A stretch of 63,829 nt of DNA, the filler included, from Bigelowiella natans CCMP2755 (taxonomy: Eukaryota; Protista; Cercozoa), in the NCBI GenBank assembly GCA_000320545.1. It is 7 parts of 7 records of this genome, joined end to end, with 100 filler letters (N's around TTAATTAATTAA, not from the genome) between each part and the next. Parts side by side here need not be neighbours in the genome. Positions count along the whole stretch, not along the records: positions 23,324 to 48,353 come from ADNK01002427.1; 6 more parts are not named here. One strand, written 5' to 3'. The notes under the pieces are model-generated. The model worked only from the letters and a program-made list of their open reading frames with translations, did no database searches and had not been told where the DNA came from. The stretch's first letter is position 1. Every line of letters begins with the position of its first letter. This document shows, one piece after another, positions 1 through 63,829 of the stretch. The translations under genes and the position numbers were made by a program.

Positions 1-268
1 GAGGCGACCTGCCACGTCATGGTAGATGTCTTTTAACTTGCGTAGCTATGGTGATGACGATGGCGATAGTGATGAGGGCGATGATAGTGGTGAGGGTGGT
101 GGTGGTGATGGTACGTTGAGATCGTTCTTGTGTTTGACAAAAAAAAGAAATAATAATAACTGAGTTTGGAGCCGGAATCATTCACAGCCGATTGGTTTTC
201 ATGCCCCTCCCCCCTCCCTCCTCCCTCCCTCTTACTTGCCTCCATTGACCTCCTCTTATCTTTTGTAG

Positions 269-1770
269 GATCGCACCAAAGTGTTCGGCGAGGCGTTCCG
301 TCTGCTCAAGGAAGGGGGCATGTTTGCTTCCTACGAGTGGCTGATGACCGACAACTATGACCCTACTAATGAGGTGAGAGGAGGAGGAGGAGGAGGAAGA
401 GAAAGAAAATGGAGGGGGGGTGGTTAAAATCTTCATCGTGTGGTAGTATAGCTCGTAGCTATTGTGCTCGGAGAAGTGCGAGTGGTGGTAAATTGGCAGT
501 TCTTTCGCCTTTAGCAGCAGCAGAAACAGTAGAAGAAGAAGAAGAAGAAGAAGAAGAAGAAGATGAAGATGGTAATGGTAAAGAGGAAAAAGTAGCTATA
601 GAGATTTTACTCCTCTCAATAAACAACAGCGCGCTGTCGGCATCACCATTAGCAATATCGTCACCATTGTTATTTCAGGAACACAAGATTATTAAGAGGG
701 GCATCGAGCATGGCGATGGTTTGCCGGAGCTTATCGGTACAAAACGCAGAGTATGCGATAACTCTCTCCTCCCCCCCCCCTTCCGCCCCCTTCGCTATCT
801 CTTACACGCTATCTCTTATACACGAATGCATGTATTCAGGTATTAAGGCTGCGGTACAGGCGCTGAAAGACGTTGGGTTTGAAGTGGTGGAGGTACGGCC
901 AATACTCGTATAATTTAGGGAACATGTTTTTGGAGGGGGGGGGGGGGAGAGGAGACCGGGTCTCCTAAGATTGGACAGAGTGGACGATTAGATCTGATCT
1001 AACAATGGCTTATTGCATATTTTCTCTTCCCTCTGCCCTCTCTCACCCCCTCCCCCGTAGCATTTCGACCTCAACCATTATGCAAAGGAGGCGTATGGAC
1101 CAAAGAACATTCCCTGGTACAATACCACTACCGTCAGCAATACACCTGTTTCTCTGTATGCATGCTAGTGCACGTGTGTGACACCGCCTTTCATAAAATG
1201 CCAAAGCTATCTAAAATAGCGAACAAGCGACCACGAAAGCGCTGATGATGAGTGCGTTGTGCTTTGCAATGTGAAGGTACCGAACCCTTGAAGCCGACTG
1301 GACGCTTGATGGTTGGAAGCACACCGTCGTAGGAAGGAAATTCACAGAAATCATGGTTCGAGTCCTCGAGTCCATTGGCATTGCTGCAGAAGGTGTCTTC
1401 AGTAGTACTGATATTGTTCTCGCTGCTGCTGCTCCAGTTGTCATTTATGTTTATGCCGCTCTCCCCAGTCTCGACTAAGCGCTGTTCGGAATACTTCGAA
1501 AACCATACGGTCACATCCCCGCGGGGATATGACGAATTCACAATGATGTCATCTGTATTCTTCTTTTCCCTGCAAGTCGTCAGTCGTTATGATTTGCAAC
1601 TGCACACTTAATTAAGCACCAACTGAACAACATTCTCTTAATATCTACCAGGATCCTTTGCGACGCTGCAGATGCTGGAAGATGCAGCCACGCACCTGGT
1701 TAAGGGTGGACAGCAGGACCTTTTCACGCCAATGTACCTTGTCGTAGCCAGGAAGCCGGCGAAGAACTAA
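269..1770 (+). CDS. SMT1: Sterol 24-C-methyltransferase (SMT1/ERG6 family), 3' part, spliced; 5' end outside the window
   Basis: GT-AG exons 269-373, 679-736, 840-892, 1061-1116, 1277-1392 and 1652-1770 join in frame: [54 protein letters not shown]...IPWYRTL...[21 protein letters not shown]. The YEW, GIE.GDGLP and FTPMY..ARKP motifs are typical of sterol methyltransferases. Confidence 0.93.
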
Positions 1771-1826
1771 ACGTTCGAGTGTAATGGCCAGGAAGCCTGC
1801 GAAGAACTAAACTTTCGAGAGTAGGG
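1747..1826 (+). repeat. 40-bp tandem duplication of the SMT stop-codon region
   Basis: gccaggaagccggcgaagaactaaacgttcgagtgtaatg is followed directly by gccaggaagcctgcgaagaactaaactttcgagagtaggg (35/40 identical). Confidence 0.9.
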
Positions 1827-2569
1827 AACCTCTTGGACAGCTATGTCGCGTTAGATGCATTCGAGATTGTATGTGCTGAGAAGTGCAGAAATGTGTCGAT
1901 GACCAGCCTAGTCCGGTTAACTGCTGTTCATCATGCTCGCTAGCATTCGATCGCTCGTTTGGGCTCCTGCTACGTGGAGATCTGTTCTCTAAGTTTCACT
2001 TATTTTGAGATCTTTTGGCTGCGTGCAGCAAACAGGCGAGGCACATGACAGCCGGGCTTGTCCATCTTGACAGCACACGCAGTCGAGAATCGCTACTTGC
2101 TCTGCATGTGATGAAATTGTGCTGCATCATTACTGTGTCTATTATTTATATGAATACCATCAGCTACTAGCTGGGCTCAGATAGCCGCGAAACCAATTGA
2201 CTGCCATCATATGAATTAAAATGATGAGATGAAACTACTATCTGAAGCTGAAAAAGATTAGAAGCACAGACCGCTGCGCGTACTGCCTGCACGACACCGA
2301 CGACAGGATGTAGATGCGCTTTTAAATGCATAGAACACATGATAGAAGAGACAAATAGATATACCATAAGCGCTTTTAGCCGCTGCTTTGCATGGCTACA
2401 TTGAAAACTTAGTACTTCATCACTTTATCATAATAGTCTCATATTAGGTTGTCTGTAAATATAATAGTCCCTTACATATTTTTTCACCACCGTATTGAGC
2501 TTGGGTTTTTGTGTCTAGGTGGGCATGCTCCGCCAGACTGTCTCCACGAATAGAATCGACCAAAAAGCT

Positions 2570-3535
2570 TCAATCTTCTACTATTTGGTTTATAAACTTC
2601 CTGGCAAAATGTTGGCAGTTGTTACCATCCCATACGTATCCACGTTCAATGGATTTCCTTGTTTTACTCCCCTCAGAATACAAATTGTGCACGATATCTT
2701 CAAGTGTCATTGGTTTCCTTAGTTTCTTCCGAGAACTTATTGGAAAGACATTCGAATTCTCGTATACTTTTTGAAAGTTAAAGGCATCTTCCTTTGTGTC
2801 GAAGAGGGTAATGTTTGGAAGTAGGCCTTCGCTCCTTGGAATATCGTTTTTGATCTTTTGCACTATGCTCGTCGCTGCAATCTCCATCATTTTTAACACA
2901 TCCCTTGCTCCGTAATCAATGATGCAGTAACACTTTTTAACAGAAGGGCCTTGTTCTGAAATCAATGTGAATGCTCCCTCAAGAACAACAAACCAGTGGT
3001 TTGCATTTCCAGCTGTTGCTCGAGATATAGAAGCGATTCCCAAAGTTAGCACTTCCAACGCGATTCGGCCCGTTTCAATTGCAGTCTTTCCGGGTAGAGG
3101 TGATGCATATATAGTAGCTTCTGTGAAGGTAATACGTCTGAGCGACATTAATTTGGAAATCTCTTTGTCGTCTTTGAGAGAATCTGAATTACATTTGAAG
3201 CTCCTCAAAACTTTTTGGATTCGAGAAACTCTCCCCCGCTTTTTCAAGATTTCGTTTAGTTCTTTCCTTTCCATTTCGAGGAGACAGTCAGCATCCAACT
3301 CCTCGTCTTTCAGATCCTTTATGGTGTCATCTTGTAGCTTATGCAGATGCTGTACAGCTATCAAATATTTATTCACTTCCTCATAAGATAAATTCTTGAA
3401 CTGCTCTTGAGATTTGATCTTAGATGCCCATATCTTTGCCTCTGCACGTGAAGAAATAATGCCCCCAGTGTTGCCCTTTTCATCACCGAATATCTCGCGA
3501 AATTCTTCCCAACCTTCCAGTTTTTCATCATTAAT
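2570..3535 (-). CDS. Intronless ORF: SAM-like helical domain plus permuted papain-like (PPPDE/LRAT-type) peptidase domain; 5' end unresolved
   Basis: LQDDTIKDLKDEELDADCLLEMERKELNEILKKRGRVSRIQKVL resembles a SAM domain. NHWFVV followed distally by YVWDGNNCQHFARKF gives the His-before-Cys order and NNCxHF motif of permuted NlpC/P60 enzymes. The frame stays open 53 codons upstream of the GTG at 3376 with no ATG. Confidence 0.65.
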   Translation of the reverse strand: MNDEKLEGWEEFREIFGDEKGNTGGIISSRAEAKIWASKIKSQEQFKNLSYEEVNKYLIAVQHLHKLQDDTIKDLKDEELDADCLLEMERKELNEILKKRGRVSRIQKVLRSFKCNSDSLKDDKEISKLMSLRRITFTEATIYASPLPGKTAIETGRIALEVLTLGIASISRATAGNANHWFVVLEGAFTLISEQGPSVKKCYCIIDYGARDVLKMMEIAATSIVQKIKNDIPRSEGLLPNITLFDTKEDAFNFQKVYENSNVFPISSRKKLRKPMTLEDIVHNLYSEGSKTRKSIERGYVWDGNNCQHFARKFINQIVED

Positions 3536-3764
3536 TTATGAGAATTTCAGATCAAAAGGTCCGTACTTGACGATCTATTTGATAGAGCCCACAACCAACG
3601 CACAATACATCACATAAATTGTAGAAAATAGAACGCAACGTGAGCACAAAGCACACGGAATATGAACAATGACAGCGTAGATTATGACAATACATAGCAC
3701 AGAATTTGATGTGCAAAAGAGATTGCAGAATGAAAACAAAGCACACACAGAATGCAGCAGCACG

Positions 3765-3795
<31 letters not shown>

Positions 3796-4674
3796 ACACA
3801 CATACACAAACATACATGTCGTAATCACATCGCATGCCACATCAAGTCTAAAAATATCACTATCAACCTTGTTTCCAGAGCCTCTGGTAATTTCCACCTT
3901 CAACACACCGACGACTTTGGAGCTAAATTTGTTCTTTTTAGGACCGCTGGAATATGACATGTGTACAAGTGCCCTGCCCCAGTTTAGTATTGGTGCTCAC
4001 TGGACTGCTGGACTGCCAGACTGCCCCGCACCGCGTGTTTGCTCAGGCACCAACGCCTCCTTCGTTCGCTTTCAATTGTGCCTTCGCCCAATGAAGGACC
4101 CGTGACCTGACCTCTTCGTGATTTTGACTCTTTGCCAAATCTTGGAATGGGCTCGCATCCGAGCCAACTAGGGATCACATCCTGCGACCTGGTTTTTTCA
4201 TTGTCGCATGGGTGCAATTTTCAAGGTTCATCCAAAATTTCGATTAACGGCCTGTTGGGTTGTTCGGTGTAGCAAATGGCATGCATTTTGGCGTTGTTTC
4301 ATTGAAAAGTGTAGTCGCAGGTAACTTCTAAAGACGAAACTGTCATGGCGTGTCACATGTAACGTAGGTCTACGAGTCACTTGGATCTGTAGTCATTTTC
4401 ATTTTTCTCTGCCAAGTAGATCTAGATCTAGTTGCCAGAACTTACGATCTTCTAAGACCTCTAGCATCGTTACCCAGGTCACACCCCTGCTTGGTGCTGG
4501 GATTTGTGCTTCTCACACTCCTCCTTGCTGTGATAATCTTGATAGTAACGGTGCCACCGGCGGCTGGTCAGGATGTGGTATCCTTTAATTAGCTACCCCA
4601 TCAAGGCGCAAGGTATGAGTCGATGTGTCCTCCGTCATTTGTCCCACACGCGCTGTTCAACTCTCATGTGATCC

Positions 4675-5234
4675 ATGATTATCGTACGATCAGGGAGTTT
4701 AAGGGAGACTCTCATTTACCACTCCCTCCTCGCTACCGTCACTGCTCTCGCAATTACTTTCTACGCGACCGAAGTGCGAGTGATTAAAGCACAGTTTGAC
4801 CATGACACCGGCAACAATTGCCGGCAGAACCCTATCTCAGTATCCACGGCGAACTCACTAATAATGAATGAAGTCGATGCGGCGGTAAGTTTTGAAGAAA
4901 ACATGCCAGAGCGCGTATCAAGTAGATGGCGATAGACTTCGTTGTGTGATTCCATATCGATTCCCACATAAATACCTTCTGACATAGAGTTTTCTTCTTT
5001 TCAAAACAGGACTATTCTGGTGATAAGTGCGAGCAACTCATTCCCGATCTCGTAAAAGGAAAGCATGTTCCTTTAGGTGAGTAAGTAAAATGTCCAGGCT
5101 GCTTCCACTTCTTCTTGGTTCTATTCTGCACAGCCATGTGACTACTGCTCTTTGTACCTTGAAGGTTTCGTATCATTTTGGTACAGGATTTCAAGAGAGG
5201 TCATTTCACACATACAAGATAAAGCATACATCTA

Positions 5235-5286
<52 letters not shown>

Positions 5287-5510
5287 ACACACATATACAA
5301 GTGTGTATGCGCATGCGTAAATATTAACTTCAAAGAAAACAATATATCGAGCTAGAGAAACTCAAGATCAGCACCGTGGGAGTTTACGTGTCATTATTTT
5401 TACCTGGAATAGAAATCGTACCCAAACGGTGTGCATTTCATATCTGTGCAAGGAGAGGTTATGTATATGGGCGGCGGAAACACGTATTTCGCCTATAAGG
5501 TAGCATAGCA
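4675..5510 (+). CDS. Possible uncharacterised spliced gene (fragment)
   Basis: The ORF at 4675 has a hydrophobic segment, followed by exon-like pieces with GT-AG borders (e.g. DYSGDKCEQLIPDLVKGKHVPL at about 5010-5076). I could not resolve a continuous frame. Confidence 0.25.
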
Positions 5511-5568
5511 GTTTATGTTTGGTTGTACGAATCGCGCACAAAGCTATAGCAGATATAGAATTTTCTAT

Positions 5569-5685
<117 letters not shown>

Positions 5686-5821
5686 AGTAGAGAGGAGGAC
5701 ATATATGAGCGTGCTAGGTGTGCGAGCTCTACAAAAAAAAAGACCAACAGAACTCATTTCAGGTGAGAGATGTATGTGTGTATGTCAAAGATATATACTC
5801 TCACTCTCAAAATATCAAACA

Positions 5822-5921
5822 NNNNNNNNNNNNNNNNNNNNNNNNNNNNNNNNNNNNNNNNNNNNTTAATTAATTAANNNNNNNNNNNNNNNNNNNNNNN
5901 NNNNNNNNNNNNNNNNNNNNN
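5822..5921. other. Artificial contig-join linker N44-TTAATTAATTAA-N44 (also 23224-23323, 48354-48453, 58053-58152, 60716-60815, 61968-62067)
   Basis: Six identical 100-bp blocks, each with a 12-mer that places stop codons in all six frames. Confidence 0.97.
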
Positions 5922-5967
5922 TGTATCGTCTCAGTCACGTTAAACCTTTCACCATATGTTCATGCAG

Positions 5968-6085
5968 GTGGAAACGTTAGGAGAGGCACTAAAAGAACTG
6001 AGAGCGGAATACGAAGACGAAAAGGAAAGAGCGGAGGCTCTTGCTGATCAAGCTCGTCAATGTCAGTGTTCTATGATGTGCGTGC

Positions 6086-6120
<35 letters not shown>

Positions 6121-7669
6121 CTTACTGAGTAGGATATTCTCCTTCCAGATAAGTTGGAGGCAGGGAAGGCGGGGGAAGAGCTTTCCAATTTGAGGGAATC
6201 GCAATCCCAAAATGTTAATTTCAAACGCGAAATTCATCGAATGCGCGAGGAGAAGAGTGCGTAGATTTATGTTCCTGAAGAAAGCCGTGAATCGAATTGA
6301 AATAAAAAACAATTGGGAGAGGGGGTATGGGGACAGAGTGTGTTGTGAGTCATAATACTTCTACCTTGAGGAGGGCATGTTGGTTGTTCATGATCACGCA
6401 AACACACGCACACACACACACACACACACGCGCGCGCGCACGTATACATACGCACTTAATCTCAAAGTACAAATGTGAATGAAGACTTCCCCTTTCCCTC
6501 TTCGTGCAAAGCATATAGTAAGTCTTTGAGCCTGTGCTGCGGAGTGAAAAGGGCACACACTTTGACATTCTCTACACCGATGGTGCTTGCTGGTGCTATA
6601 CCGCAAATTTAAATGTTTAATTCTTGTAGAATCGTTCTTGAAACGTGTGAAGACGGTGGAAAGTGAATCAGAGCTAAAAGTAGCCGGCCTAACACAGGAA
6701 ATGGAAGCCCTCAAGGTGAGTGAATTGCTGCAAGTGTCACGAGGAGATCATCGCTCTCTGACCTGAGATCTTCCCCATCTCCTTTCCCAGGCGCAGAAAG
6801 AAGATTTGGAGGAATCGTATAAAAATACGACCGAGAACAACGAGAAGCTACGCGATGAAGTATTCGAGCATCGCTCGGACAAAACGAGCCTGGAGCTCCT
6901 GCACAACGAGCAAGTTGAGGTACAGTAGCACCGCAAAGAAGAAGTCGTGAGGATCTTTTTCCGGTGAATGACGGCGTTGTGCTTTGTCGCAGCCGTTCCC
7001 CTTTTCTGTGTCCCCTGCCCTAGTAACAACCCCTTCCACCCACACCCACCGCACGGTCGCGAAACGTGGTTATGAACGATGGCTTTTATGGACGCAGGAA
7101 ATGGCCAACGAGATGAGGGCGTACTATTCTGAGGAGAAGATGAAGCTCGAAGAAAGGTAGTAATAATGCTAGTAGTAGTAGTAGTAGGAGGAGGAGGAGG
7201 AAGAGGAAGAGGAAGAGGAGAAGGAAGAATCAACTTACTACCAATCTCCACATCAAGTTGTTTTTGTCGTTGCTAACATTGGAATGGTCGTTGTGGCGTG
7301 ATGCCTTCGCTGCCATGCTCTCCGGACTTATTCACCCCCCCCCCTCCCCCCTCCCTCCCCCCTTCGCCCCTGCCCTCCAACTTCTACCCTATTTTCTTAG
7401 CTACATGGCCGAGATCGACGACCTCCAGAAGCGATTAGATGACTCCATAGCCAAGCTGAAGAGTCATCAGGACAGTTTCGTCGCTACATCCGACAAACTA
7501 AAGACCGCCCAGGTATCATTGCAAGATTATCTAACACTGCTACTGTTACCACTACTATCAACCAACAATTCTCCTAATATCGACGACCAATCCATACACC
7601 TTCATTAAATATCCACTGTTACCCCTCCTCTACTTATCTGCTGCTACTATTATTTTTCCAAGCCCTCCT

Positions 7670-7714
<45 letters not shown>

Positions 7715-8115
7715 AATTATCTAACCGTCTACTCGTTCCACCATCATAATCATACACTCGCATACCACCATCGTCATCTACCAGGAGAAATTGAATGAGA
7801 GAAGCGACAGAATCACCGAACTGGAGAGCAGGTGCGAAGAGCAGGAGCGCAAGCTGGCCTTCCATCAAGCGGAGAGTCAAGGGCACATGGAGGCAGCGGC
7901 AAAGCTCGGCGCGCTCAGTGTGAGCGCACAAATCGCCGAGCAGGACATCAAGATGAAAGAGAATGAGATCATAAAGTAGAGTCACTTGTCGCGTCATATC
8001 GTTGTGTGCGCGTGGATGCATAGGGCGATGATCTCGTACCTTACGAATGTTTGATTTTTGGGGACATAGAGTAGCAGCTGCTGGTAGTAGATGGTTATAC
8101 GCGCGCTATGAGTGT

Positions 8116-8158
<43 letters not shown>

Positions 8159-8273
8159 CCATGGTTTTGTGTATAAACTTCATTCTTCTCTATCGCAGAC
8201 TCAATCGTGAGCTATCCGAGGCCCAAAACCAGTCTCTAAAGACGGTAAGAATGAGAAGTGCGAACAAAAACGA

Positions 8274-8327
<54 letters not shown>

Positions 8328-11075
8328 TGTGTGTATAAGTAAGAGAGAGAGAATAGACTGAAAGGGAGAGAATCTTGGAAGTCATCATCATCGCTCATCC
8401 GTTTGTAGCCTTTCTCCTTGCAGCTACTACATTTTTTGCGAGCGGGCAGTCCTTTATTTTGAGAGGAGGGAAACACTAATGGTCTTCTTGCCCTGCGACA
8501 TTTATTGAAGCAGTGGAAGAGAGTATTTGGATGACAATCGTGCCAGCATCTTTCATTCAGTGTTACAACCATCGCTCGTCGTCATGGTATATGCATGCAG
8601 GTGCGAGTACAAAAGGCCCTCACTGCAGAAATGGTGCTCGTGAAGGAAGAGAAGGCCAACCTGCAAGGGAAATTCGAAATGATGAAAACCAACTATGAGG
8701 ACGCGCAGAAACTTCTCGAAGCTATTCGTCCAGAAAACGCGGATTTAAAGCGGCAGCTTAGCGAGGGTTTGGCTCTCATATCACACCTAGTATTATATGT
8801 ACATTAAAGCTCCATACATGTATTTAGAGGGGGAAATAAAAAATGAGTAGAAGAATGCATCTGTTTGCCTTCCCCTTTCTCCCCCTCCCTCGCCTTCTCC
8901 TTCCCACTCACCCCCCCATTCTCTTTCCACCTTATTGTGTGTGTGTGTGTGTATGTGTGTGTGTGTATGCGTCCAAACGAAAAGCTAAACGCGGATGGGA
9001 AAGAGCCCGAGGAGAACTCGAGGAGACGGAAAGCAAAACTGAAGCACTGCAGCTTGAGATTGCGACAATGGCAAAGAAGGCCTTCGACACAGAAAACGAA
9101 CTATCGTCCTTGAAGCAAGTAATATTTACGAAATCTTTAATTTAACTCCATCTTCGTGTGGTGTGTGCAGTTCCCTCCCAATACGCTCATGAAAGTCATC
9201 ATCATCATCATCATTATCATCATCCTCATTGTCATCATCATTATCATCGTTATCATCATCATCAATATTCTCTAGGATTAATTACATTTTTTTGAATGCG
9301 CCCTGTGCATGGGCGGCAATCTTACAACAATTATGATCTTCGTTATTGTGAGTATTTAATATTTCGTTTTTTCCACAATGGCCACGATATGCAAGGAGCT
9401 CAATGCAGCCACTGAGAAGGATGGGCAAGGTGACGCCGAGCGGAAAAGGCTCACTCGGCTCCTGGATGAATCTTGCACGAAGATGGAAGAGCTGCGATCC
9501 AGTCAGGAGAGACACAAAACGGAGATTGTCTTTAAAAACAAGGAGATCACCCAGCTCAAGGAAAAACTATCAGACTGGGAGGAAACGGCAGCCTCGAAGG
9601 TGTACAGCAATGCTTTCCAATGCTTCCCTACTCACTAAGATATCGTACATCGTGGTCGTAGAAAGTTATATAGTACGAGGTAAGGGGGGGAGGGGAGGGG
9701 GGGGAGCACGGAGCGAAGGTGGGCCCTGCAAAAGAGATGGTAGAAGTTACGGAAGAGCAGCACAGCCCCCCACCCCTTAATATCGGCACATTGGCCTTTG
9801 CATTTCGCTTGCTTATAGCGAACCTACACTTGACTCTCTCTCACCACATGCATTCGTTTATTACCTAGGAATCCAAGTTGGAAGACGCGTCGTCCCTTCA
9901 CAAGGTAATGGGGGGAGAAGAAAACGACGACGAAGATACTAGATAATCACTAATAGATGGCAGAAAAGCTCCTATAATTCATTCTACCGAGTCATGACAC
10001 ATGTACGCACGTGTTCACTAGAATGGTGCGCGTCTTCTTCTTCTTCTTCTTCTTCTTCTTCTTCTTCTTTTTCTTCTCCATCTGAATCATCTTTCTCTTC
10101 AGGAGGAGGTCGGCAAACTCGGGGACACTCTCATCTCTCTCCGGGAAGACCTGAGCTCCTACAAGGAGAGACTGAAGGCCAGCCAGGAGAAGCTTAGTCT
10201 GATGATAACGCATGAGAAGCACGAAGAGAAGCTAAGCAAGGAGAAAGAGGCTATCAAACAGGTTGCTACCCTGTGTGCATGTTCCTACAGTCCATGCTTC
10301 AAGACATGTGTCATTTTGCTCAAGAATGCACGTATTCGACAGCCTATCGAAGTAGCATCGGCATCCTCCATGCAGTACATCCTATCAGAAACACCTTTCT
10401 GATGAGCCCCCCCCCCCCCCCTCCCCATCTCGAATAGGACTTCGAAGAGAAGTATCGTCAGCTCAACGCCCGGCTGTTGGACGAAAAGCGATTCCACGAT
10501 ATTGACGTTTCAGCGATTAAGGTAAGCACGTAGTTGTAGTAGTAGCACCATGCGAAGAAGTAGCCGACGCTCCTCCTCTTCTGCCACCATTGTCACTATT
10601 TCCGTATCAGCCATCTTATCATCGTCGTCGCCTCAACCAAAAACACAGGCACAGCAGATTGCCGGCCAGGACAAGCAGCAGCAGGAACTCTACGAGGCGA
10701 AGGCAGACGTGAAGAAACTGAACGAAAAGATCTTGCAGAGCCGCGAATGGGCGTTCTTCCGAGAGAAGGAGCTCGAGCTTGTGCTGGATGAGCAGCGTCA
10801 GAAGGAGAACGTGTGGGAGGCCTATGCGCAGAAGCTTGCCAGGCTGCTCGGCATGGCCACAGGTCATCAGTAGTTGTAGTAGTTGTAGTAGCCGGGGAAT
10901 GATTGGCTGCGATGATTTGTGATTTTTTTAAAAGCGAGAACGATGATGATGAATTATATTGCTTCCTGTTGGACCTCACATCCCATTCCAATCCCAACGA
11001 TCGCTCACTCCTCGTCGTACTCAGAGGGGCAGCAGCAACAGCGCATGCTTTGGCGCATAGCTTACCTAGAGCATA

Positions 11076-11106
<31 letters not shown>

Positions 11107-12755
11107 CACATCAAACTAACTCGATCATTTTGTGGTTGTGGCGGTTAGGCACATTAGAGGAGCAGAAGGACATGAAAGAAAACGCAACGAAGGCGCTGGT
11201 CTCTGTCACTCCTTTCATGGGCTTCAGCGTCGAGGACGACGTTAAGCGAGACGGTCGGGTGGTGGTCAAATCCATCGACATACCCTACGGCAAGGACGAG
11301 GCAGCAGAGGATACAGGAGGAAAGGCGAGGGAGAAAGGGCCCATTCGCGTGGGAGACGAGCTTGTAAGAAACCAACGCACCGGGATACAAGGGGGGGGGC
11401 GGGGAGACGGGGGAGAATGCATCGAATGAGAATATCCTCCACCGTAGTAAATGAAAGGACATGAGTGATGGACGAATGCCGGTTCGTAGGTGACCGTGAG
11501 GGGCGTCAAGTTGAAAAACGCAGCCCATTTCGCAGAGCTCACAAAAGGGACAAGCAAATCGATGAAGCCAGGGAGCCCTGTATGGAGCGAATCTCATCAC
11601 ATTAGTTTAATGCGAGACACCATCGCAACGATATCATCATACCGCATGACACTAAAATCGTGCCGATAGATGAAGTCTGAGATCAGTTTTTTTAGAATCT
11701 CATATTTATTGCAATTGCCCTGGAAAAATGTCAAGATTCGGCTAATTTTATTACAGCGAATGGATGACGAACGATATATTTCTCTACGCCAGAATCTGGC
11801 GCATTGAAAACTATATTAACTCTGAGTCCACAAATTTCACACAAGAAGCAGCTTCTCGTGTCTTTCTATTACGTTCCCACAGTTTGAATTCTTCATTGAC
11901 GATTTCTTGTTGCTGTTCTTTTCAACTCTTCTCGATTCTTCTCTCTTAGGTCCACGTGACTATACGGAGAGGAGGTAAATTGGAGCTGATAACCGTCTGC
12001 GTAGGGGCACGAGGGAACGAAGGTCACAGAGAAATGCTAAAGCGGCGGCGAGTATTAGTATTTCTGAGTACTTTTGAAGAGAGTGAGACTAGTAGAGTAC
12101 CTTTGCATAAAACCCCCGGTTGGCAGGGCAGCACTTTAAATACTCAATCACCCATTGCTTCGATCCATTCTTCCATGCTTTCAGAGTTTGCGTCTTTCAT
12201 TCAGCAACCAATGAATCATTGGACAATTTGCTGAGCATCCTTCCTCTGTTTCCCCCTCCCTCCCGTCCAGGGCACTCCACCGCTGAGTTGGTGAAAAAAT
12301 GGGATTTGGCGCACGGTTTCTTACCAGATGACTACCTTGGTTCAGTTGCGAAAATTTCCAGGCCTGGAAAGCTGAATCTCAGCAATATATCCAGAACTTC
12401 GCCAAAGACCAGGAAGCGCTCCTCTCTGAGTAATACTGTAGACGTTTGGGTTGACTACCGTCGCAAGTTTACACTCGTCGTCAAAAAGTGCTCTTCCCTG
12501 ACGCTGCTATCATCGTAGATAGCATCGTCATGATAACCAAGTAGCAAGTGTATCACCCTCCTTCGTCATCTGACTGTTGATCCAACCACAGCTTCGAAGA
12601 GAACGCCCAAAACCGTATCTCTGGGGGGGACGCCTAACCTCAGTCGCCGCACCTCTCGTGTGGGTTCTCGCGTAGCCTCTCGTACGAGCTCTAAGAGGGG
12701 GTCGAGGAATAACTCTGTGGTTTCACCAAGGATCGCATCAAATCGGGTTACTTAA
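5968..12755 (+). CDS. Long coiled-coil protein with a C-terminal PDZ-like domain, multi-exon, 5'-truncated
   Basis: Many E/K/Q/L-rich exons (VETLGEALKELRAEYEDEKERAE; MAEIDDLQKRLDDSIAKLKSHQ; QQQELYEAKADVKKLNEKILQ) precede a PDZ-like series: PFMGFSVEDD..RVVVKSID..KGPIRVGDEL / VTVRGVKLKNAAHFAEL / VHVTIRRGGKLELITVCVGAR. A basic Ser/Arg tail ends at TAA 12753-12755, though the stop assignment is not certain. Confidence 0.7.
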
Positions 12756-12954
12756 TATAACAGCCATCCATCGCTACAATGATTTCAGTGGAGGAGGAGG
12801 AGGAGGAGGAGGAGGAGGAGGAGGAGGAGGAGAGCTGTGGTGAGAGTGGTAGTAATTATGGTGGCCCCGTCATTTCAGAAGAAGGGAAACCGTTAGGCCT
12901 TTCGCTTTCGTTCATACCAGCAGTCAATCTTATGCTTTCTTCGTTGTATTATGC

Positions 12955-14665
12955 AGCGAAGCTCGTTGACATCAAGCCCAGCGACCACCCCTCGGACACT
13001 ATCTCGCGGCTCCCTCACCCCCTCCACCAAACGCACAGGTTAGCAAAAAGGCTAAAAATGCATCCTAAGCACGTTCAATCATCATTGTGAGGCACCGATT
13101 GCCCATGTACTGCATGAGTGACTGGTACGGCTTCTTGTCTTCATATATCTATAAAACACAAAAAATCCCTGCAAAACAGGACCCAAAATCTCAAAACCCA
13201 AGCCTGCGCTCAGCCGTCGGAAGAACTCCTTAACTCCGGGCTCTTTAAAGTCACCGCGAAGAGCGGTTAACTCGCTAAAACCGCCTTCGCCAAGGGCAGG
13301 TAGGGTATCGACCCCGCCCTCCATAGTCAAGAGAGGTTCAGAAAAGGCGCTTCTCAGAGGGAATCAGGGAGATCTAGCGATGAAACAGACCAAGGTGGGG
13401 ACGCATGATGTGATGTGGGATTTCTCTGCGAACGAATGTGCTCTCTTTGAACGTGTGGAATGCACTGTCTAATGCTACTACTATAATACAGCCGAGAGTT
13501 TGTATCAAAAAAGGCGTATTAGGGATTATGATTTGTGGGGTCTATGTTTGTGCGGGGTGTGCGCGACGCGCGCGCGCGCGGTTCTAAGTGAGCGCTTATG
13601 CGCGATCATAACCAACATCTTGATCTTCATCATTGTCACCAAATGCATATATCTATTGTATCAGAAACTATTAAAAGAGTGGCTGAAAAACAATGAACTG
13701 AAAGTTCCCTTCGAGCCAGTCGAGGGCAAGGTCGCAATATATTCATAGCAAAAAGAAGTTACAATATCGAGGACGACAATGCAAGAGTTTGAAAGGAGAA
13801 ATCTATTCCTGACCAACACACGCACACACGCACACTCATAACACACGCAAAATAATAGGTATATTCTAATATATTCTTGGCTGGGTGATTTTCATCAATA
13901 TTTTCCTTCAGGAAAACGAGATGGCTTTCGAATTCGGGACCAGGGAAGTCGTTCTCGTAGAGGAGAAAGGAAGGGTAGAATCAGAACTCCTTCCAACAAA
14001 AAATGCATGTAGATTTACATGATCTTGTACCAATTAGCCTAAATTAGCCCTTCTTTGCGGCCTTCTCTATGTATTCTTCTTGATTGTACATTTGCGTTTT
14101 AACACAGCTGAACGTAATAGTGGGTCTTACAACCATGAGTTGGGGTAATATTGTCACAGTATCATTCTTGACTTGAATCCTTTGTACCCATTTCCTTTCC
14201 TCCATTCTCTCTGTCGAGGCTCACTGTTTCTTACAACTACCCCTTTCTTTTACTCGAAGCTTTTTCCGCATATTCTTTTGGAATACTTGTGTAGACTTAT
14301 TCGTCCAGCGATTCGAAGGAGCAGAGTTACGAAAGGTGTGTCGTCTTCGTCCTCATCCATCTTCGACACAATTTGTTTGGACTGCCGGCGTCGAGCTGAT
14401 ATGTCAATTTGCATTTTTTGGTCAACCACATAAAAGCTTAAACGATCTGGTGCTAGTGGATCTGCTTCGTGAAATGGCCTGCAATCATCCAGAGTTTGCT
14501 TCGTCAGATATGAGCCATGACCGCGATCAATATTTTCGATGCGCCACTGAAGTCAAAAACAGCACAGCAATGTCCCCACACGTGTGGTTGAGGTTCATGT
14601 GCATGAAGAGAAACAATTTGGTGATTCGATCCGAAGCGTGTGTCTCTGTCTTGCTCCCTCGCTAG
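12955..14665 (+). CDS. Uncharacterised exon-like segments (separate gene or 3' extension of the PDZ gene)
   Basis: GT-AG-bounded pieces translate cleanly (KLLKEWLKNNELKVPFEPVEGK; ENEMAFEFGTREVVLVEEKGR; DLFVQRFEGAELRK), but I recognise no family. Confidence 0.3.
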
Positions 14666-14699
14666 CTCGACTGCCAATGTTGCGAGCTAGTCGTCGTCG

Positions 14700-15024
14700 T
14701 CGTTGCAATTGTCACGCAAGTTCACACAAATGGAAGCCCTCCCGCTCGCCCTTGACGTGCCGCACGAGCGATTGAGTGTTTGCCAATTTGTTCTTTGGCT
14801 AGCTTCTTTGTGTCGTCCTTCCTCTCGAAGATGACTACAAATTACTTGCTCAATCTTTTTTCATGCTGTGCACGTAGTGGGCAGCACTGCAGATGATTCG
14901 TGTCTTTGATTCTGTTGCACATGGCGCACGCTGCTAGCGTCTGATTCTGACATTTTGTTTGGCCTTGTAATGGTATGAAGCTACTGATGTTGCAAGCACC
15001 AGTGATGCAGCGCATCCAATTCAT
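14700..15024 (-). mobile_element. Possible decayed non-LTR retrotransposon ORF2 C-terminal fragment (CCHC region)
   Basis: CAMCNRIKDTNHLQCCPLRAQHE fits the CxxC...(E/D)TxxH...CP knuckle. With a frameshift in an A-run it continues KIEQVICSHLREEG, like the RHDxI..L...G segment of RLE-type elements. No RT is visible. Confidence 0.3.
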
Positions 15025-15482
15025 GGCGATGCTGTGCTACGCTGGGGGGTGTTCTTTCTCTTTTTCGGCTGTTGTTACGGGATCATCGAACGCCATCTTC
15101 CGCCTATGTTGGGCGGGTTGTCCCTCTCCTTCGCCCTCTTCGTCTAAGTGGTGTCCGAGGCCCGAAAGGCCGGGTTGTCCCTTGTGTGAGCTCATACTGG
15201 TTTCTAGGGAGCTGCGCATTGCGAGCACGAGCCTAACGACTGCGTCCGTGCTCCAGCCACGAATGATCCCAGCGCGACAGAGCAGCGATGAGCCGAGCAA
15301 AGAGCAAGGTTGTTTTTTGGGCATTTTCCCCCAAAAAAATCACCATGTAGTGCACACATGTACCCCTTTTTACCGAGGACGGAAACAGACTGAAGAACAC
15401 AGGAGATATCACGTGTGCGACAATGACAAAATGGCTCAAAAGTTAGATCTTAAAAATCGTTACCGCGTTCATTGCCCCTGAA

Positions 15483-16684
15483 ATGGTGTTGGGTATGGCA
15501 TGGGGGGCGTTTGTCCTCCTCCAGCTGGCGCATGAGCTACCAGCCTCCCTCGCGACTCCAACCAGTATTTATCAAACCTCTTCCGGCCCAGTGCGAGGCG
15601 TCTTGGAGAAAAAACGTACGTCCAATTTCACTTAATGGCCACATTCGAGACGGCTATTTTGGTATCCGAAATGCATTGATCGATCATCGCATATGAACAG
15701 TTGGACTAGCACAGCCAGTGGAGACTTTCCGTGGAATTCCCTTTGCTGAGCCACCAACAGGGCAGAACCGATTCCGCGCGCCGCAGGTATTTGAGGAATC
15801 GTGTCGATGGCACACTTCCAGCGACGATGTTAGGAATCAATGATGTCGATCTTGCATGCAGTTTGCTTGTGGGGCGGTGGGGTGATTTGTAGCAGCATAA
15901 ATTTACTTCGCTTTAATCATCTCGGCTGCTTCGTATTTTCGTTTGACTTTGTTCCCCGCCAAAAGCTCTATTTCTTACAATTGCGCTTTGTGTGTTAGGC
16001 TAAGCAGCCATGGACGGACGTGCTAGAGGCTGATAAATATGGTGATGCGCGTGTGTGTACGAGGCCCGAATGAAGCAATGAAATAAACACAAACATATTG
16101 TTGTACTCAAATTCGCACGTCGTCGTTGTATTTGTTCTCTCTTATAGGCTCGGCTTGTCCCCAGCTCCAAGCGACAGGCCCTCTCATGTGATAATAAGAT
16201 CTAAAGCACGCCCCTCCCATCCACGCACACGCACACACACACACACACACGTGCGCGCGCGCGCGCATGTAAATGCACACATACACGAATCTCTCATTAA
16301 CATGTATGCGTGGGTTGCTGTCGTTGTGTTTCTTCTTCTTCTTCTTCTGCAAATTCAAAACAAAATACGACGAAAAGGTTTGGGAAGGAAGACTGCCTGT
16401 ACCTGAACGTCTACAAGCCATCCGGAAATGCTGCTGCTGCTGCGGTGCAGCCAGAAGGAGGCTACCCCATCATGTTCTGGATCTACGGGGGCGGATATGC
16501 GATCGGGGATGGGTGGGAGTTCGGGTAGGCATTCCTGCTTGGATTGATTATTTGGTGGCGATTATTCATTTCATAGTCGCCATCAACTGAGAAAGAGCTG
16601 TTAGTAAGGAGTTCGAGGGCTGAGTGCTAGTTGGGGCAAGCTTAGCGGCCTGGCCCTTCGTGCATTCTGCTGTGAAAAATATGA

Positions 16685-16732
<48 letters not shown>

Positions 16733-17315
16733 CGTGTGTGTAAGTTACTATGTTCGTGCGTGTGTGTTTACGCGTAACAATTATCGCGGGAAGTAGTTAT
16801 TATTATGATCACCGTCATCATCATCATCTTCTTCTTCTTCTTCCTCCCTCTCAGCCTCTACGAGGGCACCAAAATGGCTGCCACCCACAACGTAATGATG
16901 ATAATACTACCGACGAAGGGAGTGCTGCTGTGCTAATCACGCCATCCACGCTACTACTGCGACTACTACTAGCCCAACAACATACTCATATTCATTCATG
17001 ATTCAGGTGATTGTCGTGACGCATAACTACCGCCTTGGCGCTCTAGGGTAAGTTCCTCCGTATCGTCGTTTAAGGAGCACGCTTTAGCCATGCACAAACA
17101 ACACGCGGGTACCGCAACGAAAAGGAAGGAGGAAAGAGACCCATATCGCCATAACAACATGAAATATGATAGAATTAAAGCACTTTAGTAGCCCACGGAA
17201 GGGTTGTGCTCTCCCCTCCATCCCCCCCACACACGTCGTGGCCAAAATCAATATTAATACGTATATCAATGTCTATTTCGAAACACTCGCTACTCACTCA
17301 CCCACTCACTTATAT

Positions 17316-17353
<38 letters not shown>

Positions 17354-17853
17354 GCAGCTTTATGGCCCTAGATGAGCTTAAAGAGGAAGACCCGAACAAC
17401 TCCACTGGTAGCATGATTTGTACGTTGTCGTCGTCGTGGAAGTAGCAAGAGGAGGAGGAGGAGGAGGAGGAGAAGAAGAAGCGACGATTATAGCTCTAAA
17501 TAGCATCTATTAGAAAAGCTATATCACACAAACACAAACACACACTCAGCACACACACATATACACGCAAACACACATAAAATTTAATTATATATTTTGC
17601 AAATATAATACAATATGTGGCGGTGTATGTGCTCTCTTTGACATTTTGGTGAAAATCGACCATCCTCTTCTTCCTGCAAAACGTTCTTATGATACACACA
17701 CACTCTTCCATGCTGCATGCTTGCATTCAAGCATTCCTACTCACTCAATCGATCGATCGCTTCCCTTCAAACACCAGGCAATTTCGGCGTCCAGGATCAG
17801 CAAACGGCCTTGAAATGGGTCGTTCTCATGAAACAGAGAGGAAGGGGGGGGGG

Positions 17854-17888
<35 letters not shown>

Positions 17889-18242
17889 AGAGGTTGAGGG
17901 AAATAGAGCGCTTTGCTTTGAGGTGCTGTGATCTGTGATAGTGATGCAACTGAATGACGGAATAATGGCTATAATAACACGCACCAGATCCGTGCAAATG
18001 CGGCGACATTCGGAGGAAACCCCGATCGTATCACCATCGCTGGGGAGTCGGCGGGGGCCTTCTCTGTCATGTGGCACTTAGTTAGCCCTGGTAGCATGCA
18101 TACGCAAAGTAGATTATGGCGACAAGGATGATGATGACACCCCCTCCCCCCCACCCCTTTCCCAAAGCGGGCGTGATATTGAATATACAGGGTTGTATGA
18201 CCTGAGAGAGAGATAGAGAGAGACAGAGAGAGAGAGAGAGTA

Positions 18243-18281
<39 letters not shown>

Positions 18282-18733
18282 ATGTGTCTTCCATTGTGAC
18301 CCTTGTTGCACGCCATTGCATTATTCTCTCCTTTCTTTCTTTTTGCAGTATCTGCCGGCCTCTTCTCCGCCGCGATCATGGAATCTGGGACGAATAAGCT
18401 GTCATATTTCTTCCAACATGAAGACGATGCCAAAAGGTAGGTTATCACGCTTGTGCTTGTCATCCATCTTGAGGGGGGGGGGGGATGGCGGCGGTGTTAG
18501 TGTAGCAGCAAGTCGGTGGTTGGGTGCAGGGTATTGGTCATACCGACAATCGTAAAAACTACCACAACAAGCTAAAAACAACGACACCCCCCCCCATCCC
18601 CCCATACCACCGCGTAAAGCAGAAGATCTCTCCTCTCAATATCTAGCATCTCGTTAGGTACTATGAAGACCGAGCAGCTTCGTGGGGGTGCAGTAAAAAG
18701 AACAGGAACGGTCCGAAAGAAGGAAGATTCCTC

Positions 18734-18776
<43 letters not shown>

Positions 18777-18824
18777 TATCCTCTCCCCCCTTGCATTCAC
18801 ATATGCAATGAACACCATAAAATA

Positions 18825-18859
<35 letters not shown>

Positions 18860-19174
18860 CACAGGTGGTGACGATTTATTGAGTTGTCTCCGAAAGCTGC
18901 CAGCGGATGTGTTTCCGATCTCCTTACTCGAGTAGTAAATTGCGCTACTACACATTAGTTGTAGTAGTAGTAGTTGTTGTTGTTGTTGTTGCAGTAGCAG
19001 TAGTAGTAGCAGTAGTAGTAGTAGTATTGCGACTTGTGCTTGTCATGTGCGTATGCGTATGCGTATGCGTATGTGTGTGTGTGTATGTGTGTGTGTGTGT
19101 GATGTGTAGCAGCAACATGAATGCAAACACATGTGTGTGTCGTTTGTTAGTATGATAACTATTACATAATATTC

Positions 19175-19214
<40 letters not shown>

Positions 19215-19676
19215 GTTTGTGTGTGTGTGTGCGTGTGTGTAGGATGGGAGAAGACATGTACAGCCGCGACTCAAAGCTGCTTCCGATCCCAAAGAATGTT
19301 CCTTCCTGGGGATCTCCGTTATTCCCGGCAATGCCGAACGGACCCGTTATTGACGGCTCAAAGAACGGCCTTCTTGGGGTCGGTAGTCGTGCTTCTTGAC
19401 ACTTGCCAGTTGCTGCTGCTCCGATGTCCTCTTCTCCGCCGATGTTTCCTGTTGTTATGAAGACGAGTTCGTGCCATGCTTTTTGATCATCATCATTATC
19501 ATCATCATCATTATCGTTATCATCGTCATCATCATGTACTTTCCCACCGCCGCGCAGGTTCCCATAGAGCTCATCGAGAGCGGAAACTTCAATAAGGTAC
19601 TGCTGATGCTGCTTCTACTACTGCTCTCGCGGCGAACACAAACGAAAAGCGCGATATCATGCAGAACGATAAGTTC

Positions 19677-19718
<42 letters not shown>

Positions 19719-20839
19719 CAATGCTATTGCTCCGCCACCACCACCTCCCATCCCAGGTTCCAATAATGTACGGCGCGAACAGAGACGGGGGCAACATTGT
19801 AATAATAATAACAATAATAGTCATAATCTCGTTGCTTGATCGCTCTGTGCTTTCTCGCCAAAGCCTTCTCATACATTCACTTAGCACCCAATCTTCATTG
19901 CTGTGTGAACTTTTGTGTTCTCATCGGTCCTTGCCCCCCTCCCCCCCCCCCCCCCTCTTCCACACCTCATAGGTTCTGCAGTCGCTTAGCGTCTTAGCAG
20001 TGCCAGGAGCAACATTCCCAGCAGATAACGCTACTCTAGGCAAGGTTGCAGCCTGGATGCTTCAAAACGAGACCAAGCAGGAAGAAATATTTGCTTTGTA
20101 CGTGTTATGAGCAACCACGCCTCGTGCATGATGACTTCCGATGATGTGCCCAATTCACGGAGAAGATTGAGGAAGAGGAAAGGGGGGGGGCGGAGAGAGA
20201 GTGGGCGAGGTCGAAAAGGGGGGAATAACGAACAGACTGCAGTTGTCGTTTCAATTACTGTTGGGGATTTCACTTATATTCAAACCCACATTATCATCAT
20301 TCTATCACTTATATACAAACCCACATTATCATCATTCTATCACTTATACTCAAACCCACATTATCATCATTCAATCACTCATATTCAAACCCACGTTATT
20401 ATCATTCTATCGCCGACGATATTCAACGCCACAGGTGTGCACCATTGTCATCATCACCATCATCGTCGTCGTCATTATCATCTTCATCACCAAAACTCCT
20501 CCTCTAGGTACCCTTACAGCGAATACGCAAACACAACAATGGGGTTGATAAACAACGACCGAGTGGCCTACGCCCTGCGAGATCTGGTGTTCCAATGCCC
20601 GAATCGCCGTTTGGGCCGTGCATGGGCGCGCCAGCACAAGCTAGACACGTTCCTGTACGTCTTTTCCTTCGACCTGGGGACCCTGGACAAAAGCATTGGT
20701 GCAGGTGAGAGAGGGGGGAGGGTGTCTCTCGTGCTTGCGTGCGTGCATGTATGTGATAACACGGACGGTATTGTTCATAGGTTGCTCACAGACAGAGGCT
20801 ACCCACTAATACAGATATGCGCGCACACATACTCACACA

Positions 20840-20878
<39 letters not shown>

Positions 20879-21192
20879 TCTTCGTCTTTTTCCAGGCGAC
20901 TTCCACATCTCGGAGCTGCCGTTCGTATTCAAGACATGGGACCTCCCCGTGAAAGCGCTCGGAGTCAAAGACGCGCAGCAGATCTCCAACTCGATGTCGT
21001 GCCGTTGGGCACGATTCCTCTACTGCAAACATCCTAACAAGGAGTGCGACCAGAGTGACGAGGCGAAGGCGCTTACGGGTTGTGACAACAAGGTCTGCAT
21101 GCATTGATTCACTCATTCATTCATCATTAGCAATACGTCGGTTTCCAACTCATGATACCCCCCCCCCCACACACACACACACACATCCTATA

Positions 21193-21259
<67 letters not shown>

Positions 21260-21513
21260 GAAATTAGGGGACGAATGAGGCATATGGGCTGGATGTGCAC
21301 TGGCCGAAATTCGACGAGGGCGGTGACGGGTCGCCAGACATTTTCTTCTCCCTCAAGGCGCAGATGGAGAGCGTCAGCGTGCGCGACGACAACCGATTCC
21401 CCGACTACGAATTCCCGTCCAACCGTGTGTGTGACTTCTGGGACTCCATCGATCGTCTCCCATGGCACAACCTGAGAAAACATGACCAGAAGCCTGACTC
21501 TGGGAGACAATAA
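15483..21513 (+). CDS. Secreted type-B carboxylesterase/lipase (alpha/beta hydrolase), complete, many exons
   Basis: Signal-like [19 protein letters not shown], then [88 protein letters not shown] (nucleophile Ser), [12 protein letters not shown] (His) and CDFWD; stop at 21513. Confidence 0.95.
20270..20409. repeat. Intronic minisatellite, 35 bp x 4
   Basis: Unit tcacttatattcaaacccacattatcatcattcta, abutting copies with few substitutions. Confidence 0.9.
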
Positions 21514-22509
21514 CAACAAACCTTGGATGTCAGATCATTTCACCGCGGGCAATGATTTTCCCCACCGTGTCGTGCGTCCATCGCTTTGGTAGGCGTCCAA
21601 AACGATCACCTCCTTTCGGACAATTTGGACCTGCCGCTACATCTGCTGCTCTGCGATGTTGTGATGATGGAAACTCGAAACTGGTCAATCACTGTGCAGT
21701 GCATGCACACCCACAAGAAACAAGAATGTGAAGCAATTCAATGACGACGTGTCTGCTGTTCGCAATTCTATGCAGTGCATGAAGGAAACAAGCAGCTGCA
21801 GACGCAGTGCGTTGATGACAGTCCAATAGCACTGCCATCGATCACAGCACGTTGTGGCGCATCCACGCACAGAGCGATCCTTGTCGTACGCGATCTCATC
21901 TAGCCATGCTAGCATGCGGCCCGGCTAGCCGGCTTTGAGCTGAGACGCTCAATCCTTTGCTGGGCCGTCGCGGGCCACAATTAAGCCCCAACGTGTGAAC
22001 ATAGCACGCGCTGCACGCGCGTGGAAGCGAAGTTTTAAAAAGGTTCAATGAAGCCAATTTCAAATTGCTTGCACATGCGCATGCATGCACTAGTGCACGG
22101 AGAAGTAGATGCACAGAACTTCCACGAACAATGTGCTATGAACACAATTCAAACAGATTGACAAGTGACCTTTCGCGCATTATTGCATCCTAGGATCTGT
22201 GCGCGGCCTCGCTGTGCATTCATCACATGAAGTGCCTGCATGCTGCCTGCATGCATGCACGCATCGCGTGTTTTTCATCATCACGTGTGTGATGCGAGCT
22301 AGACGGATGCAATGAATTAATCAAATCTTTTCAATTGTCATCCTACTGTCTCACAGGTTTTAGACTTTACCATTAGTATAAAGATCGCTAGCTGCTGCCT
22401 GTGGCATGTAAGATTGTAAACATTTTATGCACACTGCCGCCGCTAGCACGCACGAATCAATAAGCATCGATCGATCGCATTGTAGCATATCTGACGCATG
22501 ATAACCACG

Positions 22510-23009
22510 CTACTCCCCCCACTCCCTAATGCGATAGCCAAGGATTTTGAACAGTCTTTCGTTGTGTGGGCTGTACACTTTTTCCAGCTGAGCACGAGCT
22601 TCGGGATCTATCCCTCCAGGCCTCACCCTCTCTGTTTTCTTCGTCGTTGTCGCTGTTGTTGTCGCCGTCGCTGACTCACTTCCCTTTGGAGAAGGTAAAA
22701 CCTCGCCCTTCCCCTCCCTCCCGTCAGCAGGCGCCTTTGTAGATGGGGGTACTGACACAGCCATTGACAGCGATGATGTCTCCTGATTGCATAGCACAAG
22801 TTGCTTAGTCGATGACGACCTCACACGACGACTATCAACACAGAGCACAGAACAGAGTTCGGGCGCTTTTTGTGGGATGCAGAGAGGAGAGGGGAGGAGA
22901 GCCGAAGTTGGTGAGAGAAAAGGGAAAGGTGACGGCAAAGAAGCTCAATTACCTTATCTGATACTGGAAGAGGAGATTTGTTCAGTTGCTTCGGATTTTT
23001 GCCTACGAC
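22510..23009 (-). CDS. C-terminus of a sulfotransferase (heparan 3-O/N-sulfotransferase-like), 5'-truncated
   Basis: The terminal IDPEARAQLEKVYSPHNERLFKILGYRIREW matches the L..FY.PHN..L..LLG...W ending of this family. An upstream exon 22953-23009 (VVGKNPKQLNKSPLPVSDK) has GT-AG borders. Confidence 0.55.
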
Positions 23010-23060
23010 CTAAACGCCCACCATGCACGCGCGCGCGCGCGCACACACACACACACACAC

Positions 23061-23101
<41 letters not shown>

Positions 23102-23323
23102 TATAATATGTTTATAATATTACATGAAATTGATGATAGCATAAGTCTAATCTTAGACTGACGTGGTACACACCACCCAACTCTATGGGATCGCCGTTTC
23201 GCTATTCATCCGGCTCCCCCCCGNNNNNNNNNNNNNNNNNNNNNNNNNNNNNNNNNNNNNNNNNNNNTTAATTAATTAANNNNNNNNNNNNNNNNNNNNN
23301 NNNNNNNNNNNNNNNNNNNNNNN

Positions 23324-23360
23324 TCGAAAGTGGATCTGATGTAAATGAACTTTCGAAAGG

Positions 23361-23397
<37 letters not shown>

Positions 23398-23692
23398 ACT
23401 CATATCTCTACCCACCCGATGTACTGCACTCTGAAGTAGGGTAGCTTTTAACTCCCTTTGGATAGATGAGGTCAAATGGGGGAAGAGGTTCGCACGCATA
23501 TTGCTTCTAAGCATCTCTGGAGTCACATCCACCCCACGGAGGACATCGAGCTTCTTCTTCTGAACGTGATTGAAGCACACCATTTCATATGCAAGAAGAA
23601 CCACAGCGCTCGCCTCCTTCTTGTGGATTTCATAAAGATGCATATAATTCTAAATGATACAATGAGTTTCAGACCTCATCGTCACCGGACAT
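23324..23692 (-). CDS. 5' part of an uncharacterised gene, head-to-head with rpL33
   Basis: ATG at 23692 (MSGDDE), a 25-nt GT-AG intron at 23650-23674, then NYMHLYEIHKKEASAVVLLAYEMVCFNH...QSAVHR in frame; runs into the contig edge. Confidence 0.6.
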
Positions 23693-23987
23693 GAGTAGCC
23701 GCGAGGGATGGATCGAAGGAGGGGGAGAGAACAGGGAGTTCGTTCGACCAAGCAGCAGCGATTCGACTTGCTACGTAAAGTTAGTCTAAACGCAAGGGAT
23801 TTTGATAGTGCGACATGAATAAAACTCCGTCTTATGGCACATAAACGCCCTCACTTGAGAGCGTGCCGACACCGCAAACCCCTGACCCCCTTACCTACTT
23901 TCACTCCGTTGTCGGTGGGGACACCCAACACCCTTGCTTCTCACGTGCCTTGACCTTTTTCTTTCCTATTTGTGTTTGAAAACAAAA

Positions 23988-24176
23988 ATGGGCAAGAAGA
24001 AGCTGAAGACGGTCCTAATCAAGTTGGCAAGCAGCGCGGGTACGGGCTTCTTCTACACAACAAGAAAGAACCCACAGAAAATTAAACACAAAATAGTCCT
24101 AAAGAAGTTCGATCCCATGGTCAATCGTCATGTACTATTTGAGGAAAGGAAGCTAAAGAGTGGAAAGAAGAGATGA
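23988..24176 (+). CDS. rpl33: Nucleus-encoded mitochondrial-type ribosomal protein L33 (bL33), intronless, 62 aa
   Basis: [55 protein letters not shown] carries the IKL.S.AGTG.FY and K(Y/F)DP.V..HVLF.E signatures. Confidence 0.93.
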
Positions 24177-24430
24177 TTTTTCTTACGGCGGTTACTCCAC
24201 TTGGCAGTCAACTAGAATTACAACGTATTAGTTGAAATAAAGAAGAAAGAAGAAGAAGACATTTTTACTTCCTTGTGAAGCATGAGTCTCTATTTTTTGA
24301 AATTCATCAACCATGCAATGGATTATATCGAGCAAATAGAGATTTAACAGAATTAGTCTGAGACGTGCTACGTGGTCTTAACATAATGTTACTTCGCTCA
24401 AGATCAAAGATTCCAATAATCTCCATTATG

Positions 24431-24481
<51 letters not shown>

Positions 24482-25601
24482 GCATACAAGTGCACGATAA
24501 TACGCAACTACTATGTTTGAACTACGAAGAACTCGCATTGTTGCACATCGTAGCATTAATTTCTCGTTGATTGCTCTCAGTATTACTCGATCATGCTTCG
24601 CTGCTGCGCAAAACACGTCTGCTAGACGTGTAAAACAAACGTGCACGTTATTAACTTGCTTACGATAGCAAAGCCATCAGGGCATCCCTCGATGACTGTG
24701 ACGAAACAAAGAGTAATTATGAAAGGTTACACGATGACTTCGATCATTCATTTGCCACGCGATATAGCCTCTTGCGCTGATGGCAATATCTAAATCTAAT
24801 GCTACGTACACGGATAAACAGCTATTATAAGCTGAAAGTTGCAGCTACATGCATAGCTGCATGTGCCCACATGATGTGTCATCGCACTGCTGAACTATCA
24901 GAACTAGAGAACTATCTAACATGCGCATGTCGATCTAGCTAGCTAGAGTGATCCCGTGCATGACAGTTATAGGGTTACGACGGCATTGTGGCATGTAGAT
25001 GCTACGCAGGATGACGTTTGAACAAGTCTTAATTGATTAATTACATCCGTTTTGCACAATGCAGTCATAGCTGCATTGCACAGCGACATAAGAATGGCCA
25101 TTGAACAGATTTAATTGATTATTCACATCCATCTTACAATGCAGAATGCTAGAATTCGTAACGGCTAACACTAGTACATAATAGTGTGGCAATATACATA
25201 AGCCCTGTAGCCGCTGTCTTACTTGCACAGCTACATTAGGATGACTGAAAAGATTTAATCAATTCATTACATCCGTCTCACATATTTCTAGAGGGCTCCA
25301 TTGACAAAGTTTAAATTAATCATTGCATCTGTCTTATATATGTCTAAAGCATGTACATCTAGATTGAATTAGCTACATATGTGCACAATGGCGCTACATA
25401 ATGTCATCGTAGCGCAGTGCCTTACTGTGCACCATGTGCGTATGATCGATGCTGAACCTGCTCATAGTATTGCATTGCTGTACGTATTATATACTCATAT
25501 TTGATGAACTTGCCCGCAGTAAATGTGCATAGAAACGCTTTGCTGATGCAGATAACCTCAGAGCTTCTGCACTTAATGCCGCTGCTATTTCCCGACTTTT
25601 T

Positions 25602-27002
25602 TCACTCCCGTGAGCTCCTAGTATTTACATGTTCTCTGAAGAATCGAAGTGCTCTTTCGTATGCGGAGAAAAAAATCAATCCTCCAAGAACATTGAACTG
25701 CACACGGGGTATCATTCCACTGAATAACACTGCTACACCATCCTCCTACGTAGTAGTGTGCATAGTAGGAGGACCAAAGAGTGATGGATAATAAAGTTAT
25801 TACTTTCCACATGTATATTATTAAGGGCGGAGCATAGAATATCACGATGATGACCTGAGCAATCTTCTTCATTGTTGCAAAGGTCCCATTGTACCGTACA
25901 CCTTTTTAAGATGTAATGATCATAAAGATTGACAACTCTCCACTAACTGCTTAAATATGGTGCACAATGCAATAGCTACCCATGATCCAACATATTTCTC
26001 AAGAGAAAGCAATACTACTTAAATAGACTCACAAGATTGACAAAAACTATTCATCATTGTACTGTTTCTTGTTGTCGTAGTCGTTGTCATCGTCATCATT
26101 ATCATACCTTTCCTATCCGTTGAACATAACATCAATCTCGTCTTTACCACATCTAATGGTGTTGTCACCGTCGCAGCAATAGCCTATTATTATTATTGTT
26201 ATTATTATTATTATCATCATTATCTCCTTGTTGTGAATGAAGGAACGAGGAAGTAGAAGATACACTGACCCCGGCAGCTGCTCCACATAGCCCGCTTTCC
26301 CAGGACGAGGGTGCGCATCTAAATCGCAGTAACAATTGACAGTTTATATTATTCATGCAAATTCATGTGTTGGTGATCATATAAGAAGAATATACCATCA
26401 TCGCCGTCGTCGTCACTATCATCATCGTCATCATCATCATCATGTACGTCATCTTCAGTTGTGGAAATAACTAGGTGATATCGTTAGATTATACGACAAA
26501 GTCAGCGGCACTCTTAGTATTAATTATATTTGGAAACAAATGATAATAAAAGCAATACCCTTTGTGCTTTATCACCAGTTGATGCTTCAATGCCTCCCAA
26601 ATAGGGTACTGATAGTAGGAAGAAGAATGTGTAGCTGCTAATCAAAATGATGATGAGTGACGATGGTGCAGTAACTATTATTGGATCGATGAGAAGGCAA
26701 TAACACTAATACTGGTGGAGAATCTAGACTGTTGTAGAAGTACTGAAACTATGCTTTCAGTGGTGTTATTGCTGACAAAGACAGAAAAGGTACATCGTCA
26801 TAATGAAACAAACGACAACCTGGATGGCGGAGTAGGGCACTTCGCGAAACACAGTTGTGAGATATCTAATCAAACCAAAGAAGAAGAAGATGATGATGAT
26901 GGCGAGGAGGGAGGCGGCACAAGGAGAAGAAGGTGGTTTCATCAAAAGACAAAAAGAAGTCAACTTGACAATGTCGTATTGCAGATCTGCGCAGCTGTTC
27001 CC

Positions 27003-27033
<31 letters not shown>

Positions 27034-27583
27034 AACTACTACTTCTACAACTACTGCTACTACCAAATTTTGTCTTTGTATCATCAGATTCTCATCGTGT
27101 GTGATATTGTTAACATCACCATCATCATCAGATTCTCATCGTGTGTGATATTGTTAACATCACCATCATCATCAGATTCTCATCGTGTGTGATATTGTTA
27201 AAATCACCATCATCATCAGATTCTCATCGTGTGTGATATTGTTAACATCACCATCATCATCAGATTCTCATCGTGTGTGATATTGTTAACATTATCATCA
27301 TCATCAGATTCTCATCGTGTGTGATATTGTTAACATTATCATCATCATCATCATCATATTGACGATGTTCTTCCTATAACTGCCTTTTACTCGGCATGAT
27401 GGTAAATGACAGCTCTCTCTCTCTCTCTCTCCTTCTCTCCACTCATCACAGTGTCATTTTCTCCTTATTACCCTCTATAAAGACCCCAGGGTCCTTCTGT
27501 TTTGATGATGGCGCGTAAGGAGGAGTAGGCAGACATGTGCAACCCTGCCTGCACCTTTAGAATATAAATAAATAAATAAATAA

Positions 27584-27623
<40 letters not shown>

Positions 27624-27811
27624 GGGGGGTCGTGTAGAGGTGGAAGAAGAGGCGGGGGAAGAAGAGAAGGAGTACCTTTTGCTTTACATTTTCCGTTGGA
27701 ACTACCATCACACACGCTACCTGTATATTAACGAAATAACGCAGGGTAAACAAACAAACCATGTATGGTGACAGTGATAATGATGACGATAATGGTTATG
27801 TTCGAAACCAG

Positions 27812-27850
<39 letters not shown>

Positions 27851-27994
27851 GAAATATATAATATTTTATCCGGGACGAATTCAGTACAGGACGTCATCTT
27901 CTTCGCTGTTTATCATTTAAAATCTAAATCTCTCGTTTCTCTCTCCAATTTAATCGCAATTATCCGACTTCCCTTCTTTTTCTAAGCTTAAGGA

Positions 27995-28026
<32 letters not shown>

Positions 28027-28897
28027 GTGCTGCTACTCTCTGCTACCGTTTCTCCCACCATCCCTGAGATCATGTGCGCCGTCGCCTAAAACAACAACGA
28101 ATTGTATGAGTTTTATTGATTATTACAATGCTGCTGCCTTGAAGCATGCAATGATGACTACAATGCCAACGATAACATACCCCGTAATGCGAGCCTCCTT
28201 CCTCTGCATCTAAAAGGTACTTTGTCGTTTCATACGCGCCGAAGAACAGGCTAGCTACGGGGGCTGATCCTATAACAGCGGCGCAAAGTCCTCTAGTGGT
28301 TGGTGAGATAAATGGAGGGGAATCAACCAATGAAGAACCAATGATGATGATGATGATCATCATGATGATGATGAGAGAATGCGCTGTCATCATGCAGTAA
28401 ACATAGGTATGATAGTAGTAGTGGTAGTAGTATTAGTAGCTTTTGTTCTTGGAACTCTTCTTTTACTTCTTTTTCTACTACTACTACTACTACTGCTACT
28501 ACTGCTGCTGCTGCTACTACCGATAAACACCTTGGAAACCACCTGCTGCACTAAAACCTAAGGATGATGATGGTGATGATGATAATGGTGTTCGTTGTGG
28601 CGGTGGTGGTGATGATAATGCGGTGATAAGTACTACAATATCGTCGTTGGACCGTGTCAATAATCAAGCATTTTAGATGAAAATTATAATCATAATCAGA
28701 AAACCACGTAGTTTGACTCATCACTATCATTATTGTCATCATCACCATCACCATCACCATCACGACAACAAAACCACAAGCAGCATGCACACCCACCCAC
28801 CATGACCTTTCGATGATTGTAAACGTGTTTTAATAGTATCTAGCGGAAAGAGCATCGTATCCACACATATCCCTGCTACTCCACCAGCAAATAAGGC
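25602..28897 (-). CDS. Mitochondrial carrier unit B (SAM carrier / SLC25A26-PET8-like)
   Basis: All three carrier repeats are present across exons: [27 protein letters not shown]; [19 protein letters not shown]; [19 protein letters not shown]. Also [28 protein letters not shown] and [23 protein letters not shown]; TGA at 25602-25604. Confidence 0.92.
27081..27344. repeat. Intronic minisatellite, 44 bp x 6
   Basis: Unit tcatcagattctcatcgtgtgtgatattgttaacatcaccatca, near-identical abutting copies with no spacers. Confidence 0.93.
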
Positions 28898-29098
28898 CTA
28901 ATACAGAAGAAAAGAGTCATCATTAGGTTTATTTAACAGTTGGTGAGTAGGGTAGATGGCAATAATCACAACACTAATTATAGTGTGATAGTAGTTCGCT
29001 ATAGACATAAGCATATATATGTCCGACAAACGTAGAAAATCTCACATCAAAGCTATGTAGCAATAGGGAATATATACACTTTTCTGCTTTTCTGGTAC

Positions 29099-29132
29099 CT
29101 CAAGAATCGTTGTGTGCTTCATCTTTGAGCAA

Positions 29133-29163
<31 letters not shown>

Positions 29164-29320
29164 GTGATAATGCCGTTGATGAGGTGGAATTATCGTTGGA
29201 ATACATTCTTTTCTCATTTTTCTGCTCCTTTCCCCCCCTCTTCAAAATCCCTCCCTCTGCTCTGCCACGAGATGCATAAAGATCAACATCTGCAGCACTA
29301 TTGCTGGTAGTGTGATTGAG
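29099..29320 (-). CDS. 222-nt phase-0 linker exon between carrier units A and B
   Basis: Acceptor tcctcag|CTC at 29320 and donor GAG|gtacc at 29099 enclose 74 stop-free codons (LNHTTSNSAADVDLYASRGR...SKMKHTTILE). Confidence 0.65.
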
Positions 29321-29354
29321 CTGAGGAAGACAACAAAGTAAAGCTATAATATGA

Positions 29355-29385
<31 letters not shown>

Positions 29386-29551
29386 CCCTAAGAGGAAATG
29401 AGTTGAAATGAAATAACTTGAGGCGAGTGAAAGCTATAATGGTGGTTAGATAGCTGTTGTAGCATCATCACCAACTACATATTTATACCACGCATATATT
29501 GACTTAATCAACGTGATATTCATCATCATCGTCGTTGTCGTAATCATTAAC

Positions 29552-30125
29552 CTTGGTTGTCTCGTGCTGCTGCTGTAGTACACTTGTCTTCTTCTTCCCC
29601 GTAACAAACGCCTTTTCCACCAGCGACAAGGAGAAGTCGTAAGCCGAGAAGAAAATCATTCCTATTGAATGAAATGCTCGATATCATTCCCAGAGCAGAG
29701 TGCAGCATATTCATGAAATTTGAACGATATGATGAAGCACAAGAAGTAGAGGGAGGAGTAGGACAAAGTCCAGCGAAACCCGAGCGATGAGAGATGTAAT
29801 ATGACTCATCGTCATCATCATCATCACCAAAGGTACTTGATAATAACATTATGCATACAACCCCCAACAAAGCACAACTGAATCCTTGGAACGAATCCGG
29901 AGAACAGCCCTGTAATACCCTGATGTACGCGGTACAGTGGTAGCAGTAGCAGCGAAGCGCCAACAGCAATCACAACAAGAATAAGAGGAGGAAAAATAAT
30001 GAGAGAGTCTAGTGCATAGTAACTACGATGCACGAGTATGGTAAGAGTGGTTGATGGGGGTATTTTGTTGGTAAAGGAGGCCTTTTCTAGAACAAGTAGT
30101 TTGCAGTATTTTGCATACATGCTTC

Positions 30126-30162
<37 letters not shown>

Positions 30163-30556
30163 TAAAACATTAGTAGCAGAGCAGGAGTAGGAGGAGTACC
30201 CCCCCCTCCTTACTACCTCTTTCTTGAGAATAGAAGCAAACGCTCTTAGAGTCGAGGCGTCACGTGGGGCATCTACAAATGAAGAAATGGTGATGAGAAG
30301 AGAAGGAGAAGGAGAAGGAGGAGGAGGAGGAGGAGGAGGACAGCAGCACACAATGAGCATGTTGATATCACCGTTTTTCGCAGCAGCCATCACCAAACAA
30401 TGCAATACATGGTGTTTGCTACTACTACTACTACTACTATGACTACTACTACTACCTCCAATCATTTGTCGGGTCTTCAAAACATCGATCGGTGTCGTTA
30501 TTGCCGCTGAAAGCTACCAACGGTTACATATAATACAACAGTAGCAGCATATCTAA

Positions 30557-30599
<43 letters not shown>

Positions 30600-31020
30600 G
30601 CAGCAACACTGCTATTTCCTTATATTCATAACAGTGCTCAAAGTAGCGCTATCATTAAAATCTTAGAATTCTACTACCGCGCCTGCAAGAGAGCCGCATA
30701 ATCCACTTTCCCATGGACTCAAACGACGAGAAGAAGAAGACGATGACGACGATGACGATGATGATGATGATGAGTAGTATATCTGCAACCGTCTAAGTAG
30801 AAATCAATAGCAAATAAAGGAGATCTGAATAAGCAGCGTGTGGTATTTGATATAAGGGGGGGGGGGGGGGGGGGAGGATAAGGAGAAAAGAAGAGGACAG
30901 GGTGACCAATAGGGATGTGGATATCGATTATGTGTAGTAACGTGGTTATATTGGAGACACGTGCATCTATTTGCTACTTCCCTTGTTATCACTGTTATTG
31001 TTGTTGTTGTTGTTGTAAAG

Positions 31021-31051
<31 letters not shown>

Positions 31052-31547
31052 CGTTTCAGTTCTTCCCACACTGTGAACTGTACGACGGAAAAAGGCTAAA
31101 GAGCACCACACACACACACATACACACAACACACACACACACAAAGTTATGAAATAATATCATTTGAATGAGCGGAAGAAACCATCGTTGTACTACTACC
31201 ATTTCTCGTAGCACTGTGGACTGAAATCCGACGAAGTAGCCCCTCCACCCCTACAATCAATGTGCTGTGTGCGTGCATGTGTGTGTGTGTGTGTGTGTGC
31301 CGTTGTTAATGTTGTTCTCCTACTCTCCCGTCATTTCCCCTTCTGATGGTTATCATCATAAATGTTTGAATCCTTTGTTTTTAAGAGACTGTATAAAGTC
31401 GATGATTATTGAGTCACCTGTGTTCTTGATATCCCTGTAATAGCAGCTAGTGTGTGCTGATAAAGGCCTATGAGAAGAAGCAGCATCACAAATGTTACTT
31501 TAACTGCAACCGCTCATGTAGTACACACACACACACACACACACACA

Positions 31548-31584
<37 letters not shown>

Positions 31585-32311
31585 ATATACATATATACCA
31601 GCCTGCACTTTCTGCTTTATATTATCCGCTGGGACTCGAGCAAGGCATGATGTTACTGCGCCCATCTGAGAATAAGAAGAAGAAGAAGAAGAAGAAGAAG
31701 GGGATTGTCGTGATAGATGGCATCAAAACAAGAACAAAGTTGTTGTCCACCATTCCTACTTGCTCTCACCACCATGTTTGTTATCGTTTGTCCTCGTTTT
31801 ACTACCGATCCTGCCAACATCTGTGACGTAAGATCGCCGTAACCCCTTTCGCCTAAGCATATCTGAGAACAAAAATATAATAATGATATAGTAATAATAA
31901 TAACGATGACGATGATGAACTGATAATTATAATCAACACTATCATTCATTCAATGTACATGAAATGGGAACAATATATGATTTTAGCAGTCGTAGCTCAA
32001 GTAGTTATTATCGAGATAGTAGTAGTATTAGTAGTAGTAGTATGTGCTACAAACAATGGAACCACTTCTGTCAAATCCTACTGATATATAACTACTAAAC
32101 AAGGATGCTCAGATGATGCAATGACGTGCTGAATGATGAAGAAGGATATGTTGTTGTTTTGGCCCTGCCTTGGACATCTCGTAGACTCCGAAGAATAGCG
32201 CCGCATTGGGGGAAGACCTAGAGAAATTATCATTTGAGTTGTATAAATGATGATGAACCTTGTTTGTATTTATCACCATAAATGCATGCTGCCTCAATAC
32301 ATAATTATCAT

Positions 32312-32353
<42 letters not shown>

Positions 32354-32878
32354 CATATATTTCCACCATTTGATGAACAAGGACTTCCTCTTACTACCCA
32401 AGCATGGCTGCAAAGAGCCCGGAGTAAAGGTTTCGGAACCCCCCAGCAGCTCTGAAACTTTGGAAGGAGAGTACATCATCATATGGCAATGAAGAAGCAG
32501 ACAAAGCAGGAAGAGAAGAGAAATAAGAAATAAGGTGAGGGAAATCAAAATAAAGAGGATAATTATAATGAGGGCTATCATTGATCTCATCATCCGTTTT
32601 TGCATTGTTTGATCTTCATAGCCTACTTCTACTACTGCTAATGATACATCGCATCATCATCCTCGTATTATTAGCAACTACCCGTTTTTACTCTGAAGCC
32701 TTGTCTTCATGGTATCAACAGGGAAAAGTATCTAAAAGAACAACGCGGATTTGCTATAATTCAGAGTCAAGTAGGAAATAATAATCAAGTTCATTACCCT
32801 AATGATTTTCCATGAAATTATGGTTGGAAGTTTATACACACACATGCACATACAGATGTGCGATGGTTGGCAGTTTAT

Positions 32879-32918
<40 letters not shown>

Positions 32919-33067
32919 GCGAACGCACATGGTCAATACACAATATTATATTTGATATTTATATTAAGAGTAGGGAGAATGGCATGAGGAAATATTATCG
33001 GATCAACAAGACGGCAGTCTATATGTAAGTTGTGCGCTGCGATGATATCTGTAGCGTGCGCGTGACA

Positions 33068-33114
<47 letters not shown>

Positions 33115-33345
33115 TATGATTATCCAATACTCAGTACCGCGTCAACTGCCATCCCAGCAATACCCCCTGACAGCAGCGTGAAAATATCATATCATCGATG
33201 GGTGAGATGGGGGAAATGGATGGCGCACGCGCATACGGAAAGCTAGGTATTAAGCTACTACTATGTATGATTCATAGTTCAGCTACCTGCGAGCAAGGCT
33301 GGAAACAAACCTACGTCGTCATTCCTAGTACTGCTTTCCAGATCT
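29552..33345 (-). CDS. Mitochondrial carrier unit A (SAM carrier-like), paralogous to unit B
   Basis: Exons give LFPALLAG-GIAGMAVDAVL-FPVDTMKTRLQ; FRAAGGFRNLYSGLFAAMLG-SSPNAALFFGVYEMSK; SCLARVPADNIKQKVQAG; LSAAITTPIDVLKTRQM; FSGFVPRIQLCFVG-GMIFFSAYDF. Confidence 0.92.
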
Positions 33346-33420
33346 GAGCTGAAAATGAGTAGTACCGCTTGAATTCTTCGAAACTGCTACTACTACCACC
33401 ACCACCACTACTACTACTAT

Positions 33421-33491
<71 letters not shown>

Positions 33492-33537
33492 GTAATAATA
33501 ATCATAATAATAATCAGCTGACGTAGCTGAAACACTC

Positions 33538-35995
33538 GGAAGAATGTGAATAATGGTCATACTTGTTCCTCCCGCCCTTTGATCCCGGTCCCAGCTTCTG
33601 ATTTCCCTCCTCCATGATAGCCAATTCGAATGGCCCTCTGAGACCAAAGCAGATGCAGTAGCTCGCAGCCTCCTCTGTCTGCGCTGCCCCCCCCCCTTCT
33701 TCTAATCCGTGCACGTAGCCGAACGATGTTTTTTCTTTGATAAATGGCCTGGATTCTATAGACTGCGTCACGGATTTGCAAGCAGTTCTGTTTAAATCTC
33801 CAGCAATTCGCTTACCGGCATTTTTATTAGGAAAATATAAAAATACTGTGTCGGACGATGGATATCACCTTTGTCTCGTTGTCTTTTCCATAATTTTATC
33901 CTGATTTATATCTTAATCCCCCCCCCCCACTGATCATAACCGTTGAGGCAACTGATCACACTTCCCGCCTCCCTCTTTCCGATTGCACTGTCCTCGCATG
34001 AGGATCGGAAGTCCATGTAATACAAAACTTGAAGGCATACTGCAATTCCATCTTCAATGGTCTCTATAATCGCCCCTCTTGATCATATGCAGGTACCCTC
34101 GTGGCGTTAATCTTCCTCGCTTTCGCTCAAGGGGTAATCGCAGTATTTGTCGCACAGCTTTGCCGCCTGATAACAGCAACAATGTTTGTACAGGTTTGGC
34201 AAGATGGAAATGTAGTACGAGGGAATCTCGAGGTATTGTGAATTTTGGTTCGGTTGGTAGTAAAAAGGGAACATCAATGAGTGGCCATCATCATAACTTT
34301 CAGGCGTCAGAGAGTGGCCATCATCATAACTTTCAGGCGTCAGATGTTCCTCAGAGGCCCAAAACCTACGACAATTGTCTAGTCACTATGATAACAGGGG
34401 AGAGGATAGACGTAGGATACGCCCTAGGTAGTGAAATATCTGTTAATACTTGGTGGCTCACGAAGACTGAAGAGTTTGAAAGAAACCCCTCCTCCCTCAT
34501 TTGGATCTTTTATCCCTAGGAGCGCTGACGTTGGGACATAGTTTCAGGAAACATACCAAGATGAAGCCTTCTCCTAGGTGAATGGTCACTTTTTTACCTT
34601 GAGATGCTGATATTGAAGATGTTCCTGTTATTCACAAAGCTCTTCTTACAACGCTGCTCTGTTCTTCAACAATTAAATAAATGGAAAAATCGAATTTATT
34701 CCCTATTCTTCTGAGACTAGCACGCATGGCTTTTAGATTAATTCTGATCCATGACCAAGAAGTGGGTAAGAAGACACATACCGGCCTCAAGAGCAATGCG
34801 AACATGTTGGATGTTATTAGAGACACTGGTATGTTCTTATTTCCCGGCTGCTGCTGCTGTATCCAATTGTAACCCCATCTTTCAAATTACTCAATTTTCA
34901 AGATTGATAGGTTGCATTTCCATATAAAAGGTGTTGTTTGGTTTCCAAGTGTTCTCGTTATAATATTGAAGATGTCAATTGCGTCCTCCTTCACTTATTC
35001 TTAGGGATATGGGATGAGATACGGGAAATGCCCCCATTGCCTGGAACTAATGATTCTGAGGCGATGAACAAATATGCCTCGATGCTTTTCAAACTCAATG
35101 CATGGCGTCTGGATGATTGCAAGAGGGTAGGAGTCGGACTAAAGCAGCGAACAAATGTTTACACGTGTTTTGTAGGGAATCTCTGTAGAAACTCAATTTT
35201 TGAGCTGATCCAAGTTGTTCGTCGATCTTCGTCATTAGCCTTCTGAATGTCTGCTGGGAAATCCTCTCTTCGTGATACTAATAATGATCATAATGATAAC
35301 AATAATAATGATAAAAGGTATTGTGGATGGGTACTGACTCTATTGTGGTGCGGAATATCGGTGAGTGAGTGAGCGTGCTGCATTTTCAAACACTTCGTCA
35401 AAATTCATGAGCTATGCCTCGAAATGTAATTATGATATATTTTCCTCGATTTTTTAGCCATATTCAGAATATACTTTCTAACTTACAGATGAGCTCTTCA
35501 CTCCTCCAAGTGCAGCCGCTGCCTTTCCGCATACGCTCTCGGTCCCTGATATGGGGTATTGGTCAATGTTCTGGCTCTCCCCCGCCTTTAATGGAGGTTG
35601 GCAATAATGATCCATGAAGAACTCATTGTTGATAAGAAGGGGAAGAGAGAGCAAGAGTTAGTTTGTTCAAATATTTTCAACTCCTCACAATTTATGATGG
35701 GGTATTTAAGGCACGATGAATAGCACTAAACAACATACTCGATAAACTGAGTAGTTGATGTTCTTGTTGTTGTTGTTCTTCTTCTTCTTCCTGCTGCTGC
35801 CGTTCCCATTATCTTCTTTTGTCGTACGATAGACTTTATCGTATTCCACCCCTCCCCCGAGGCCTTTAGAAGTCTGAATTCCCTTGCTAAGCAATCATCA
35901 GTTGAAGACTTAGTTAGGCTTCACAAGCCTCCAGGACCCATGGATCAGGGTCGTTGGAATACTAGTGATATAGTAGTAGCAGTAGTAGCAGCATC

Positions 35996-36032
<37 letters not shown>

Positions 36033-36074
36033 TTGGTATTTTGTGCGTAGGAGTTTATATCACACACACACACA

Positions 36075-36118
<44 letters not shown>

Positions 36119-36962
36119 TATCTTCATGTGAACTTATCGAAACCACCACCCATACTACTACTACTACTAATAATAATAATAATAATAATAATACCCTTTT
36201 CTTATTCTTTCTTTCTTTCTTTCTTTTAGGCGTGCTGAATAAATTCTACGGAGCTGATATACATCTTCTCCCATGGTGCTTGTTTGTATGTTTGGCCACG
36301 CACACAACACAATCAACAACTGTTTGTCTGCCTTCCCGTCATCATACAGATGACTACTTACGACTCCTGAGGTGCTGCTGCTGCTGCTTTACGTTATGAC
36401 TACTGTGTTTATGCTGCGGGTGCTGATGACTCTACACCAAAGGTTTTATTCCATTGAAGCCATTGGCATCGTGAACATCTTTCGCCGAAATGCGAAGGAG
36501 AGGGCGTTTGGAGATACACTAGCTGAACATCTTTTATTGGACAACGACGATTCTCTTCCTCAAACCAAGCTCCTTGGACGGGATATTCCCTCGGTAGCAC
36601 CACGCACGCACACTCCTATGCCAGCACCTGAGCGTTTCAGGCACGGATAATGCCGGAATAATAATCCATGCTTGACTTCGCTGCCTTTACTTTCTTTCCA
36701 AACCGTGGTTGTTGATCATCGACTCCCTATTCTCTGAGTCGGCAATGCCGTCGTCATCATCATCATCCATGCCAAGTAGTAGTCACCTGACTATGCTATA
36801 ACATCTGCTTAGGTGGAATGGCGGTGGGGTGATGATAGGCCCTTCCAGGGCGAGGATTGGCTGGGCCCGAATCAGATCAGAGCTCTTATGGTAAGAGATA
36901 AACAAGAACAACAACAAGAAAATATCGTCATCTAACTACGGCTACGATTTTTGGTTGCATGT

Positions 36963-37009
<47 letters not shown>

Positions 37010-37243
37010 TGTGTGTGTGTGTTTTCTGCGGCAAGAATAGCTAGAAAAGCTTGGCAAAATGATGTTTGATTTCGAATGAACGAATTCCTTGTATTGGTTT
37101 GCTGCTGCTACTGTGGTTACTTACAGATGCTGAAGAACATGAAGAGATGGAAGACGATTCATTACGCTCATCACGGTTGTTGCTCGTCATCGTTCACCGA
37201 ATCTGAATAATCTAGATGCTGCACATTGTTTAACATACTATTT

Positions 37244-37286
<43 letters not shown>

Positions 37287-38123
37287 ATATATATCCTCTT
37301 TTGAGTTGCTGTTCTCTGTGTGTTTGTATGTGTGTGGTTATGACTTCTTTCTCTCTCTCCCTTCCTCTCCCTCCCTCTCACTGTCCATTTTGGTCCTCCC
37401 CCCCTATTATCCATTTGATATGTTCGCGATTGGCACTTCTTGGTCGTCTCGGTGTTTTGCCGTACCCTCCATGCCCGGCACCATCTCTCCTTTATTTCTC
37501 TCTCTCTCATCTAGCAATGAAGCCGTGGAGAAAAGACCGTAAAAAAAAGAATATTAACAATAATACTACTAATAATGATAGTAATAAGATCTATAGCTAA
37601 GAATATCTTCCCGATTCGTTTCTGTAGCATCAACTCACAAATTTAAATCAAAGCGCTAATATAATCATAACATCGGTGTTGAGATTTCCTCTCTTTATGC
37701 TCTTGCTCCTCTCTGAAAAGGCGGTGACTACCATATTTCGCCTGGAATGAGTACGCTGAAACTTCCTACATTCTTCTTCCACATATGGGATGAGGTGTGC
37801 GTAGACCTCGTCACGAATCATCCAAAGGTCATGAGATTCTGTTCATAGAAGCAGTCAATCCTCGCCCGATCTTTCTTGCCAAGATAAACTGCCGACGCTG
37901 CGAAATCAAGCACTCTGGATGTAGCATCTGACACCCGTGTTGTTGTTGTTGTTGTTGTTGTTGGTTTAAGATTCGAGAGAGCTTTGATCTTCTTGGAGAC
38001 TCTGTTTGCCGGACTACGACGAATAGCACAGAGACGGGGACGAGTAAAGAATAAAAAGGGATTAGGACGAATGCGAAGTATCAGCTCACGATAAAGTAAT
38101 GTTACGTCAGGATTGTTGTGCAA
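33538..38123 (-). CDS. Uncharacterised upstream exons; the proximal exon splices in frame onto carrier unit A
   Basis: The exon ending ...KYDHYSHSS(GA|gt) joins ag|CTCAGAT to read SDSDLESSTRNDDVGLFPALLAGG. Further exon-like ORFs lie upstream (GAIIETIEDGIAVCLQVLYYMDF; PLLINNEFFMDHYCQPPL). The start is not resolved. Confidence 0.45.
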
Positions 38124-38720
38124 AGATTCGAGCCATTCCTCTGCAATGAAATGGCTATCTCATCAGCGCACGCATGATATGCGCGACGATAAGGTATACT
38201 GGGAAGTTGTATGTGTTGGTACGCTCGATGTTGGTACGCTCGATGTACACTCAATTAGACGACGTCTGTGTATATCAGCATTGCATTTATACTGTGCAAA
38301 AGGCGTATAGCGTAACTTTGGCTAGTAAACACATTCTCGCGCAGCGAATGGGCGTACATGCTTGATTTCTAACGACCGCTAGTCCGAGCTACTGCGAGAC
38401 AGGCTAGCATGGTTGATTTTCTACATTTTGTGACCTGCATTGAGCTGCATGCAGGCGCTCGGACTTCATTGCATCACATGCCCGAATACAAATAATAGTA
38501 TTTATTGTAGTGTCGCAAGTGCTTATAGTTTCGATCAGCTAGAATTAGGCGTGGCGACTAGTGGACCCAATATATACAAACACAAACTACAAATTCATAC
38601 ATACTCAAAGATCTGGCAGCGGGGACGCATGCACGCATGCAGCAGGTGTACTACATATAGCTATGTACACATAACTTTGCGCATTTGCAACAAAGCGTTG
38701 ATCTATCAATTGGCGTAGTA

Positions 38721-40335
38721 TTATTTCATATTTTCAGCGGAGAATAAGTTGTTTCTCGTCAACAACTTCATACAAGTCACTACGTGCGTGCGTACTTGCG
38801 CTACTCTGATTTTGGTTTCTTACTACTATTAGCACTACTTCCTGTCTTTTTCCCTGCTGCTGTTTTTTTGCTCCTATTCTTTTTAGCCTTGGCTGCTTTC
38901 TTGAAGTCCCTCACTTTTATTGCTATTAAAAGCTCGGACATTAGGAAGAGCGAATTGATCTGAATAGCAAAGGATTATGGTAAGCTCATTATCATTAGAA
39001 ACGAATGGCACATCGCGCTTATTTTAGTCTAAATATCAACTAATTAGAAAACAGTAGTAGACACTCCCGTAAAAGAAAATGATACTTAAAAAGTAAAAAA
39101 TCCAACAAAATGACGGTATAATGGTGGAAGGTTGTAAGTGGAAGTATCGTTGTTGTCCTTCCACTTGATGGATTAATCGAGGAAAATGTCGTGAATAGGA
39201 GGATGATGTGTACCAAAATAACGATTGCTATGAAGATTAATGGGGCTGAGTACATTACTGATATAAAGAACCTATTAAATCAATCATACGTTATGTAATA
39301 GTTGTCTGATTTGCTCCATTGCACTGTGGATTTGAGCGTTGAAAATAAACGCGAATTCTCTGCCGTTAAATTTTACGTGCAACATTGATCCATACTTATG
39401 CACACATACCACACAGTCACAAAAACGTTGGGAATATATAGTTCCCAGCATAGTGTGAGAATAGTCATACTAAGCTCATCCTGGTTCCTCTCAGAATCAC
39501 GCTAATTACCCTGATGGGTCAAAGTATGCTTGCCCAGCAAAAAGCTTCCAATGCTCCATTGCGAAGTCATTGATGTACGTTGCGCCTAACGTCCCGATTA
39601 CTACAGCAGAAGATGGAATATTTATAATTCAATATTAACATTATCACATCAACGAGAAAATCCCATCTAATGACAGAATCCGCATAGACAATACGTAAAT
39701 GTATGGTAGGGATTACAGCATGCCATCAGCAGGACTGTCTGTATCGGCCAATTTTTTCGTGTAAGAATAGCCGTTATTGCTAAGAGCATGTGGAAGCCAA
39801 ACAAGACTAATATCCATCTGTTGATTAAAGAGGAAGCAAGAGGCAGAGGGGAGGAAACCACACACCGTGAGGAGATATTATTATGATTCGAACAACGCTT
39901 TGACCCTTATATACTGGTTTGAAAGCATGTAAATAGAGTATGGCGCTTGATCTTTGGAATTAACGTCCCAATGTTATTGTTTGAGGTACTCCTCTTTCGT
40001 CTGTCAACTGATCTCGCAGTGGAGATTCTAGAAGAAAGTCAAAGGGAGGAGGAGCAGCCAGATCATATTACGCTTTATTGACAGGATCTAGAACCCCTGA
40101 AGTCACCAATTATAGGTGCGCAGGGAGCAAGATGTGCATTCTGTGGCTGCATGATCTGACGTCATCACGTATTATCACCATCGGCTGCTTGCAGAGCTGA
40201 CCTTTCATTCCAATCTACGGCGCTAACGAATGCTTCCACTGCCTCAAAGAAGGTATCAGGATCAGTGCTATTCCGTATATATCGGGAGGCGATCTCATCG
40301 ATCGGAAGATTGATGTTTGGGGGTGCATTTCGCAT
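38721..40335 (-). CDS. TMEM18: TMEM18 homolog (small multi-pass membrane protein), spliced; may start further upstream (about 40600)
   Basis: Exons: FFEAVEAFVSAVDWNER-WILVLFGFHMLLAITAILTRKNWPIQTVLLMAC; ATYINDFAMEHWKLFAGQAYFDPSG-FFISVMYSAPLIFIAIVIL; basic C-tail. These match the TMEM18 VDW..PW...FH, YIN...W..F....YFD..G.FIS...SAPL pattern. Confidence 0.88.
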
Positions 40336-41281
40336 GAGAAGTAGTTTTGGCTATAGGGTTGGGGGTGGGGGTTGCCAACGCCTCTTCTTTTTCTTTTATC
40401 TTTTTCTTCTCATTGAAACCGACCCGAAGACAGTTTTCTTTAGATGTTTCCAGAGTATATTATAATCCAGATTACAATCTCTTTCAAGGGGCTGCGACTG
40501 CTCTCGGCTTTCATCAGCACTATTTCCGTACGATGCATTTTGGTAATTCCACGTGCGTTCTTTTCTCTCGCTGCTTCGAGCTGTGGAAGAAAGCGTGTGA
40601 CAAACGACAACAATGATGGCAACAATTGTTCTCACACACAGCTGAATTGATTGATGATTGATGATCACTGCTCATGCACTCACTCATACACTCGAGGATT
40701 TGGAACTAGATTTTCACCTCGTAATGTTGTCGTAAGATAAATTCGGAATGTATTCGTAGCATCATTGCACACGTGCGATCCAGGAGCATCAAATTGACGA
40801 TGGACCTCGTAATTTCAGCCACGATCCTCGAACTGGCTTGATAGATGCCGGCCTTTCATATTCATACGACTTGACATTTTGCTTCTGCATTTACTTAATT
40901 GCAGGGTGTTTTTTGGTTTGACATCCTTTTCGGGAGACTGGAGTTCTTCTAGGTCAGTCAAGGCCCTGCTCCTGAAGCGATTTCCCGGAGGTAGGGTAGC
41001 AAATGAACGATGTGACTCAGACTGTGCATCAAATGAATGAAAGGAGGATCTCTACTTCGGCCACAAATAACACTGTTTTGCTCGTTGAGGGGGAAAAAAA
41101 TAATGTGTAAAGAAGGCGGTTGGCTCAGAGCAACGCCCGCGCTCTGTAGCTTCCTCGAAGCTTAGACCCGCTGCAATTCTTGCACTTTGTGTGTACGGTA
41201 GCTGGATTCTTCGCAAAATAGAGCGGGCGTTGCTGCGCCTCTCCGTGATTTGAGACTTAATTTCTTGGTGTAGACTTGAAC

Positions 41282-42653
41282 ATGATTGCATCTACTAGCG
41301 AGACATCATGCTCCCCTGCCCCCCCCGCCCATCTCGAAACCAAAGGGCGGGTGGAAGATCAATCTGCATTCTCCTCGCCCCCATCCCCTGGATCTAATAG
41401 GTTTCAACTGAACGAGTGGCTTTTGATACAGCGAAAGGACGGTGAGTGGCAGGAAGCTCAAATTGTCGCGAGGGGACCAAAGGACACAGGTAATTTACTA
41501 TCTTGAGCAGATAATACTGGGGGGGGAAGGGGGTGTTAAGTAGGTCATGAAAATCGTTCTTCTTATTATAGAGGTGAAGATACGTTACGCGGATGGTTGT
41601 GTCGAAGCATTGAAGTTCAGGTGGTGACTGACCATCGAGGATTAGATTATAGCAACGCTTTGTTTTGCAGCTGATGCGACTACCTGCTGCCTTTAGAAAC
41701 AACCACGAACCGCCGATTACAATATTTTCGTGTTGATGCATACTACTTTCTTCCCTGTGGAGCATAGTAACGAATAAACGGTTATAATGTATTCGGCTGA
41801 TGCATACCACCTTCTTCTGTAGAAAACACCAAGATCACTGATAACAATAAAATGTCACAATAACCAAAGATAACAATATAGAGTATACAAAGGGGGGGAG
41901 GGGGGGGGGGGAGTGATTAGCTTTTACAATACACTGAAATATTTAACAGGAAAGAGCAGACAAAATGGCCATCTTCATCGGGATCATCAGCACCTACAAA
42001 CAGCTTTGACCCCCTCTTCCTACCTGAGAAAATTCGTTCTCCAACAGTTAGTAGTACTAGTAACATCCTTAACAGCCTAGACTTGACCCAGTTGCAGCTA
42101 CCACCCCATCAGCGAGTATTGAACAACGAGATTGACGCAGTAGTAGGGCAGCAGGAAGAAGACGACCAAGAAGAGCGAGGAGGGGGAGGGGGAGGATACG
42201 CCTTTAACAGGCGACGAATTAAGGCAGTTGGTGGTGATAGCGAACAACTTGACAGCGTGGAGGAAGAAGGGAGAGGTGGAGTGCTGATAGGAGAATCTCT
42301 TCACCAACGCCATCATCATCATCATTTGTCTTTCGAGCATCGATATCATTCCCTTGCGGAAGAAGACGAAGAAGCAGCAGCAGCCAACACTTTGTCAGCT
42401 GTTACTACTTTCGTCAGCACCACTTCTTTACCAACGATGCCTACCGAAGACGCGCTTTTTGGGGGGATAGCGAGTGGGCAGATAGAGCTGAGAGGGCGGA
42501 TAAGAGGGGGGGCAGGAGGAGAAAGAGGAGATGGTAGTGTTAATGACACGGGAGGGGAGGAGGATGAGGAGAGATCAGGCAACGTCATGCTGAAAATGAG
42601 CGAGGCAATGGGTGCTGGAGACTACTATACTTCGCAGTCAGGTTTGTACGTCA

Positions 42654-42695
<42 letters not shown>

Positions 42696-44632
42696 GCTAT
42701 CTTTCTGCGATGGTGCTAGGAAGGTGGTAGCAAAGCCCAATGTGTTTCGTTCAACGCGCACGTGTCTCTCATGCTCCTTTTTGTATCAGATTCTTCGTTT
42801 AAGGCATTGGTGTTTAATGCCCTGAACCCCGGGTATTTACTACCGAAGCTGCTGCCGTCACAAATCAAGGAGGAGGAGGGAGGGGGCAGAGACCAAGTCG
42901 AGCTCGAAGAAGAGAAAAAACAGAACGAGGGCGATGAAGCAGAGAGCAAGTTGATGTCCTCCTTTCCAAATCAGATAACAGCTTCCTCCTCTTCCCCCGC
43001 CCCCTCATCTTCATCATCATCTTCTTTAAAATCAAAGCAGCAATTCAAAAAACCGTTCAGTATTAAGGAGGCAGCAGGGGATAGAGATGGAGGGATGATG
43101 AAGAAGGTGTACAAAGGAGAAGTGCAGGCCGAGCTGCTTGGTGATGCGGTAATATGTTTTTGTGAAGCAAGAATATGGGCAGAGGGGGGAGATCGATGAT
43201 GATGATGATGATGATGATGACGATGACGACGATAATTACGAGGAGGAGGAGAGGGGGGGGGGTGGGAAAGGAGTCCATATCGAGAAGATTCCAATACTAA
43301 TATGCTGATAAATAGAATACACTCTTACATCAGAATAATTAGATACTTCTTTCTTCTCTTCGAGCATGCATTTATGATATGTTAATCGTTCCATACTCTC
43401 TGTTCTATTCTCAGGAGTTCAACTTCCAAGATACCCAGCACCAGCAGCAGCACCACCTTGGGAGGAAATACCCCTTCCAGAAAGGGTCTACTGCATACAA
43501 AAGGGGGGGGGGGGCGGCGACAGCAGGGATGGGCACTACCTCTAACGAACGTCTATCTCGCCGAAAAGGAAGCTATTACTCTTCCACCCGAAGCAATCTA
43601 GGAGCTTCAGCCAAACGGTGGCAAACACCATCCTCATCATCGTCGTCATCATCATCCTCGTTGTCCAAAGCGCGAAATCAGCGCCGAGACCTGCAAATTG
43701 ACACTTGCGACTTCAAGGTGGGCGAAGATGCCTCGAGCTTCTTCAACACCCACGCCACACGTAGAAGAAGGCGACGACGCAGCAGCACCAGCAGAGGGTA
43801 TTATTATGATGGCGATGATAGTAACGACGAAGACGAATACAGTGACGATGATGGTGATAATAGCGAGGAGAGCAGCGCCAACAAGAACACTGGGAAGAAG
43901 AAGAAAAAAGAGAAGAAAAGAAAAGCAAGAACGAGAGGAGAAAATAATAACGCCGAGGGAGGAAGAAAGAAGAAGAAGGCGAAGAAGAGGGCGAGGAAGG
44001 ACCTTGATGAAGAAGGGGGGGAAGGAGCCGATGAAGAAGGCGACGGCATTGAAACCCAAATTCAGAGAGCAAAGATTGGATCCAGACTCTATGTTAGAGG
44101 TAATTAAAATATGAGTTGGTACTATCATCTTTGTACACAATAATACACATTAGTATTTGCAGTTATAATAGTTACGGGTGTTCCTTAACCAAACGGAGCC
44201 TTTCTACTTAGATTCATGAATGTATTCTTCAACGACGGCAGACATGTTCGTATATTCTTGGCGGTTGTTTGTTGTACATCGTCTCATATTTATCCTCCTC
44301 ACCCCACCTCCTCCCCCACAAACTACTACCCCTTGTGCTGCTGCTGCTGCTGCTGCTGCTGCCGATGTTTCTACTACGGCAAGATGGTGTGTATGAGTGG
44401 AAGGTGGCAATGCTCAAAGCGAAGGAAAAGAGGTAGTAGACCAGGCTTATCTGTGTCATGAATTGAAAGCATAGCTGTCGTTCTCCTTTTGGAGCTGTCA
44501 TTTTAAGCATTTAAAGAGTCAAGCATGCAAATATCAATTTTCATTGAATTAGGAAAGAAGAAGGGGTGTGTGGGGGGGGGGGGGGGGGGAGAGGGAGAGA
44601 GAGAGAGAGAGAAACTGATTCATTGATTCCAA

Positions 44633-44677
<45 letters not shown>

Positions 44678-45391
44678 GACATTAAGAGAGAGAAAGAGAG
44701 AGACACTGATTCATTGATTCCAAATCGATTAATAAGCCCGCGATTCAAAAGAAGGATATCCTACTGGTGAAGCCGGAAGATGGGTTGTCGTTGTTGTTAT
44801 TTCTTGTTATTGTTGTTGTTAGATCATCTGCATGCCTTGCACTGCTTCTTCACTTCAGTGACGAGAGGAAGAAGAGGAGGAAGAAGAAGAAGAAGAAGAA
44901 GAAGAACACACAATATAATAATACCACATACCACAGTGTTTTGACTTGAAGTTGCTCTCGGGAGCATACGTGTTAACTCGGATATGTGTATAAACAATGT
45001 ATACAATATATGAAACTCGTGGTTATCTCCAACCTAAAAGGTGGGACCCCCCCTCTTTTGGATCTGCGAGGCGAAAGAAGATCGTACTGCCTCTGACAAA
45101 CAGCTGCAAGTGGTGTGGTATGACAAGAAAGCGAAGAAGCTCATCCGCACACGACAAGTAGGACTTACAGCTAATAGAGGGGGGGGGGGGGATGAGAACA
45201 GAGACTACTGTAGGATAAATTCTAATATCTTATGAAATGGAATGTGTGTGTGTGTGGTGGGTGGTGTGGGTGTCGTTTTTGCTAGTATCTCGCTTCTTCG
45301 ATTTATTCCCCCGCACCCTCCTCCTCCTCCTCCTCCTCCTCCTCCTCCTCCACTTTCGAGCCCGTAATATGTGGTGTATATAATTTATATG

Positions 45392-45433
<42 letters not shown>

Positions 45434-45745
45434 GGCAGATTGACACGATCGAGCTGAGCTCAATTCACGGATCCATCTCCCGTAACAACTAACAGAGAAA
45501 CAACACACAACAAAGAGAGATCATGATGATGACGATGATGATGATGACGATGATGATGATGATGATGATTTCTCGGTAGTATTTACGCGGAGAGAATGGG
45601 CTGCGCCTCATTTCTGACTCTATAAAAAAAAAGGAATCTCGCTAATAAGAAAATATAGCTTTCACACAGCCGGATTTTTCCCGCGACTTATCCATACCGT
45701 TCATTTTCATCAAAACTCTAAGATTCGAGCGAACCAAATTCTGAC

Positions 45746-45796
<51 letters not shown>

Positions 45797-45992
45797 AGAT
45801 CTTTTGACAACTCCATTTTTTCTAAAAATGATGTTAGATTTTAAATGCAACAGGTCCACCGACAGCGAAGCAAGTAACGTTATTGGCCAAGGAACTTGGT
45901 TTGTATTGATAAGTATCCAAGTAATTGCATGTGTGGGAGTCACTGGAGGGAGGGGGTATAATCTCCATACCGATATGCATGTATCATAATAT

Positions 45993-46028
<36 letters not shown>

Positions 46029-46125
46029 CGCATTAAAGGGCGGCGGTGTACTACTCACTTTGACCGTCAGTCAACACGCTGTATGCATAAATGTACAACA
46101 GAAACATAATGCAGCACAATACTGA
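41282..46125 (+). CDS. Large low-complexity nuclear-type protein with an N-terminal Tudor/chromo-barrel-like domain, multi-exon
   Basis: FQLNEWLLIQRKDGEWQEAQIVARG followed by VKIRYADG is Tudor-like. There are acidic and Lys-rich NLS-like tracts, and later exons LFWICEAKED..LQVVWYD and PPTAKQVTLLAKELG. The 3' end is uncertain. Confidence 0.5.
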
Positions 46126-46942
46126 TGCTCGATGGCAACAATATACAACAGCTAGAAAGCAATGAAAAGCGCGCGCGCGCGCGCGCATGTGTGTGTGTGT
46201 GTGTGTGGATGTAATCATGCATACACAATCTGCGAAGCACCTGCATGGACACCTAGACACATCTAGCTAGCCCCGCTAGCCCGCCGCGCCATGATGCTAG
46301 CATGTCCATAGCTGGATAGATGTGAACAAGCTAGGCCGTGTGTTGCTTTAAGGGTGCCATTCTTGTTCGCAGTTTTTGCATCGATCGCATTGTGTACGGA
46401 CGTAGAAGTGCCGTGCTTTTGCACATGGCAGCACTAGCTAGAGCATGCGTGCCGAGGATATATTTGTGCAATCTAGGCAATGATTGCTAGAGATAAGCTC
46501 ACAAACTGGCTGCCATGGCATTGCGATCTATCATCCATCTGGCAAACCACATCGATCTGCCAGGGCATGCATGTGTACGTTGCGATCTATCCAGCTGTAG
46601 AATTAGACGACATATCTACTTGAGCTGCTAACATATACTAGCATGCATGCTAGCATGCATGACGAGCAAAATGAATTCAATGTCATCGTCGCACACCATC
46701 AACCAGCAAAATCTACAAGCAGTGTGTACGTCTAGACGTGCAGGCTGCACCTCGGTTCTGCGCGCACGCGCTTCATTTTGTTGAATTGCACATTGCATTC
46801 ACCCCCATATGTGGCACACATTTTCATTATAGACAAAGTAATATGATACATAATATATATCACAAATGAAATTTGCGTAGCTGGTTGAAGACTAATGGAA
46901 GGACGAAAGGGGCAGGAAGATCACGTTCTCAACCCCTGATTT

Positions 46943-47411
46943 TCACCAGCTTCCCCCGTCCACTGTCAACATAACATGGATCTCATCACCATCCTCCACG
47001 TTAACCTGAAGAGGAAAGGAATTTCAAAACTTTGGTTTGAGGTTTAAAGTGAACGATTTTGAGTCACAAGTTTTAAGTGCTAGGGTTATGAATTAACTCA
47101 CATCGGCGGGCGTCTGATATTTATGAATTCGTTCTCCATCATGTAGAAACCGAAATGCGTCTTTTTCCGTCGCTCCAACTTTTGCGTAGTATGCTTCCAT
47201 CATTCTCTTGAATGGGGTTGTTTTCTTCACCTTGAAGTGGACCTCCCTTCCGTCTTGTGACGTGAACACGAGGTTCAAGTGCATAGTAGTCTTTGAATCC
47301 TGTAAAATACGAATCAGTAAGAGGATGGATTTGTAGACCGGGGTAGTCTAAAATGCGGCAAAGAGTAGTGTTTCGGCTATTCTTGTCGGAAAGAAGAACC
47401 TTTGCATCCAT
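46943..47411 (-). CDS. SUMO: SUMO-family ubiquitin-like protein (divergent), three exons
   Basis: MDAK / DSKTTMHLNLVFTSQDGREVHFKVKKTTPFKRMMEAYYAKVG...FRFLHDGERIHKYQTPAD / VNVEDGDEIHVMLTVDGG-SW*. The QDG.EV.FK.K.TT, FRF..DG.RI...TP and terminal GG signatures are present. Confidence 0.9.
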
Positions 47412-48453
47412 TGTTAGCTAGCGTGTTCCAGTGTGCGGTTTGGTTTATGGACGAATGAATGAAGTGATGGATGGTGCCTGGGAAATCGAGCTCTCGGCTT
47501 CGTCTGACCGAGAAGAGTTTTTCAGATTTTCTTATTTTAATTGGAATTTGTCCTTGTCGCTCGACGGAAAAGGCAGGGGATTTTGGTCATATATCACAGC
47601 ATGTCTCTCGGCACCAAACAAAAAAGAAAGAAATTTCCCCAGAACAATCCTGCAAGCGCAAAGTAAGCGACAACGAAAGATCGCCAAGGGTCATCGGGGA
47701 GACAGGCTGCGTCGTCGTCATTCTAGCATTCTGCCTCTGCTGGTCTGATGCTTGTCAGCAGCCATCACGCCAATTTTCAAATCATTCTGGTTTCACCAGT
47801 GAGTCCTCGCTGTTTTCAGCTCGCAGGTCCTGCGTTTCGCACTTGTGCAAGTGTCGTGCAACACCATCACGCTTCATTGGAAACGTTTTCGTTCGTCACA
47901 GATTCTCTCTTTCTCACCTCTCTCAGCTTTGAACTCATGCAATTTGGCAATGTCGATGCCCGATGACAACAACGTGCAACAACCAGAAAGCGATGAAGCG
48001 TGTGTGTGGACGCCCCCATCTAGCCAAGCATGCATGCTGGCACGCGTCGTGCGCTAGTGCGCAATCTGCGAATCACCACCTGCCCGGACAAACCCAGACC
48101 CCGTTCATTGGAACACGTGCTGGCGTGTCTGGCTAGCTCTCTGGACGTGTGGACTTTGAAATGATGAGCGGAACAGCTTGCTCGTGCGTTTTTCGTCCTT
48201 GTGCATCGATGCCGCAACTGTGCAACTTTTCAGCTGACCCGCCAACCAAACTGCAGCAGTTTCGTGTCGTCTGCTAGACATCATGCACCTCCGACACCCC
48301 GCAACGCATGCATGCCATCTAGTAGCTAGCCATGGTCTAAGATGTGAAACAAANNNNNNNNNNNNNNNNNNNNNNNNNNNNNNNNNNNNNNNNNNNNTTA
48401 ATTAATTAANNNNNNNNNNNNNNNNNNNNNNNNNNNNNNNNNNNNNNNNNNNN

Positions 48454-50491
48454 TCAGCTGGGGGGTCTGTCCAGTAGCTCCGTATCTGTCGATGTCTGCC
48501 GGGTTCTCTTCCGTAGCTCGGTAGGTGTAGGTAGCTGTGTCCGCTAGGTCCATAAACTCTAACGCATTAACGCTTGACTCAGAGGTCCACTCGTCAAGCC
48601 GTATCATGTTCTGGCTGATGGTCCTGCCTGACTTCTTTGGCAACTTAGCAAAGTATATCTTGTGATTGTAGAATGATATGATCCCCCCTAATTTTTCTAG
48701 GGCATCCTGTCCGAGGAGTAGTTCCATGGATAAAGTCATGGCTACTCGGGTCTTGATTTGGGTCTCCGCGTCGCTGCCAGGTATCTGTAGCTTTAGCATT
48801 AGCTCACCGACGGTCTTCATGGAAGAGCTTCCGTCTGCTTGAGCATATTTACGTTCTTTCTTAGTCACTTGATCCAATAGTCCTAACCTTCTTACTGTGC
48901 TTAGGCTTATGAAGGACTTCGGCATGCTGCCACTATCCCAAAGGGCAGGTAGTTTCTTGTAGTCTCCGTAGCTGTCTTTAACTTTAACCTTGGTCATAGC
49001 AACTTTGATAGTCCTGTTAGCGTCTTCGTCATTAATGTTGCATACTCCTAAGTTCTTTATGTCGTCTAGGGTCATGGGCTTGTCTTGGTCCTGCGTTGCT
49101 GGTACTGCTGTCTTCGTCGGCGCCTGCTTAAGGTGATCTAATATTCCGTTTATCTGCTGCTGTATAGCATTGATACTGTTCTGCTTTTTGTTCTTATATT
49201 TATTGTTCTTCCCGTTGTTGCTGCCTTGCCATTTGCTGTTGTTATATCCTTGTCCTCTGCCTTTCTTTCTCTTTAACTTCTCGTAGTGTTCGTTGAGCTG
49301 CCTGATCGTCATCCTGGGTCGTCCTTCTTTCCTGTCTCTGCAGTCTTTAGCGGTGTGTTTCCCTTTACGTGAGCAGTATCCGCAACGTCGGTTACCTTCC
49401 CTGTCCTTGTACCAGTCTCGCTGCGGCTTAATAGCGTTAATGTTTCCTATGCCAGGTACCTTAGGGCTGGTAAACTTGCGGTCCTGCTCCTGCTCGCGTA
49501 GGGATATAGCCTGCACTGCTGCCTCCATCGTGGTGTAGCCTTTCTCCGTAACGTAAGTGGATTCCTTTATCTTTAACTTGAACTCTTCAAACCTTGCCTG
49601 ATCATCACCTGTGTTGTAATTAAAATCATGTAGTTCGTCGATCATATCCTGGAAGCGCGTGGCAAAGTCTCTAACAGGTTCTCTCTCATGCTGCATCATT
49701 GCTCTGTATTTTCTAATAGCCTGGGGTAGGGAGTTAGCATCCTGTTCATTTACAAAAGCCTTCATTATCGCCTCAACGTCTCGTAGCCCACTAACTGTAG
49801 TGTGTATTTTCTCTAGCTGCCTGATCCGGGTCCTGCCTGTCTCGTAAAGGTCCATGGCTTGCTTTATTATAGCTAGCCATTTGAGCTTGTCGTTTTCGGT
49901 GGGGTTAGGGGTAAAGTCGCAGAGTATACTCCTAGCGTTCTTCCACCACCTCCTTGCCTCACCTCTTTTCCCGTTGTATTTCGTTATCATAACCGGTGCT
50001 GTTTTAACAGACATGAACTGGGTGTTCCGCTGTACCGGCTGCTGCTGCTTGACGGTGCTCTGGGTCGTCCCCCGCGAGGCGCCCAGACCCCCGTCGTTCC
50101 TAAACAAAGCTGCCCACTCTGGAGGTAAGTCTGCTTCGTAATCCATGATGTCCTGCATGATAGCTGCCCAAACATCATGTGTCTGATACTTGTATTCTAT
50201 CGATACTTTCAGTTTGGCGTAGTTGCTCGCCCTGGGTCGCAAGGCTCGTAATGCCATTACGACCTTCTTGCTTTCGGCGGCCACGTCCTCGTCGTCCGCC
50301 TCGTAGAAGTTCTCCAGTGCCTCTGCTGCTGCATCTGCTTTCTTAATCCCGGGTGCTGGTCCCGGCGGTGCCTGTGGAGGTGTTCCTCCTCCTTCCTTAG
50401 CGTCCGTATCGCCCTTCCTTTCCTGTTTCTGCTCGTGCCCTTGCACGGCCTGCGAGCCAAAGTCCTGCTGTTCTTCTAGCTGCTGTGACAT
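48454..50491 (-). mobile_element. LTR retrotransposon gag-protease ORF (Ty3/gypsy-like by inference), truncated at the contig end
   Basis: Intronless ORF of about 680 codons with a capsid-like region (Q...E.VRDFATRF), a zinc knuckle CGYCSRKGKHTAKDC, and an aspartic protease ALWDSGS...LLLGQDAL, with no gag-pro frameshift. Confidence 0.88.
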
Positions 50492-50507
50492 TGTTAGTCA
50501 AATCGTT

Positions 50508-50525
50508 TCCCGTGTGTGGAAGCCA
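50508..50525 (-). promoter_or_regulatory. Candidate primer-binding site
   Basis: The minus strand reads TGGCTTCCACACACGGGA, starting 5 nt after the LTR end. The plus strand reads like a tRNA 3' end (..TTCCCGTGTGTGGAAG-CCA). Confidence 0.5.
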
Positions 50526-50530
50526 AAGGT

Positions 50531-50896
50531 TGTTGCGCGTAAGGTGTTCACAGGCCGAGGCGCTACGTGCACAAGTAGGCAGGGGGGGGGAAAGGCACGT
50601 TTGCTTCCTTTTGAAGAGTTGTGTTTATTTTTATTAAAGATTATATTTTTATTAAATCGTGCACTGCGTAATCATTCGCGAAGCTTTCGCGAATGCCGCC
50701 GCACGTGGGGCAGCACACTTCCGGTGTGCTGCCATGAGTCCCGCCGGAACCCACGTGCCTATGCTGTATTAATATCTACGTTATCTATATTCTATATCCG
50801 CGACAACCCCTTTGTTGTCGCACGTGACTTGTGCCCGCGTAGTGGTACGCGCTACACATTCGTGCCACTGCGAGTGGAATCACTCATCGCGCAACA
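50531..50896 (-). mobile_element. 5' LTR (366 bp) of the retrotransposon
   Basis: Bounded by perfect 9-bp inverted termini TGTTGCGCG...CGCGCAACA (TG...CA), contains AATAAA copies in element orientation, and lies just upstream of the PBS and the gag ATG. Confidence 0.8.
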
Positions 50897-51831
50897 CACC
50901 TAGAAATCCAGACATGCATGCAACAATGCAAAGCTAGAAAGGCCACCACGCTAGCTCGAGCCCTGGAGCTAAGGAAAATGCACGTTTGCATCATTTGATG
51001 AACACGTCTAGACATTGCAACTGTCACGCCGTTCCAACGACTGTTGCGCGTAAGGTGGTTACAATGCACGTGGGGGCGAGCAAGCTTTGTGAACTCTGTT
51101 CGCTTTGTTACTGTGTCAAATGTTGCAATGCCAAAGTCATGTTTACTTCCTTTGTTTGTTGACCCACACTTACACGCATCACGTGTAATGGGCATCTAAG
51201 CATTTGACATGACTTAATATTGCACCGCCTACATTTATGAACTGCGACAACTATATTCCTTGTCGCAGGTGACTCATGGCCGTAGAGCACTACGTACCAC
51301 ACGACCAGCGTTCTGTTCTCTAGCTAGCTCTAGCAGCTAGAGCTAGTTAGGGGTTGTCGTTTGAACGGCCACATTGAACATTGAACAAAGCATTGATGCA
51401 AAAACTACATGAGCATGAACCACATGGGAGACAAGCTAGCAAGCCACAATTTCCATGGATTTTGTGAACACAATTTGGGCCATGCTTGTCGATGCGATGG
51501 TCCACAGTCGGGTCATCCGAGGGAACACAGTTTTTGATGAAAAAGACACGATGTTCGGTTTTGTCGCATTGATGAAATGCATGTGGAATGTTCACTTGCT
51601 CACTAGTTGTCCGAAAAGGGTTGTCGCAGCATCAGACCGCCCTCACATCGCCTGGAGAAAGGTCTCTTCGGCTCCAGAAAGACCAGAAAGAACGAAAGTG
51701 CAGAAAAATCACCAAGTCGTTTCCACAACCTGAAGACCAGAACAAAAAGCGCAATCGTGAAGACTCTCTTAGCGCTTGCATTTCTATTGACACTGTCCTT
51801 TCTATCAGAGCATCTTGTCACACCCACCACG

Positions 51832-53037
51832 ATGCAAAGCAGGGACGATCAAGCGCAGCATGCGGAGATTGAACGAATAAAAGACCAAATCAGCCATGCA
51901 AGCAACCCAGAAGAGACAAAAAGGGCAATGCTTAAGCTTTCAGCCTTTCCAATGACGACGAGCTTGTTGATACAGACGAAATTGCCCCTATTCCTAAAGA
52001 AACATCTTGCAGCAGAGACTCAAGACCTGAAGATTTTGGGTAGAAAGCTCAGACGGAAGTGGAAGCAAATCTACAGAGAGGGTGTGGCTGCTACTGGCGA
52101 AATAAAAACGAACCAGAAACCCTCCTTGAGCACACAAAGCAGTCCTCTAAACAACAGTATAGATAGTCGTGCGAAAGCTGCACGTCGGATTCACGAGGCG
52201 ATATTAAGAAAGGGAGTAAGGGGTGCAATTACGCTAACTTTTGGAGACCAAGCCGAGAATCATGTCGGCATGCAAAAGATAGGCCAGCTTGCTGAGTCAG
52301 GATTCAAGATCGAGGAACTTGAGGAGGCCAAGCAGCGTTTTGAGAATCAAGGGTGCAAGTGCGAGCTGATTGACCTAAAAGAACTCCTAGAGGATAATGA
52401 GAAGATGAAAAAGGAAGCAGAAGAAGCTAAGATCTTAATTATCCGTGACGCAGTGCAGGCCCTCCTTACAAAAGATGAAGATGTTAGAACTGGGAAACAG
52501 GATGAGATTCCGTTTGCAACCCAACTTTTCATGGAGCAGAAACAACTCACTTGGGATAAACATGCTTGGATGAAGGGCCGTGTCGTCAATAAGCGCGCCC
52601 GGTACAACCTCTGCTATGCTGAAGCCCCTCAAGATCCGGACTACAATGCTAAAAAGGGGAGAATTGTGGCGTATTCCACGATTCCCTTGACAAAACAGCT
52701 ACGCCAGGCGCTTCCACAAGTGTTGGGGGGAAAAGCAGAGGGTTTAACATGCGAGGGAAACTACTACTACAATGTTAGCCAATGTGGAATCGGTTTTCAC
52801 GGCGATTCTGAGCGGCGGAAAGTTGTCGCAGTTAGGTTGGGAGCAACAATACCGTTGCACTATCAGTGGTTCTATCGCTCACACGCTGTTGGTAGTCGAG
52901 GAATTCACCAAATCAACCATGGTGATATGTATATAATGTCCGAGAAAGCAGTCGGCACTGACTGGAAAAGAAAGATCATCCCCACGCTTCGTCATGCTGC
53001 TGGTTGCAAAACGTTCTTAACTATAAAGAAAAAGTAG
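51832..53037 (+). CDS. Intronless fusion: TFIIS N-terminal (LW)-like helical domain plus AlkB-like 2OG-Fe(II) dioxygenase (401 aa from the first ATG; frame open from 51607)
   Basis: AMLKLSAFPMTTSLLIQTKLPLFLKKH...LGRKLRRKWKQIY matches the TFIIS-N pattern. EGNYYYNVSQCGIGFHGDSE (N.Y...IG.HxD), VAVRLG, NHGDMYIM and LRHAAG give the AlkB-type HxD...H iron triad. Confidence 0.82.
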   Translation: MQSRDDQAQHAEIERIKDQISHASNPEETKRAMLKLSAFPMTTSLLIQTKLPLFLKKHLAAETQDLKILGRKLRRKWKQIYREGVAATGEIKTNQKPSLSTQSSPLNNSIDSRAKAARRIHEAILRKGVRGAITLTFGDQAENHVGMQKIGQLAESGFKIEELEEAKQRFENQGCKCELIDLKELLEDNEKMKKEAEEAKILIIRDAVQALLTKDEDVRTGKQDEIPFATQLFMEQKQLTWDKHAWMKGRVVNKRARYNLCYAEAPQDPDYNAKKGRIVAYSTIPLTKQLRQALPQVLGGKAEGLTCEGNYYYNVSQCGIGFHGDSERRKVVAVRLGATIPLHYQWFYRSHAVGSRGIHQINHGDMYIMSEKAVGTDWKRKIIPTLRHAAGCKTFLTIKKK

Positions 53038-53786
53038 TGAGCAGCACCTCCGAGAATAGCATTGGCAGAATCTGGAAAGCAACTCTTCATAGATTTCATG
53101 GGATACGATGTTGACTCCCTTTTAAGGCGTGATGATTATCGTCAGACGTGATACAGTTATGTTTTCATTGTCGCCCATTCTTCATTGTACATTTTACATT
53201 TACACAAATTTTGCATCAACATCTTGACGGATATTTTTCACGTGCAGCACACATAGCATATCTGTATGTAACTCTAATTGTGTATGGAGATCGTGCGCGA
53301 AACACCACAAATAACAACATATTTATGCTGTGTTACGAGCAAAGCACAGACTACGTTGTATTTCTGTGAATTCACTTGGTGTCTTATGTAGACACGTGTG
53401 TTTACGGAGCCTAGAACGTGAGTATGAGACGAAAGAAATGAACGAATTAAAACGTTTCAATGGTTATCCTAACAAAGCTATGCATGTAAGTAAATACGGA
53501 AGTAATGAAAAACGAAAATTTTCCAAACGTGCGTATGTTAATGCTCATTGCACGCCATCCCTAACCACCGCGCAAGCAAGGCATATACGTGCATGTGAAC
53601 ACAACATGGAAAACAATATGTACGCAAGCGCAATTAATCATTACATAAAACAACTACATACTTCGCATCGGCGGCCTCAGCGACTCTGGAGCATGATACC
53701 AGCGCACACAATATGATTATCAATGCATGTCGGTGCGAGAAATATTACTTGCGCTTACAATACATTCCAATGAGAGCACAACGCAG

Positions 53787-54350
53787 TCACAATGGCGGAG
53801 GAACTGATCTCGTCACCGGGGGGGTGATAACCGAGATAGGCTCCGTTGTTCCTGTTTCCTCCTGCACCTTGTCGCACGTAGAAGGCGCGTGTCTAGCACT
53901 GGTTGTGGAACTTGTTGTCTCGGTGATGTGGCTAACCTTGGCGGCGCTATCCCACGTGGACTGTCGCCTGGCGTCATGCGTCGATGATGCCCGCGATGAG
54001 TTTCGCGACGACGGAGACGACGGTTGCACCCGTTTCGACCTTGGTACGCCTATAGTTGCTGCCAGCATCAGGTGATCAGACGGCTCTGCCATGGAGGGCA
54101 AAGGGCCGTGTTGTGATGCAACCCCAGGGAGACGTAGCACCTTTATGTGTTATGTGGGATGATGCTTGGTCCTTAGACTTAGGCATGTTGTGGGAATGGG
54201 TGGGGATGTCGAGCATCTTCGTACATTTTCCGCACACGCTAGGAGAAGTGGGAACATAACTCCAACTATCGTTAGTAGGCTCAATTGCTATCATCGAGAG
54301 AAGATAGATATTTGCAAATGTACTCTCACTCACTCTCTCTCTCTCTCCCT

Positions 54351-54381
<31 letters not shown>

Positions 54382-55656
54382 ATATTCTCTCTCTCCCTCC
54401 CTCTCTCTCTCTCTCTCGCTCTCCCCCTCTATTATACATAATATCAATGGTAAAAAATGACAAGGCGTTCATGTAGACTACCCTTTTCACTTGCACGGTG
54501 GGGGAAACCAGGATGTAGTCCAAAGTCGAGATGAATCGATCACGATCCTTGGGAACACAAAGAACATGGCGGGTAGTAGTCGGGGGGGGTTAGGCGCAAT
54601 ATTGTCGTTGGTATGGCATCATTATTATGATGATGATGATGATGGTCACGACGATGGTGATGGTTACGATGACGATGACGATGAGAACGATAATGATGAT
54701 GATGATCAGTACAACCTCAATCTTCGAGTAGGTCGTAAACTCCGGTTCATGACCATAGACACATCGGTATGCACTTTTTAACAAATGTGTTGGCATTGGC
54801 TCTCCCCCTGCTCCCCAAAACTTCCTTCTTACGAGACGGAGAAAGGTATTGGGCGGCGACGATGGGGGCGGGGACACCATCGAGTACGATTGCCCTCGCA
54901 TGTCGGTGTTTGAATGCTGCTGCCGCTGCTGCAGCTGGTGGTCAGGAAATTGCTTTTTATTGTTCTTTTGGCTCTCGATAGCAGCCTTTCTCGACTCTCC
55001 CATGACAAGATTCCGCAGGTAGTCTTGATGATTGCACACAACAAAGACCCTCCGTCAGCACTTGGGAATACGTACACACCACATGAATATCGGACTATGA
55101 TGAGTTCTATTCACATTGCTATCATCACCACCCCTCTGTCTCTTCTTTACATCATTGCACTCTCCCCCTCTCTCTCCCTCTCTCTCTCTCTCTCTTCCAT
55201 CTATCTGTCCGCTTGCCCCTCACACACACACACACACACACACTTTCCGTTGCTCTTGGCGTGATGTTCATCTTGGAGGCATTTGGCCGTGGGACGGTGA
55301 TGAGCTTGTACGCAAGGTCTGAAGGCTTTATGTTCAAGTCCCCGGCGAGCACCAGGGCCTCACCTACCACGTGCATAGAAGGAAATGGCAGCCCGCATTG
55401 ATGATGCATGCAACGGTGATGATGACGACTCAATTTTTTAACATGTGCTCTCTATCTCTCTCTGCCTAAATCTATTTCTCCATTTCTTCCCCCCCCCTCT
55501 CCCTTTCTGTGTGTCTATACGTGTGCTGTGTGGTAGGCTACCTTTGGCCAGTCCGTGCACGAAATTGGAGAGGTACACAGAGTGCAGTGACAAGACACCT
55601 GGTGTCCGGAAGGCGCATGGGAGATGATACGTGGCCACGCATACCTATAAGCGACA

Positions 55657-55690
<34 letters not shown>

Positions 55691-57367
55691 TTTAGACGTA
55701 TCACACGTATAGACGCTCCCATGAAAAATCTTTGTAAAACAAAACGAGCGGTTCTGTCAGTTCCTTTTCCTGTGCGACATCGTGTTTTGCACAAGTCAGC
55801 AATGATCCACGGCTTGTTGTTTATATCTGCAGCCTAAACAGTGCAGCGCTGCAATCTGGTACATGGCTGCTGCTGCTGCTCATACCCTTGTGTTGAGGGC
55901 GGGGTTCCGAAGCTGCACGAAAACGATCTTGTTACTCCTGAAAGAGAGCATTAATGTGGTGATGGTGATGGTGATGGTGATGCTAAGGACGATCTTAGTT
56001 CACTGTCGTATCGCACGATATTAAAACCTCTCATTTTCGGATCTGCCTCCCTCCTTCCCCTTCTCCTCTTCTTCCAATTTTTCCTCTTCCCATATTGTTC
56101 GCTACTGCCGACCTTTTCCTTGCATTTCTCCACTCGTATGAGGTTGCTGCTGCCAACGAGGCGGAACGATACGATGATGATGATGATGATGATGACGACG
56201 ACGACGGCGATAGGCCTTGGTTCTTCCCACACCCTTCTACCTCTCCTCCTTTTCCTTTGAAGAGGGAGAATGGAAATGACGACGACGATGTCAATGAACC
56301 CGTCGCTTCCCGTTCTTGAGTTTGATCTCTGGATGATATTGCGCTGACTTAGCTAGATCCTCCCTTCTCATCCCCTCCCCCCCTCCATCCCCCCTTCCTC
56401 AGCGTCACGTCTACAATCATCATCACCATCATCACATCCACTCTCACCACGACAACCCTAATTCGCGTATAACCTTTTTTTAGATAATGAACCCTACCTT
56501 GGACGATAGCCGATAAGACCGAGCAGGCGCGCCTTCAGCTTACCAACCAGGCCCTCCCCAAACCAGGCTCCCCCTCCAGCAATCGCTCCCCTCCTTCTCC
56601 TTCTTTGCTCTTCTAATATCAGCTTCGGATGACGCCGAGGTCTTCGTACCATCTCGTGCTTGTTCCGTCGCAACGACGAGGAAGGCGGGGAGGAGGAGAA
56701 GAAAGAGGGTTTATTACCAAGTCTCGGCGTCGATGAGGATGGCCGAAAAATGGCTGGTAGGCGGCGGTGCTGCTCCTCCTGCTGCTGTGTATGGCGATTG
56801 TAGCTATCGAATCTCTCTCCTCCATCTCCCCTTCTTCCCCGGTCATCACCGTTCGCCGACGATGGGTTGTTGTTGCTGTAGCTGTTGATGTTCTCCGTAG
56901 CAGAGGCGGAAGCCATGAGGTCGGACAAGCGGAATATCTTTGCCCTTTCGACCAAGAACTGGTCGTTTGGCACTGCAATTCCACTTCCTGTGCCAACAAC
57001 AACAATGACAACAACAACCAGAAAGTGTTGCTCACTCGTCCAACCACCACAAGAGGAAAAGGAAGGGGTGGGAGGAGGAGGAGGAGGAGGAAGCAGAAGG
57101 CAGAAGAGAGCCGCGGTGCCGAAAGCCTGCAAGTGAAACAAATACGCCAAAAAGAAGTAAAAGAGAAAAGAAAATGCTGCTGCTGTTCTGCTACTTGTAC
57201 TACACCTCACCCATATAGTCATCCATGCTGTGCCCGTCGAAGGAAACAATCTAGGAATAATGATAACGGGGAGGAGAGGACAAAGGCAACGAGCTTAAGA
57301 CACCGATTTTACGGAATTCTGATGTTTCACACACCTGACCAAGCACCTGATAAAACAGAAACACACA

Positions 57368-57426
<59 letters not shown>

Positions 57427-57600
57427 GGGGGAAGAGGGAATACCAGATGGTAGTCACGTTGCTGGAAGAATGAATGAAGCGGCCCAGCCCAGCGCAGAGA
57501 AATCTGGTCAACAAAGTCGTCAAAGTATTAGCACGTGCAGAATCATCGCATCCTCCTCAGTAGCAGCAACGAATGCCAGCAGTAAGGGTTTTTCGAGTCG
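53787..57600 (-). CDS. EEP-superfamily nuclease/phosphatase of the CCR4/nocturnin/Angel/PDE12 group, multi-exon, 5' end missing
   Basis: Ordered exons: ISLRWAGPLHSFFQQRDYHL; GHSMDDYMG-GIAVP; SNKIVFVQL; VATYHLPCAFRTPGVLSLH; VLAGDLNIKPSDLAYKLI; SAYRCVYGHEPEFTTYS; FISTLDYIL. These correspond to the THL, GDxN, SAY..EP.FT and TLDYI motifs. Confidence 0.82.
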
Positions 57601-57874
57601 TCGGTGCAGTGTGGGGGCATAAAAAGACAATTGTGGACGTGGTCCTTTTGGACGCTCTATCACCACGACTACGACTTTCAATGCATATTTATTTTTGTCC
57701 CCACCCCGTTTCGTCGTCTCGCCAAACCCCCACTGCTGGCATTCGTTGCTGCTACTGAGGAGGATGCGATGATTCTGCACGTGCTAATACTTTGACGACT
57801 TTGTTGACCAGATTTCTCTGCGCTGGGCTGGGCCGCTTCATTCATTACTCCAGCAACGTGACTAATATCTGGTA
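57441..57874. repeat. Long inverted repeat (about 140-bp near-perfect arms, degenerate inner extension)
   Basis: 57441-~57582 is the reverse complement of ~57733-57874 with about 4 mismatches; weaker similarity continues inward to a loop at about 57630-57690. Confidence 0.92.
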
Positions 57875-58419
57875 GGGCATCTTTGCCCCTTCCTTGAAAA
57901 GGTCTCTCTCACACTCCTCACTTTATAGAATTCTTGCAGCTGGGGGGATCTACTCTCTGTAGAGCGCTTTCAACCCCTAAACCCCCTTTTGCTATTACTG
58001 AAATTTTTACCGTGAATGGCACCCCCACCCCTCCTGGGTCTTTTTATAGTTANNNNNNNNNNNNNNNNNNNNNNNNNNNNNNNNNNNNNNNNNNNNTTAA
58101 TTAATTAANNNNNNNNNNNNNNNNNNNNNNNNNNNNNNNNNNNNNNNNNNNNGCATGATTCCAGAAGACGACGATGACAGCAGCAGCAGCACTTAGACAA
58201 GGACAGCAACAGGAAAAGGAGGGGGAGGTCATTACATCGTTTATGGAAAAGTTGTGTGTTTTCCCCAAAAATAAAAAAGAAATTAAATTTTCTATTCTCC
58301 TCCTCCCCTCTCCTTTCGGACTCTTCTCGTAGCAGACTTATGGATCGTCTCCTCTTTCATACTCTGCTAAAGACAAAACATCCATTCTGTAAGTACTTTC
58401 TCCTGCTATGTAGCTTCTC

Positions 58420-58464
<45 letters not shown>

Positions 58465-58699
58465 CCTCCTCCCCCCCCCCCTCTCTTTGTGTGCATGTCC
58501 GTGTGTGTGCACGTGCACGGGGCGTACTTTCCAAGGCCGCTCTTCTGCAATACAGTCATCATTGCCACTACTACCAACCTCCTACATCCATTGGCAAAAG
58601 CCCTTGGCTACGGCAAAGAGTGGTGCTTACAAAGCGAGCGTGCTTGCCTCATTTGTTCTTCTCTGCCCTCCTCGTTGTTTCTTTTAACAAACACAGCAG

Positions 58700-60660
58700 C
58701 GGCAGCAGCTCTGCCAGCGTGAAGGAGAGTTCTGCCATTCCACCAGAATCCCCCCTCCACAAGAACGCTGGCGAGCATAGTGCCGTTGATAGCACCCGGG
58801 GGGAAGCAGGGGGAAAGATGATGCTGCCAGAGAGCCTCACGCCCTCCCCCCCCCGTCACGAAAGAACAATACGGATGAGAGAGGGAGCTTCTACTGCTGG
58901 CGTGGGGCGTGGTTATTCTCACATCGGTAGCGAAGACGAATACCACTCGAGCCTCCACGACGATGGAGCAGGAGGAAGAGGGGTACACAGAGGAGAGGAG
59001 TTCTCCCCCGGCCAATTCTCCCCCCCCCTGGGAGAGACCCACTTCTCCTCACCCCCCCTCCCCCACCCGGCGGAGGTCATCGAGCGCTTTTCCCCCCGCC
59101 TTCTGTTTGGGGAGGGGGAGGAAGAAGAGGAGAGACGCTCGCGGCGTTACTCTCCCTCAAAAGATTCATCAGCATCAGCAGCAGCCGCGTCCAGGATCCC
59201 CTCCGGCAAGACCGGCATCTTAGAAGCAAAAGCGGAGAGGGGGGGGGGGCACAGAGGGTTAACCGACGATAGCGACGAAAGCTACGTCACCACCCCAGAG
59301 CAAATGAGGCGGGAACACTGCAAGAATGACACAATCGCAGCGAGTCGCTTCTCTGTGCAAAACAGCAAAGACACGGGTGGGGAGAGAAGTCGCCTCGGGG
59401 AGGGAGGGGGGGCGCAACGCCAAGGAGGAGGAAAAGGAGGCAGTAAGGACGTGAATGGAGAGGATGATGGTGATTTTCAGCACAAAGGAGAAGAAGAAGA
59501 AGAAGAAGAAGAAGATGGAATGGTGACGGAATATCAGCACCCCGGTATGTGGTATTTTTTAGAGTAGAAAGCAGCAGCAAGAAGAAGACGAAGAAGAAGA
59601 AGACGAAGAAGAAGAAGACGAAGAAGAAGAAGAAGAAGAAGAAAGACCCCATGCCGATGCGTCCACGCATATTCGTATAGCATTCATACTAGGCCCCATC
59701 CAGTAGAGCTTCAATTTTAAATCCCCCATTTTATGCATAATACACATGACCGCGTTGATATCAGGATCGCCGCCCCCTCTCTCCTCTTCCGCTCCTTCCT
59801 ATGTAATAAGAATATACCTATACTGATAAAATAGCAAGGGAGTGATATCATTTGGATCCGCTTTTATTTTAAGATCGGAAGAAGCCTTCTACGGCTTATT
59901 ACCGATGCAATTTGGACCAAAATTTTAGCTTCCGTTTCGACGTGTCGCGAGACATGCCTAGTCCCCCCCCCCCCCCCCGTCATTTTTCCTTTTTCAATTT
60001 TTCACTTTTTTGCTCATGCGAGTTTGCTATTCTGAGCGCGGCTAAGACTACAGAAGCCAGATGTTGTTGCGCGGTGGCGATGTTATTTGTCCTCCTCACA
60101 TCTCCAACCTTGCCAAAAAAGGTCGCTCCCTCCCCCACGATTATGGACGTTAAGATAGGGTCTCTGCTGCACGAGGGGATGGAGGACAGAATGATGGGCG
60201 GCGATGCGAATGACGATGGCGATGACGACGATGGATCTGCTTCAATGGAACCGCCGATCGTTGAATCGACAACAAATACAACGGCAAAGACGACCCCCAC
60301 GACGATGGGGCAGACCCCCCCTTGGAGGCTACCATCGGTGCAATACAATGATGACTGACGATGACGATGATGACGGCCCGCTGTCATTCTTCCTGCTCGC
60401 AACAGCGCCGTACGCTACATTGTATGCACTACCCTGGATGTATTTGGTGTTGTTTCTTTCCTCGTAGTCGGCACGTCGATCAACGTTGTTGTGCATACAG
60501 GAGCCACAGGGGGAAGCTTCGTCATTTGCGAGACCGTCTAGAGTCTCGAGCTGCGGCCTCCACATACGGCAACGACATCATCGCCAATGACTACAATAAG
60601 TACAACGCCTTCAGCAGGACGGGGGGGGGGAGGGACCCCTACCGCACTAGCAAGGTGAGA
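58700..60660 (+). CDS. Fragment of an uncharacterised low-complexity Ser/Gly/Glu-rich protein
   Basis: A long open frame ends at a GT donor after EYQHP, and later exon-like pieces follow (RSHRGKLRHLRDRLESRAAASTYGNDIIANDYNKYNAFSR). I recognise no family. Confidence 0.4.
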
Positions 60661-60852
60661 AAATTTGTGAGGGGAGAAGGAGGAGGAGGAGGAGGGGGAG
60701 GAGAAGTGAAAATGANNNNNNNNNNNNNNNNNNNNNNNNNNNNNNNNNNNNNNNNNNNNTTAATTAATTAANNNNNNNNNNNNNNNNNNNNNNNNNNNNN
60801 NNNNNNNNNNNNNNNTGCATGATTTCTGTATGCTATTTTATGAGAGATTTAC

Positions 60853-61640
60853 CTCCATGCAGTGGCAAGTGCCGCCTAGACAATCGCCGCGTCCATTGCA
60901 GTCGTTCTCGCATACTTTCATCTGAAGAGAAGGAAGCATCAAGCTCAGCATCCCACGGAGAGAGCAGCCGGCTCATGGAGATATGGGATACATGGCAGCG
61001 GAAAAGCGAGACGCTGATTCTTACGATTAATGGACCTTCATCGCTACAGACATTACGTGTGCATTATGGACTGCTCTCCCCCCCCCCCCCCCTTCACCTG
61101 GCACTGCGAGCCTGCATAAGGAGCATGGCAGCGGCACTCCCCATCCACCCATATCTTCCAGGCCGGACACCACCCAAAGGAAAGGGGCGGGGGGAGGGGG
61201 GGGGGGGGGGGGGGGGGGGGATAATGTGCACGTGTTGTGTGGGGGGGGGGGGGGGGATTTATTGTGAGAGTAAGCGTGTCGCTTTTTCGGGGGGATGTGT
61301 AACATATATCTATGAGGGGGGGGCGCACACCGTGGGGGGCCCCCCTCTTTTGGGGAGGGGGTGGGGGCAATTTATATATAAAAATCCCGGCGCGGGGGAT
61401 CTCCTCCCTGCGATGGGCCCCCGCCCTCTAGCGATGCATTCTAATCCTGAGAGGGGGGAAGGGGAGGGGGTGGGGAGGGGAGGGAGAGAGGGAGAGAGGG
61501 AGAGGCGGGTATAAACGTAACATCATATTGATATATTTGTATGGCAGTTGCCGATACGACTAGCGAATAAAATACCTTGGTCGAGGCAGCTCTTGCTGCA
61601 CGCCAACGAGCAGTCGCGCCCTCCAAATCTGCATTGTGTT
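60853..61640 (-). CDS. Fragment of a tenascin/teneurin-type EGF-repeat protein (low-quality sequence)
   Basis: Exon 60853-60921 reads MKVCENDCNGRGDCLGGTCHCME with AG/GT borders. Other pieces read VDGECRCHAPYAGSQCQ and FGGRDCSLACSKSCLDQG. Confidence 0.7.
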
Positions 61641-61673
61641 GTTTCACCGAGGACGTGAAAAAGTTATTCAATA

Positions 61674-61736
<63 letters not shown>

Positions 61737-61878
61737 TTGGGGATGGAAAAATATGTATATGGGGAGGGCGCGCGTGCGAGCGTGAGTGCGTGGAGCTGCC
61801 TCAGGACAGGTATGTCTTTCGCGAGATGTCTCGGCAACACTCATACATAAATATAAATATATATTTATGTGTATATAT

Positions 61879-61913
<35 letters not shown>

Positions 61914-62067
61914 CTCCTCCCAGTCTCTCGGTGAGCTCACTAAAGAGAGCGCGCGATCGCGCGCACGNNNNNNNNNNNNNNNNNNNNNNNNNNNNNNNNN
62001 NNNNNNNNNNNTTAATTAATTAANNNNNNNNNNNNNNNNNNNNNNNNNNNNNNNNNNNNNNNNNNNN

Positions 62068-62518
62068 TCCTCTCTCCTCTCTTATTTTCTCCTATTTTCC
62101 TCTTTGAAATCCCCACCAAAACTTGCAGTAGCGAGGAGATGCGACCGCTACTGCTGGAAGTGGTTGCGTTGCGTAGCGGGAGCATTTTCCCGTTTCCTGC
62201 GCTATTCTTCCCAGAAGAAGATTTCAGTTCGGCGTCGTCGCGGGAATTGTCGTCGTAATTCCTGTCATCACGAGCAGCCATCCTCCTTCCTTCCCGCTTC
62301 ATTCTCAACTCTCCGTACTTTCCTTCGCTGCTGATGTTCATGTTGGCCGCGGATGGGTTTGCAGAAATGATCCTGGGGCTAAGGGGGGTGCGGATGCGCG
62401 CTGAAACCTCCCGCAAAGTCCTACAGGCCGTCTTCATCCAGCCATTCATCATCAATGTGGTATTTTTAGCATATATTTAGTGTGTGAACTCCCATTCAAC
62501 ATGTGGGAGTGCGTGCAG

Positions 62519-62553
<35 letters not shown>

Positions 62554-63585
62554 CGCGTTAATGTGTGCACTCTTACCGCTTCGATGGTCACCGCGCATTT
62601 AAGGAAGACATACTTGAGCGCAATCGGTAAGAAGGCCTCCGCAGCAGCCTTGAGCTCCAGCGCAGCAACCATGGCGACAGATAACGATTCTTCCAATTTC
62701 GTTCGTCCCTGCTCTGGCGACGCTTCTTTACGATGCTGGATTCCTCGGTCTCATCGATAATCGCAACAATTCTTTCCTGCTTACTTGAGCACTCGCAGAG
62801 GTAACGCGCGACGCCATCCGCAAGAGGTTGAAACGAGTCGAGGAGGCGAAGTGCCTCGCGAAGCGCGTCCTGAGCGAGCCGCCCCCCCTCGATAATGCTC
62901 GCCCCGACAGCTTTACAAATTGCTGAGTCCCAGCCTAGTGGTGTGTGAAAGGCGATGAATAAGAGAAAGAAAGAAAACAGTAAGGGGGGAAGTAATTCTA
63001 CCATCTCCCTCTTCTTAACTTCAACGCACAAGCGTCACATATGTTTGATTTCGTGTGGATTCGCGGGTGTGGTCTATCACCGAGCGATAGTCCGATGTCC
63101 TCCGATTCCTTCTTGGCCTTACGAATCGGCGCGTTGCTACCTTTGAGCGCACCAGCTATCAGCATTCTACTCCTAGCCAACACATTACTCAGGTCATCCC
63201 AGTCCTCTCGCAAGTAGTCGGGGTCATCCTCACTCACCTACGGAAAGGTAAAAAGAGTCATGGTTCATCGGGCAGCTCATCTATCAACGTAAAGGGGGCA
63301 GAGACTGTGAGCGCGATAGACTCGTAATGTTCGATGTAAACTATGGTGGTGCTCCCTTCCGGCTGGAGTGATCCGCTTAAAACCATATTTTTTTGCACGC
63401 GAAGCAAGAAGGAAGACCCAACCCACCACGTCTGTGGCTTCGCTGTATTCCCAATCGAGCACCAAGATCCTCTGCTCAGCAGCGAGGCCCTCCTGCTTCT
63501 TTATCGAATCACTTAGCCGCCGAATGCGCCCGACAAGCCCCGAGTCTATTTTGGCGAGCATGCGGGGCAACTCCATTGCTTTCAT
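62068..63585 (-). CDS. Uncharacterised multi-exon gene, 3'-truncated
   Basis: Successive protein-like minus-strand ORFs: MELPRMLAKIDSGLVGRIRRL..LVLDWEYSE; DPDYLREDWDDLSNVLARS; LGWDSAICKAVGASIIEGGRLAQDALREALRLLDSF. Confidence 0.5.
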
Positions 63586-63829
63586 TCCTTCAAACTGCTG
63601 TCCCGGCTAGCTCTCGATTTATTACTGGGAAAAGCAGCTAAATTTATCCATGCGACATGCAAAGAATATATGTCGCGATTGTATTTTACGCATAAAACAC
63701 TGTTTGGAGCAGCCGCCTGGTGCTTGTACACGCTATCGTAACCAGGCTAACCAGACGCGTTTTTACCCAGATTACACCTGGAAGAAGCCGGTAGTAACAA
63801 AGGAAGATTCCTGCAGCAGCACCGAAGAG

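What the first reader, a model, noticed from the sequence alone, without database searches (positions are those of the whole stretch)
25602..33345. Two complete SAM-type mitochondrial carriers apparently fused into one six-repeat polypeptide
Seen in sequence: unit A's last exon has a phase-0 donor (ACCAAG|gttaat, 29552). A stop-free 222-nt exon (29320-29099) is phase 0 at both ends, and unit B starts at a phase-0 acceptor (tattag|GCC, 28897). The whole path reads in frame, and the 650-bp gap looks like intron (microsatellites), not like this genome's intergenic DNA. Established: SLC25 carriers normally have three repeats and six TM helices and work as monomers. Inference: a covalent tandem carrier with 12 TM helices and two diverged halves. 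The alternative is two genes, with B starting at MKHTTILE (ATG near 29122).
Basis: partly seen in the sequence, partly recalled or inferred. Interest (0 to 1): 0.75.

Follow-up and report, generated by a model that had tools for sequence, protein, structure and literature searches.

The report
Two SAM carriers fused in one gene
This alga-like protist locus most likely encodes one protein made of two complete mitochondrial S-adenosylmethionine carriers joined head to tail, an architecture that transcripts of three related species show directly and that the carrier field, which regards these transporters as six-helix monomers, does not seem to have described.

Summary
On the minus strand lie two intron-rich SAM-carrier (SLC25A26/Sam5-type) units. 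An in-frame splice path A(…29552) > 29320-29099 > 28897(B…) gives a 29-exon, 664-aa ORF with no internal stop.

This path alone is weak evidence:
- 5-6% of 222-nt windows in this microsatellite-rich DNA are stop-free.
- 114 frame-preserving paths exist between A and B.
- The 29552 donor scores poorly.

Relatives decide the question. The window is chlorarachniophyte-like, and three chlorarachniophytes have transcripts encoding A-linker-B as one ORF with six Mito_carr repeats:
- Norrisiella sphaerica, 623 aa.
- An unnamed MMETSP species, 585 aa.
- Amorphochlora amoebiformis, 592 aa, also annotated in its genome.

In these transcripts A has no stop, B has no start Met, and the junction motif T-x-x-E|ALFAGG matches the window's TTILE|ALFAGG. 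In Norrisiella an intron-retaining isoform makes A alone.

A and B are sister paralogues nested among single SAM carriers. An independent family of double SAM-like carriers exists elsewhere, for example in the dinoflagellate Gymnodinium smaydae.

I found no literature on natural tandem SLC25 carriers. No RNA from the window's own species was available. I put the fused reading for this locus at about 0.8.

The parts
33523..33560 (-). Exon A1 (tentative start, ATG 33560-33558; MTIIHILPSVSA..)
   Evidence: Only frame-compatible ATG exon found upstream. Donor TAC|gtcagc scores poorly. No orthologue support, because N-termini are not conserved.
33287..33348 (-). Exon A2 (..DDVGLFPALLAG, start of helix 1 of unit A)
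   Evidence: tblastn with Norrisiella A; frame check.
33138..33166 (-). Exon A3 (GIAGMAVDA)
32682..32731 (-). Exon A4 (ILFPVDTMKTRLQSKNG; signature motif of repeat 1)
   Evidence: 82% identical to Norrisiella A.
32398..32457 (-). Exon A5 (FRAAGGFRNLYSGLFAAMLG)
32169..32217 (-). Exon A6 (SSPNAALFFGVYEMSK), followed by the only GC-AG intron (AAG|gcaggg)
   Evidence: The GC donor is needed to keep frame with exon A7.
31806..31862 (-). Exon A7 (ICLGERGYGDLTSQMLAGS)
   Evidence: Length and ..TSQMLAGS match Norrisiella ..STQMIAST.
31599..31665 (-). Exon A8 (MGAVTSCLARVPADNIKQKVQA; motif of repeat 2)
31418..31467 (-). Exon A9 (GLYQHTLAAITGISRTQ)
31200..31250 (-). Exon A10 (GWRGYFVGFQSTVLREM; R-E contact pair of helix 4)
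   Evidence: 76% identical to Norrisiella A.
31052..31095 (-). Exon A11 (PFSVVQFTVWEELKR)
   Evidence: 87% identical.
30678..30792 (-). Exon A12 (RLQIYY-polySer-RRLSPWESGLCGSLAGA), with a microsatellite-encoded run of about 15 Ser absent in relatives
30456..30513 (-). Exon A13 (LSAAITTPIDVLKTRQMIG; motif of repeat 3)
   Evidence: Pfam Mito_carr; 89% identical to L002.
30217..30272 (-). Exon A14 (DAPRDASTLRAFASILKKE)
29862..29919 (-). Exon A15 (GITGLFSGFVPRIQLCFVG)
29552..29661 (-). Exon A16 (GMIFFSAYDFSLSLVEKAFVTGKKKTSVLQQQHETTK): last helix of unit A plus the start of the linker. Donor AAG|gttaat at 29552; equally scored in-frame donors at 29582 and 29621.
29321..29551 (-). Proposed intron A16>L (231 nt). 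It holds the in-frame TAA 29506-29504 that would end an A-only protein, a TATAAATA at 29487-29480 and a (GAT)n microsatellite.
   Evidence: No RNA evidence for this species. In Norrisiella a retained intron at the A-B boundary likewise ends A early.
29099..29320 (-). Linker exon L (74 codons, low complexity). It ends ..CSKMKHTTILE|gtacca and contains in-frame ATGs at 29206 and 29122.
   Evidence: Stop-free and phase 0 at both ends. Its end matches L002 ..CKHRHQTTVSE, Amorphochlora ..PPTIPE and Norrisiella ..PTVPE, each directly before ALFAGG. The upstream edge is uncertain.
28898..29098 (-). Intron L>B1 (201 nt), conserved in position with the Norrisiella 227-nt intron
   Evidence: The acceptor region aligns with L001 1623-1635. 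P0377 shows that intron spliced.
28807..28897 (-). Exon B1 ([31 protein letters not shown]; helix 1 and motif of repeat 1 of unit B)
   Evidence: Pfam Mito_carr E 2e-8; 77-87% identical to relatives.
28521..28557 (-). Exon B2 ([12 protein letters not shown])
28181..28292 (-). Exon B3 ([37 protein letters not shown])
   Evidence: 76% identical to Norrisiella B.
28047..28085 (-). Exon B4 ([13 protein letters not shown])
27676..27720 (-). Exon B5 ([15 protein letters not shown]; motif of repeat 2, with V where single carriers have R)
   Evidence: 100% identical to Norrisiella B.
27472..27554 (-). Exon B6 ([28 protein letters not shown])
26820..26865 (-). Exon B7 ([15 protein letters not shown]; R-E contact pair)
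26559..26608 (-). Exon B8 ([17 protein letters not shown])
26270..26318 (-). Exon B9 ([16 protein letters not shown])
26108..26183 (-). Exon B10 ([26 protein letters not shown]; motif of repeat 3)
   Evidence: Pfam; 86% identical.
25855..25901 (-). Exon B11 ([15 protein letters not shown])
25602..25745 (-). Exon B12 ([47 protein letters not shown], stop TGA 25604-25602)
   Evidence: Pfam.

Best explanation
Window 33560-25602 (minus strand) is one gene of about 29 small exons. Its main productive mRNA encodes a protein of roughly 600-660 aa built from three parts:
- a complete SAM-carrier-type SLC25 unit (A: three repeats, six helices);
- a poorly conserved, disordered linker;
- a second complete SAM-carrier unit (B).

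A and B arose by tandem duplication of a canonical S-adenosylmethionine carrier in the chlorarachniophyte lineage and have been kept as one reading frame since.

Shown:
- the exon structure and the open frame in the window;
- the fused ORF in transcripts of three relatives;
- six Pfam repeats;
- retention of the carrier motifs in both halves.

Inferred:
- Both ends of an SLC25 carrier face the intermembrane space, so the linker lies there and the protein inserts as two separate six-helix barrels, 12 helices in all, in the mitochondrial inner membrane.
- Each barrel has its own SAM/S-adenosylhomocysteine path.
- B can only be made as part of the fusion.
- Retaining the intron at the A-B boundary gives an A-only protein, as seen in Norrisiella. 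In the window the equivalent product would end at TAA 29506-29504.
For: Orthology
- Window A exons are 70-87% identical to Norrisiella A, and B exons 75-100% identical to Norrisiella B.
- L002 and Amorphochlora give similar figures.
- Many intron positions coincide with the Amorphochlora genomic gene.

Fused ORFs in relatives
- P0002/P0380: contig L002 is open from 704 to 1888 across the end of A, the linker and B.
- P0294: 592 aa, the same product from NCBI genome gene GAB5353835.1 and from the MMETSP/JGI transcript L022.
- P0377: 623 aa, equal to L001 341-1408 plus 1636-2436. A GT-AG intron of 227 nt that contains the A stop is spliced out.
- Six Mito_carr repeats in each.
- No Met before B and no stop after A in any of the three.

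Junction
- The junction motif is conserved and the acceptor is homologous in DNA.

Window model
- 664 codons, no internal stop, canonical intron ends, linker introns of typical length, both acceptors among the best in the gene.

Both halves look functional
- Of 82 columns at least 90% conserved in 107 single SAM carriers, A keeps 70-71 and B keeps 77. These include all three Px[DE]xx[KR] motifs, the R-E pair of helix 4 and the PR of helix 6.

Structure
- The AF2 model of P0377 has two six-helix bundles with pLDDT above 90. The linker (321-344) and the N-terminus fall below 50.
- Each bundle matches UCP1 or the ADP/ATP carrier.

Phylogeny
- The A and B clades are sisters (support 98) inside canonical single SAM carriers.
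Against: - No transcript or protein from the window's own species was found.
- The joined model could not be searched. At 664 aa it also falls just outside the length range of the last word search (208-661 aa).
- The donor at 29552 is weak (1.7) and the path is one of 114 in-frame possibilities.
- A stop-free 222-nt stretch is not rare here.
- Unlike the three relatives, the window has in-frame ATGs (29206, 29122) just before B and an in-frame stop after A. A TATAAATA lies between them. A two-gene reading therefore remains open.
- The window linker would be about 98 aa, against 50-55 aa in relatives.
- Transcriptome contigs can contain read-through artefacts, although an open frame kept in three species argues against that.
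- Localisation, membrane topology, transport activity and whether the protein stays uncleaved are all untested.
Confidence: 0.8

Rival explanations
1. In this species the locus is two separate tandem genes, through secondary fission of the ancestral fusion. A ends at TAA 29506-29504 and is polyadenylated. B has its own promoter in the roughly 300-380 bp gap and starts at ATG 29206 or 29122 (MKHTTILE), spliced 29099>28897.
For: - In-frame stop after A and two in-frame ATGs before B.
- TATAAATA at 29487-29480.
- Weak donor at 29552.
- An in-frame path is expected by chance.
- MKHTTILE+ALFAGG looks like a normal short carrier N-terminus, compare P0004.
Against: - All three relatives, including the closest one found (Norrisiella), have the fused ORF with no Met before B.
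- The frame stays open for 38-66 codons upstream of the candidate ATGs.
- The acceptor at 29320 is strong.
- An in-frame ATG in a 74-codon linker is expected by chance.
- The stop lies inside a stretch bounded by usable splice sites, as in Norrisiella, where the A stop also lies in an intron that is spliced out.
Confidence: 0.13
2. The gene is fused, but the product is a polyprotein precursor. After translation or import the linker is cut and two ordinary six-helix carriers result. The fusion only ensures equal synthesis and co-delivery.
For: - The linker is fast-evolving, disordered (pLDDT below 50) and variable in length (50-98 aa), as expected for a spacer.
- The last residues before ALFAGG are conserved (T-x-x-E), which could mark a processing site.
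- From my own knowledge, not tested here: polyprotein precursors are known for plastid proteins in dinoflagellates and euglenids.
Against: - No protease site or precedent for cleavage of an SLC25 precursor is known to me.
- The conserved T-x-x-E may simply belong to the N-terminal cap of helix 1 of B, or reflect splice-site constraint.
- Engineered covalent ADP/ATP carrier tandems function uncleaved (Trezeguet 2000 and Hatanaka 1999, as cited in PMC3732615).
Confidence: 0.15
3. The fused transcripts are non-functional read-through or conjoined products of two tandem genes, or assembly chimeras, and the real proteins are single carriers.
For: - Intron retention and aberrant isoforms are evident in these transcriptomes: L001 and L002 each retain an intron.
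- Same-strand tandem duplicates are a classic source of merged models.
Against: - The frame across a non-conserved linker is open in three species.
- A lacks any stop and B lacks any start in the mature mRNAs.
- The same product comes from independent assemblies and from a genome annotation.
- B could not be translated at all without A.
Confidence: 0.04

Closest known systems
Mitochondrial S-adenosylmethionine carrier (SLC25A26 / yeast Sam5p-Pet8p / plant SAMC1-2)
   Same: - Each half is about 45-55% identical to named single SAM carriers.
- Each half branches inside them in the tree.
- Each has three Mito_carr repeats with intact Px[DE]xx[KR] motifs, the R-E pair on helix 4 and P-R on helix 6.
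- The fold matches solved carriers.
   Different: - Two complete carriers sit in one polypeptide (six repeats, about 12 helices) instead of one.
- The halves have diverged to about 48% identity.
- They show reciprocal changes at two positions conserved in single carriers (E99>A in A, R106>V in B, mouse numbering).
Engineered covalent tandem dimers of the yeast ADP/ATP carrier (Trezeguet et al. 2000; Hatanaka et al. 1999; cited in PMC3732615)
   Same: Head-to-tail fusion of two six-helix carriers. It is topologically possible because both termini face the intermembrane space. The engineered tandems were reported functional in vivo (titles of the cited papers; details from my own knowledge).
   Different: Those are laboratory constructs of two identical units with short linkers. 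This one is natural, heteromeric, has a 50-100 aa linker, and is conserved across a lineage.
Aspartate/glutamate carriers AGC1/2 (aralar, citrin)
   Same: They are the only accepted case in which two SLC25 carrier domains are held together (review PMC12410006).
   Different: AGC dimerises non-covalently through an N-terminal EF-hand domain, and each chain still has three repeats. Here the two carrier domains are one chain, with no extra domain.
Double SAM-carrier-like proteins of other protists found here (P0121-P0130, P0295-P0299; for example Gymnodinium smaydae P0128)
   Same: They are 570-680 aa with two full carrier domains in one ORF. They come from independent transcriptome assemblies, several marked 'complete'.
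   Different: Their N halves and C halves form their own clades outside the canonical SAM carriers and are not sister to the chlorarachniophyte halves. They therefore have an independent and probably older origin. They keep fewer SAM-carrier positions (58-67 of 82).
Conjoined or read-through transcripts of tandem duplicates (annotation artefact)
   Same: Two same-strand paralogues lie 650 bp apart and can be joined by an in-frame path.
   Different: In the relatives the mature mRNA offers no separate stop for A and no start for B, and the frame is kept in three species.

Membership tests
SLC25 / Mito_carr (PF00153) | Tandem repeats of about 100 aa, each with two transmembrane helices, recognised by the Pfam model | tested here: met
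   Exon pieces of both units hit PF00153. Orthologues P0377, P0380 and P0294 each have 6 matched repeats. The AF2 model shows two six-helix bundles that match UCP1 or AAC.
SLC25 / Mito_carr (PF00153) | Signature Px[DE]xx[KR] on helices 1, 3 and 5 | tested here: met
   Window A has PVDTMKTR, PADNIKQK and PIDVLKTR. Window B has [16 protein letters not shown] and PLDVVKTR. The same holds in the relatives.
SLC25 / Mito_carr (PF00153) | One polypeptide equals three repeats / six helices, working as a monomer | tested here: not met
   The orthologous proteins have six repeats in one ORF. The window's in-frame model also has six, though without RNA support. So this is a carrier by sequence and fold, but not by canonical architecture.
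S-adenosylmethionine carrier subfamily (SLC25A26/Sam5p) | Closest relatives and tree position among named SAM carriers | tested here: met
   Best named hits are SAM carriers of animals, fungi and stramenopiles. Both halves nest in that clade.
S-adenosylmethionine carrier subfamily (SLC25A26/Sam5p) | Retention of subfamily-conserved residues (82 columns at least 90% conserved in 107 single carriers) | tested here: met
   A halves keep 70-71 of 82 and B halves 77 of 82. Exceptions include E99>A in A and R106>V in B.
S-adenosylmethionine carrier subfamily (SLC25A26/Sam5p) | SAM / S-adenosylhomocysteine exchange activity in the mitochondrial inner membrane | not testable with these tools
   Needs reconstitution or sam5 complementation. 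No signal peptide is visible at the N-termini of the relatives, which argues against plastid targeting, but this is only an inference.
Two independent tandem genes (null model) | Own stop codon for the upstream gene and own start codon for the downstream gene in mature mRNAs | tested here: inconclusive
   Not met in the three relatives: no stop after A and no Met before B. In the window both a stop (29506-29504) and ATGs (29206, 29122) exist, but they lie in, or next to, a stretch that can be spliced out. There is no RNA to decide.
Polyprotein precursor | Proteolytic cleavage between the units | not testable with these tools
   Only a conserved T-x-x-E before ALFAGG and a disordered linker were seen.

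The most novel reading that the evidence does not exclude
Chlorarachniophytes, including this genome, make a natural covalent hetero-tandem of two SLC25 carriers: a 12-helix inner-membrane protein that stays uncleaved. Its two barrels have become functionally interdependent or specialised. One possibility is that one half is tuned to SAM import and the other to SAH or another methylation-related substrate, as hinted by the reciprocal loss of two residues otherwise conserved in single carriers. Double SAM-type carriers also arose independently in dinoflagellate-like protists. If so, this subfamily repeatedly gains something from covalent pairing. It would also be a natural test case for the old monomer-versus-dimer question and for how the TIM22 pathway handles a 12-helix substrate.
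Probability: 0.3. Interest if true: 0.85.

Novelty: new variant of a known kind. Interest (0 to 1): 0.72.

Why it matters
Mitochondrial carriers are textbook six-helix, three-repeat monomers. A 2025 review of the family (PMC12410006) lists a single exception, which dimerises through an extra domain.

A naturally fused pair of complete carriers, conserved across a lineage and evolved at least twice in the SAM-carrier subfamily, would be a new architecture for the family. It bears on three things:
- It gives a natural counterpart to the engineered tandem ADP/ATP carriers that were used in the monomer/dimer debate.
- It poses a concrete question for carrier import, because a 12-helix substrate has not been described for that pathway.
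- It offers a system for studying subfunctionalisation of two transport paths held at 1:1 stoichiometry.

For annotation, it warns that six-repeat Mito_carr models in protists should not be split automatically into two genes.

Tried and rejected
- **Bacterial-type scan.** The promoter/terminator scan of the gap is irrelevant for a eukaryote and showed nothing above shuffles.
- **Metagenome scan.** The scan with the Norrisiella B frame returned only distant carriers (54% identity or less). The MMETSP-derived contigs are not in that collection, so no further chlorarachniophyte transcripts were obtained.
- **Synteny.** tblastx of the Amorphochlora flanks against the window gave only low-complexity matches, so synteny could not be shown.
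- **Linker DNA.** Alignment of the linker regions found homology only in the last helix of A and from the acceptor into B. The linker itself is not alignable.
- **A 17-nt remnant in L001.** I first thought L001 carried a 17-nt remnant from an alternative acceptor and a HITCCE mini-exon. P0377 showed that the real junction is 1408|1636, so I dropped this idea.
- **Greedy exon mapping.** My exact mapping of the Amorphochlora transcript failed at a mismatch. Intron-position sharing therefore rests on the blastn blocks and is approximate.
- **Joined model.** The joined 664-aa model was built only inside a script, to check frame and stops. It was not printed in full and was not sent to any search or folding tool. 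Searches used single exons or stop-free pieces by reference, and relatives' proteins by id.
- **Literature.** Searches for natural tandem, double or fused carriers found nothing relevant.

Full report
**What is in the window**

The piece is eukaryotic, about 40% G+C, with very small exons and introns full of microsatellites. Two units of a mitochondrial carrier lie one after the other on the minus strand between 33560 and 25602. Stop-free pieces of both units hit Pfam Mito_carr.

I rebuilt the exons by hand from the sequence and from tblastn of relatives' proteins against the window. I then checked them in a script. The result is 29 exons running from ATG 33560 to TGA 25604-25602:
- 1995 nt, 664 codons, no internal stop.
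- 27 GT-AG introns and one GC-AG intron, 86-606 nt long.
- Unit A is exons A1-A16 (318 codons), the linker exon is 29320-29099 (74 codons), and unit B is exons B1-B12 (272 codons).

The start exon A1 is tentative.

**Check of the observation**

- The donor ACCAAG|gttaat at 29552 is phase 0.
- The 222-nt exon is stop-free and phase 0 at both ends.
- The acceptor tattag|GCC is at 28897.
- MKHTTILE starts at ATG 29122.
- Left unspliced, A runs on to TAA 29506-29504.

The path is not statistically remarkable:
- 5-6% of all 222-nt windows in this DNA are stop-free in a given frame.
- 114 donor/acceptor combinations keep the frame open from A to B.
- The 29552 donor scores 1.7 on a matrix from the gene's other introns, most of which score 5-10. 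Donors at 29582 and 29621 score as well.
- The acceptors at 29320 (8.5) and 28897 (9.0) are among the best in the gene.

From the window alone the question is therefore open.

**Relatives**

A search with a stop-free piece of unit A (window:29827-30513:-) found one protein, P0001 (367 aa), on the transcript-like JGI contig L001. L001 carries an orthologue of A and, 191 nt further on, an orthologue of B in another frame, with a TAG directly before ALFAGG.

A search with that B frame found P0002 on contig L002. P0002 is the last repeat of A, a 50-aa linker and all of B in one ORF. L002 is interrupted only by a retained 67-nt intron, at a position where the window also has an intron.

Cluster look-ups then gave the full-length products:
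- P0380 (585 aa, MMETSP, marked 'complete') equals L002 without that intron.
- P0377 (623 aa, Norrisiella sphaerica MMETSP0113) equals L001 341-1408 joined to 1636-2436.

So in Norrisiella a GT-AG intron of 227 nt, which contains the stop codon of A, is spliced out in one isoform and retained in another. The retained form gives A alone, 367 aa.

A third relative, Amorphochlora amoebiformis, has a 592-aa fused protein (P0294). It is given identically by the NCBI genome annotation (GAB5353835.1, 26 exons over 10.7 kb in L021) and by a transcript contig (L022).

Features common to the three proteins:
- Six Mito_carr repeats.
- No stop after A and no Met before B.
- The linker ends with T-x-x-E directly before ALFAGG: PTVPE, TTVSE and PTIPE, against the window's TTILE.

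The acceptor region before ALFAGG aligns at DNA level between the window and the Norrisiella retained intron. Many intron positions of the window coincide with those of the Amorphochlora gene, within the few-base overlap of the blast blocks.

A partial B orthologue is labelled Lotharella globosa. The clade is therefore the chlorarachniophytes. The window is closest to Norrisiella among what I found. Its species is not identified.

**Origin**

I built a tree from the two halves of 17 double proteins and 38 single SAM carriers.
- The chlorarachniophyte A halves (support 100) and B halves (98) are sister clades (98), nested among canonical single SAM carriers. This fits a lineage-specific tandem duplication whose copies were joined in one frame before these species diverged.
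- In the profile search with P0001, the top 11 of 1.84 billion representatives were other double proteins of 543-657 aa. They come from MMETSP, Logan, ENA and EukProt. One is from the dinoflagellate Gymnodinium smaydae and several are marked complete.
- In the tree, the protist doubles among these have N halves and C halves that form their own clades, away from the chlorarachniophyte ones. That points to an independent origin.
- Two cestode genome models (Echinococcus, Rodentolepis) are also double. They rest on annotation only and were not placed in the tree.

**Are both halves working carriers?**

Among 82 alignment columns at least 90% conserved in 107 single SAM carriers, the A halves keep 70-71 and the B halves 77. 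These include all three Px[DE]xx[KR] motifs, the R-E pair of helix 4 and the P-R of helix 6. The window's exons show the same residues.

Two changes are reciprocal. A has lost the helix-3 Glu (E99>A, mouse numbering) but keeps Arg106. B keeps the Glu but has Val at 106. What these two residues do was not tested.

AlphaFold2 on P0377, with an alignment of 142 sequences, gives two six-helix bundles at pLDDT above 90. The N-terminus and the linker (321-344) are disordered, and pTM is 0.60, so there is no confident packing between bundles. Foldseek matches cover one bundle at a time, with UCP1 and the ADP/ATP carriers as best hits, and no solved chain covers both.

**How it most likely works**

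- Shown: one gene and one ORF in the relatives, and an equivalent open path in the window.
- Inferred from established carrier topology (both termini in the intermembrane space): the linker lies in the intermembrane space, and the protein forms two separate barrels in the inner membrane, each a SAM/SAH-type exchanger.
- B depends on A for its translation start.
- Retaining the boundary intron yields A alone. This may be regulation or splicing noise.

Whether the chain is later cut, where it is located and what it transports are open.

**Rivals**

- A secondary fission in the window's species is the main rival (about 0.13). In that reading A stops at 29506 and B starts at 29206 or 29122.
- A polyprotein that is cleaved after import is compatible with the same gene structure (about 0.15).
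- Read-through artefacts are unlikely, because the frame is kept in three species and B has no start.

**Known or new**

Full-text searches found no description of natural tandem SLC25 carriers. A 2025 review of the family calls the carriers monomeric with one exception, the aspartate/glutamate carriers, and does not use the word 'tandem'. Engineered covalent tandem ADP/ATP carriers are cited in PMC3732615.

The proteins themselves sit unnamed in public databases. I cannot exclude that someone has remarked on them outside the library searched.

**Limits**

- It was assembled only inside a script for the frame check, and all searches used exon pieces or relatives' proteins.
- At 664 aa the window's product would fall just outside the length range of the last word search (208-661 aa).
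- The representative library did not return any chlorarachniophyte double.
- The absence of a hit from the window's own species therefore means nothing.

**Verdict**

| Item | Assessment |
|---|---|
| Observation | Confirmed |
| Fused gene in this genome | About 0.8 |
| Kind | New architectural variant of a well-known family, not found in the literature searched |
| Interest | 0.72 |

Noticed in passing
L001 1409-1635 (Norrisiella sphaerica transcript contig): The intron at the A-B boundary holds the only stop codon of unit A. Spliced, the mRNA gives the 623-aa double carrier. Retained, it gives a 367-aa A-only carrier and leaves B untranslatable. This could be a switch between single and double forms, or just splicing noise.
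   Followed up: partly
Proteins P0121-P0130, P0295-P0299: A second, independent family of double SAM-carrier-like proteins (570-680 aa, two full carrier domains) turns up in protist transcriptomes, one labelled Gymnodinium smaydae. Their N halves and C halves each form a separate clade outside canonical SAM carriers.
   Followed up: partly
Proteins P0131 (Echinococcus canadensis, 543 aa) and P0300 (Rodentolepis nana, 606 aa): Cestode genome annotations also carry double SAM-carrier models with partly degenerate first halves. They could be real fusions or merged tandem genes.
   Followed up: no
window 32167-32168 (donor of intron A6>A7): One intron of the gene needs a GC donor (AAG|gcaggg) to keep frame with the next exon. 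All 27 others are GT-AG. About a third of the donors read G|GTAGTA and run straight into (GTA)n microsatellites.
   Followed up: partly
window 30730-30775 (inside exon A12): A run of about 15 serines, encoded by a TCA/TCG microsatellite, sits in the loop between helices 4 and 5 of unit A. It is absent in Norrisiella, L002 and Amorphochlora. The linker exon has a similar poly-Ser run (29133-29172).
   Followed up: no
window 27080-27350: A 44-bp unit is repeated 6.2 times at 98% identity inside the 606-nt intron B6>B7, the longest intron of the gene.
   Followed up: no
window 23886-24173 (+): A stop-free piece with a clear Ribosomal_L33 match (Pfam E 1e-12), probably an organellar-type bL33 gene next to the carrier locus.
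   Followed up: no
window 47096-47347 (-): A SUMO-like ubiquitin-fold exon (Rad60-SLD, E 3e-13).
   Followed up: no
Alignment of halves, mouse SAMC positions 99 and 106: There is a reciprocal divergence on helix 3. All A halves have Ala where single SAM carriers have Glu. All B halves have Val where single carriers have Arg. The window's exons A8 and B4/B5 show the same pattern.
   Followed up: partly
P0003 (414 aa, ENA): This is a SAM carrier with an internal duplication of about 140 residues (repeats 1 and 2 appear twice). It is probably an assembly artefact or a partial duplication, and it differs from the full tandem fusions.
   Followed up: no

What the first reader, a model, noticed from the sequence alone, without database searches (positions are those of the whole stretch)
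51832..53037. TFIIS-N (LW) domain fused to an AlkB-like dioxygenase: candidate transcription-coupled nucleic-acid oxidiser
Seen in sequence: one intronless ORF with a TFIIS-N-like helical bundle (about 51900-52080) and an intact HxD...H dioxygenase (FHGD at 52795-52806, RH at 52990-52995). Established: TFIIS-N/LW domains (TFIIS, Elongin A, IWS1, MED26, LEDGF) dock onto Pol II elongation factors through short acidic motifs, and AlkB-family enzymes oxidise or demethylate DNA/RNA bases. Inference: the enzyme may be recruited to elongating Pol II to repair or modify nascent RNA or transcribed DNA. I know of no described protein with this architecture, but I have not searched.
Basis: partly seen in the sequence, partly recalled or inferred. 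Interest (0 to 1): 0.8.

Follow-up and report, generated by a model that had tools for sequence, protein, structure and literature searches.

The report
TFIIS-domain-tethered AlkB-like dioxygenase gene
A Bigelowiella natans gene joins a docking domain normally found in RNA polymerase II elongation factors to an AlkB-type iron/2-oxoglutarate oxidase, and a sister protein carries the polymerase-binding factor Elf1 instead, which points to an undescribed enzyme that works on DNA or RNA at the transcribing polymerase.

Summary
Window 51832-53037 (+) is one uninterrupted 401-codon ORF. It is 97% identical to Bigelowiella natans JGI model 53140.

Residues 1-88 fold as a TFIIS N-terminal domain (TND/LW). 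The best unbiased PDB match is the yeast TFIIS LW domain (Z 12.4, rmsd 1.7 A). A profile of this domain and its eight fused relatives hits TCEA TNDs at E about 1e-16.

Residues about 128-401 belong to a large, very conserved AlkB-like family, closest to ALKBH3 (Z 14). H323, D325 and H388 are near-invariant metal ligands, and N310/Y312 are also conserved. The family has about 1,800 clusters at 50% identity. It is found in giant viruses and protists and is essentially absent from prokaryotes. It is atypical: it carries a 70-residue N-terminal module, lacks AlkB's C-terminal R-x5-R strand and lacks the D135 equivalent.

The TND fusion recurs in about nine sequence clusters from cellular-looking contigs and in none of the 80 viral loci held. 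One close relative of the query is fused to a complete Elf1 zinc ribbon (Pfam E 6e-22), which binds Pol II directly. Two unrelated elongation-complex modules on one catalytic core support Pol II-coupled action. The substrate is unknown. I found no publication on this architecture.

Verdict: real; a new variant of a known kind.

The parts
51832..53037 (+). Complete intronless CDS, 401 codons plus TAG stop
   Evidence: ORF list and sequence. It is 97% identical to B. natans JGI model 53140.
51832..52095 (+). Residues 1-88: TFIIS N-terminal domain (TND/LW), a five-helix bundle with the conserved Trp W77
   Evidence: AF2 pLDDT 89-96. Yeast TFIIS LW 7faw Z 12.4, rmsd 1.7 A over 82 residues; Arabidopsis TFIIS LW, MED26, Elongin A and LEDGF TNDs Z 10-11.6. 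Pfam PF08711 E 0.007, sub-threshold. A leave-one-out HMM of the other fused TNDs scores 19 bits. The group profile hits TCEA1/3 TNDs at E about 1e-16.
52096..52212 (+). Residues 89-127: linker with a disordered Ser/Thr/Asn-rich stretch (91-105) followed by a helix (106-125)
   Evidence: pLDDT below 50 for residues 91-105. Not conserved among relatives.
52213..52425 (+). Residues 128-198: family-specific N-terminal module of the catalytic domain. It includes the most conserved motif of the family, G138-Q148, with E142, N143, H144 and M147
   Evidence: Alignments A1/A2. Conservation over 333 cores: T136 327, E142 327. No AlkB-family structure aligns before about residue 155-175.
52426..53034 (+). 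Residues 199-401: AlkB-like double-stranded beta-helix core
   Evidence: ALKBH3 Z 14.0-14.2 (rmsd 3.1-3.4 A, 171-176 residues), ALKBH2 Z 12.7-13.6, ALKBH6 11.8, AlkB 10.2-10.9. Foldseek E 2e-5.
52759..52767 (+). N310-Y311-Y312: probable 2-oxoglutarate-contacting Asn and Tyr on the first jelly-roll strand (AlkB N120/Y122 by motif)
   Evidence: N310 in 332/333 and Y312 in 333/333 cores. The equivalence to AlkB is inferred from motif order and was not read from coordinates.
52798..52806 (+). H323-G-D325: first two metal ligands
   Evidence: 332/333 each. hhalign places them on AlkB H131/D133.
52990..52995 (+). R387-H388: H388 is the distal metal ligand; R387 is invariant with unknown role
   Evidence: H388 in 332/333 and R387 in 330/333. 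Counting back six residues from the aligned ends (model 394 = ALKBH3 263, ALKBH2 242, AlkB 193) puts H388 on H257/H236/H187, if that last stretch has no gap.
53005..53034 (+). Residues 392-401: short Lys-rich C-terminal tail that stands where AlkB has its R-x5-R strand
   Evidence: All family members end 7-15 residues after the distal His. K394 is present in 264/333, but the query has K393-T394.

Best explanation
This is a real, intact nuclear gene of Bigelowiella natans. It encodes a two-part enzyme.

The C-terminal 270 residues are an Fe(II)/2-oxoglutarate dioxygenase. It belongs to a distinct, highly conserved AlkB-like family shared by giant viruses and protists. Its nearest solved relatives are ALKBH3 and ALKBH2, which remove methyl lesions from single- and double-stranded nucleic acid.

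The N-terminal 88 residues are a TFIIS-type TND. This is a non-catalytic five-helix platform that binds short acidic motifs (TIMs) in elongation factors such as IWS1, LEO1 and PAF1. A roughly 40-residue flexible linker joins the two parts.

Proposed mechanism (inferred): the TND docks the oxidase onto the Pol II elongation complex. The oxidase then oxidatively removes or hydroxylates a base modification. The target would be the DNA opened by the polymerase (N1-adenine and N3-cytosine lesions form in single-stranded DNA) or the nascent RNA. In a sister lineage the same core reaches the same place through a covalently attached Elf1, which binds Pol II directly.

Shown: the ORF, both folds, the metal triad, the recurrence of the TND fusion, and the Elf1 fusion. 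Inferred: binding to elongation factors, enzymatic activity, and a nucleic-acid substrate.
For: - The ORF and its coordinates are exact, and the protein matches a B. natans gene model.
- AF2 mean pLDDT is 91.
- TND: yeast TFIIS LW Z 12.4 at rmsd 1.7 A, top helical hit of an unbiased scan of 48,161 chains. The group profile hits TCEA TNDs at E 1e-16, then MED26, Elongin A, PNUTS, IWS1 and LEDGF.
- AlkB-like core: ALKBH3 Z 14 and ALKBH2 Z 13, against prolyl hydroxylases near 9.5.
- H323, D325 and H388 are each present in 332/333 cores; N310 and Y312 are invariant.
- Fusions: Pfam PF08711 is significant in P0019, P0042, P0107, P0035 and P0115. Eleven TND-bearing proteins, about nine clusters, were found by HMM.
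- Elf1 zinc ribbon at Pfam E 5.8e-22, in the same exon as the core in L002. The same fusion is seen on six contigs from several samples, with eukaryotic neighbours. It is the nearest row to the query in the 267-row tree, though not in the 77-row tree.
- Other relatives carry SAP or Rho_N nucleic-acid-binding domains and a cap guanine-N2 methyltransferase-like domain.
- Precedent: ALKBH3 occupies sites of paused Pol II and single-stranded DNA at highly active promoters (PMC4517488). The yeast Elf1 C-terminal domain recruits the repair factor TFIIH (PMC11266705). The TFIIS TND binds TIMs of IWS1, LEO1 and PAF1 (PMC9987994).
Against: - Pfam on the query alone is below threshold for the TND (16.5 against 20.6 bits) and gives nothing for the catalytic domain.
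- The canonical AlkB 2-oxoglutarate-binding R-x5-R strand is missing. The protein ends 13 residues after the distal His.
- The query has Thr where 79% of the family has Lys394.
- The residue equivalent to AlkB D135, which reads the exocyclic amine of 1-methyladenine and 3-methylcytosine, is a small residue (S/A/T/G) across the family. The substrate may therefore differ from that of classical AlkB enzymes.
- Only about 3-5% of family members carry a TND and only one cluster carries Elf1. Most are stand-alone, and the viral ones carry unrelated N-terminal domains.
- Some AlkB-fold enzymes act on proteins.
- There are no expression, binding or activity data, apart from the 'estExt' prefix of the JGI model name.
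Confidence: 0.5

Rival explanations
1. It is a co-transcriptional regulatory demethylase rather than a repair enzyme. Tethered to elongating Pol II, it erases a programmed mark. Candidates are N6-methyladenine in DNA (abundant in protists and giant viruses), or m6A or cap-adjacent methylation on nascent RNA.
For: - The family conserves 45-60% identity between viruses and distant protists. That is unusually tight for a damage-repair AlkB.
- The AlkB D135 equivalent, which recognises charged 1mA/3mC lesions, is absent.
- One relative is fused to a cap guanine-N2 methyltransferase-like domain.
- FTO, ALKBH5, ALKBH1 and NMAD-1 also appear among the fold matches at Z 8.8-10.
- The family's distribution in giant viruses and protists matches taxa known for 6mA (own knowledge).
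Against: - The top fold matches are the repair enzymes ALKBH3 and ALKBH2, not FTO, ALKBH5 or ALKBH1.
- No methyltransferase partner or methylome data for B. natans were examined.
- Gene neighbourhoods in viral contigs gave no consistent link to methyltransferases.
Confidence: 0.22
2. It is a protein hydroxylase or demethylase. The AlkB-like core modifies a component of the transcription machinery (a Pol II subunit, an elongation factor or a histone), and the TND or Elf1 places it next to that substrate.
For: - The non-canonical cofactor site and the extra conserved 70-residue module leave room for a non-nucleic-acid substrate.
- Prolyl hydroxylases, OGFOD1, Tpa1 and Ofd2 match at Z 9-10.
- Very high conservation would fit a conserved protein target.
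- Some AlkB homologues act on proteins (own knowledge: ALKBH4 on actin).
Against: - AlkB-clade nucleic-acid enzymes score clearly higher than protein hydroxylases (14 against about 9.5).
- Relatives are fused to SAP/Rho_N domains and zinc fingers typical of nucleic-acid binders.
- Invariant basic residues K254 and R257 lie in the region that corresponds to the AlkB nucleotide-recognition lid (the mapping is inferred).
Confidence: 0.12
3. It is a relic of giant-virus DNA or a retroposed copy with no host function. The gene is intronless in an intron-rich genome and sits next to a retrotransposon, and the TND is a chance capture.
For: - The family is abundant in giant-virus genomes: 273 IMG/VR relatives.
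- The gene has no intron and lies about 1.3 kb from a retrotransposon gag-protease ORF.
- B. natans is known to hold virus-derived DNA (own knowledge; papers listed).
- A second copy at 97% identity exists.
Against: - All family invariants are intact across 401 codons.
- None of the 80 viral loci held carries a TND.
- TND- and Elf1-fused relatives lie on cellular-looking contigs beside actin, Rrp40 and ABC-transporter genes.
- The ORF's GC content (0.47) matches its surroundings (0.485).
- The JGI model name indicates EST support (naming convention from own knowledge).
Confidence: 0.08

Closest known systems
Human ALKBH3 and ALKBH2 (AlkB-family 1-methyladenine/3-methylcytosine demethylases)
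   Same: Best structural matches: Z 14.0-14.2 and 12.7-13.6, with 167-176 aligned residues. Same jelly-roll core. The HxD...H ligands are at equivalent positions, as is the N-x-Y motif on the first strand. ALKBH3 is also found at transcription-associated single-stranded DNA (PMC4517488).
   Different: Only 14-16% identity. The query has an extra conserved 70-residue N-terminal module. It lacks the C-terminal strand with the two 2-oxoglutarate-binding arginines, and it lacks the Asp after the HxD motif. ALKBH2/3 carry no TND or Elf1; ALKBH3 reaches transcribed regions through the separate ASCC complex.
E. coli AlkB
   Same: Fold match at Z 10.2-10.9. hhalign aligns H323/D325 with H131/D133 and the HGD turn with AlkB's LEHGD.
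   Different: The profile-to-sequence match is weak (E 0.011). The query family is essentially absent from prokaryotes: nine MAG contigs among 185,579 species.
TFIIS (TCEA1/3, yeast Dst1) N-terminal domain, and TNDs of MED26, Elongin A, IWS1, PNUTS and LEDGF
   Same: Five-helix bundle with rmsd 1.7-2.3 A. The Trp of the LW motif is conserved. The group profile hits TCEA TNDs best, at E 1e-16.
   Different: In known proteins the TND sits on elongation or initiation factors that have no catalytic domain of their own (review PMC9987994). Here it is fused to an oxidase. The query's own TND is divergent: it has a 3-residue deletion and Pro where the usual motif has Gly.
PNUTS-PP1 and the yeast Elf1 C-terminal domain-TFIIH interaction (adaptors that bring an enzyme to Pol II)
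   Same: Same logic. A TND protein (PNUTS) or Elf1 delivers an enzymatic or repair activity to the elongating polymerase (PMC9987994, PMC11266705).
   Different: In those systems the adaptor and the enzyme are separate polypeptides. Here they are one chain, and the activity is an oxidase rather than a phosphatase or helicase.

Membership tests
TFIIS N-terminal domain (TND/LW; Pfam PF08711) | Right-handed five-helix bundle of about 80 residues | tested here: met
   AF2 gives helices 2-21, 26-37, 43-49, 51-59 and 64-88 at pLDDT 89-96. Yeast TFIIS LW 7faw: Z 12.4, rmsd 1.7 A, 82 of 84 residues. Several other TNDs score Z 10-11.6. The tool warns that helical bundles below Z 13 can be generic, so this does not stand alone.
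TFIIS N-terminal domain (TND/LW; Pfam PF08711) | Sequence-profile match above the curated threshold | tested here: inconclusive
   Query alone: 16.5 bits against a cut-off of 20.6, E 0.007. TIGR01385 TFSII E 0.0024. The only PDB sequence hit is Arabidopsis TFIIS LW at E 0.93. Fused relatives pass clearly, with P0019 at 49 bits and P0042 at 48.6. The query matches their HMM built without it, at 19 bits. The joint profile hits TCEA TNDs at E 1e-16.
TFIIS N-terminal domain (TND/LW; Pfam PF08711) | Conserved Trp of the LW motif in the last helix | tested here: met
   W77 is the only invariant column among the nine fused TNDs. It aligns with the Trp of Arabidopsis TFIIS LW.
TFIIS N-terminal domain (TND/LW; Pfam PF08711) | Binds acidic TND-interacting motifs through a basic patch and two hydrophobic pockets | not testable with these tools
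   Helices 3-5 are rich in Lys and Arg (sequence). No coordinates or binding assay were available.
AlkB family of Fe(II)/2-oxoglutarate dioxygenases (Pfam PF13532) | Double-stranded beta-helix fold closest to AlkB-clade structures | tested here: met
   ALKBH3 Z 14, ALKBH2 Z 13, ALKBH6 11.8 and AlkB 10-11 rank above prolyl hydroxylases at about 9.5.
AlkB family of Fe(II)/2-oxoglutarate dioxygenases (Pfam PF13532) | HxD...H metal-binding triad | tested here: met
   H323, D325 and H388 are each in 332/333 family cores and are present in the query. Positions are equivalent to AlkB H131/D133. H388 falls on H187 (ALKBH3 H257, ALKBH2 H236) by counting back six residues from the aligned ends, assuming no gap there.
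AlkB family of Fe(II)/2-oxoglutarate dioxygenases (Pfam PF13532) | Two arginines (R-x5-R) on the last jelly-roll strand that bind 2-oxoglutarate | tested here: not met
   The protein and all relatives end 7-15 residues after the distal His. Every structural alignment stops at model residues 393-399, nearly all at 394-397. Only a Lys-rich tail is present, and K394 is replaced by Thr in the query.
AlkB family of Fe(II)/2-oxoglutarate dioxygenases (Pfam PF13532) | Asp two residues after the HxD motif (AlkB D135) that recognises 1mA/3mC | tested here: not met
   Position 326 is S128/A91/T48/G46 over 333 cores, and S in the query.
AlkB family of Fe(II)/2-oxoglutarate dioxygenases (Pfam PF13532) | Pfam profile match above the gathering score | tested here: not met
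   The query has no hit at E up to 1. Fused relatives score 18-25 bits against a cut-off of 31.2. 22 of 83 representatives match at E below 0.001.
AlkB family of Fe(II)/2-oxoglutarate dioxygenases (Pfam PF13532) | 2-oxoglutarate-dependent oxidative demethylation of nucleic acid | not testable with these tools
   Needs an enzyme assay.

The most novel reading that the evidence does not exclude
The whole giant-virus and protist AlkB-like family (about 1,800 clusters at 50% identity) may be a transcription-machinery-associated oxidase. Its conserved target would be not random alkylation damage but a programmed mark made or met during transcription, such as 6mA in DNA or cap-proximal or internal RNA methylation. 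The cellular TND and Elf1 fusions would be the clue that exposes this. That would define a co-transcriptional demethylation pathway shared by giant viruses, which carry their own Pol II-like polymerases, and diverse protists, using a cofactor site unlike any characterised AlkB.
Probability: 0.2. Interest if true: 0.8.

Novelty: new variant of a known kind. Interest (0 to 1): 0.62.

Why it matters
AlkB-type lesions arise mainly in single-stranded nucleic acid, and transcription is a main source of single-stranded DNA. Known eukaryotic AlkB enzymes nonetheless reach transcribed regions only indirectly. Here one polypeptide joins an AlkB-like oxidase to a Pol II elongation-complex docking domain, and a sister protein uses Elf1 for the same purpose.

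If the inference holds, this would be the first case of direct-reversal repair, or demethylation, hard-wired to the transcribing polymerase. It would be a counterpart of transcription-coupled excision repair.

The fusions also give a testable functional lead for a very large, uncharacterised enzyme family of giant viruses and protists. They extend the known repertoire of TND proteins, so far non-catalytic, to one that carries its own enzyme.

Tried and rejected
2. Sequence searches of the query and of the family profile against PDB gave nothing for the catalytic domain. Only fold comparison links it to AlkB.
3. A search for more Elf1 fusions, using the Elf1 part alone, returned only the known cluster. 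The same approach with the TND of P0107 returned only itself. Both are limited by the word index.
4. The N-terminus of P0097 looks like an Rpb9/TFIIS-type double zinc ribbon. Pfam gives only E 0.023 and PDB gives nothing, so I do not count it as a third transcription module.
5. I considered that the conserved N-terminal strand (residues 132-138) replaces AlkB's missing last strand by circular permutation. A mean-field DCA on 333 cores was too noisy to decide. Its few pairs involving F395 hint weakly that the short C-terminal tail takes that place. The question is left open.
6. Gene neighbourhoods of 160 viral and metagenome loci showed only ankyrin, FNIP and other multicopy giant-virus families.
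7. The tree of the catalytic core is star-like. Eight TND proteins form one clade (SH-aLRT 93), while P0019 and the B. natans pair fall elsewhere. An AU test does not reject a single origin (p 0.41), so the number of fusion events is undecided. The test with the Elf1 protein added did not finish.
8. The B. natans contigs for P0001 and P0125 are not in the contig index, so the wider scaffold and the second copy's context could not be read.
Full report
**1. The observation**

Window 51832-53037 (+) is a single ORF of 401 codons. The ATG is at 51832 and the TAG at 53035-53037. The frame is open upstream to 51607 but has no earlier in-frame ATG.

The protein falls in the same 90% cluster as Bigelowiella natans JGI model 53140 (403 aa, an 'estExt' model). 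It is 97% identical to that model over all 401 residues without gaps. The piece is therefore chlorarachniophyte nuclear DNA, and an independent gene model has the same start and no intron. The 13 differences suggest a second copy or allele. The ORF's GC content (0.47) is close to that of the piece (0.485).

**2. The N-terminal domain**

- Pfam on the query gives PF08711 (TFIIS helical bundle-like) at residues 33-80. The score is 16.5 bits against a cut-off of 20.6. NCBIfam TFSII gives E 0.0024.
- The AF2 model, built on a 122-row alignment, has mean pLDDT 91. It shows five helices in residues 2-88 at pLDDT 89-96.
- In an unbiased alignment against 48,161 PDB representatives, the best helical match is the yeast TFIIS LW domain (7faw: Z 12.4, rmsd 1.7 A, 82 of 84 residues). 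Arabidopsis TFIIS LW, MED26, Elongin A, LEDGF and HRP2 TNDs follow at Z 9.3-11.6. Unrelated HEAT-like and designed bundles reach at most 10.7.
- Homologues with the same architecture pass Pfam clearly: P0019 at 49 bits, P0042 at 48.6, P0035 at 40.5 and P0107 at 36.5.
- An HMM built from those homologues without the query still finds the query at 19 bits. The alignment runs through helices 2-5 and the K-W motif.
- A profile of all nine N-domains hits TCEA3 and TCEA1 TNDs at E about 1e-16. MED26, Elongin A, HRP2, PNUTS, IWS1 and LEDGF follow.

The domain is a TND, closest to that of TFIIS itself. In B. natans it is divergent: it has a 3-residue deletion and Pro in the usual 'IG' turn.

**3. The catalytic domain**

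No Pfam or PDB sequence hit exists for the query. By fold, residues about 175-394 match these structures:

| Structure | Z | Notes |
|---|---|---|
| ALKBH3 | 14.0-14.2 | rmsd 3.1-3.4 A, 171-176 residues |
| ALKBH2 | 12.7-13.6 | |
| ALKBH6 | 11.8 | |
| E. coli AlkB | 10.2-10.9 | |
| ALKBH7, FTO, Ofd2 | about 10 | |
| Prolyl hydroxylases | about 9-9.8 | |

The aligned ends are model 394 = ALKBH3 263, ALKBH2 242 and AlkB 193. Counting back six residues, and assuming no gap in that stretch, puts H388 on the distal metal ligand H257/H236/H187. hhalign puts H323/D325 on AlkB H131/D133, and the 'HGD' at 363-365 on AlkB's non-ligand turn.

Conservation over 333 non-identical cores:

| Position | Count |
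|---|---|
| H323 | 332 |
| D325 | 332 |
| H388 | 332 |
| R387 | 330 |
| N310 | 332 |
| Y312 | 333 |
| R328 | 333 |
| R335 | 327 |
| H363 | 206 |

The query keeps every invariant. It is thus an AlkB-like oxidase with an intact metal site.

**4. How it departs from AlkB**

1. Residues 128-198 form an extra module that no AlkB structure covers. It holds the family's strongest motif, G138-Q148, with E142, N143, H144 and M147.
2. The chain ends 13 residues after the distal His, as in all relatives including viral ones. The strand that carries AlkB's two 2-oxoglutarate-binding arginines is therefore absent. Only a short Lys-rich tail remains, in which the query has K393-T394 where 79% of members have K394.
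3. The position of AlkB D135 is a small residue.

These points argue for a separate subfamily with its own cofactor geometry and possibly its own substrate. I could not read model coordinates, and a DCA attempt was too noisy to place the tail or strand 132-138.

**5. The family**

- A scan of 1.84 billion representatives found 1,823 clusters at E up to 1e-3, and 669 at E up to 1e-30.
- IMG/VR holds 273 relatives, largely on giant-virus MAGs and on contigs up to 957 kb. All 80 loci held match only the core.
- Named members include a Fadolivirus '2OG-Fe(II) oxygenase', Willaertia magna and Paramoeba.
- Among 185,579 bacterial and archaeal species only nine MAG contigs match. These are plausibly mis-binned.
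- Most members are stand-alone proteins of about 255 aa.

**6. Fusions**

Among 270 proteins in hand, 68 have more than 60 residues before the core.

- TNDs occur in eleven of these, about nine clusters. One more representative also has a TND hit.
- Other N-terminal additions are SAP/Rho_N, ankyrin, the DUF5763 zinc finger, DUF4326, a cap guanine-N2 methyltransferase-like domain and a P-loop kinase-like domain.
- Viral copies carry DUF4326-like or other unknown N-domains, never a TND.
- Only one of 80 metagenome loci has a TND.
- TND-fused genes lie on contigs with ABC-transporter and xanthine-dehydrogenase-like genes, or on a 607-kb contig with split gene calls. They come from genomes of 28-57% GC, so from several different cellular organisms.

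The key extra finding concerns P0002, the best-scoring homologue of the query. It is the nearest row to the query in the 267-row FastTree, but not among the nearest five in the 77-row IQ-TREE tree. Its open frame continues upstream of the called start into a complete Elf1 zinc ribbon (Pfam E 5.8e-22, 78 bits). The typical Elf1 start lies in another frame just upstream, which indicates a small intron. The longer cluster member P0280 carries the Elf1 Pfam call. It occurs on six contigs from several samples, next to Rrp40, actin-family, zf-MYND and COMM genes.

Elf1 binds Pol II directly. Its human orthologue ELOF1 is a transcription-coupled repair factor (bioRxiv 10.1101/2021.02.25.432427 and 10.1101/2021.05.11.443558). 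Yeast Elf1 uses a C-terminal extension to bring in TFIIH (PMC11266705). Two unrelated elongation-complex modules on the same core are the best available evidence that the core works at the transcribing polymerase.

The core tree is star-like. A single origin of the TND fusion is neither shown nor rejected (AU p 0.41).

**7. Mechanism proposed**

The TFIIS-type TND binds acidic TIMs of elongation factors; for human TFIIS these are IWS1, LEO1 and PAF1 (PMC9987994). This would hold the oxidase, on a linker of about 40 residues, near Pol II. There it would oxidise a methyl or other adduct on single-stranded template or non-template DNA, or on nascent RNA.

The nearest solved enzymes are the 1mA/3mC demethylases. 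ALKBH3 is itself found at paused Pol II and at single-stranded DNA of very active promoters (PMC4517488).

The rivals are a regulatory 6mA or m6A eraser, a protein hydroxylase acting on the transcription machinery, and a functionless viral or retroposed relic. The last is the least likely, given intact invariants, cellular fused relatives and the absence of TNDs in viral copies.

**8. Novelty**

Full-text searches pairing AlkB or 2OG oxygenases with the TFIIS N-terminal domain, TFIIS or Elf1 found nothing relevant. The 2023 TND review assigns no catalytic activity to the fold and describes TNDs as interaction platforms on transcription regulators. The library lacks many subscription papers, so absence is not proof. 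I rate this a new variant of a known kind: an AlkB-superfamily oxidase of a distinct subfamily in a new, functionally suggestive architecture.

Noticed in passing
window 48454-50491 (-): A long ORF, cut by the edge of the piece, that encodes a retrotransposon Gag with a CCHC zinc knuckle, followed by an aspartyl protease. Pfam hits are weak (gag-asp_proteas E 8e-4, Retrotrans_gag E 0.19). Its start lies about 1.3 kb from the start of the oxidase gene and points away from it.
   Followed up: partly
window 54351-54423, 55160-55195, 55654-55690, 57361-57423; also 54625-54706: Several dinucleotide microsatellites (CA, TC, CT, AC, AG) and an imperfect ATG/21-nt repeat lie downstream of the gene. 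The long ORFs listed there are low-complexity translations of these repeats.
   Followed up: no
P0125 (B. natans JGI 53140) against window 51832-53034: The public B. natans model differs from the window's protein at 13 of 401 residues and is 2 residues longer. The genome may hold two near-identical copies or alleles of this gene.
   Followed up: partly
L002:4750-4930 and L094 (P0280): In the Elf1-oxidase gene the typical Elf1 N-terminus (MGKRKS...) lies in a different frame just upstream of the main exon. This implies a short 5' intron. The contigs are gene-dense, 57% GC and eukaryotic (Rrp40, actin family, zf-MYND, COMM). The organism was not identified.
   Followed up: partly
L021, L064, L072/L073, L083 (IMG/VR loci), N-terminal 130-150 residues of the oxidase ORF: Several giant-virus copies are fused to a conserved Cys/His-containing N-terminal domain that resembles Pfam DUF4326. 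Other viral copies (L006, L009) share an unknown 75-residue domain that starts MDKQL.
   Followed up: partly
L100 (compost metagenome contig), ORFs at aa offsets 207 and 928 of frame 0: Two separate ORFs on one 4-kb contig both match the oxidase core, which suggests a tandem duplication.
   Followed up: no
P0097 (L003, GCA_029935995.1), residues 1-110: The N-terminal extension has two CxxC...CxxC units laid out like an Rpb9/TFIIS-type pair of zinc ribbons. Pfam RPB9 ribbon gives only E 0.023. If real, it would be a third transcription-related module on this core.
   Followed up: partly
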